From an uncultured Candidatus Poseidoniales archaeon (GTDB lineage: Archaea > Thermoplasmatota > Poseidoniia > Poseidoniales > Thalassarchaeaceae), in the NCBI GenBank assembly GCA_964588055.1, contig CAZPNT010000001.1:1-32595 (forward strand): a stretch of 32,595 nucleotides of DNA, given 5' to 3'. This document shows positions 1-32,595 of the stretch, piece after piece (position 1 is the first letter of the stretch; each line of letters opens with the position of its first letter). The position numbers and the translations under genes were made by a program. The notes beneath the pieces were generated by a model. It saw nothing but the letters and a program-made list of their open reading frames with translations. It made no database searches and was not told the origin of the DNA.

Positions 1-112
1 CTCCCCCGGAGCGGCAAAGAACACAGGGGAATGGGTGGCTCATAAACATTTCGTAGATATTGGAGCAGTTCACTGGAAATAGGGGTATTCGGAAGTGTTT
101 TTCCACTGCAAA

Positions 113-1255
113 TTAGACGCCTCGCAGTGCACGTATTCTCTTCCTCATCTCTGAGTCTCTTCCAGAATCGGGGTCTCTTCCTGGGAGCCGTTTGAAACGA
201 CGCCGAACAACATCCTTCTCGATTACATGGATGCATCCAGCATCGTCACCTAGGCAAATCGTATTTTCCGTACCGAAACAAGTTACAATTCTAGAATGGT
301 GAGAGATCTCAAGTTGAACACTCCCGATTGAAGAATCTACTAGGAAAATCGCCCCTCCTTCATTCCAAGAAGTGTACCAAACACCTGCATTCTCGTTCAA
401 TGAAGGTCCGAAGGAAACGACATCAATAGAATCAAACGAATCTATGCTCCAAGAACCAAAAGAATCGCTGGTTGAAACACCTCCAGATTCTAATCCAACA
501 ACCCAACCACTTCTACAATCGATTGAGCAAACAGCGGAGTTTCCGAAACTTGCCGTAGAAAATCCTCCTTCATCAATTTCGGTTACCGAACCATTGCTAT
601 GTCCGAGAACCACACCTCCCCCTACTAATTTGCATCCAACAGTTATCGGATGTTTTTCTTCCAGTTCTAGGTACTCAATCCCCTCTTCGGAAGCAATAGC
701 ATATCCACACTTGGGACGACTGAGCCCCATCAGAGCCCGTCCTTGAAAATCAGAAAGAGACCAGGCCCTGCCTACTGTGTCCCATCTGTTCCTAACCTCC
801 CCAGAGTGGTCAATTTGCCATATCGCTCCCTCGGAATAGTCCTGAATCTCGAAATTGTAGACTGAAGAAGTGACCCAAATGAAATCGGATGAAACCGCAA
901 CTAGATCACTTGAACCCTCCAGTTCGACACTCCAAGCCTCTTTGCCAGACCCCAGCTCAATTGCGTGAACTCTATCTGATTCCGTGAAGAAAAGCCAGTC
1001 ATCATTGGAATCGGCATCTGAACAAGGACCCTCGAAACTCAATCTCCACATCTCGGTTCCATTGGAGATTTCCCAGCATGCAACCTCTCCCGATCTAGAA
1101 CCAGACACTAGAAATTCCCCCGTCATTCTGACGAAGGCGCACTCCCCCTCCACCTCCCTAACAAGGGATGAGTAGTCTTGGAGACTAGCTACTGTCATGG
1201 GAATCCCGCTCTTTTCAAGCACTAACTCCGTAAAGCCTCTCAACCTTAGAGCCAA
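113..1255 (-). CDS. PQQ-like / BamB-like beta-propeller repeat protein (function unknown)
   Basis: 380-aa ORF with recurring blade-like units (GEVACWEISNGTEMWRLSF; VHAIELGSGKEAWSVEL; GAIWQIDHSGEVRNRWD) typical of PQQ-type beta-propellers. There is no N-terminal signal peptide, and the C-terminal tail is basic (RRRFKRLPGR...RKRIRALRG). The 5' end overlaps the stop of the upstream M32 gene by 41 nt. An in-frame ATG at 1198 (MTVASLQ) would remove that overlap. Confidence 0.5.
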   Translation of the reverse strand: MALRLRGFTELVLEKSGIPMTVASLQDYSSLVREVEGECAFVRMTGEFLVSGSRSGEVACWEISNGTEMWRLSFEGPCSDADSNDDWLFFTESDRVHAIELGSGKEAWSVELEGSSDLVAVSSDFIWVTSSVYNFEIQDYSEGAIWQIDHSGEVRNRWDTVGRAWSLSDFQGRALMGLSRPKCGYAIASEEGIEYLELEEKHPITVGCKLVGGGVVLGHSNGSVTEIDEGGFSTASFGNSAVCSIDCRSGWVVGLESGGVSTSDSFGSWSIDSFDSIDVVSFGPSLNENAGVWYTSWNEGGAIFLVDSSIGSVQLEISHHSRIVTCFGTENTICLGDDAGCIHVIEKDVVRRRFKRLPGRDPDSGRDSEMRKRIRALRGV

Positions 1256-2717
1256 GATATCTTATGAAAGCATCAGGAGAAGGCTCTGCTCCAGTGGCCT
1301 CTTTGATCAATTCTGCTGGCTCAAGCACGCTTCCTCTGGAGTGGACATTATCCCTCATCCATTTGAGTAGATGGGAGAATTCTCCTTCCCTAACCTGAGT
1401 ATCGTGTTCCGGAAGGTCCTTCCTGGCAGACTCAAGCAGCTGAGCAGCGTATAGATTTCCAAGGGTGTACGTGGGGAAGTAACCTATTGCACCCATTGAC
1501 CAGTGAATGTCTTGAAGAACCCCTAGTGAGTTGTTTGTAGACCTGATTCCTAGGTACTCTTGATACATTTCGCCCCAAGCATCGGGAAGATCGTCTACAT
1601 CGATATCACCGGCAATGAGCTTCTTCTCTATTTCGTACCTGATCATGATGTGCAAATTGTATGTGGCCTCGTCAGCATCCACTCTGATTAGCCCCGGCTC
1701 CACTAAGTTAACTGCCTGCCACAGTTGTTCTGCGCTGACTCCTTCCATATTCTCCGGGAAGAACTTCCTCCACAATGGAATGGACCATTCACAAAACTCT
1801 CTCGACCTTCCTACTTGATTCTCCCAAAGACGGCTTTGGCTCTCGTGAATTCCAAGGCCGTTTGCTTTCCCAGCTGGCTGGAAGTCCAACTCTCTGGGTC
1901 GGCCCTGCTCATAGGTCCCATGGCCAGTTTCATGCATTGAACCAAACAGGGATCCGAACGGCTCTTCTTCACTGTAGCGCGTGGTCCACCTAACATCATC
2001 GGGATTGGGTCCTCCACAGAAGGGGTGTGTGGAGAGATCTCTCCTACCAGCTGAGAAGTCGAAGCCCATTGCCTCTGAAACGCTTTGGCTCAACCCTTCC
2101 TGCGCTTTCTGACTCCAAGTTTTTCCGTTTACCCATGATAGGTCGGGCCTCTCATCCTTCTCCACTACAGCTTTAATCAGGGGGGACACATTCTCCCTCA
2201 GACCCGAGAAAAGCGGGTCGAGCCTTTCCACGTTTAGTCCCCTCTCATAAAGATCAAGCAGTGCATCATATCTCAGACAATCGTACCCGAAGAAGTCCGC
2301 TTTCATCCTGGCATGATTAATTGCTATCTCCAGATCGTCACGGAAAATTGAGAAATCGTCCTTCTCTCTAGCCTCTGTCCAAGAAATCAGAGCCTTCGAT
2401 CGATGCTTAGCCATCTCTTCAACGAACTCGGTAGGTAATTTTGTCGCTCTGTCGAAAGACTCCCTTATCAGTCTGATATTGGCCAATTGAATGCCCCCTA
2501 GCTTTTCGTCGGACCCAACCTCATCCAATATCTCCCCTATCCTAGGATCAGTTAGCCTCTCATGTGCTGTCTTAGAAATCCATGCAAGTTGCTCCGCACG
2601 CAATGGTGCTGCTTTGGGTGGCATCATTACTTCCTGATCCCAACTCAGTAGGCTCCCTATCTGCCCAATTAAGTCGATATCCTTCAGCCTCGTAAGCAAC
2701 TCTTCGTATGCATCCAC
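1215..2717 (-). CDS. M32 family metallocarboxypeptidase (carboxypeptidase Taq-like)
   Basis: 500 aa with a GTG start. It has the HExxH zinc site (MHETGHGTYEQG) plus the M32 signature blocks THPFCGG, HESQSRLWEN, IRVDADEATYNLHI and GVLQDIHWS, in the canonical order. Confidence 0.9.
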   Translation of the reverse strand: MDAYEELLTRLKDIDLIGQIGSLLSWDQEVMMPPKAAPLRAEQLAWISKTAHERLTDPRIGEILDEVGSDEKLGGIQLANIRLIRESFDRATKLPTEFVEEMAKHRSKALISWTEAREKDDFSIFRDDLEIAINHARMKADFFGYDCLRYDALLDLYERGLNVERLDPLFSGLRENVSPLIKAVVEKDERPDLSWVNGKTWSQKAQEGLSQSVSEAMGFDFSAGRRDLSTHPFCGGPNPDDVRWTTRYSEEEPFGSLFGSMHETGHGTYEQGRPRELDFQPAGKANGLGIHESQSRLWENQVGRSREFCEWSIPLWRKFFPENMEGVSAEQLWQAVNLVEPGLIRVDADEATYNLHIMIRYEIEKKLIAGDIDVDDLPDAWGEMYQEYLGIRSTNNSLGVLQDIHWSMGAIGYFPTYTLGNLYAAQLLESARKDLPEHDTQVREGEFSHLLKWMRDNVHSRGSVLEPAELIKEATGAEPSPDAFIRYLGSKVERLYGVSA

Positions 2718-2822
2718 GTCTCTTCCAGAGAGGACCTAGACACATATGTTGCGGCCGGCTAAACTCTTGGAAGGAAAGGGAGTGTTGATAGCACTCACCA
2801 CCAATAGAGCCCCTGTGAAGCT

Positions 2823-3245
2823 ATGTCGAAGCCTCAACTAGTAGAATCTCTAAATCAAGCTCTAGCTTGGGAACTCAGAGCAATCGCATTGTATGCCCAT
2901 TACTCTGCTTACGTTTCTGGGATTCATAGGCTTCATTTGTCTGCTCACTTCAACAATGAGGTAAACGAGTCTGTGACACATGCAGCGACGGTTCGTTCAG
3001 CCATCGTAAAACTGGATGGTACCGCTATTACCGAGAGAGATGCCTCTCCGATAGTTCACACTTCAAATTACAAGAAAATGCTGGAAGAGGCATATCAAAC
3101 AGAGAAGTCGGCAGCGGAAATTTATGCAAGGATATTGCCATTGGTAGAGGAAATAGGAGATTCGGAGCTTTACGACTCTTTGGAAGTCGTTTATTTCGAC
3201 GAGCAACGCTCTGTCGAGGAACTAAGGATGATGATGAAGGAATAG
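2823..3245 (+). CDS. ferritin-like (bacterioferritin/Dps superfamily) four-helix-bundle protein
   Basis: 140 aa. The N-terminal LNQALAWELRAIALYAHYS resembles ferritin/Bfr helix A with its metal-ligand Glu. NESVTHAATV, QTEKSAAEIY and DEQRSVEEL lie at the positions of the other di-iron ligand helices. The last His ligand is not obvious. Confidence 0.55.
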   Translation: MSKPQLVESLNQALAWELRAIALYAHYSAYVSGIHRLHLSAHFNNEVNESVTHAATVRSAIVKLDGTAITERDASPIVHTSNYKKMLEEAYQTEKSAAEIYARILPLVEEIGDSELYDSLEVVYFDEQRSVEELRMMMKE

Positions 3246-3278
3246 TCAGAAACGAACTCTCCCATCTCCCTAATATTG

Positions 3279-5135
3279 ATGCAGACACGCCCAACCGTGC
3301 ATATAGTGCCCGAATGCGTTTTTCATCGAACCCCCCTGATGGTCTTGCTCTTGTTGGCTCCAGCATTTTCAGGTTGCATGGGCGACAATTCTACCGAATC
3401 ACAGGATCTAGAAGAAGAACACTGGCTCCCTCGAGTAGAGGATCGTTCTAATCTGATTTATCGGGACGATGATGTATTCAGTAGAGTTTCAATTAACGGC
3501 TCATATGGCATCGATGCAGTAAGGTCGATTTATGTTCCAGTTCCAGACATTACTGTCTCGGACGGAGGGGCCGGTGTTACCGGTGGAGCCGAAGTCCACC
3601 TCGGCCTCTGGCTCCCAATCATTGAAGGATGCGATATGGACGCTTTAGAAGTTCAAGAGGAGTGCAGAGTTCCAATAATTACCGAAATCGGACCATACTA
3701 TGATGATGGGGATGTAGACGCCTTGACTCCAGCAGATAGGTTGGGGAGATTTCTAATCGAGAACCTTGTGCCTCATGGTTTCGGAATAGCCCAAGTAAGC
3801 GTTTTCGGAACAGGAGAATCAAACCATTGCATGGATCTTATGGGTTTAGATGAACAATTGGGCATTCATGCAGCAATTGAGTACCTCGGGAAGGCACCGT
3901 TTTCAAACGGAAATGTCGGGGCTATAGGGAAATCGTACGACGGCTCTACACCCTGGGAAGCTGCTGCACTAGGATCACCCCACCTCAAGACGATAGTACC
4001 TATGTCAGGACTAATCGGGGTACACGATCTAATGTGGAGAAATGGAAGCATGGAGGCTAGAGGCGCTATTATGCATAATGGGGTGTATGGCAGTTTCGGC
4101 CTAGATGGGAATCTAGAGGATGCACAGAATGCTTGTGAAGGATACATGGAGGGATATTACGCAGGAGTTGGAGCATACCTAACTGGGGACAATCTGGCTT
4201 GGACTGGAAGTGATTATTGGGAGGAAAGGCACTTCCTAACAAGAGCAATTCAGAACTACAATGGTTCTGTCTACATCATACATGGATTGCAGGATTGGAA
4301 TGTCGATCCACACATGGCCTTCCCCGTTCACAACATCATGATTGATGCTGGATTTGAAGTAAAGGGACTATACGGTCAATGGGGTCACGATTACCCAGAT
4401 AGAAAATCTGGCCACGAGGGGCTGAATTCTGGTAGGGGGGCAGAAGCATACCCTTACACGCTAAGATGGGACTGGGCAGATGACCTGCTAGAGTGGTTCA
4501 ACTACTACCTAATGGACAAGGGTCCGAAACCTAGACTGATTGCCGAAGTGCAAGATAACACGGGTGGTTGGCGAGTCGAGAATGCATACCCCCCAGAAGA
4601 CATACACTGGATTGAAATGGATATGGACTATTGTTCCATTATAGGGGGAAGTGATACCATCACCTCTACTTCTACTCTGACAATAGAATGCCCAGACTTC
4701 GAGGAAGAAACCAGAATCGTAGGGACTCCTACCTTCCATGTCGAAGCCACGATTTCACTTCTATCTACCAGTGGTCACCTATTTGTGGAGATGGTCCAAT
4801 CAAGCAATGGGATGCACCTCGGTCATGCCGTGATGGATTTGCGATTTCACGAAGGGGGTAAGCAGGGAGAGGTCCTCTCTCCGGGCTCAACAGTGTTCGC
4901 CAAAATGGAGTTCTTTGGCATGGATGTGATTGTTCCAGAGGGCGATGGCATCCAATTAATCATCTCTCAGACCGGAGAAGACTACATCCCCAGCCCGGTT
5001 TCAGTGATGCCAGTTTCAGTCAGTATGGATGCGGGAAGCATACTCAGTCTTTCTTCAGTCAGCAGAGACTGCAATGAACTGTTTTTACCACCTATGCATC
5101 AAAATTACCCCTTTTGCAGCGTAGAAAGCGATTGA
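3279..5135 (+). CDS. Xaa-Pro dipeptidyl-peptidase / CocE-NonD family serine hydrolase (peptidase S15), probably a secreted lipoprotein
   Basis: The nucleophile elbow GKSYDGSTPWEAA (GxSYxG), the Asp block IIHGLQDWNVDPH and the His block GQWGHDYP match the PepX/CocE catalytic triad context. The N-terminus has charged residues, then a hydrophobic stretch, then a lipobox-like LLLLAPAFSGC. The ORF track starts at TTG 3276 and the first ATG is at 3279. Confidence 0.8.
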   Translation: MQTRPTVHIVPECVFHRTPLMVLLLLAPAFSGCMGDNSTESQDLEEEHWLPRVEDRSNLIYRDDDVFSRVSINGSYGIDAVRSIYVPVPDITVSDGGAGVTGGAEVHLGLWLPIIEGCDMDALEVQEECRVPIITEIGPYYDDGDVDALTPADRLGRFLIENLVPHGFGIAQVSVFGTGESNHCMDLMGLDEQLGIHAAIEYLGKAPFSNGNVGAIGKSYDGSTPWEAAALGSPHLKTIVPMSGLIGVHDLMWRNGSMEARGAIMHNGVYGSFGLDGNLEDAQNACEGYMEGYYAGVGAYLTGDNLAWTGSDYWEERHFLTRAIQNYNGSVYIIHGLQDWNVDPHMAFPVHNIMIDAGFEVKGLYGQWGHDYPDRKSGHEGLNSGRGAEAYPYTLRWDWADDLLEWFNYYLMDKGPKPRLIAEVQDNTGGWRVENAYPPEDIHWIEMDMDYCSIIGGSDTITSTSTLTIECPDFEEETRIVGTPTFHVEATISLLSTSGHLFVEMVQSSNGMHLGHAVMDLRFHEGGKQGEVLSPGSTVFAKMEFFGMDVIVPEGDGIQLIISQTGEDYIPSPVSVMPVSVSMDAGSILSLSSVSRDCNELFLPPMHQNYPFCSVESD

Positions 5136-5155
5136 ATTGGAAATCCCGAACCTTG

Positions 5156-6727
5156 ATGCTATATTCCCCGACCGTCAATTCTGTGGCACGCCATAACTCA
5201 AGCCCCAACGTCCCAGTTTCAGATAGGATAATCTTACATCTCTGGGAGCAGGACTTCCAAGCCGATCACTACATAGTGACCACAGAGGTAACTCGTTCGG
5301 GGATTGCAGAGTCGTGTGCTTTGCACCCACCAAATGTCTCCAGAGCAATGAGGCAACTAAATTCCCAGAATCTTATTTCTCAACACAGCAGGACTGTGAG
5401 AGGGGACAATCGAAGGCAAAAGACATGGCAACTTACTGATGAGGGTAGGGAAGTAGCAAGAGAGAGAATTTCTCGACTTCGTTCCATGTTGGTTCTGATT
5501 AGATCAAAAGACGGAGATGTCCTTGAGGTAAGAGCCGACAAGGCAGCGAATAAACTCCAAGCAGGACTTAGCCTATTGCAGATATTGATGCACGCACAAC
5601 ATGAGGGGGTACTCAATTTCGGTGATATTCGATTTGGTGCATTGGTAAGTAGAGAAAACGGAGAACCCACGCCCGGCTCTATTTCGCTCCTAGCAGGAGC
5701 TCACTCAACATATCACACCACTCCGCCAAAAACCCGAACCGTCCATGGCAGGAAGGAAGAGATGTCAAGTCTGGATAACTGGTATGAATCTGAAAAGCCC
5801 CTCCTCGTTCTCTCGGGTATAGCCGGATGCGGTAAGACCACCCTAGCCTCTCACTGGATTTCTGAGCTGATGACCAATAATCCAGAACTAAATACGATGT
5901 ACTATCCATGCCAACCCTGGGACTCCCCACTCGGAATTGCTACAAGTCTCCTACATAGAATAGGAATTAGAGGAGAATCTGACGACCCTTATGGCGTTCT
6001 AGAAACCCTTCCTTACAAGCCAGCTGCGAGATTAGAAATCGACTCGTTTCGTCGTCGTCTAACTGCCCATCTCCTAAACGAGGACTCTTTACTCGAACAG
6101 AATGAAGAAGACGAAGTACTGGTCGTTCTAGACGATGTTCACAACATAGGTAGTAATGGAGACTATCTTTTCGGCGCACTTCTCCAGACTGCCGAGAACA
6201 CCGGTCTGAGACTATTGATGATTTCGAGGACTAATTTGGCTTTCTACGATCGTCGATACGTACACACTTTGGATAAGGTGTCAGAAATGCCTCTATCAGG
6301 TTTGAAGCGAGAAGAGATAGAAACCTGGGTCGAAAACATCAACGTACCTGAGAATGCTCATGCCTCGGAGATTCACAGAGTTACAGGGGGCCATCCTCTA
6401 GCCGTAGAATTGCTTGAGATGTACGGCCAGACACTCCACGAAGACTGGCTCCGATTCTTGGACGAGGAGATTCTCAATGTTCTTCCAGAATCAGATAGAG
6501 AAATCCTGTCTATATTGGCTACTTCTGATAGACCAGTACCGTGGGGGAAATTAGCTAAGGCTGCTGGTGTTGATGGGAACCCTCCCGAGCAACTAATTGA
6601 GAGGGGTTTGATGTTAGATATGAAAGACGGAATGTGGTTGCATGAGGCCCTGCGCTCTCGACTATTGAGAGAAGTCGGGAAACCCTATGAAGAGAGATTG
6701 GATAGAATGAATAGCACAGGAAATTAG
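5156..6727 (+). CDS. wHTH DNA-binding domain fused to an NB-ARC/AP-ATPase-like STAND NTPase (putative signal-transducing regulator)
   Basis: The N-terminus has a MarR/TrmB-like winged helix ([27 protein letters not shown]...[12 protein letters not shown]). It is followed by Walker [19 protein letters not shown], Walker [10 protein letters not shown], an RNBS-B-like RLLMISRT, the GxP/GLPL-like motif [12 protein letters not shown], and an MHD-like [11 protein letters not shown] in a C-terminal winged helix. No TPR/WD/LRR sensor follows. The track ORF begins at TTG 5114, the first ATG is 5156, and the stop overlaps the trx stop by 4 nt. Confidence 0.7.
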
Positions 6728-7041
6728 GCCATATGCTTGTCCAACCACGAATCCATGCTTTGCTTTGGCATCGCGCCCGTCATCCTATCGACAACCTCTC
6801 CATTTCTGAATAAGATTAGGGCAGGAATTCCTCTGATTCCGAACCTCCCAGAAGTTTGCGGATTCACATCAGTGTTCACCTTTGCAATAGTAATCTCCCT
6901 CTCCTCAGCAATCTGCGATAGAACCGGTTCCACCATCCTGCATGGGCCACACCAGGGTGCCCAGAAATCTGCTAGAACCCACTCATCGCTCTTTGTTGTC
7001 ACATCAAAGTCTGCATCACCAGTTTCCATTACCTTGCCCAT
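6724..7041 (-). CDS. trxA: thioredoxin
   Basis: 105 aa with the canonical active site WAPWCGPCR, a cis-Pro context [11 protein letters not shown], and the typical length. Confidence 0.9.
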
Positions 7042-7152
7042 AATTCCACCTAATCCATTGGATTATCTCTCATCCTATCAACATGTGTATCGACGGTTAC
7101 CCATTCTTAGAAGGTATTGAGAACCCGCTCCCCTTCCCCTAGGCTAGGAAAT

Positions 7153-7833
7153 ATGCAGATTACACCGAGTATCCTTACTGCAGACTTCTGCAGATTGGGC
7201 GAAACCCTCGATGAGGCTATTGATGCTGGAATTGATTGGTTGCACATGGACGTAATGGATGGGAATTGGGTAGTGAACCGAACAATCACCTTTGGGCCAG
7301 CACTAATCAAGTCGGTAAGGGAAAGGGTCGGTCCGGAAGTTTTCATCGATTGTCATCTGATGATCACCAATGCAGAAGAGACATGGGAGCAATATGCAGA
7401 CGCGGGAGTGAATATGGTGATCGCCCACATAGAGGCCGTCGAAGACTTTCCCAAACTAATTTCAGATCTCCACAATTCCAAAGTCCTATGCGGTTGCGTC
7501 CTAAACCCAGACACTCCCGTGGATGAGGTCCTTCCGCTGCTCGGAGAACTAGACCTAGTACTGGTAATGTCTGTGGTACCTGGAAAGGGAGGACAGTCAT
7601 TCATTCCAGAAGTAGAGGAAAAGGTACGGATTCTCCGAAGCGTAATAGACTCTCAAATAGAAACGGGCGGTAGAAAAACGAAGCTAATGATCGATGGAGG
7701 GATTAAAGATCACAATGCAAAACAGGTCGCAGAGTGGGGGATAGATGTTGCAGTGGTCGGTTCTGGTCTAATCAATAATACGGGGTCCATAGGTGACAAT
7801 CTTGAATCCATAACTAGTGCCCTAGAAACTTAG
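7153..7833 (+). CDS. rpe: ribulose-phosphate 3-epimerase
   Basis: MQITPSILTADF...IDWLHMDVMDGNWV...HIEA...VMSVVPGKGGQSF...IDGGI...GSGL is the Rpe TIM-barrel signature. The start is taken at ATG 7153, because the extension from 7117 has no homology-like sequence. Confidence 0.9.
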   Translation: MQITPSILTADFCRLGETLDEAIDAGIDWLHMDVMDGNWVVNRTITFGPALIKSVRERVGPEVFIDCHLMITNAEETWEQYADAGVNMVIAHIEAVEDFPKLISDLHNSKVLCGCVLNPDTPVDEVLPLLGELDLVLVMSVVPGKGGQSFIPEVEEKVRILRSVIDSQIETGGRKTKLMIDGGIKDHNAKQVAEWGIDVAVVGSGLINNTGSIGDNLESITSALET

Positions 7834-7840
7834 TTTATAT
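7834..7840 (+). promoter_or_regulatory. candidate archaeal TATA box for a leaderless bolA-grx transcript
   Basis: TTTATAT lies directly after the rpe stop codon, at -30 to -24 relative to the bolA ATG (7864). No Shine-Dalgarno sequence lies between them. This spacing fits a leaderless archaeal mRNA. The call rests on the sequence pattern only. Confidence 0.3.
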
Positions 7841-7863
7841 CGGAACGCCTTCTTTCGGTTCCC

Positions 7864-8187
7864 ATGGTAACTGTCGATTGGATGTCAAAGGAGGTCCTCA
7901 AGGTAGTCCCAGATGCCGAAGTAGAAGTCTCGGATCTACATGGGACGGGGGATCATTTCCATGTCAGAGTGATTTCCGAGAGCTTTGAGGGGGTAATGCC
8001 ACTTCAGAGGCAGAAACCAATTCTGAACCATTTCAAGACTTTCATCTCAGACAATACTGTGCACGCTTTAGATCTGAAATGTATGACTCCAAAGCAAGCC
8101 GAGATTAATTCTCAGACTGCTTTCGACCCACATGGTCAAGAGCCCGAGTTCTTTGGGGTGCATATTCGTAGGCCAAAAAAGGAGTGA
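7864..8187 (+). CDS. bolA: BolA family protein
   Basis: 107 aa. VSDLHGTGDHFHVRVISESFEGVMPLQRQKPILNHF...VHALDLKCMTP matches the BolA core (D-x-S-G-x-HF-x-V-x-VS-x-F-G...R-x-V...HAL). The stop overlaps the GTG of the next ORF. Confidence 0.85.
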   Translation: MVTVDWMSKEVLKVVPDAEVEVSDLHGTGDHFHVRVISESFEGVMPLQRQKPILNHFKTFISDNTVHALDLKCMTPKQAEINSQTAFDPHGQEPEFFGVHIRRPKKE

Positions 8188-8192
8188 ATGAA

Positions 8193-8540
8193 ATGAGTTT
8201 TGACTGGACACCAGAAGAGTTGCAAAAAGTAGTTGATGAAAACAAAATTGTGATATTTATGAAGGGCACTCCGGACCAACCCCAGTGTGGCTTCTCTGCG
8301 AGGGGTGCACAAGTAATCAGCATGGTATCAAAGGAACTTGGGATGGAGACATTTGCTTGCGTGAACGTTCTTTCGGATCCTAGAGCCAGACCCGCTCTGA
8401 AGGAATGGTCGGACTTCCCCACCATTCCTCAAGTTTTCATCAATGGAGAGTTGATTGGAGGGTCTGATATTGCACTAGAGATGTACCAATCTGGAGATCT
8501 CCAGAAGATGCTTTTCGATGAAAGCAATGTCTCAGAGTGA
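8193..8540 (+). CDS. grxD: monothiol (CGFS) glutaredoxin, Grx4 family
   Basis: VIFMKGTPDQPQCGFSARGAQV contains the CGFS active site, followed by WSDFPTIPQVFINGELIGGSDI. A GGAGTGA Shine-Dalgarno-like sequence sits 6 nt upstream of ATG 8193. The track ORF begins at GTG 8184. Confidence 0.9.
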   Translation: MSFDWTPEELQKVVDENKIVIFMKGTPDQPQCGFSARGAQVISMVSKELGMETFACVNVLSDPRARPALKEWSDFPTIPQVFINGELIGGSDIALEMYQSGDLQKMLFDESNVSE

Positions 8541-8549
8541 GGGGGATCG

Positions 8550-9470
8550 ATGTCAGCGCCGGCAGATGACCGGCGCATCATGCTAATCGCTCTAGGAGGA
8601 GCTACTCTACTCTCTTTTGCCCCTTTGCTGTATATCCAATCCGAAACCAACCCAATTACCGGGGCCTTCTTCAGAATGGTGTATGCGACCCCAATTCTAC
8701 TCTTCTTGGTTTGGTATCTGAAGAGAGAAGACAAGAGGAATACCAATAGCAGACTCCTAGCTTTCAGTGCCGGAATCCTTCTGGCAATTGACTTCGTAGG
8801 ATATCATAGTGCCATTGACTACATAGGAAGCGGAATAGCAACATTGATCGGAAACTCTCAGGTAATCATCGTCACTTTGGTTAGTTGGTGGCTATTCGAC
8901 GAGAGGCCAAATCGAATGATTCTCTTGGCTCTCCCGATGGTAATGATTGGCCTCATATTAACCTCAGGAATTTGGGACGATGAACCATATGGGGAAGACC
9001 CGTTGAAGGGAGTAATCGGAGGAATCGTTGCAGCAATTTTCTACTCAGCTTTCCTGATTCTATACAGGTACTCTAATCGAATTCAAGCCCCTTCTGTCAA
9101 TCTACAATTTGATGCTACCATTGGAGCAGCAAGTGGGCTTCTGCTAGTAGGGCTTGCTCCTTTGACAAGGTTGGATATCGAACCAATCGACTTCTCAGTA
9201 AGCTGGCCTGGTCATGGGTGGCTTATACTACTGGCGATTTCTTGCCAAGTAATCGGATGGATTGGAATCACATACGCCCTTCCACGCCTTCCAGCTGCAC
9301 ACACTTCCTTCGCTGTACTATTGCAACCCGTGCTCACAATAGTTTGGGGCGTAATCCTGCTTTCCGAACAACCTTCATTACAGCAGATTGTGGGGATGAT
9401 GCTTATTTTCACTGCCATTATTGCAGTGACATTGTTCGGAGAATCTCAAAGCGCAAATAGTGACGTTTGA
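8550..9470 (+). CDS. EamA/DMT-superfamily transporter
   Basis: 306 aa with about 10 hydrophobic segments arranged as two similar halves. The composition is typical of EamA proteins, and there is a short cytosolic N-terminus. Confidence 0.7.
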   Translation: MSAPADDRRIMLIALGGATLLSFAPLLYIQSETNPITGAFFRMVYATPILLFLVWYLKREDKRNTNSRLLAFSAGILLAIDFVGYHSAIDYIGSGIATLIGNSQVIIVTLVSWWLFDERPNRMILLALPMVMIGLILTSGIWDDEPYGEDPLKGVIGGIVAAIFYSAFLILYRYSNRIQAPSVNLQFDATIGAASGLLLVGLAPLTRLDIEPIDFSVSWPGHGWLILLAISCQVIGWIGITYALPRLPAAHTSFAVLLQPVLTIVWGVILLSEQPSLQQIVGMMLIFTAIIAVTLFGESQSANSDV

Positions 9471-9659
9471 TCTGAACTGAAACAATTGATTACTATCTCC
9501 AAGCAATCCGCTAACCGATTAACTAGGTGTACAGGAGAGAGATAAATGCGAGGGGATGGGATGCACTCAGCGAGAACCTTTCGTCCTGTACGGTCATGCC
9601 AGAGAGGAGGCAATAGTTAATCGTTGTGAGAAAAATGCAGAATCCGTGAGAGAATCCAC

Positions 9660-9665
9660 AAAAAA
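9660..9665 (-). terminator. oligo-T tract, candidate archaeal intrinsic terminator downstream of map
   Basis: On the minus strand, TAA-GCTCAG-TTTTTT-GTGG places a T6 run 6 nt after the map stop codon. Archaeal RNAP terminates at oligo-T runs. The call rests on the pattern only. Confidence 0.3.
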
Positions 9666-9671
9666 CTGAGC

Positions 9672-10685
9672 TTATTCCACTGTCAGAATCTCTGGACCAC
9701 CCTCTGTAATGAATACAGTATGCTCGAATTGGCCAACAATTCCACTGTCTACATCCCTAAGTGCGCTATAGACCTCTAGGAACCTGATCGAAGTCAACTT
9801 CTTGACTAGAGCATTCCATTTCCTCCTTAGAGACTCATCGCTCTCTTCCGGAAACGGTTTGCTAAGCAACGGGTACGCCCATCTCTCCGCGAAAGGAAGA
9901 GTGCTGTACCTCTCTTCGATATACCTTGCCATGGTCGCACCAAGGGGCTTCAATTTCCCTTTGGAAAGGGCCTTCCTAATCTTTACGTCCCCAGTAACTC
10001 TTAGGATATTTGATGAATTGGATGGGGGGACATTCTCTATCATCCCGCTCTTTCCCGTGGTATTGAATGGCTCAATAGCATACACACCTCCAACCTCCAC
10101 CTCTCCCTTGTAACCGGGATTGTTCGGACCGCACGCGAACATGGGTATTGAGACGCCTGAATGCAGGTTCCAACGCTCCATCTTGTGTCCACTCAGATTC
10201 CTAATTGGCTCAAAGCCTGCATCTACAGAAGCCTGCTGTGCAGCTTCTCCAACAACATGCCAAGGAGTTCCCGGGTGCATCTTTTCGATGGCAGCATCAC
10301 GTGCCTCCCTGGCAGCTCGAATCTGCTCCGTATGCTCCCCCGCATTCCCTACCTCAATTGTGAGGGCATTGTCACCCAGAGCTCCTTTGATGTGAACTCC
10401 GACGTCTAGCTTGACCAAGTCTCCTTTCTGGAAAACCATTTCTCCCTCGAAACCTTCCGGAGGAGTCAGCTCTGTATTGGACGTGTAATGTGCCGCCATT
10501 TCGTTAACCGAGATTGTCACAGGGAAAGCAGCCTTACCCCCGTGTCTCCTGATGAATCTCTCAGCCGAATCTATCACTTCTGACCACTGTTTTCCAGCTA
10601 CAATCTCTCCCTTGATGCCTTCGAGAGTCCTTCTAGCAACGTGACCTGCATCTCGCCATTGCTTCAGATCCTGTTCTTCCACCAT
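9672..10685 (-). CDS. map: methionine aminopeptidase, type 2 (archaeal/eukaryotic type)
   Basis: 337 aa. WRDAGHVARRTLE, DLVKLDVGVHIKGALGDNALT, SGHKMERWNLHSG, YAIEPFNTTG and QFEHTVFITEGGPEILT match the pita-bread fold metal-ligand blocks and include the type-2 helical insert. Confidence 0.9.
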   Translation of the reverse strand: MVEEQDLKQWRDAGHVARRTLEGIKGEIVAGKQWSEVIDSAERFIRRHGGKAAFPVTISVNEMAAHYTSNTELTPPEGFEGEMVFQKGDLVKLDVGVHIKGALGDNALTIEVGNAGEHTEQIRAAREARDAAIEKMHPGTPWHVVGEAAQQASVDAGFEPIRNLSGHKMERWNLHSGVSIPMFACGPNNPGYKGEVEVGGVYAIEPFNTTGKSGMIENVPPSNSSNILRVTGDVKIRKALSKGKLKPLGATMARYIEERYSTLPFAERWAYPLLSKPFPEESDESLRRKWNALVKKLTSIRFLEVYSALRDVDSGIVGQFEHTVFITEGGPEILTVE

Positions 10686-11266
10686 GCCAAAACTTCCTTC
10701 GAACTTACCTTACCTTCTCTGATTACCTCTATACTCAACGACTCAGGTGATTCGCAGACCGTATGCCATGCTATCAAAGTACTGGGCAGACCTCCGGTGC
10801 AGACGCCATCAATTCCAACAACGCTTTCTTCGGCCCTGCTAAGAGAATCGGCGGCTTCGATACAATCTAACACTGGATCCTGACCAGATAGATTAGCACT
10901 GGTTGCTGTTAACGGCCCCGTCTTACTTAGCAACTCCTTTGCCGTCTTGTCCGAGACCACTCTTATGGCCACCTTATCCCCCCCAAGTCTGTGATCCATC
11001 TTACTCTTAGCTCTTAGAACAATGGTCAGAGAACCCTCAGGGAAGGCCTCTAGAATATCATTGACGTCATCAGTAATATGGACAATCTCGCTAGCCTGAC
11101 TTAGGCTTTCCACCCCAAGGCTTACAGGAGCGCCCCCCGGTCTTCCTTTGATTCTGTAGAGTCTGTCCAAGGCCTTGGAAACTGGAATGCATCCAAGTGC
11201 AGGAAGCGTTGATGTTGGATAAACTATGCATCCTCCCGAAAGAGCCCATTCGATTGCACTTTCCAA
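10664..11266 (-). CDS. tsaC: L-threonylcarbamoyladenylate synthase, YrdC/TsaC-type (Sua5/YciO/YrdC family, single domain)
   Basis: 200 aa. YPTSTLPALGC, RIKGRPGGAPVSL, LTIVLR and TATSANLSGQDP are the conserved YrdC-domain blocks. It overlaps the map start by 22 nt. Confidence 0.8.
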   Translation of the reverse strand: MESAIEWALSGGCIVYPTSTLPALGCIPVSKALDRLYRIKGRPGGAPVSLGVESLSQASEIVHITDDVNDILEAFPEGSLTIVLRAKSKMDHRLGGDKVAIRVVSDKTAKELLSKTGPLTATSANLSGQDPVLDCIEAADSLSRAEESVVGIDGVCTGGLPSTLIAWHTVCESPESLSIEVIREGKVSSKEVLAWWKNRI

Positions 11267-11274
11267 ACCCTCAC

Positions 11275-11853
11275 CTACCTGATGTTCTTCCTACTCGCCG
11301 GAGGTAAAGACTCAGAATGAGCTACGATCGTACCTACTTTGAGATCTAGGTTTGATTGGTGTGTGTGCCTCTGAGAAATCCTCGCTAATTCGTAAACACC
11401 GAAGTACAAATTTATTATTGGCAATAGGAAGAGTAACTTTCCAAAAGCTCTCCTGTCCCACACTTTGCTCGCCACACCGCCTCCATCGTCCATAACTACT
11501 GCAATTCCCAGAACTTTCTGTCCAAGAGATCTGGAAAATGCCAAACCAGTCAATCTCCAGTACAACCAGTGGCTAGTAAGCAAAATAGCAGCGAAAGCTA
11601 CAGCATAGTGAAAATCTGAAGAAGCCCATAGAGTAATATTCAATGCATTCCTAATCATCCCCTTAGTTGCCAAATTTAGAATAGAGAAGACGATAATTAC
11701 GTCAATCACGAAGGCCACAAGCCTCTTTGCCCACGAGGAAAGAATCGCACCATCTGGAACGGACCAGTGATCCTGCTCCTGTGAGACAATGGCCTTGGCT
11801 AGAGTGCCTCCCCCATGGATGGAGATCGGAGAGTCATGATCGCTCATTCTCAC
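11275..11853 (-). CDS. RDD-family integral membrane protein
   Basis: 192 aa. SWAKRLVAFVIDVIIVFSIL (the R...D..D signature), about 3 TM segments, and the SLGQKVLGIAVV block typical of RDD domains. Confidence 0.65.
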   Translation of the reverse strand: MRMSDHDSPISIHGGGTLAKAIVSQEQDHWSVPDGAILSSWAKRLVAFVIDVIIVFSILNLATKGMIRNALNITLWASSDFHYAVAFAAILLTSHWLYWRLTGLAFSRSLGQKVLGIAVVMDDGGGVASKVWDRRAFGKLLFLLPIINLYFGVYELARISQRHTHQSNLDLKVGTIVAHSESLPPASRKNIR

Positions 11854-11856
11854 ACC

Positions 11857-13785
11857 TCATGCCGTACCCAGGAGATGCCATGCCTCAAGTTTGCGACTCC
11901 TTATGTGATCTATCCATGCTCTCCAATTCTCATCATGCCTGAGAGTTTCGGGGTCACCGATCACTATGAGGCCTCTCCTAGCCCTAGTTAGTGCCACGTT
12001 CAACCTCCTCCTATCGGAAAGGAAACCGACATTTCCATCTGAATTGGATCTAACACAAGAGAATATTACCACTTCCTTCTCCCTTCCTTGATAACCATCA
12101 ACAGTCCTAACTTCAACATCCTGCATTGACTCGGGCATCATGTCCCTTATCGCTCGAACCTGACCAGCGTAAGGAGTCACTATTCCTATGTCAGACAATT
12201 CTAAACCCCCCTCCTCGATTAAACCGATCAATATCTTCACGACCCACGAACACTCGACAGAATTCTCCTTTGAAGCTCCATCTGGAGACAGCAATTCCTC
12301 GCCATCAATAGGCAAGAAGGCCAGAGGTGAGTCCCAGTCCGGCCAAAGCATTCCAGCCGGGGCATCTCTATCTTCCTCACCCACCCCGTCTTCCAGCATA
12401 CCATCGTAGAATTGTTTGTTGGGGAACTCAGAAATTGACGGATGCATCCTGTACTGAGTTGTTAGCATTACAGGGGTAATGCCCATGTCAACCAAACGTT
12501 CGAACAGAGAACGATCCAAACCACCTCTCCCTGCCCTTCGTGAAATAACTGTTGGTGGTAACTGTCTATGGTCTCCAACTAGAACAATTTGCCTAGAGCC
12601 CTTCACTATGGGGACCAATGATGCTGGTTCAGTAGCCTGAGTGGCCTCGTCAATCAGGACTCTAGAAAACCTCCTCCCATCTAGCAACTCATGCCCGGAA
12701 CCAATACAAGTGCAACATAATACCTGGGCTCGATCCAGAATATCATCTCTTATTTGCCTCTCGAGCCTCTTGACTTCCTTCCATCCTCTGCTCAAATCTC
12801 TATGAGCAAGACCCTTTTCCTTCCCTCCTCTCATTCCCTTTATTTTTCGAGATAACTTTTCGTTTCTCTCTACCTCTTCAATCAAGTCCCTGTTTAATTC
12901 ATGACTCTCCATCCGAGCATCCATTGTTGCTTCCCTCAGGCTTTCTCTGACCTTCACAGGTTGTCCAAGCCTAACTGCCCTAATGCCTCTTTCAAGCAAA
13001 CCCTCTAGCAAGTTGTCAACAGCTACGTTAGAATCAGCCACAGCTAGGACGGTCCCAGTGTCCTGAATCGCCCAGTTTTCAAGTATCCTTACCGCAGTAT
13101 GCGTCTTTCCGGTTCCTGGTGGACCTTGAATCAACGTCAACCTTCTTCCAATTGCACTCTTGGCCGCTTCCCTCTGGGCCCCATTCAGGTCGCTAGGAAG
13201 CGCTACCCTGATTTCTTTCGCCCCCTTCATCTCAGGAATCAGAGAAGCCGTGCCTTCGGGATCATGAACCAGTCCTAGTATCAATTCTCTTAGGGGCGCA
13301 CTCCCATCTTCTTCGAAAATAGAATTTAGCGCATCCCTCATTCTATCGAAGGCAACTCTATTTGCACCTCTGTCAATCCTCCAAGTTCCCTTTCTCAGTC
13401 CCTTTGGAGCCTCGGGAAGAACCACTCTAATGGAGTCCCGACTTCGGTTGCTGACTATTGCTTCTATGGGCCTTTCAGCCAATGGATTGCTTCTGCTCAG
13501 CATGATTATGTCACCTTGTCTGAACCTATGAGAACCTAGACTTCTCCCCGGCCCTCTTCGTAATCTGATTACCCTTTGGCCAAACAACCACCCATCGGTC
13601 TTCGCATTCAAACCGAAAAGAGCTATCCCATTCGCTTCAAGCTTCTTATCTGGCCAATTCTTCAACCTCTCCTCCGTCATTGCCAACTCGTCTTCTAGCT
13701 CCCATCGAATCAGACTAAGATAGGCTTCGTGATGGTCCTGGCTCCTTTTGAAGCGACTTGCAATGGCTTTCTCCGAACCTGCCAC
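11857..13785 (-). CDS. Upf1/IGHMBP2(Smubp-2)/DNA2-NAM7-like superfamily 1B helicase
   Basis: 642 aa. Motif I LIQGPPGTGKTHT, motif II VLIDEATQATEP, motif III VLVGDHRQLPPTV, motif IV LTTQYRMHPSISEFPNKQFY, motif V VDGYQGREKEVVIFSCVRSN and motif VI GFLSDRRRLNVALTRARRGLIVIGD. An N-terminal beta-barrel-like segment (RFRQGDIIMLSRSN) resembles that of IGHMBP2. Confidence 0.9.
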   Translation of the reverse strand: MAGSEKAIASRFKRSQDHHEAYLSLIRWELEDELAMTEERLKNWPDKKLEANGIALFGLNAKTDGWLFGQRVIRLRRGPGRSLGSHRFRQGDIIMLSRSNPLAERPIEAIVSNRSRDSIRVVLPEAPKGLRKGTWRIDRGANRVAFDRMRDALNSIFEEDGSAPLRELILGLVHDPEGTASLIPEMKGAKEIRVALPSDLNGAQREAAKSAIGRRLTLIQGPPGTGKTHTAVRILENWAIQDTGTVLAVADSNVAVDNLLEGLLERGIRAVRLGQPVKVRESLREATMDARMESHELNRDLIEEVERNEKLSRKIKGMRGGKEKGLAHRDLSRGWKEVKRLERQIRDDILDRAQVLCCTCIGSGHELLDGRRFSRVLIDEATQATEPASLVPIVKGSRQIVLVGDHRQLPPTVISRRAGRGGLDRSLFERLVDMGITPVMLTTQYRMHPSISEFPNKQFYDGMLEDGVGEEDRDAPAGMLWPDWDSPLAFLPIDGEELLSPDGASKENSVECSWVVKILIGLIEEGGLELSDIGIVTPYAGQVRAIRDMMPESMQDVEVRTVDGYQGREKEVVIFSCVRSNSDGNVGFLSDRRRLNVALTRARRGLIVIGDPETLRHDENWRAWIDHIRSRKLEAWHLLGTA

Positions 13786-13913
13786 GCCCTACCGTCACCA
13801 CCAGCGCCTATCACGGTTACTTGAAGACAGACTGATTCATGTGACCAATCTATTGCCAGTGAGAATTAAACCCTACTAGCCGTCGAGAAGAACATCCAGG
13901 GGGGACGGGACTG

Positions 13914-15017
13914 GTGTTTGACAGATTTAAGTCATGGAGCAATTCTAACTCTAAGGGCGTAGTTTGTCCATCTTGCCAGCATTCAAACCAAGAGGGAACA
14001 AAGGTTTGCACGAGATGTTACTATCAGCTTGATCGAGCTTCATTTCAGCAGAGCTCTGGATTAGCAGAAGACGAATCCACGGATCTTCTGGACCAATTGA
14101 TGAGTGAGATAGAGGAAGAAGAAGAGGAAGAAATCATCTCTCCGTCGTTTGCATTGGACGATTTAACCGTCGAGGTCTCACAATACGGAGAGGGAGAAGA
14201 AATCAACCTAGATAGAAAGCCTGACTTCGACTCAATCTCTACTTCCGCTGAAAATATTGAGGAAGAATACGAACTCACAGCCGAAGACATCCCTCAATTC
14301 GTTCAGAAGTTCGAAGTCCCAACAGATATCCAAGAGGAAGAGGAAATAATAGAGCAACGAAAGATCGAATTGATTCAGCCAAATGCTGAAACCCCCACCT
14401 TCGTACAACCATTGCCTCCAAGTGAAATAATTGACACTGAGGAGAGCGGTTCGCCTACTTTAGAGGAATCACAATCAGACTCTGGAGACTTCGATGGCGA
14501 TGGGAAGATTGACGAATTTGAAGCTGCATTTTACGAGGATTCCGAAGAACCAAAACCCTCTCAAATCCCATCTGCTCCTTCATTGGCGGTTCCCAATATC
14601 ACTGCAGTACCAGTCGAAGAGGCACTGCCTCCAGAAGAATCAGAAAAAACTCTTCAGTTGCCTTCTGCTCCAAACTTCCCTACGAATGAGGCGAATGAAG
14701 ACTCCGTCGAAACTTCAGAAGCAAATGCCACTTTCTGGCCTTGGCAGCAACAGGACGAGTGGCCCGCAGCTGAAATAATCAAGCAATTGCAAGCCGCAAT
14801 CAGATCAGCAAAAGATGAGAACATTGCACAATCAACGGTTCTCCTTGACGAAGTTGGCCCCCATCTGGGGGATAGAACCTCATTGGTATATTCAGTAGGA
14901 AGGCTACTCATGTCTATCGGTAGGAATTCAGATGCTAGGAGAATGGTTGAATCTGCCATAGAACTCCATCCAGATGACCCAGATTTAGCCCGAGCAAGGG
15001 AGAAACTCATTTCATAA
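13914..15017 (+). CDS. zinc-ribbon protein with a long polyacidic low-complexity region and a C-terminal TPR-like helical repeat
   Basis: 367 aa with a GTG start. The N-terminal CPSCQHSNQEGTKVCTRCYY is a C-x2-C-x10-C-x2-C ribbon. Residues about 50-270 are extremely rich in Glu, Asp, Pro and Ser. The C-terminal LVYSVGRLLMSIGRNSDARRMVESAIELHPDDPDLARAREKL looks like TPR. No family is recognised. Confidence 0.6.
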   Translation: MFDRFKSWSNSNSKGVVCPSCQHSNQEGTKVCTRCYYQLDRASFQQSSGLAEDESTDLLDQLMSEIEEEEEEEIISPSFALDDLTVEVSQYGEGEEINLDRKPDFDSISTSAENIEEEYELTAEDIPQFVQKFEVPTDIQEEEEIIEQRKIELIQPNAETPTFVQPLPPSEIIDTEESGSPTLEESQSDSGDFDGDGKIDEFEAAFYEDSEEPKPSQIPSAPSLAVPNITAVPVEEALPPEESEKTLQLPSAPNFPTNEANEDSVETSEANATFWPWQQQDEWPAAEIIKQLQAAIRSAKDENIAQSTVLLDEVGPHLGDRTSLVYSVGRLLMSIGRNSDARRMVESAIELHPDDPDLARAREKLIS

Positions 15018-15040
15018 CCGAAACCATCGACGCAGAACTG

Positions 15041-15652
15041 ATGCGCCGTCACTCTTCCCCAAGAATAATGCAAAGGCGAGCCACGTCTACTATCCGAGTC
15101 GACGAGGGGTTGGTTTTGAGGCCAGCCTCAAAGTCCCACATCTCAGAAATCGTCGAAGCATTCGAAGAGACATGGCCAGATGTGATTAGAGCAATGCCTT
15201 GGATAAATCCGGATAAGGAAGTCAGACCCCAGATTGAGGAGTTCATCGGAGACACCGAGAGGAAGGGCCGATCCGGACTTCTTCATCACTGGGTGATGAT
15301 TCGTCCATGGGACGGCTACGTAATCGGGCTAGTCGGTTTTGATAGAGTTACTAGGTCTGAGAAGGCGATATGGAACCTAGGATACTGGGTTAGAAGCTCT
15401 GAGCAGCGCCACGGATATGCTAGGAGAAGCATTGATGCAGTTCTAGGTTGGTTGGGACAGGTAGGACAAATTGTCGTGGAGGTCAAAGTCGACCCTAACA
15501 ATACAGCCGGTTCAAAGACGGTAAGTAGAACGGTGAGGAAGTGGAAGGGAGAGAGGTGTGTATCGGGTGACTCGCCGATTACGATTGCTGGAATTAGGAC
15601 GATGCATGAGTGCCATTTGATAGAGTTGGGACCCGACACAGTCTCACTCTGA
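15041..15652 (+). CDS. GNAT family N-acetyltransferase (RimJ/RimL-like)
   Basis: LRPASKSHISEIVEAFE...IGLVGF...NLGYWVRSSEQRHGYARRSIDAVLGW is the Acetyltransf_3-type acetyl-CoA binding core (Q/R-x-x-G-x-A). An alternative ATG is at 15068. Confidence 0.75.
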   Translation: MRRHSSPRIMQRRATSTIRVDEGLVLRPASKSHISEIVEAFEETWPDVIRAMPWINPDKEVRPQIEEFIGDTERKGRSGLLHHWVMIRPWDGYVIGLVGFDRVTRSEKAIWNLGYWVRSSEQRHGYARRSIDAVLGWLGQVGQIVVEVKVDPNNTAGSKTVSRTVRKWKGERCVSGDSPITIAGIRTMHECHLIELGPDTVSL

Positions 15653-15725
15653 ACAGATACAACCGTCGACCCATTCAAAAAACAGGCCTTGACTGGTGAT
15701 TCTGCCCCACAGGGCAGTGAGCCCC

Positions 15726-18380
15726 ATGTCCCCCCCAGAACCTCGACAGACTCTGCCTGATACTGACCCCGAAGAGACAGATGAATGGCTTGAATCATTG
15801 CGGACGGTTGCATCATCCCAGGGCGAATCAAGGGCACGGCTTCTTCTTCAGGAGCTAATGTCAGAGGCTTCTTCCTTGGGGATTGACATTTCTCCATCCA
15901 GGACTCCGTATCTCAACTCAATATCCATAGAGCAGCAGACTCCATATCCTGGAAAACTAAGCATCGAGAAGAAGATTCAGAACCATGTCCTTTGGAACGC
16001 AGCCGCTATGGTCTCTGATGCAAACAGGAGAATGGATGGAATCGGAGGCCACATATCCACATATGCCTCAAGCTCTACTCTGTATGAAGTAGGATTCCAA
16101 CACATTTTCAGAGGAAAGGAACACAATGGAATCGGCGATGCATTATACATTCAGGGTCACGCTAGCCCTGGAATATACGCTCGAGCATTCCTGGAGGGCA
16201 GAATTACCAGGGATCAGGTTTCAAACTTCAGGCAGGAGGCCTTTGTGGATGGCCTGTCTTCATACCCTCATCCGCGACTAATGCCAGAATTCTGGGAGTA
16301 TCCCACAGTTTCGATGGGACTAGGCCCACTCGGTGCGGTAATGCAGGCGAGATTCTGGAAGTATCTCCATCAAAGGGGCCTTGCCGATACTTCGGAGAGT
16401 CGGGTTTTCGCCTTCCTGGGTGATGGAGAGATGGACGAACCCGAGTCAATAGCTTCCATCGCAGTCGCTGGCAGGGAACAATTGGACAATCTAATTGTTG
16501 TTGTAAATTGCAATCTACAGCGCCTAGATGGGCCGGTCCGAGGAAACTCAAACATCATCCAAGAATTAGAGGGCCTTTATCGAGGTGCAGGATGGACCGT
16601 AATCAAGGTAATCTGGGGAACAGGATGGGATCGAGTGTTTCAAAGGGACTCAAGCGGAGAGTTACTAGAGAAGATGGAGGGAATCACCGATGGGGACTGG
16701 CAACGACTCAGCACCCTCTCAGGCAATGATTTCCGAGAAGAGATGTTCTCTGGAAGTGAGTCTCTTAAGGCCCTAGGAACCTCCCTATCTGACATAGAAA
16801 TCGACGGCCTTACTAGAGGGGGGCATGACCCAATCAAGGTATATTCTGCATACAAATCTGCCTTGTCTGCCGACGGCCCGGCTGTAATCCTAGCACATAC
16901 AGTAAAGGGTTGGGGAATCGACTCTTTCGAGGGTAGGAACTCAACTCATCAGAAGAAGAAGATGACTCTAGATGACTTGGTAGCTTATCGAGACGCACTG
17001 GAGATTGACCTCGACGACTCCATGCTTCAAGAAGATCCATTCATTACCCTCGAAGAAGACTCGGAGGAGATTAATTATCTCGCCGAAAGAAGAGCAACTC
17101 TCGGGGGGTCTCTTCCGTCAAGACCGCACTCGAAGATAAACTTCGAACTGCCCGGGGAGGACACGTACTCAGCCTTTGACCAAGGAACTCCGGGCGGACA
17201 GGAGGTATCTACGACAATGGCCTTCGTCCGGCTTCTCAGGAATCTGATGAAATCGGAAATCGGCTCTCGGGTAGTCCCCATCATTCCCGATGAAGGAAGA
17301 ACTTTCGGAATGGATCCTCTATTCAGCGAGTTTGAAATCTTCGCTTCCAAGGGTCAGAAGTACACTCCGGTAGATCACAAGATGCTTCTAAACTACAAAG
17401 AGTCAGAATCCGGCCAGGTTCTTCAGGAAGGAATATCCGAGGCCGGCGCTATCGCTTCATGGATATCCAGTGCAACTTCATATTCCAATGCGAATTCTCC
17501 CACAATGCCATTCTACACCTTCTACTCAATGTTCGGTTTCCAGAGAGTGGGAGATCAGATATGGAGTGCTGCAGATGCTCGGGCCCGGGGGTTCTTGATG
17601 GGGGCAACCGCGGGAAGGACCACACTGAATGGAGAGGGATTACAGCATCAGGATGGTCATAGTCTATTGATGTCCTCGACGGTACCTCACTGCCGAGCTT
17701 GGGACCCTGCATACGCCTACGAACTCGCGACTATCATTAGACATGGAATAGATGAGATGTGGGGGCAGAATCTTGATGTGTTCCATTATGTGATGCTGTA
17801 CAACGAGAATCAGCAGCAGATGCCCAAGCCACCAGACGTGGATGAAGGTATTGTAAGGGGGGCATATCTAATTGAAGAAGTGGGTGAGGGAAGTGAAAAG
17901 ATTAGACTACTCGGTTCTGGACCGATTCTAAAGAACGTTAGAGAGGCAGCTGCGGAGTTGCTTAGCGACCATGGAATATCTTCAGAGGTATGGTCCGTAA
18001 CTTCCTACGGAGAACTTCGTCGAGCAGGTCTTGAGCATGAGAGGACCAGACGCCTGAATCCAGATAATTCCGCAAAGGCATACGTCTCGGATTGTTTCGG
18101 TGATGAAACACCAACAGTGGCTACTTCTGACTACATCTCATCAGTTCCTGAGATGATTCAGAGATGGGTAGGAGGCAGGTACATAGTACTGGGAACAGAT
18201 GGATTCGGCAGATCTGACTCTCGCGAAGCTCTTCGTTCATTTTTCGAAATAGATACAAACAGCATCGTCGTTGCAGCACTCTCAGCATTGGAGCAGGACG
18301 GGAAGGCTCCTTCTGGCACCGTAGAGAAAGAAATGAAGAAGAGGAAACTCAATCAAAAGAGAACCGACAAGACAGAGTGA
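15726..18380 (+). CDS. aceE: pyruvate dehydrogenase E1 component, homodimeric (AceE) type
   Basis: About 884 aa. The N-terminal DPEETDEWLESL, GGHISTYASSSTLYEVGFQHIFRG, the ThDP motif LGDGEMDEPESIASI...NCNLQRLDGPVRGN, and the overall length and collinearity match bacterial AceE. The track ORF starts at GTG 15696, and ATG 15726 fits the AceE N-terminus better. Confidence 0.9.
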   Translation: MSPPEPRQTLPDTDPEETDEWLESLRTVASSQGESRARLLLQELMSEASSLGIDISPSRTPYLNSISIEQQTPYPGKLSIEKKIQNHVLWNAAAMVSDANRRMDGIGGHISTYASSSTLYEVGFQHIFRGKEHNGIGDALYIQGHASPGIYARAFLEGRITRDQVSNFRQEAFVDGLSSYPHPRLMPEFWEYPTVSMGLGPLGAVMQARFWKYLHQRGLADTSESRVFAFLGDGEMDEPESIASIAVAGREQLDNLIVVVNCNLQRLDGPVRGNSNIIQELEGLYRGAGWTVIKVIWGTGWDRVFQRDSSGELLEKMEGITDGDWQRLSTLSGNDFREEMFSGSESLKALGTSLSDIEIDGLTRGGHDPIKVYSAYKSALSADGPAVILAHTVKGWGIDSFEGRNSTHQKKKMTLDDLVAYRDALEIDLDDSMLQEDPFITLEEDSEEINYLAERRATLGGSLPSRPHSKINFELPGEDTYSAFDQGTPGGQEVSTTMAFVRLLRNLMKSEIGSRVVPIIPDEGRTFGMDPLFSEFEIFASKGQKYTPVDHKMLLNYKESESGQVLQEGISEAGAIASWISSATSYSNANSPTMPFYTFYSMFGFQRVGDQIWSAADARARGFLMGATAGRTTLNGEGLQHQDGHSLLMSSTVPHCRAWDPAYAYELATIIRHGIDEMWGQNLDVFHYVMLYNENQQQMPKPPDVDEGIVRGAYLIEEVGEGSEKIRLLGSGPILKNVREAAAELLSDHGISSEVWSVTSYGELRRAGLEHERTRRLNPDNSAKAYVSDCFGDETPTVATSDYISSVPEMIQRWVGGRYIVLGTDGFGRSDSREALRSFFEIDTNSIVVAALSALEQDGKAPSGTVEKEMKKRKLNQKRTDKTE

Positions 18381-18871
18381 TTTCAGTGGGCAGGATTTCT
18401 AGATCTCTCAGTTTCCTGTTTAGGTGGGTCCCATGGGTAATTACCGGAGCTTCCGTCGCATATCGGAGGCTTCCCGAAAAATCACAGACTGAAATCAAAG
18501 ACGTAGCAAAGGAGCCTAAGAAGTGGGGAGAATCATTGGAGAAGGCGTGGGATGCTTCGAAAATAGGATCTGAACACTTCAAGCGGACCTCCGGCACCCT
18601 CTCTAACATACTAATTGGAAGAAGGGTTAGCAGGAAGGAGAGGATAAACGCTAGAGATGACTTGGCTGCATTGAGTTTGGTAGTCCCCCCTCTGAGAGTA
18701 TTCATGATTCCTGGAAGCCAAATTCTTCTTGGGATAATGGCACGAGTCACTCCTTGGCGTCTAGTTCCAGATGATTGGATTCCACTAAACGCTCTGAAGA
18801 AGATAAGGGAGGATGAGAAGCCTTCACTGGAACATGAAAGCAGCCAAGTACGAAGGATTCTTGGAGGATAA
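18377..18871 (+). CDS. small membrane protein with LETM1-like domain (hypothetical)
   Basis: 164 aa. There is one N-terminal hydrophobic segment (FLFRWVPWVITGASVAY). It is followed by GRRVSRKERINARDDLAALSLVVPPLRVFMIPGSQILLGIMARVTPWRLVPDDW, which parallels the conserved LETM1 core (L-T/S-R-R/K-E-R...D-L-F-R-L-V-P-F...I-V-P-F-x-E-x-L-L-P...K-L-F-P-x-M-L-P-S-T-F). The GTG start overlaps the aceE TGA (GTGA). The start codon is uncertain, with a second in-frame GTG at 18386. I preferred it over the antisense ORF 18349..18750. Confidence 0.5.
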   Translation: MISVGRISRSLSFLFRWVPWVITGASVAYRRLPEKSQTEIKDVAKEPKKWGESLEKAWDASKIGSEHFKRTSGTLSNILIGRRVSRKERINARDDLAALSLVVPPLRVFMIPGSQILLGIMARVTPWRLVPDDWIPLNALKKIREDEKPSLEHESSQVRRILGG

Positions 18872-18872
18872 T

Positions 18873-19580
18873 TCAGTCAATCATTGTAATGTTGGAAAGG
18901 AAGTAGTTGTGCTTCAAAGCATCTTCCAGACTAATCCAGTCTGGTACTTCCCCCCTGAAGTCATCGTATCTGTGCCCCGGAATCAATCTCCAATCCGGAG
19001 GCAGACTTCTTAGGATTTCCTTGGCTCTAATCAAACTCCTCTGCTGTGCCTGTGGATCTCCTCCGGGAAGGTCTACTCTTCCAGCGCTCCTCACGAAGAG
19101 AAGATCACCAGCATGGTAGACACCATGCCCATGAAAGGTAACGTGACCGGGTGCATGACCTGGTGAATGAGTCACCGACAGTTGAATAGAGCCTGCAGAC
19201 CATCTAACAATTTCTCCGGGCGCACAGTCCCAAGTGTGTGTGAATTCTACACTTCTGAAAACAATGTGGCCCAATAGGCTAGGAACTCTGGCATCTTCAT
19301 GCCCCCAGACCTCCATTTCTGGGTATCTCTTGATCATACCCGGAAATCCTGCAGCATGATCTCTATGAGTATGCGTGTAGAGCAGATGAGTTGGCTCGAG
19401 ACCTTCTTCTTCCAGCTTACTACACCACTTTTTTGCATCGAACGGATCAATTATTGCAACGATCTCATTTGCTCTATCTATGAAGGCAGTATTCATGTTC
19501 ATCAGAGAACCCATTTGAGTTACCCACACCTCCACCCCATCTTCCCAAATTGTTGAATGAAACTCCCCGTCAGACAGCAC
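18873..19580 (-). CDS. MBL-fold metallo-hydrolase (glyoxalase II / hydroxyacylglutathione hydrolase-like)
   Basis: HTHRDHAAG (HxHxDH), HSPGHAPGH, a later GD...D, and GH near the C-terminus. The track ORF runs to 19748 and would overlap leuS. An in-frame GTG at 19580 (M-LSDGEFHSTIWEDGVEVW...) gives a typical MBL N-terminus and a 73-nt divergent spacer. Another ATG is at 19514. Confidence 0.8.
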   Translation of the reverse strand: MLSDGEFHSTIWEDGVEVWVTQMGSLMNMNTAFIDRANEIVAIIDPFDAKKWCSKLEEEGLEPTHLLYTHTHRDHAAGFPGMIKRYPEMEVWGHEDARVPSLLGHIVFRSVEFTHTWDCAPGEIVRWSAGSIQLSVTHSPGHAPGHVTFHGHGVYHAGDLLFVRSAGRVDLPGGDPQAQQRSLIRAKEILRSLPPDWRLIPGHRYDDFRGEVPDWISLEDALKHNYFLSNITMID

Positions 19581-19653
19581 ATACCGCGCGAGAAAGACAT
19601 AGAACAAAGTCGTAATGCATATACAAGCCATACTAAGCGGTAAGATTGAGCAA

Positions 19654-22509
19654 ATGTCGTACGACGCCCAAGAGTTAGAATCAAGATGGCAGAAGGAATG
19701 GTCCCAGGCCAGAGTATTCGAGGCCGAGATTGATGATTCTAAACCCAAGTTCTACTGCCTTGAGATGTTCCCTTACCCCTCTGGTCACATGCACATGGGC
19801 CATGTTAGGAATTACTCTATCGGAGATGCTATGGCACGCTTCCAGAGACTGATGGGGAAGAACGTACTCTACCCAATGGGTTACGACTCATTCGGAATGC
19901 CAGCGGAGAATGCCGCGAAGAAAGAAGGAGGGCATCCTCACGATGTTACACATAGCAACATCTCCAGTATCCGATCAGATCAAGAAAGAATGGGCTATTC
20001 ATATGACTGGAGGCGATTCTTAGCTACTTCAGATGTAGACTACTACCGTTGGAACCAGGAGATGTTCCTCATCCTCAATGAGAGAGGCCTGGTTGAGAGA
20101 AAGATGGCCCCAGTCAACTGGTGCGTTGACTGCGACACCGTTCTAGCAAACGAGCAGGTAAGGAACAATAGATGCTGGAGATGTGGTTTGGAGGTCATTC
20201 AGAGAGACATGGCACAGTGGTTCGTAAGAATGACAGAGTACTCCGACGAGTTGCTCGACGAACTAGAACATATCTCGTTCCCCGAGAATGTCAAGGCCAT
20301 GCAGAGAAACTGGATTGGACGTTCACACGGCGCCCATATCGACTTTCCCGTGGTGGACTCCGAATCAGTGATCGGAGCCTTCACTACTAGGCCAGATACG
20401 ATATTCGGAGTCACCTTCCTCACTTTGTCACCCGAGCATCCTTTGTGCGAGGAACTGTGCTCTGGCAGTGAGTGGGAAGAAGGTTGGCGAGCACTCAAAG
20501 AAGAATGCTCCCGAATGTCAGAATTCGAGAGAATGAACATGCTGAAGGAGAAGAAGGGAGTGTTCCTAGGCAGGTACGCGATTAATCCACTAAAAGATGA
20601 GATGGTTCCGATATATGCTGGAAACTTCGTGGTATCTACATATGGTACTGGTGCGGTAATGGCCGTTCCCGGACATGACCAAAGGGACTTTGATTTCGCA
20701 AATGAGTACGATCTTGAGATTCGGCGGGTTCTCGACGATAATGAGAATGGGAGCGCCAACAAACCATTGACCAGAGCATTCGAGGGATACGGACCAATGG
20801 TCAACTCCTTTGTCGAGGGTTTCGATGGACTTTCCGGTGATCAAGCGAAGAATGCCGTAATAGCTGCTCTAGAGAAGAAGAAGGCAGGCCATGGAAAGGT
20901 TGAGTACCGTCTAAAGGACTGGCTACTAAGCAGACAGAGGTTCTGGGGGACACCGATTCCAATGATCCATTGCGAATCATGCGGAATCGTCCCAGTGTCC
21001 AGAGAAGACCTCCCGGTTGAGCTACCTCTAGATGTGGTATTCACCGAACATCAAAGTGGTAATCCATTGGAATCTCACGCTAGCTTCGTGCAAACCAACT
21101 GCCCTAACTGTGGAAGTGAGGCAAGAAGAGAGACGGATACAATGGATACATTCTACGACTCTTCTTGGTATTTCATGCGCTTTTGCGATGCAAACAACGA
21201 CGACTCTCCTTTCGATCGCTCTGCAGTCGATTATTGGATGGGAGATGGCGTGGACCTGTACATCGGGGGGATAGAACACGCTGTAATGCACCTCCTCTAC
21301 GCTCGATTCTTCACAAAATTCACCAGAGATGCCGGAATGAACGAGGTTGGAGAGCCATTTGGCAGGTTAGTTTGCCAGGGTATGCTAAACGCTCCAGCTC
21401 CGTATTGCCCTGACTGCAATTCCGAATATCACGTTGACCTCTTCGAATCTGATTGCCCATCATGTGGCAAAACTCTCTCTAGCAGATCCGCGAAGATGAG
21501 TAAATCTCTTGGGAATACAGTTAGCCCAGAGGAGATGATATCCAGATTCGGAGCGGATACAGTACGACTGTTCATTCTTTTCGGGGCCAATCCAGAGGCA
21601 GGAATGGACTGGTCCGACAGTGCTTTGGAGGCAAACCATCGTCAGATTCACTCTCTTATCGATGCCATCGATCAAGCACTAGAACTCTCGGACTCACCAT
21701 CTAACATTGATGGATGGCTGATCTCAAGGATGAGAATGAGCCAGAATAGATGGATAGATGCAATGTCGGACGTAAGCCTCCGAGAGGGGGTGATGATAAG
21801 CCACTTCGAAATGCTGACTGATTGGAACTGGTATATTCGAAGAGGGGGTCGTGACAGGATGACTGCGATGCGATTTTTGGAAGGATGGATTCCAATGCTT
21901 GCTCCTGCGACACCCCACATTGCAGAGGAATTCTGGAACAAGTTTGGCCGAAAAGAACTTCTGGCAGTGTTTGAACTCCCCCCAATTAAGACGGATTCAG
22001 ATGACTTGCACATTTTGGCAGAGGAGGAATACGTGAAGACCCTCATATCTAGTGGGAGGAATCTGAGGACTCTCGCGGAGAGACACTCTGAGGAACCAAT
22101 TTCCAGAGTAGTGATTCAAACGTCACCGAAGTGGAAATCGGATTTGGCATCGGAGGCAATCAAGCTACACTTATCGGGATTCGACTTCAAAGAGCTCGGT
22201 CAGGAGCACGTCAAGTCTCTTGACATCTTCAAGGAAGAGTCCTCTAGGGGTGAGGTATTCCATACGTGGAACTCAATTACCATCGGAGGCAAGAAAAATA
22301 GGGGCAAACTCTACACTTGGTCCGACGGAGAGAGGTATCTGTTATCCGAAGGAATCGATGAAGTGGGGATAATCTCAGCAAACTCAGATTTCATTTCTTC
22401 TGCTCTAGGGGTCGAAACAGTCGAAGCCTACCCAGTAGGAGAAGCGGAAGATGTAGGCGGTAAGGCAAGGATTTCCTTCCCACTGGAACCTGGAATAGCT
22501 TTCCTATAG
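19654..22509 (+). CDS. leuS: leucyl-tRNA synthetase, bacterial-type catalytic core
   Basis: FYCLEMFPYPSGHMHMGHVRNYSIGDAMARFQRLMGKNVLYPMGYDSFGMPAE (HMGH = HIGH motif), VNWCVDCDTVLANEQV...CWRCG, MQRNWIGRS, CPNCGSEARRETDTMDTFYDSSWYFMRF, GGIEHAVMHLLYARFF and KMSKS (21493-21507). It is collinear with E. coli/Thermus LeuRS rather than the archaeal/eukaryotic cytosolic type. The start is taken at ATG 19654 (MSYDAQELESRWQKEW). Confidence 0.95.
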   Translation: MSYDAQELESRWQKEWSQARVFEAEIDDSKPKFYCLEMFPYPSGHMHMGHVRNYSIGDAMARFQRLMGKNVLYPMGYDSFGMPAENAAKKEGGHPHDVTHSNISSIRSDQERMGYSYDWRRFLATSDVDYYRWNQEMFLILNERGLVERKMAPVNWCVDCDTVLANEQVRNNRCWRCGLEVIQRDMAQWFVRMTEYSDELLDELEHISFPENVKAMQRNWIGRSHGAHIDFPVVDSESVIGAFTTRPDTIFGVTFLTLSPEHPLCEELCSGSEWEEGWRALKEECSRMSEFERMNMLKEKKGVFLGRYAINPLKDEMVPIYAGNFVVSTYGTGAVMAVPGHDQRDFDFANEYDLEIRRVLDDNENGSANKPLTRAFEGYGPMVNSFVEGFDGLSGDQAKNAVIAALEKKKAGHGKVEYRLKDWLLSRQRFWGTPIPMIHCESCGIVPVSREDLPVELPLDVVFTEHQSGNPLESHASFVQTNCPNCGSEARRETDTMDTFYDSSWYFMRFCDANNDDSPFDRSAVDYWMGDGVDLYIGGIEHAVMHLLYARFFTKFTRDAGMNEVGEPFGRLVCQGMLNAPAPYCPDCNSEYHVDLFESDCPSCGKTLSSRSAKMSKSLGNTVSPEEMISRFGADTVRLFILFGANPEAGMDWSDSALEANHRQIHSLIDAIDQALELSDSPSNIDGWLISRMRMSQNRWIDAMSDVSLREGVMISHFEMLTDWNWYIRRGGRDRMTAMRFLEGWIPMLAPATPHIAEEFWNKFGRKELLAVFELPPIKTDSDDLHILAEEEYVKTLISSGRNLRTLAERHSEEPISRVVIQTSPKWKSDLASEAIKLHLSGFDFKELGQEHVKSLDIFKEESSRGEVFHTWNSITIGGKKNRGKLYTWSDGERYLLSEGIDEVGIISANSDFISSALGVETVEAYPVGEAEDVGGKARISFPLEPGIAFL

Positions 22510-22516
22510 GTGTATC

Positions 22517-22861
22517 ATGTCTTCAAACACCTCTAGCACTGTCCTTTTCGACGACCAATGCGGAAAATGCACGAGATGGGCCGATTTCATTCGGAAGAGG
22601 GATCCAGATTCGAGAGTAAACTTAGTCGGTCAGAACAGTGAACAGGGAATGGAGATTCTGCGGAAAATACCAATGGAGTTGGAAGGCCTAGATTCCATTT
22701 TTCTGATTTCCGGTGAGGGCAGATGGCATTCAAAGAGTGCTGCAATTTGGAGAGTATGCAGGAAACTGGGATTTCCATGGTCGTTAGCATCCCTGGTTTG
22801 TCTGGTACCTTGGCCTATTCGGGATTACCTCTATGACGTCTATGCCAGAATGAGAAAGTAG
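22517..22861 (+). CDS. DCC-family thiol-disulfide oxidoreductase (DUF393)
   Basis: 114 aa. VLFDDQCGKCTRWADFIRKRD (D-x-x-C-x-x-C), SKSAAIWRVCRKLGFPW, and PWPIRDYLYDVYARMR match the DUF393/DCC consensus along the whole length. Confidence 0.8.
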   Translation: MSSNTSSTVLFDDQCGKCTRWADFIRKRDPDSRVNLVGQNSEQGMEILRKIPMELEGLDSIFLISGEGRWHSKSAAIWRVCRKLGFPWSLASLVCLVPWPIRDYLYDVYARMRK

Positions 22862-22879
22862 CCTCTGACAGGTGAGTTC

Positions 22880-23959
22880 ATGGAGCTCCAACATCTGGGA
22901 GAGCTATTGAGTGAAGACGAGAGTGCCAAGAGGCGCCGGGGGCGCCGGGGGCGCCGCCGAAGACCAAGGAAGGGGAAAAACCCCCCTAGGGAGAGAGGTA
23001 AGGGTGCCAAATCAGAGGAGATAGAGAGAGCACTGTCAAGATTTAACCTAGACCCCAGACCGATGGGAATCCCAGAAGAAATTGATCCACCACCTAGGAA
23101 AGTCCAGATCAGATGGAACACAAATGCAGTTTCGAGGGAGGTGCAGAATCGGGCAGGCAAGATCGCCTGTATTCCTGGTGAGTTCGGCTTCCTTCCGGAG
23201 GACAGGGTTCAGGAAATCGCATCTAATCTGGATGGGCTCCCAATCTCCTTAGAACAGGCTCTTTCTCTGAGAGCGGCACTAAATCAAGAGAAGAGCGTTT
23301 ACTCCCACTCAAAATTGATGCGTAGATCGAACGAACTTAGCAGGAGGTATGACTCAGGAGAAAGCGTGATTGCACTCTCAAAGAGGTTTGACGCCCCTCC
23401 TGTGAACACTTTCAGGGCTATTCTAACCGGACGAGGTTGGACAAAGACTAGGATTAAGGACACGCTAAACAAGAACCCTTCCAAATTAAACCAGAGAGAC
23501 AGAGAGCAATTCGAACTAGCAGAGTCAGTAGATCGGGTTAGTTCCGTAAACCAGACTGAGACTCAGAGTGCAGCAGAGGTTTTCGAAGAGATACTTTGTA
23601 CCCACTTTTCCTCGTTGGGGATTAGGTTCAGACGTCAGGAAGAACTTCTTAGAGAACAGACCAAAGAGGAAGGTAGAGCTATAATTACCCCTGATCTACT
23701 TCTGCTTGATGACGTCAGAATAAATGGGGTCCCATGTGCTTGGATTGATGCTAAGCACTTCTTTGGAGCGGATCTGAGGTTCCCGAAGAAGAAAACCCAG
23801 AAGCAGGTAGACAGATATGTTGCCGAATATGGACATGGAGCACTAGTTTATCGCCATGGATTCTGTGACGGACTTCGGTTAAGAGGGGCAATAAAGCTAG
23901 ACTCCAGCCCTCTAGATCTTAAGCCATTGGAGGATTTTCATGAGAACTCTAAGTCTTAG
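22880..23959 (+). CDS. CDIN1/C15orf41-like TPD-motif protein: predicted PD-(D/E)xK nuclease with arginine-rich N-terminal extension
   Basis: 359 aa, with a GGTGA Shine-Dalgarno-like sequence 8 nt upstream of the ATG. The C-terminal core is E-x(n)-ITPDLLLLDDVRINGVPCAWIDAKHFFG (PD...D-A-K), then QVDRYVAEYGHGALVYRHGF. This resembles, from memory, the human CDIN1 segment ...KTPDF(I/L)L...IHWIESKASFGD...FGPGLVIYWYGF. Upstream helical segments (SRRYDSGESVIALSKRFDAPPVNTFRAILTGRGW) resemble the HTH-like region of that family. The N-terminus is KRRRGRRGRRRRPRKGK. Confidence 0.6.
   Translation: MELQHLGELLSEDESAKRRRGRRGRRRRPRKGKNPPRERGKGAKSEEIERALSRFNLDPRPMGIPEEIDPPPRKVQIRWNTNAVSREVQNRAGKIACIPGEFGFLPEDRVQEIASNLDGLPISLEQALSLRAALNQEKSVYSHSKLMRRSNELSRRYDSGESVIALSKRFDAPPVNTFRAILTGRGWTKTRIKDTLNKNPSKLNQRDREQFELAESVDRVSSVNQTETQSAAEVFEEILCTHFSSLGIRFRRQEELLREQTKEEGRAIITPDLLLLDDVRINGVPCAWIDAKHFFGADLRFPKKKTQKQVDRYVAEYGHGALVYRHGFCDGLRLRGAIKLDSSPLDLKPLEDFHENSKS
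22932..22958 (+). repeat. 9-bp GC-rich tandem repeat x3 (GGCGCCGGG GGCGCCGGG GGCGCCGCC) inside a CDS
   Basis: Read directly from the sequence. It encodes RRRGRRGRRRR of the CDIN1-like protein and is far more GC-rich than its surroundings. Confidence 0.9.
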
Positions 23960-23963
23960 TTGA

Positions 23964-24941
23964 CTACATCAGTTCCCCTACCACACTGGAGAATGAAGCC
24001 AATCCAGAATTCTCTAATGCCTCAGAAATCTTGTCGATCCATTTGTCAACGAAAAAAGGGTCTTTGGGTACGATTACAACACTCTCTCCCAACATGCACA
24101 GCATTACAGACACACTATCTGAGTAGCCAGAATCGGCAATGGCCTTATTCGTCAAATCAATAATTTCCAATCTAGAAGCATCGCTCTCTAATCCACTTTC
24201 AGAGGAAAATATCAGTGCTTCCTCAATTATTTGGGACCACCTATCCTCGTTCCAATCTCCTGAACCGATTCTCTCCATGCCATTTTCTCCTGCTTGGCAA
24301 ATCTTTCTCCCCCACTCTTCACTATCGATGTAGCTTGAGGTGTGCATTCCAGTTTTTTCCTTCCAAGCCAGGAGTAGTGGGATTTTGATTGACCAGCCCT
24401 CCGAAAATCCTGGCCCATTATCCAAAAGAGTGCCGGAAAAAGGAGAACCTGACGCAATCCTCCTCTCCACCCCTCCCGAAGAAAGAGCAGTAGTGTCACC
24501 CAATCCACTTGATCGCTTCCTTTCCACAATATGAGCAACAAGGAAAGATCTCCTGACACATTCTTCATGGGGGATTCCAATTGCTCTCTGAATAGACATG
24601 GCAGATGCAACTGCACCGGATGCTGACATTCCGAAACCTTGAGACGCTGGCAAGGCCATCTTGATATTGAGTTCCCAATCAAAACCTCCGATTTCCGGAA
24701 TATTAGTAACTAATTCAGACAGCACATCTTCGTACATGCTTGAGTCGTACTCAATTTCTTGGAATCTAACACTTAGCTCTCCAGAACCCTCCTCTCCTTT
24801 GGCTATTGCTTCGACTCCATCTTTTATGCAAATACCTACGCCCCTACTACCTTGATTCACAGGATCTTCACTTGAGTCATCAATTGTGAAAAGCAGGGTG
24901 ATGTGCCCCCCGCAGTGGCCCCTGCCCAGTACTGTAGACAT
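23964..24941 (-). CDS. pantoate kinase (archaeal CoA pathway, GHMP kinase superfamily, COG1829-like)
   Basis: 325 aa. The N-terminal GGHITLLFTI...DPVNQGSRGVGICIKDGVEA resembles the P-x-HITGFF...GS-x-GAG block of archaeal pantoate kinases. The GHMP motif is LPASQGFGMSASGAVASAMSI. Confidence 0.65.
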   Translation of the reverse strand: MSTVLGRGHCGGHITLLFTIDDSSEDPVNQGSRGVGICIKDGVEAIAKGEEGSGELSVRFQEIEYDSSMYEDVLSELVTNIPEIGGFDWELNIKMALPASQGFGMSASGAVASAMSIQRAIGIPHEECVRRSFLVAHIVERKRSSGLGDTTALSSGGVERRIASGSPFSGTLLDNGPGFSEGWSIKIPLLLAWKEKTGMHTSSYIDSEEWGRKICQAGENGMERIGSGDWNEDRWSQIIEEALIFSSESGLESDASRLEIIDLTNKAIADSGYSDSVSVMLCMLGESVVIVPKDPFFVDKWIDKISEALENSGLASFSSVVGELM

Positions 24942-24981
24942 GGTTACTCATCCAACGAGATGGTAATGAATTGTTGTAATC

Positions 24982-25878
24982 TCACAGAGAGCTAGACAGC
25001 TCATTCTCTAGAGATCCAAACCTTTCTGCTAACTCCTCGACAGCCTTCATAAAGGCGGTTTTAGGACTCATAGAACCATCTGTCTCAAACCCAAGAATGT
25101 ACTCTCCAGGGACCTCTTGAAGCGATATTGCGTCCTTGAAGGCCCTCGACTCCTCCGTCCCTTCTCCCACATGATTCAACTCGTCTGCTAGAATAGCAAC
25201 TTTCTCCACGTTATCCAACTTTCCATCCTTGTTGAAATCCTTGGCTGAGATCTCTAGATTCATGTCCCAGAGAATCTTGGCCTTGGTTTTGTTTTTCAGT
25301 ACTCCAATCCTTCTAGGATGGAAGGTAACGCCACATACCGGGGACCATTTTGTGTGATCTCTCCCACGTCCCATGATAGCGGTAGCATAGAATTCAATCA
25401 TCTGACCCTTCATGAGTTTGGTAATTGGTATCTTCTTGTATTCATCGGGAATCTCCAGAGCCTCCTCTCCAAGATATTTCATGTCTCCTGCTGTTACCCA
25501 ACGTCCTTCCTCAGTTCCAAAAACCACACATGTGTAAATCATCTGACATTCCAAGCACCCCCTGTCAACCTCAACAAGATCCTTGCAATTGGGGCACTCA
25601 TCCTGGAAGTGGAACTTGTCATGGACCGTTGGTATTGGAATCATAGCAAGCCTTTGAGCCACCATTTCGTCTGGAATAGGGCCAGTAGTCTCCCATATCT
25701 CCTCATCCTGCTCCTTTGTGCCAAGTTGGAATCTAACACTGTCGATGGCCATCTTCGGAGTGTCTGAGATCAGGGATCTCCTTAGTGCATTGGCGAAACT
25801 CCTATCCGTCTTCGATAGAAGTACCTGTATCTTGCTCTCTTCTTCTTTCAGTATCTTGATCTTAACCATTTCAGTCAC
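24982..25878 (-). CDS. rpoD: DNA-directed RNA polymerase subunit D (Rpo3; Rpb3/AC40/alpha homologue)
   Basis: 298 aa. ANALRRSLISDTPKMAIDSVRF and EMVAQRLAMIPI are the conserved dimerisation-domain blocks. Its position directly downstream of uS11 matches archaeal S13-S4-S11-RpoD clusters. It has no bacterial alpha-CTD. Confidence 0.9.
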   Translation of the reverse strand: MTEMVKIKILKEEESKIQVLLSKTDRSFANALRRSLISDTPKMAIDSVRFQLGTKEQDEEIWETTGPIPDEMVAQRLAMIPIPTVHDKFHFQDECPNCKDLVEVDRGCLECQMIYTCVVFGTEEGRWVTAGDMKYLGEEALEIPDEYKKIPITKLMKGQMIEFYATAIMGRGRDHTKWSPVCGVTFHPRRIGVLKNKTKAKILWDMNLEISAKDFNKDGKLDNVEKVAILADELNHVGEGTEESRAFKDAISLQEVPGEYILGFETDGSMSPKTAFMKAVEELAERFGSLENELSSSL

Positions 25879-25884
25879 CCTAAT

Positions 25885-26268
25885 TCAAACTCTTCTGCCT
25901 CTTCTTCCACCCTTGCTCTTGGTTCCATCAGTTGGCATTGGGGTGACATCCTCAATTCTGGTAATTCTGACTCCAGCACGAGTCAATGCCCTAATCGCGG
26001 CCGTGGCACCAGGTGCGCTGTTCGACCTGTTTCCTCCTGCGCCTCTATATTTCACAATTACTTGGTCAAAATCCTTCTCGGCAAGCATCTCGGCAATTTT
26101 CTCTGCGGCCCTTGTGGCAGCAAATTGTCCACCAGAGTCGCTCCCGCCCTTCGTCACCATTCCTCCCGACACCTTGCAGACAGTCTCTGCTCCAGTTAGA
26201 TCGGTAGCCGTAATCAGAACATTGTTGAATGTGCTGTAGATGTGTAGAATAGCTTTGTGTCCCATCAC
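25885..26268 (-). CDS. rps11: 30S ribosomal protein uS11
   Basis: 127 aa. ILHIYSTFNNVLITATDLTGAE..., PGATAAIRALTRAGVRITRIEDVTPMPTDGTK and KGGRRGRRV. The ATGA start overlaps the uS4 stop. Confidence 0.95.
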   Translation of the reverse strand: MMGHKAILHIYSTFNNVLITATDLTGAETVCKVSGGMVTKGGSDSGGQFAATRAAEKIAEMLAEKDFDQVIVKYRGAGGNRSNSAPGATAAIRALTRAGVRITRIEDVTPMPTDGTKSKGGRRGRRV

Positions 26269-26882
26269 GACTCCTCCTCTTCTTCAGGCTCTCCAGACTC
26301 TTCCTCTACATTCTCCTCGTCTTCTCCCTCTTCCTGATATCTCAGGGTCTCTAGCTCCTTCCTGAATGGATGTTCCGAGTCACCAAATGGAGAGTTGGTG
26401 CTGTATTGGAGAGAATCTTCCTCCTCCTTCAGAACATGATATCCTGGCACCGTCATCCTCTGTTCTCCGATGCAGATGTGCCCGTGTACTATCAGATTCC
26501 TTGCAGCTCTCATCGAGGGTGCCAATCCCTTGTAGTATACTACAGACTGCAGCCTTCTTGACAGCATGTGTTCAACATTAATCTCAAGAACGTCTCCAAT
26601 GTCTGCGCCTGTTTGTAGAAGCCCCTTTTTGGTTAGAGAATCCAGCAATTGCTCCTTCTCCTTTGCATAGTGACCTTCAGTTGAGTCTACTCTTCCAATC
26701 AACTTCATCGCCTGATTACGGTGCCTTCTAAGTGCGGATTTCTCTCTCCAGATTTCTCTCATGCCACCCACCTTCTTCAGACCGTATCTTTCTTTCAGAT
26801 CGTGCTCTTCGTCAATCCTAGCCTGCTTCCAAGGGTGAGTTGGCGTTTGAGTTCTCGGCCTGGAAAATTTTGGTTCGCCCAT
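26265..26882 (-). CDS. rps4: 30S ribosomal protein uS4 (archaeal/eukaryotic S9 type) with polyacidic C-terminal tail
   Basis: MGEPKFSRPRTQTPTHPW... is the archaeal uS4 N-terminus, and the S4 RNA-binding domain is RRLQSVVYYKGLAPSMRAARNLIVHGHICIGEQRMTVPGY. The start is taken at ATG 26882. The track start at 26936 would overlap uS13. Confidence 0.9.
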   Translation of the reverse strand: MGEPKFSRPRTQTPTHPWKQARIDEEHDLKERYGLKKVGGMREIWREKSALRRHRNQAMKLIGRVDSTEGHYAKEKEQLLDSLTKKGLLQTGADIGDVLEINVEHMLSRRLQSVVYYKGLAPSMRAARNLIVHGHICIGEQRMTVPGYHVLKEEEDSLQYSTNSPFGDSEHPFRKELETLRYQEEGEDEENVEEESGEPEEEEES

Positions 26883-26892
26883 ATTCCTAACC

Positions 26893-27360
26893 TCACTTCT
26901 TCCTCTGGACACCAAGAGCAGAGCCTCTTCGGCCATTCGATCTTAGCCTCTGTCCCCTGACCTTGTGACCACTCCTGTGTCTCATCCCACGGAAAGTCTT
27001 GATTTCTGCCAGCCTCGCTACATCGTCATCCTTGGTCATTCCGACTTCATTTGCAATAATGTGCGCATCTTCGTTTGACTCAAGATCTCGCTGTCGGTTA
27101 ACCATCCACCAAGGGACGTTGGTGGCATACTCGTCAATGGCGCTTCTAAGCTGATCCTGCTCATCTGAGGAAAGGTGCCCCCCAAGTCTGCTTCCTTCTA
27201 TTCCAGACAACCGGCAAATCATCATTGAAGTCCTGATTCCTATGCCCTTTACAGACGTTAGCCCATATGTGATGGGCTTCAATCCATCGATATCAGTATC
27301 TGCAATTCTGACGATGTAAGAGAAGTCGTCTCCAAGTTCCGCTTCGTCTACTTTTGGCAT
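26893..27360 (-). CDS. rps13: 30S ribosomal protein uS13
   Basis: DFSYIVRIADTDIDGLKPITYGLTSVKGIGIRTS...RGMRHRSGHKVRGQRLRSNGR. ATG 27360 gives an N-terminus of typical archaeal length. An upstream in-frame ATG at 27402 is also possible. Confidence 0.9.
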   Translation of the reverse strand: MPKVDEAELGDDFSYIVRIADTDIDGLKPITYGLTSVKGIGIRTSMMICRLSGIEGSRLGGHLSSDEQDQLRSAIDEYATNVPWWMVNRQRDLESNEDAHIIANEVGMTKDDDVARLAEIKTFRGMRHRSGHKVRGQRLRSNGRRGSALGVQRKK

Positions 27361-27461
27361 TACGGTTCCCCCGTGTTCACCTTTCGGTGGCCCTTTGGGC
27401 ATCTTCGCGACCTACAGTCCCTATTTGAACCGATTGGACGCCCCAATTTCTTGATGAAACG

Positions 27462-28763
27462 CTACTCCTTGCAAACTACGAACAACTTCTGCGTTCCCGT
27501 GGGTCTTTCTATGTCCATGTCAACCATGAAACCCTTCTTCCCCTCAGTCCCTTTCAGCTCTCGAGTAATCCTCCTTTGAAGCGTGGGATGAATTTCTGGA
27601 TCTAAGCTACATCTGAGCGTGATATTCGATATCCCCCTTTTAGCCACAGAAGATGCAACTTGATCAATTGTGTTCAGCTCAGGAGGAGAGAGTCTGTGCT
27701 GGACAATCTTTCCAGTAGCTACCACGAATCCAAGCACCTCATCATCATCGGCGATTTCGTCTGTGTGTATGAGCATAGGCCTCCTGCCTTCAGTTCTGAC
27801 CCAAGAAGAACCAGCTCCACTAGAAATGGCCTTTCTGTGCCAGGAGTTCTGAAGGCCGCTCTCAATCAGCACTGGATCAACTATTGTCAGGTATGCTCCA
27901 CGGGGTATTTCCATGACACTTCCGAAAGAAGTGGAATTTGCTCCAGAGCCTTTTCCTTCGATGCTAGAAATAACCTTCTTCCTTCCAACTCTGATACATC
28001 TGTTGGGGCTACTAGATGAGAGAGATCCAACCCATACTGAAAGCCTGTCTACCCTGCCACCACCTCGACTAAGCCATTCCCAAGTCCAAGACGCACCGGG
28101 GAAAGTAGTCTCGAGAATCCCATCAACCATCGCTCGCTGAACCGAATCCAATCTAGGAGATAGATCTAACAGCACTGCAGGCCCCTTAGGCCCCGTCTGT
28201 AAATGACTACTCCAACCCTTCAGTACTGATTTGATGTCTGGCTCCATCTCATCAAGACTGTGATTCTGGGCGTCCCTTGGTCTGGCTGGGTCAATATGCA
28301 GCATCGCTATGGGGGGATGAGCTCTCGTACCAGCTTCTCTTAGACTAGACCAGTATGTGGAAATTGCGGACTCAGCAGAACAGCCGTCTCCCACCAAGAC
28401 CCGGTCAAGAGAACGTTGGACCTCTCCTTCAGAATTGAGATGCATATTAGCCGCACAGAGTTTTGCCACATCAGAATCTATTTCGACAGCAAGGGCAGGT
28501 CGTTTGAGAATTTTTGAAAAGGCTATCAGTTGGATCCCGGAGCCAGCAGCTGCATCCAGAATAACTCCAGCAGGTAGTGTCATCGGGTCAATCTGATTTG
28601 CTCTTATCGAGGCTACTGACCATGGAGTGGACAATCTCCTCATTCCATCACTCATGAAGAACTCAGGCTCTCCCTTCCTGGAAGCCTCTGGTTTACCCTT
28701 CCTCTTTGCATTGCTTACCAGCCTCTTCGATGGAACTATTGCGGCATGGCCCCCTTCATCCAC
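27462..28763 (-). CDS. class I SAM-dependent methyltransferase with large C-terminal extension (possibly THUMP-like; RNA methyltransferase candidate)
   Basis: 433 aa. Motif I VILDAAAGSGIQLIAF, the acidic beta-2 end PALAVEIDSD, and a motif-IV-like MLHIDPARPRD. About 230 aa of uncharacterised C-terminal domain follow. The N-terminus is basic. It has a GTG start at 28763, with an alternative ATG at 28655. Confidence 0.6.
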   Translation of the reverse strand: MDEGGHAAIVPSKRLVSNAKRKGKPEASRKGEPEFFMSDGMRRLSTPWSVASIRANQIDPMTLPAGVILDAAAGSGIQLIAFSKILKRPALAVEIDSDVAKLCAANMHLNSEGEVQRSLDRVLVGDGCSAESAISTYWSSLREAGTRAHPPIAMLHIDPARPRDAQNHSLDEMEPDIKSVLKGWSSHLQTGPKGPAVLLDLSPRLDSVQRAMVDGILETTFPGASWTWEWLSRGGGRVDRLSVWVGSLSSSSPNRCIRVGRKKVISSIEGKGSGANSTSFGSVMEIPRGAYLTIVDPVLIESGLQNSWHRKAISSGAGSSWVRTEGRRPMLIHTDEIADDDEVLGFVVATGKIVQHRLSPPELNTIDQVASSVAKRGISNITLRCSLDPEIHPTLQRRITRELKGTEGKKGFMVDMDIERPTGTQKLFVVCKE

Positions 28764-28805
28764 AGCCGTTCCCGTTGGAACTTAGTCAAGTCTCTTTCGT
28801 GAAAA

Positions 28806-29768
28806 TCACTCTGATATCGGGGCACTTCTCAGGGTCAACTCAAACCTCAGCCAGGTGTCCTCCAACTCGTGTCCTTCGCTATTGCCGTAGGCAATGTCGG
28901 GCGGGAGAAGGGTAGTGTGGGTTGTTCCGGTATTGATTCCTGGAATTAGCCCTCTATCGTTGTCAATGTCAAGTCCTATCGCAGACCAGCAGAATCCTTC
29001 TATCGACCAATTGCATCCTTCACCAGCGGAGTCACTCCAGTCTCCGCTATCCAACTCTTCTTCTGAATCGGCATCCCAAACAGTATACTGCACTGCAAAT
29101 GGATCTCCATCTTGGATGTGAACGTCTCTGTCTTCGGGTCCTTGGAAAATGTTCACATCTAACCTAACTTGAGCATCTAAAACCGAAATATGAGTGGCTG
29201 TAACGCTTATTTCCCTCTCTGTAATCTCCTCAATCAAATTGATTTCCAAAATAGAACTTTCATTCCCTCCAAGATCGTTGATAATTAGATACGGCTGGTT
29301 GTTTGATGAGAAAACAACCCCTCCCCCACCAATCTCCAGTACCAGATTGAGAGTCTGGTTTGCCCTGTTGTAGACTGCCACACTCGCTGAATCCCCCGAG
29401 CCTTGGTGTTGCCAATCACAGCGAGTCTCTCCTGGAAGGAGGAAAACTCCATCCTGTCCCGATAGAGATTGAGGCCACTCCCAGTTGTCCTCTCTTGGAG
29501 AGCATGTGTCGTAAAGCAATCCAACTTCCCAAAGCCACCGTCCATCTTCGTTAAGGATATCGACATCAGTTGTGCCGAAAGACGCCTCTATTTCATCAAG
29601 GAAACCCTTTGCAGAGATTCCAACCCATACCGAGGACAATAACAGACTAATTCCTGTAATTACCGAGAGAACTAGGGCCGCTCTAGGAACGGCCATTTTA
29701 TTCAGTCCTAGGGGTATTGGGGGATGCTCAATCTCATCGGGAGTATCCGATATCCACGACCTCGTCAC
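28806..29768 (-). CDS. membrane-anchored extracytoplasmic protein with degenerate FKBP-like C-terminal domain
   Basis: 320 aa with one N-terminal TM/signal anchor (AALVLSVITGISLLLSSVWVGI). The C-terminal third, DPFAVQYTVWDADSEEELDSG...RGLIPGINTGTTHTTLLPPDIAYGNSEGHELEDTWLRFELTL, follows the FKBP pattern (v-v-Y-x-g-x-l-dG-x-fDs...G-x-x-x-m-x-x-G...i-P-p-x-x-aYG...L-x-F-x-v-x-L). Catalytic pocket residues could not be verified. It has a GTG start at 29768, with an alternative ATG at 29696. Confidence 0.45.
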   Translation of the reverse strand: MTRSWISDTPDEIEHPPIPLGLNKMAVPRAALVLSVITGISLLLSSVWVGISAKGFLDEIEASFGTTDVDILNEDGRWLWEVGLLYDTCSPREDNWEWPQSLSGQDGVFLLPGETRCDWQHQGSGDSASVAVYNRANQTLNLVLEIGGGGVVFSSNNQPYLIINDLGGNESSILEINLIEEITEREISVTATHISVLDAQVRLDVNIFQGPEDRDVHIQDGDPFAVQYTVWDADSEEELDSGDWSDSAGEGCNWSIEGFCWSAIGLDIDNDRGLIPGINTGTTHTTLLPPDIAYGNSEGHELEDTWLRFELTLRSAPISE

Positions 29769-29814
29769 AAGACCATAGAATTGTCAGTACGTCATCAACG
29801 TTGGCACTTCCGGA

Positions 29815-32595
29815 TTAGCCTCTCAGCAGTTCATCTTGGTTCTCTAGCCCCAGCCAGGCTACGATGCCTAACTCAACTGCTAGAGCAGACATTCCAAGCA
29901 ATATTTCGTACTCTCCAATATCTCCCGAAGAGAAAATCAAGAAGCATAGTATAGCAGCAACTAGGTCAGCAAGCCCCCAGATTCTGAAACCCTTCCTTAG
30001 TTGCAGGATTCCAATTACCCATATCTCTGTGGACATCAGTATCATCAGAATGGGGAGCCCAAAGTCTCCAATCATCCCTACTGCAATTGCTCCCGAAATC
30101 ACGAATATGTGCCCATTAGCGACAAGTGTTAATGTCCACTTTGGCAGATTCAGTGGAACAGTTAGTGCACATGCAACCATCACAATAATTCCAGCGGTCA
30201 GTACAATCTCTCCGAACCAGTCAAGAAGACCTTCATTCCATCTAGAGAGTGCAAAAATGGCCAATATTCCACTAGGGAGTGCAATTCCGAGCTCGGATGG
30301 CCGTGAGGCCCTAACACTCTGGATTGCAGAGCTAGTAGCGGCTAGAATTCCTGCGGGTCCGAAGGACATCATCACAATTGCTAGACTACGGGCGCCGTTC
30401 CGGAGTCCATCTGAGTCACTATCATCCCTAAGCCTCCTCCTCCCTTCGATCCAATAACCTAGAAACACGCACATTACAAGAATCGACTCGAGAAGCAGCC
30501 AAGGCATCATCCAATCCAGTGCATCTCCATCGAAAGGATCCACAGTGATCGGGAGAGGCAGAGCCCCAACCAATGCCCCACCGATCATACGAGTCAACAA
30601 CAAGGGGATAACGAACCAGTCAATCGCAATAGCGATCCTGTCGATCAGATTCTTTTGCTGTAGCAGGTATATCATCAACAGAACAAGAATTAACGAGCAT
30701 GCAACTGCCATGTCCAGAAGCATCCGAGGACTGCTCCCCGGCGGGAATACGTGCGCAGACAAGAGAACCAGGCACACTCCAGATATCGTAAGTGCTATCG
30801 GCATCTCCATTCCCAGAATGTGTGGCAAATCTAACTCAAGGCCCTTGGTGCGCTTCTTGATCAAAAATACTGTCGTACAACAGAAAACACCCGTGGAAAC
30901 AAGAATAAGGGGACCAATTCCTAGTACAGCAGAACTTAGGATCCCTGTGAGTAACACAATCACCAGTACAACCATCCCAACAATAGGGGTATGAGTGATC
31001 TCGGAGGATAGGAGCTCTGACATGTCCTCGGTATCTGACAGTTCTCTCTTGCTCCTTCGTAGCTGTTCCATCTCTGCCACTTTCGGATTGTAGGAGGATA
31101 ATGATCCAAATGTAGTAGAAACCATCCCCTCGGAAACCATGCTGCTAACGGACTCTCTCTTAGCAATGGTCCTCAACTCCGATCTAATCTCCCCCCTGGA
31201 GATTAGCCAAAAAGAAGTAACAACAAAAATAATCGACGATGATATCTGAAGTACATAATCGTCCGACCCGATAGACAGCATACTCGTGACTACTACTAGA
31301 ATCAGTGCAGAACAAGCAGGCCTGAGAATATTCTCCATTTGCTCAACTCTCGGCAAATAGACTGAGAGAATCACAACAGTACAAACTACTGCTAAGAACT
31401 CGGTTTCCGGGATGGACCCAAAGATATCCCCAGAGTCAAACTCAGAGAGCCATTCAGGAGAGGTCAACCCCTTAGATGGCTCTCTCCCTGTCCAGAAAAC
31501 AAGCAGGGGTACAATCACCATCCCAATCCCAAGACCGTATGTTGAGTCCTTTCCGAAGTACAATATCGAGGAAATAGATAGGCACATTAGGACAATAATC
31601 GCCTCATCAAGCCCATGTCTCCATTGGATCGTTAGGAAAGTAAGTGCAATGATCCAAACAATACTCTCCTCACTGCTATTCCTGAACCCCAGTGAGAAAC
31701 TCAGAATGTGCAAGGCCGAAATCAGTGCCAGCAAAGAAACCAGAGAAACCGTGTTGAAACCGTCAAATTGAGCTAGAATGACAATTGTGAACATCGGCAA
31801 CCATAGACCAATGCTCCACAGATTCAGCATCCCAGAATCCCTAATTGAAGCAGAGATTTCTGTTATCCCCATGAAACCAGACGCTAGATTTACCCCACTA
31901 TCTCCCATTTTTGTGTTTACTACCAACATTAGCACAGATGCCAGTCCAAGATAAATCCCCAAAGGAAGAGGATCAAGATGGACCATTCCACTGTAGTCAT
32001 TCATGTCGTTCGCCAGCATTATGGTCCTCACAGTCTCTTCAATCAGTTTCTCAATCACGATCCACGACCAAGGAAGAATGACTGTGACACCAGTTAGTGA
32101 GGAAGACTTCCGGCTTATTGCAAGAATAGCGGTTCCAATGTGAAGCAGGGATAGGATGCCCAATAGAATGAACCCACCATCTCCGTTCGATTGACTTCCA
32201 GTTGGAACTAGTAGGACCAGTATTGCAAGGATGGCCACAGAACCAACCCACAGGACTCTATCCGAAACACTACTCTGGTCTCTAAGGATGATTGCGACAG
32301 TTATTGATGCACCAACCACCGTGAATATCTGGTAAGATGACGCACCGAGAGTTTCGCCAACAAGACCCTCATTCAATAGAACTACTATGAGCATGGCTGC
32401 AGTAATCAACAGTGGTTGCGACACTCGACGTGCTTGAACACCTCTCACGACTAGGTAAGACCCTGCAAATGCCCCTCCGAGGAAAGTCACCATACCTAGA
32501 GCATAACCCAAGTCTTCACGATTGGATGCAACTGCTAGAAAAGCACCCACCATCCCTAGAGAAATCGAAATCCCCCATAGTCCCGGCTTTCCCAG
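29815..32595 (-). CDS. very large polytopic integral membrane protein (more than 912 aa, about 25 predicted TM segments), function unknown; possibly 5'-truncated by the window edge
   Basis: The sequence is almost continuously hydrophobic, with one about 70-aa hydrophilic Ser/Glu-rich loop (RGEIRSELRTIAKRESVSS...RRSKRELSDTEDMSELLSSE). I recognised no transporter, AglB (WWDYG) or other catalytic motif. The first in-window ATG is at 32553, but the frame stays open and hydrophobic to position 32595. Confidence 0.7.
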   Translation of the reverse strand: MGKPGLWGISISLGMVGAFLAVASNREDLGYALGMVTFLGGAFAGSYLVVRGVQARRVSQPLLITAAMLIVVLLNEGLVGETLGASSYQIFTVVGASITVAIILRDQSSVSDRVLWVGSVAILAILVLLVPTGSQSNGDGGFILLGILSLLHIGTAILAISRKSSSLTGVTVILPWSWIVIEKLIEETVRTIMLANDMNDYSGMVHLDPLPLGIYLGLASVLMLVVNTKMGDSGVNLASGFMGITEISASIRDSGMLNLWSIGLWLPMFTIVILAQFDGFNTVSLVSLLALISALHILSFSLGFRNSSEESIVWIIALTFLTIQWRHGLDEAIIVLMCLSISSILYFGKDSTYGLGIGMVIVPLLVFWTGREPSKGLTSPEWLSEFDSGDIFGSIPETEFLAVVCTVVILSVYLPRVEQMENILRPACSALILVVVTSMLSIGSDDYVLQISSSIIFVVTSFWLISRGEIRSELRTIAKRESVSSMVSEGMVSTTFGSLSSYNPKVAEMEQLRRSKRELSDTEDMSELLSSEITHTPIVGMVVLVIVLLTGILSSAVLGIGPLILVSTGVFCCTTVFLIKKRTKGLELDLPHILGMEMPIALTISGVCLVLLSAHVFPPGSSPRMLLDMAVACSLILVLLMIYLLQQKNLIDRIAIAIDWFVIPLLLTRMIGGALVGALPLPITVDPFDGDALDWMMPWLLLESILVMCVFLGYWIEGRRRLRDDSDSDGLRNGARSLAIVMMSFGPAGILAATSSAIQSVRASRPSELGIALPSGILAIFALSRWNEGLLDWFGEIVLTAGIIVMVACALTVPLNLPKWTLTLVANGHIFVISGAIAVGMIGDFGLPILMILMSTEIWVIGILQLRKGFRIWGLADLVAAILCFLIFSSGDIGEYEILLGMSALAVELGIVAWLGLENQDELLRG

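Follow-up and report, generated by a model that had tools for sequence, protein, structure and literature searches.

Judged from its sequence, the gene at positions 22880 to 23959 of the plus strand, which encodes a protein of 359 amino acids (coordinates including the stop codon), is an archaeal homologue of eukaryotic CDIN1/C15orf41. CDIN1 is a human nuclease that is mutated in a rare anaemia. The gene lies in a stretch of 32,595 nucleotides, the window of this analysis, from a member of the MGIIb Thalassarchaeaceae (Poseidoniales), in agreement with the archaeal host named in an earlier note on this DNA. We propose, as a reading that is on balance probable, that the product is a two-domain protein of the TPD/CDIN1 family that would work as a divalent-metal-dependent RNA nuclease, independently of Codanin-1 and with a basic tail that would bind nucleic acid.

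The list of open reading frames, Pfam and hhalign all identify the gene, whose extent and length are as previously claimed. Its protein scores 68 bits against the Pfam TPD family (PF14811; E = 1e-18, aa 210-334), for which the curated gathering score that serves as the criterion of membership is 27 bits. When the profile of the MGII proteins was aligned by hhalign with a profile of 20 sequences of named vertebrate CDIN1 proteins, the match had a probability of 96.6% (E = 6.3e-10), above the 50% that the earlier note had set as the lower limit for its family assignment. The 194 aligned columns (query 150-352, CDIN1 65-278) take in the nuclease domain in full and the latter half of the N-domain. 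Profile identity to vertebrate CDIN1 is ~24%; a pairwise BLASTP alignment to P0375 reaches ~30% over 84 residues (E = 9e-7), and a Saprolegnia "CDAN1-interacting nuclease 1" matches the query at E = 1.1e-36. An NCBIfam search of the protein returned no meaningful match, and phmmer against PDB sequences gave chance-level matches only. Given the Pfam E-value and the invariance of the motif residues across 137 family members, the TPD match is far above chance.

The metal-binding and catalytic set formed by E236, D272, D290 and K292 is intact as read from the alignments. hhalign pairs these residues with human E166, D196, E214 and K216, and BLASTP gives the same pairing for the last three. We counted the corresponding columns in an alignment of 137 diverse family members from archaea and of eukaryote type and giant-virus type. 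The glutamate at position 236 (codon 23585-23587, plus strand), which aligns with the human catalytic E166, is found in 137 of 137; the aspartate of the TPD motif (D272, codon 23693-23695, plus strand) in 134 of 135; and the lysine at position 292 in 134 of 134. D290, which together with A291 and K292 (codons 23747-23755, plus strand) aligns with human E214-S-K216, is Asp in 121 sequences and Glu in 13, so that the archaeal protein carries the residue of the family majority at this (D/E)xK position whereas vertebrate CDIN1 has Glu. Vertebrate CDIN1, which belongs to the same Pfam family, is otherwise identical in its catalytic tetrad and in the spacing of the four residues: 18 residues separate D from (D/E) and 20 separate D from K in both, in line with the order and spacing that the earlier note gave for the human protein. 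Further hhalign pairs, archaeal to human, are D218-D147, Q309-Q232, R179-R101 (archaeal codon 23414-23416) and K198-R126; the R179 column holds Arg in 120 and Lys in 12 of the 137 sequences. Roles for human R101 and R126 have been described (Brolih et al., 2026; PMC13463051).

All the peptides quoted in the earlier note were located in the frame. They include ITPD (aa 269-272, DNA 23684-23695, plus strand), LLLLDDVRINGVPCAW (aa 273-288, between ITPD and IDAK), IDAK (aa 289-292, DNA 23744-23755, plus strand), HFFG (aa 293-296, DNA 23756-23767, plus strand) and YGHGALVYRHGF (aa 317-328). The DNA range given for the motif, 23686-23755, needs a trivial adjustment, as it begins 2 nt late and ends at IDAK rather than at HFFG.

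The predicted structure (AlphaFold2; pLDDT 85.7, pTM 0.79) divides the protein into a tail, a linker and two domains, all encoded on the plus strand. Residues 1-43 (22880-23008) form a disordered basic tail with pLDDT below 50, in which the Arg-rich stretch pointed out earlier is found as the run RRRGRRGRRRRPRKGK (aa 18-33, DNA 22931-22978). They are followed by a linker conserved in the alignment consensus (aa 44-72, 23009-23095; helix 44-53, pLDDT 73-93), with a helical E-x-x-R-A-x-x-R-F motif and then P-x-P-M-G-x-P, which the model places confidently against the core. The helical, HTH-like N-domain (aa 73-200, 23096-23479) comprises helices 86-198 and lies ahead of the core, as had been predicted. 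In the PD-(D/E)xK nuclease C-domain (aa 201-359, 23480-23956), DSSP applied to two models assigned the helix 225-245, the strands 250-252, 273-281 and 284-292, the helix 300-317 and the strand 320-324. This is the expected alpha-beta-beta-beta-alpha-beta order, with E236 in the first helix, D272 directly before beta2 (273-281) and D290 and K292 in beta3 (284-292).

Vertebrate CDIN1 (281 aa) lacks the N-terminal extra of the archaeal protein, which consists of the 43 disordered basic residues and then the helix and PMG segment. The basic tail is conserved in loci of 68-92% identity, and in 47 of 64 MGII proteins a stretch of 16 aa holds eight or more Arg or Lys residues; the tail occurs across the order. 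The TPD reading frame is preceded by a Shine-Dalgarno-like AGGTGA (22870-22875, plus strand) 4 nt 5' of the ATG at 22880, and of 53 orthologous TPD loci, 52 have a GGTG-type motif 5' of the ATG. Many database entries, including NCBI's, use a 350-aa form that starts at the TTG at 22907 (codon 10); the Arg-rich tail is present with either start. An antisense frame on the minus strand (22840-23160) was set aside as a shadow frame produced by G-rich codons for Arg, and "terminators" called inside the Arg run by a sigma-70 promoter/terminator scan, which is inapplicable to archaea, were dismissed as artefacts of composition.

The best structural matches of the model are giant-virus CDIN1/TPD proteins in BFVD, namely an unnamed viral protein (E = 1e-22; TM 0.68 query-normalised, 0.80 target-normalised), a Powai lake megavirus TPD protein (2.6e-11) and a Mimivirus "CDAN1-interacting nuclease 1" (1.9e-7). 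Foldseek searches of the PDB with the full-length model found nothing significant. With the nuclease domain, 20 of the 21 top matches among solved structures were PD-(D/E)xK nucleases, none of them significant (best E = 0.025), and the family profile had a single PDB match, to phage T7 endonuclease I, which resolves junctions (E = 0.044, over the E...TPD segment that the two proteins have in common). Solved nucleases of this fold, such as T7 endonuclease I, type II restriction enzymes, the influenza PA-N cap-snatching endonuclease and Hef/XPF, share the core element order and the placement of acidic and Lys residues with the archaeal protein, but their accessory domains differ and no sequence or Foldseek score is significant, so that the likeness holds at the level of the superfamily only. 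PA-N and the bunyavirus endonucleases illustrate that the PD-(D/E)xK fold is able to cleave RNA. The earlier expectation of restriction-type and Hjc-like folds was borne out for the PD-(D/E)xK element order; Hjc-like similarity was not found, no Hjc chain appearing in the PDB profile search or among the top 50 Foldseek matches listed for the full-length or domain model. The family profile found no CDIN1 chain in the PDB, because CDIN1 was left unresolved in the maps of both cryo-EM studies (PMC13463051).

The view that the biochemical substrate of CDIN1 is still unclear, as the earlier note had it, is now out of date. Brolih et al. (2026; PMC13463051) identified human CDIN1 as a 3' RNA exonuclease. 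It is Mg-dependent, requires a free 3' end and acts only on RNA-containing duplexes (dsRNA and RNA:DNA hybrids), in which it cuts RNA strands only; its activity is killed by D196A/E214A, and the positively charged CC domain of Codanin-1 acts as a substrate "feeder" (PMC13463051). By homology, the archaeal enzyme would trim RNA from a free 3' end, with a preference for duplex RNA or for RNA paired with DNA in a hybrid, the helical N-domain binding nucleic acid and the C-terminal PD-(D/E)xK domain cutting it. This RNA specificity would be carried over from the human protein at a profile identity of ~24%.

Reports of Codanin-1 are confined to animals and a few protists (PMC7092493), and we found none from archaea in the literature searched. 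In addition, the residues of human CDIN1 that contact Codanin-1 are not kept: N146, A160 and D171 correspond to V217, S230 and T241 in the hhalign alignment, and the interface residues R22 and R26 lie outside the part that aligns with the archaeal protein. For both reasons, the archaeal enzyme should act alone. Its conserved disordered basic tail may provide in cis the grip on nucleic acid that the basic coiled coil of Codanin-1 provides in trans in humans. Human CDIN1 alone is a weak enzyme, with more than 250 nM of protein needed for a single 2-nt cut (PMC13463051), so that an archaeal enzyme without Codanin-1 could differ in behaviour or rely on another partner.

Archaeal homologues of CDIN1 are already known. 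C15orf41 orthologues were reported in Euryarchaeota (Swickley et al., 2020; PMC7092493) and close relatives are named "TPD domain-containing protein" by NCBI, so the observation in itself is not new. The survey of archaeal MAGs that the earlier note had suggested found the gene in 418 GTDB species genomes, using a profile search seeded with a 10-sequence alignment. Among the best 80 of these 418 matches, 79 are MGII/Poseidoniales-type or unclassified euryarchaeal MAGs, the only prokaryotes to carry the gene are MGII-type archaea, and its position among housekeeping genes is fixed in 80 of the 80 loci examined. This number of genomes and the fixed locus indicate a housekeeping-type role.

Bootstrapped neighbor-joining trees place the MGII clade together with diatom-type proteins, a grouping suggestive of horizontal transfer; on this evidence the archaeal gene may have been acquired horizontally and not be ancestral. 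Outside MGII, its closest relatives are CDIN1-like proteins of diatoms and other marine protists (such as Chaetoceros neogracilis, Cylindrotheca fusiformis and MMETSP transcripts), with 32-45% identity over the core. Many of them have a basic patch upstream of the core, as the archaeal protein does, but their length is greater (~450-770 aa), they bear N-terminal extensions that are Cys-rich (Stc1-like) or of other kinds, and their genes lie on sparse contigs with eukaryote-type genes. These patches could be nuclear localisation signals, and their presence in diatom-type relatives means that the archaeal tail is possibly in part inherited rather than adapted. The giant-virus proteins (Mimivirus, Powai lake megavirus and GVMAG contigs) match the archaeal one structurally over its full length at 27-39% sequence identity and are apparently stand-alone like it (~260-300 aa), but they form a separate clade in the tree, and the examples examined lack a comparable basic tail (the N-terminus of P0320 has 20 residues). 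We also found a related copy, P0121, which lies on a 42-kb contig of virus-like or mobile appearance.

A tentative scenario, which we hold to be possible but rather doubtful, would have the ancestor of the MGII archaea (Poseidoniales) obtain an RNA nuclease of the CDIN1 type either from a diatom-like protist or another marine eukaryote, or from one of the giant viruses of such a host, and keep it in one slot ever since. The NLS-like basic tail of the donor would have been retained and would now serve as a built-in nucleic-acid "feeder", making the enzyme independent of Codanin-1, and the gene would later have been recaptured, fused to a RING-like zinc-finger domain, by a Thalassarchaeaceae-associated virus-like element (P0121). 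Of the points made here, we found no description in the literature searched for two only: the possible transfer from eukaryote or virus to archaeon, and the conservation of the basic tail.

In the source genome, the TPD gene follows leuS (leucyl-tRNA synthetase; 19615-22509) and a gene for a DCC1-like thiol-disulfide oxidoreductase (Pfam PF04134; 22517-22861), both identified by Pfam and on the plus strand. On its other side, a GHMP-kinase gene of the pantoate-kinase-like type (Pfam and NCBIfam; 23964-24941, minus strand) converges on it at 4 nt from the stop codon and marks the end of the transcription unit. The TPD gene is probably co-transcribed with leuS and the DCC1-like gene here. The operonic appearance that had been noted holds as far as the spacers are concerned, which are exactly 7 nt (leuS end 22509, DCC start 22517) and 18 nt (DCC end 22861, TPD start 22880), but tight linkage to leuS fails across the order, because in Poseidoniaceae a TSP_3-repeat gene of 916-937 aa lies between leuS and TPD. 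Among the best 80 of the 418 loci, leuS is upstream of TPD in nearly all cases where the upstream sequence is sufficient, and the convergent block of GHMP-kinase, rpoD, S11, S4 and S13 genes is a conserved synteny. The DCC gene is a variable occupant, not detected in about 30 of the 80 loci, and without it the gap from leuS to TPD is mostly ~40-70 nt. Given the intervening gene in Poseidoniaceae and the variable presence of the DCC gene, the conserved feature is a slot beside the rpoD/ribosomal-protein block rather than a tight operon, and the linkage to leuS reflects this chromosomal slot and not a shared pathway.

These results bear on other functions that the protein could have. A role tied to leuS, for instance in tRNA 3'-end processing or quality control with leuS-DCC-TPD as a functional operon, would suit a 3' RNA exonuclease, and it would fit the short spacers with their SD-like motifs and the upstream leuS in Thalassarchaeaceae-type loci, including those without the DCC gene. 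A simple scan for TATA boxes upstream of leuS, DCC and TPD found nothing, and the lack of a TATA-like box directly before DCC or TPD agrees with this view. We consider such a role quite unlikely in view of the gene that splits leuS from TPD in Poseidoniaceae, the variable DCC gene and the absence of leuS linkage in eukaryotic and viral homologues. A structure-specific DNA nuclease, junction-resolving or involved in repair or replication, corresponds to the original Hjc-like reading of C15orf41. It draws on T7 endonuclease I as the only PDB match of the family profile, on Hef/XPF and type II restriction enzymes among the weak Foldseek matches, and on the neighbours of the gene in giant-virus-like contigs, where an NAD-dependent DNA ligase adjoins it (L112) or a thymidine kinase is one gene away (L081, L115). 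All these DNA-nuclease matches are however non-significant and include no Hjc chain. Moreover, assays of human CDIN1 on many DNA substrates, Holliday junctions among them, detected no activity whether Codanin-1 was present or not (PMC7261414), and RNA strands are all that the enzyme cuts (PMC13463051), which makes a DNA substrate improbable.

Inactivated nucleases usually lose their catalytic residues. The 137 homologues of the TPD family show no change, or only conservative replacement, at each of the four catalytic positions, and there seems to be very little room for a reading in which the protein is non-catalytic, binds nucleic acid or acts as a regulator, and employs the nuclease fold as a scaffold only. 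The helical N-domain and strongly basic tail would suit such a protein, and the fact that nuclease assays on human CDIN1 failed for years (PMC7261414) spoke for it, but the human activity has now been demonstrated and is abolished by mutation of the catalytic residues (PMC13463051). We give equally little credit to a defense or restriction-type nuclease or a part of a mobile element, which the fold, the weak restriction-enzyme matches and the virus-like context of P0121 might suggest: a PADLOC search gave no match at E <= 0.1, no methylase or other defense partner lies nearby, and the gene occupies its fixed position among housekeeping genes in all 80 loci examined and is present across the order.

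The earlier note had hoped that a prokaryotic member would open a window on the ancestral function of the family. This is doubtful, since among prokaryotes the gene occurs only in MGII-type archaea (best 80 of 418 matches) and groups with diatom-type proteins; restriction to one archaeal order argues against such a use. What the finding offers is a reagent-level lead and not a discovery. CDIN1 is a disease protein whose activity was settled only in 2026, which has no experimental structure and which requires solubilising mutations in its human form. A compact archaeal orthologue that has every catalytic residue but should function in the absence of Codanin-1 would lend itself to crystallography and serve as a simpler model protein, and it would help separate the intrinsic nuclease activity of the family from the contribution of Codanin-1.

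The 359-aa protein encoded at window 22880-23959 (+) matches the Pfam TPD family (PF14811) over aa 210-334, scoring 68 bits where the gathering score is 27 (E=1e-18), while neither NCBIfam models nor PADLOC defence models match it. When 1.84 billion cluster representatives were searched exhaustively, 1,099 clusters matched at E <= 1e-3, the majority over query residues of about 75-345; one of the 1,099 is a Saprolegnia protein (P0170, E=1.1e-36) with the UniRef name 'CDAN1-interacting nuclease 1'. Named vertebrate CDIN1 proteins were fetched with a human CDIN1 sequence used only as bait; this bait was consistent with the 20 residue numbers given in the papers, and its exact look-up was negative. 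BLASTP of the archaeal protein against the best one retrieved (P0375, 281 aa, 97% identity to the bait) gave a modest match (E=9e-7, 30% identity over 84 residues). Profile-profile comparison of 64 orthologues from Marine Group II archaea (MGII, the Poseidoniales) with 20 vertebrate CDIN1 sequences gave a probability of 96.6% (E=6.3e-10) over 194 columns, spanning query 150-352 and CDIN1 65-278.

This comparison pairs E236, D272, D290 and K292 with the human catalytic residues E166, D196, E214 and K216 (PMC13463051), and D218 with D147, which is invariant in vertebrates. R179 and K198 pair with R101 and R126, nucleic-acid contacts in a model of the human protein, and Q309 with Q232, an RNA contact in a model (PMC13463051). 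Among 137 diverse homologues, the catalytic columns hold E in 137/137, D in 134/135 and K in 134/134, and position 290 is D in 121 and E in 13. The Pfam score, the profile match and the paired catalytic residues bear out the earlier note's identification of an archaeal CDIN1/TPD nuclease, the 96.6% probability lying well above the 50% below which the note would have given it up. The assignment is not new: NCBI names several of the closest proteins 'TPD domain-containing protein', and publications already refer to orthologues in archaea.

The reading frame is intact, and every peptide quoted in the earlier note is found in its translation: ITPD (residues 269-272, DNA 23684-23695), IDAK (289-292, 23744-23755), HFFG (293-296, 23756-23767), YGHGALVYRHGF (317-328, 23828-23863) and the Arg run RRRGRRGRRRRPRKGK (18-33, 22931-22978). 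The DNA range it gave for the core started 2 nt off and ended at IDAK, not HFFG. Both ATG 22880 and TTG 22907 are plausible starts, and which one is used is uncertain because residues 1-9 show little conservation among orthologues. An AGGTGA motif lies 4 nt 5' of ATG 22880, and 52/53 orthologous loci have a GGTG-type motif ahead of the ATG. Database entries are divided between the 359-aa form and a 350-aa form starting at TTG 22907, many of them, NCBI's included, giving the latter; one locus (L014) has an in-frame stop inside the stretch of residues 1-9, so the downstream start is favoured in at least some genomes.

With either start the protein retains its Arg-rich tail. Loci with 68-92% identity to the query keep the Arg run, and 47/64 MGII proteins have at least 8 R/K in a 16-residue window (at least 6 in 59/64), the tail being R-rich in Thalassarchaeaceae and more K/S/N-rich in other MGII. 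It is real coding sequence, and it has been retained by an organism that has no nucleus.

An AlphaFold2 model built from the 64-sequence alignment (mean pLDDT 85.7, pTM 0.79) predicts a disordered tail (residues 1-43), a helix (44-53) followed by an extended P-x-P-M-G segment, a helical domain (helices 86-198) and a C-domain with elements H225-245, E250-252, H253-264, E273-281, E284-292, H300-317, E320-324 and E337-341. In this predicted C-domain the elements follow one another as in PD-(D/E)xK nucleases (alpha-beta-beta-beta-alpha-beta): E236 lies in the first helix, D272 immediately precedes beta2, and beta3 holds both D290 and K292. Modelling the domain alone gave the same order, in agreement with the core proposed earlier. 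Among viral predicted structures, Foldseek returned full-length matches to an unnamed protein (E=1e-22, TM 0.68/0.80), a Powai lake megavirus 'TPD domain-containing protein' (2.6e-11) and a Mimivirus 'CDAN1-interacting nuclease 1' (1.9e-7). Against the PDB, neither the full-length nor the nuclease-domain model had a significant match; 20 of the top 21 for the nuclease domain are PD-(D/E)xK enzymes, none individually significant, including BsaWI, BstEII, BamHI, EcoO109I, the DdmD nuclease domain, SfsA, R2 endonuclease, Hef/XPF, and influenza PA-N and bunyavirus cap-snatching endonucleases. The only PDB sequence match of the family profile is T7 endonuclease I (E...TPD segment, E=0.044). No CDIN1 chain was found in the PDB, and CDIN1 was resolved in neither cryo-EM study (PMC13463051).

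The closest proteins (87-92% identical) are encoded in marine MAGs that bear the names Euryarchaeota TMED164 or Candidatus Thalassarchaeaceae. When one genome per GTDB species was scanned, 418 loci proved to encode a relative. In the best 80 of these, as far as each contig reaches, the order is always leuS(+), optional DCC(+), TPD(+), GHMP kinase(-), rpoD(-), S11(-), S4(-), S13(-) (80/80), and 79 carry MGII/Poseidoniales, Thalassarchaeaceae or generic Euryarchaeota/Methanobacteriota/Thermoplasmatota MAG titles. The exception, labelled Chloroflexota, retains the MGII gene order. This contig (L037, PBEM01000001.1, 'Chloroflexota bacterium isolate SP321') carries an MGII-type leuS-DCC-TPD-GHMP-rpoD locus whose TPD residues 1-75 are identical to those of a contig titled Methanobacteriota archaeon (L035), and is probably a mis-binned archaeal contig within a bacterial MAG.

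The DCC gene was undetected in roughly 30 of the best 80 loci, and most of these 30 or so have a leuS-TPD gap of about 40-70 nt. In Poseidoniaceae (MGIIa) the TPD gene occupies the same slot at 43-55% identity, but there a 916-937-aa TSP_3 (thrombospondin type 3)-repeat gene (L113:3129-5942 and L114:3144-5894) lies between leuS and TPD. That repeat gene fills the slot held in the window by the DCC1-like thiol-disulfide oxidoreductase gene. Given this variable slot and insertion, what is conserved is the chromosomal position beside the rpoD/ribosomal-protein block, not an obligatory leuS operon, and this indicates vertical inheritance from the ancestor of the order onward. The operon proposed earlier therefore fits the window but not the order as a whole, where the Poseidoniaceae insertion breaks the linkage. 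The spacers had been given exactly: leuS ends at 22509, 7 nt before the DCC1-like gene (22517-22861), which the TPD ORF follows after 18 nt. These short spacers, SD-like motifs and the lack of a TATA-like box immediately 5' of either DCC or TPD in the window fit leuS-DCC-TPD co-transcription, as judged from sequence.

Further upstream, window 15696-18380 (+) encodes an 894-aa homodimeric-type pyruvate dehydrogenase E1 (PDH_E1_M, transketolase domains), syntenic in many loci of Thalassarchaeaceae (MGIIb); the ORF after it, of 164 aa, has no match in Pfam. At window 19615-19653, translation of the listed leuS ORF probably begins with its second Met (MSYDAQELESRWQ..., about 19654). The divergent metallo-beta-lactamase-fold gene (18873-19748, -) is listed with a long, TTG-initiated reading frame that overlaps the leuS ORF and is likely over-extended.

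Family members at 27-39% identity are encoded on giant-virus MAG-named contigs (up to 476 kb), and others are found on dense contigs rich in ORFans that also carry thymidine kinase, NAD-dependent ligase, F-box or zf-MYND genes, a content typical of giant viruses. On two independent giant-virus-like contigs (L081:8001-8885, L115:6001-6909) one small ORF separates the TPD gene from thymidine kinase, and on a third (L112:8001-8816) an NAD-dependent DNA ligase gene lies directly downstream. Such neighbours hint that, in viruses, the gene is connected with DNA replication or precursor metabolism.

A chimeric 562-aa relative (P0121, L082:2140-3828) lies on a 42-kb contig from Logan SRR24302422. Its C-terminal ~300 codons have about 80% nucleotide identity to Thalassarchaeaceae TPD genes (L042, L044), and it grouped with MGIIb in 100/100 bootstraps; a ~245-aa Cys-rich, RING-like domain replaces the Arg-rich tail. 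The rest of the contig sequence examined, dense ORFans with a RING-H2 and a DUF7796 protein, has no similarity to the MGII loci compared. The contig may belong to a virus or mobile element that infects or inhabits MGII archaea and has taken up the host gene.

The earlier note suggested that a prokaryotic member could help to reveal the ancestral function of the family. This premise is questionable, since the archaeal members, as judged from the best 80 of the 418 loci, belong to a single order and the MGII clade groups with diatom-type proteins. These belong to a marine-eukaryote group of longer proteins (32-45% identity), including MMETSP transcripts and EukProt entries from the diatoms Chaetoceros neogracilis and Cylindrotheca fusiformis, on contigs with eukaryote-type genes (ankyrin, Kelch, MCM, BRO1, retroelement protease). 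In neighbour-joining trees of the core region, a weak method and effectively unrooted, the MGII clade attaches within this group in 72/100 bootstraps, with 55% support for MGII monophyly. C15orf41 orthologues were reported in Euryarchaeota and no other archaeal phylum, with a human-archaeal BLAST score oddly better than the human-choanoflagellate one (Swickley et al., 2020, PMC7092493). Considering the tree grouping and the distribution (many eukaryotes, their viruses, a single archaeal order), transfer of the gene into the MGII ancestor is the more economical reading, and a reasonably probable one.

The premise of an unclear substrate has been overtaken. In earlier work human CDIN1 had shown no nuclease activity towards numerous DNA and RNA substrates (PMC7261414). 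Brolih et al. (2026, PMC13463051) report that human CDIN1 is a 3' RNA exonuclease, with loss of activity in D196A/E214A, a model in which E166, D196 and E214 hold Mg2+, and a positively charged coiled-coil domain of Codanin-1 that acts as a substrate 'feeder' and extends CDIN1 activity. The archaeal protein retains all catalytic and several substrate-contact residues, whereas the Codanin-1 interface N146/A160/D171 is V217/S230/T241. Because the former are kept and the latter is not, we propose, by homology, that it may act as a stand-alone metal-dependent RNA nuclease, whose basic tail could replace the Codanin-1 feeder in cis. The gene's possible inter-domain transfer is one remaining point of value, and the archaeal protein may offer a tractable model, free of a partner protein, for a disease nuclease with no experimentally determined structure.
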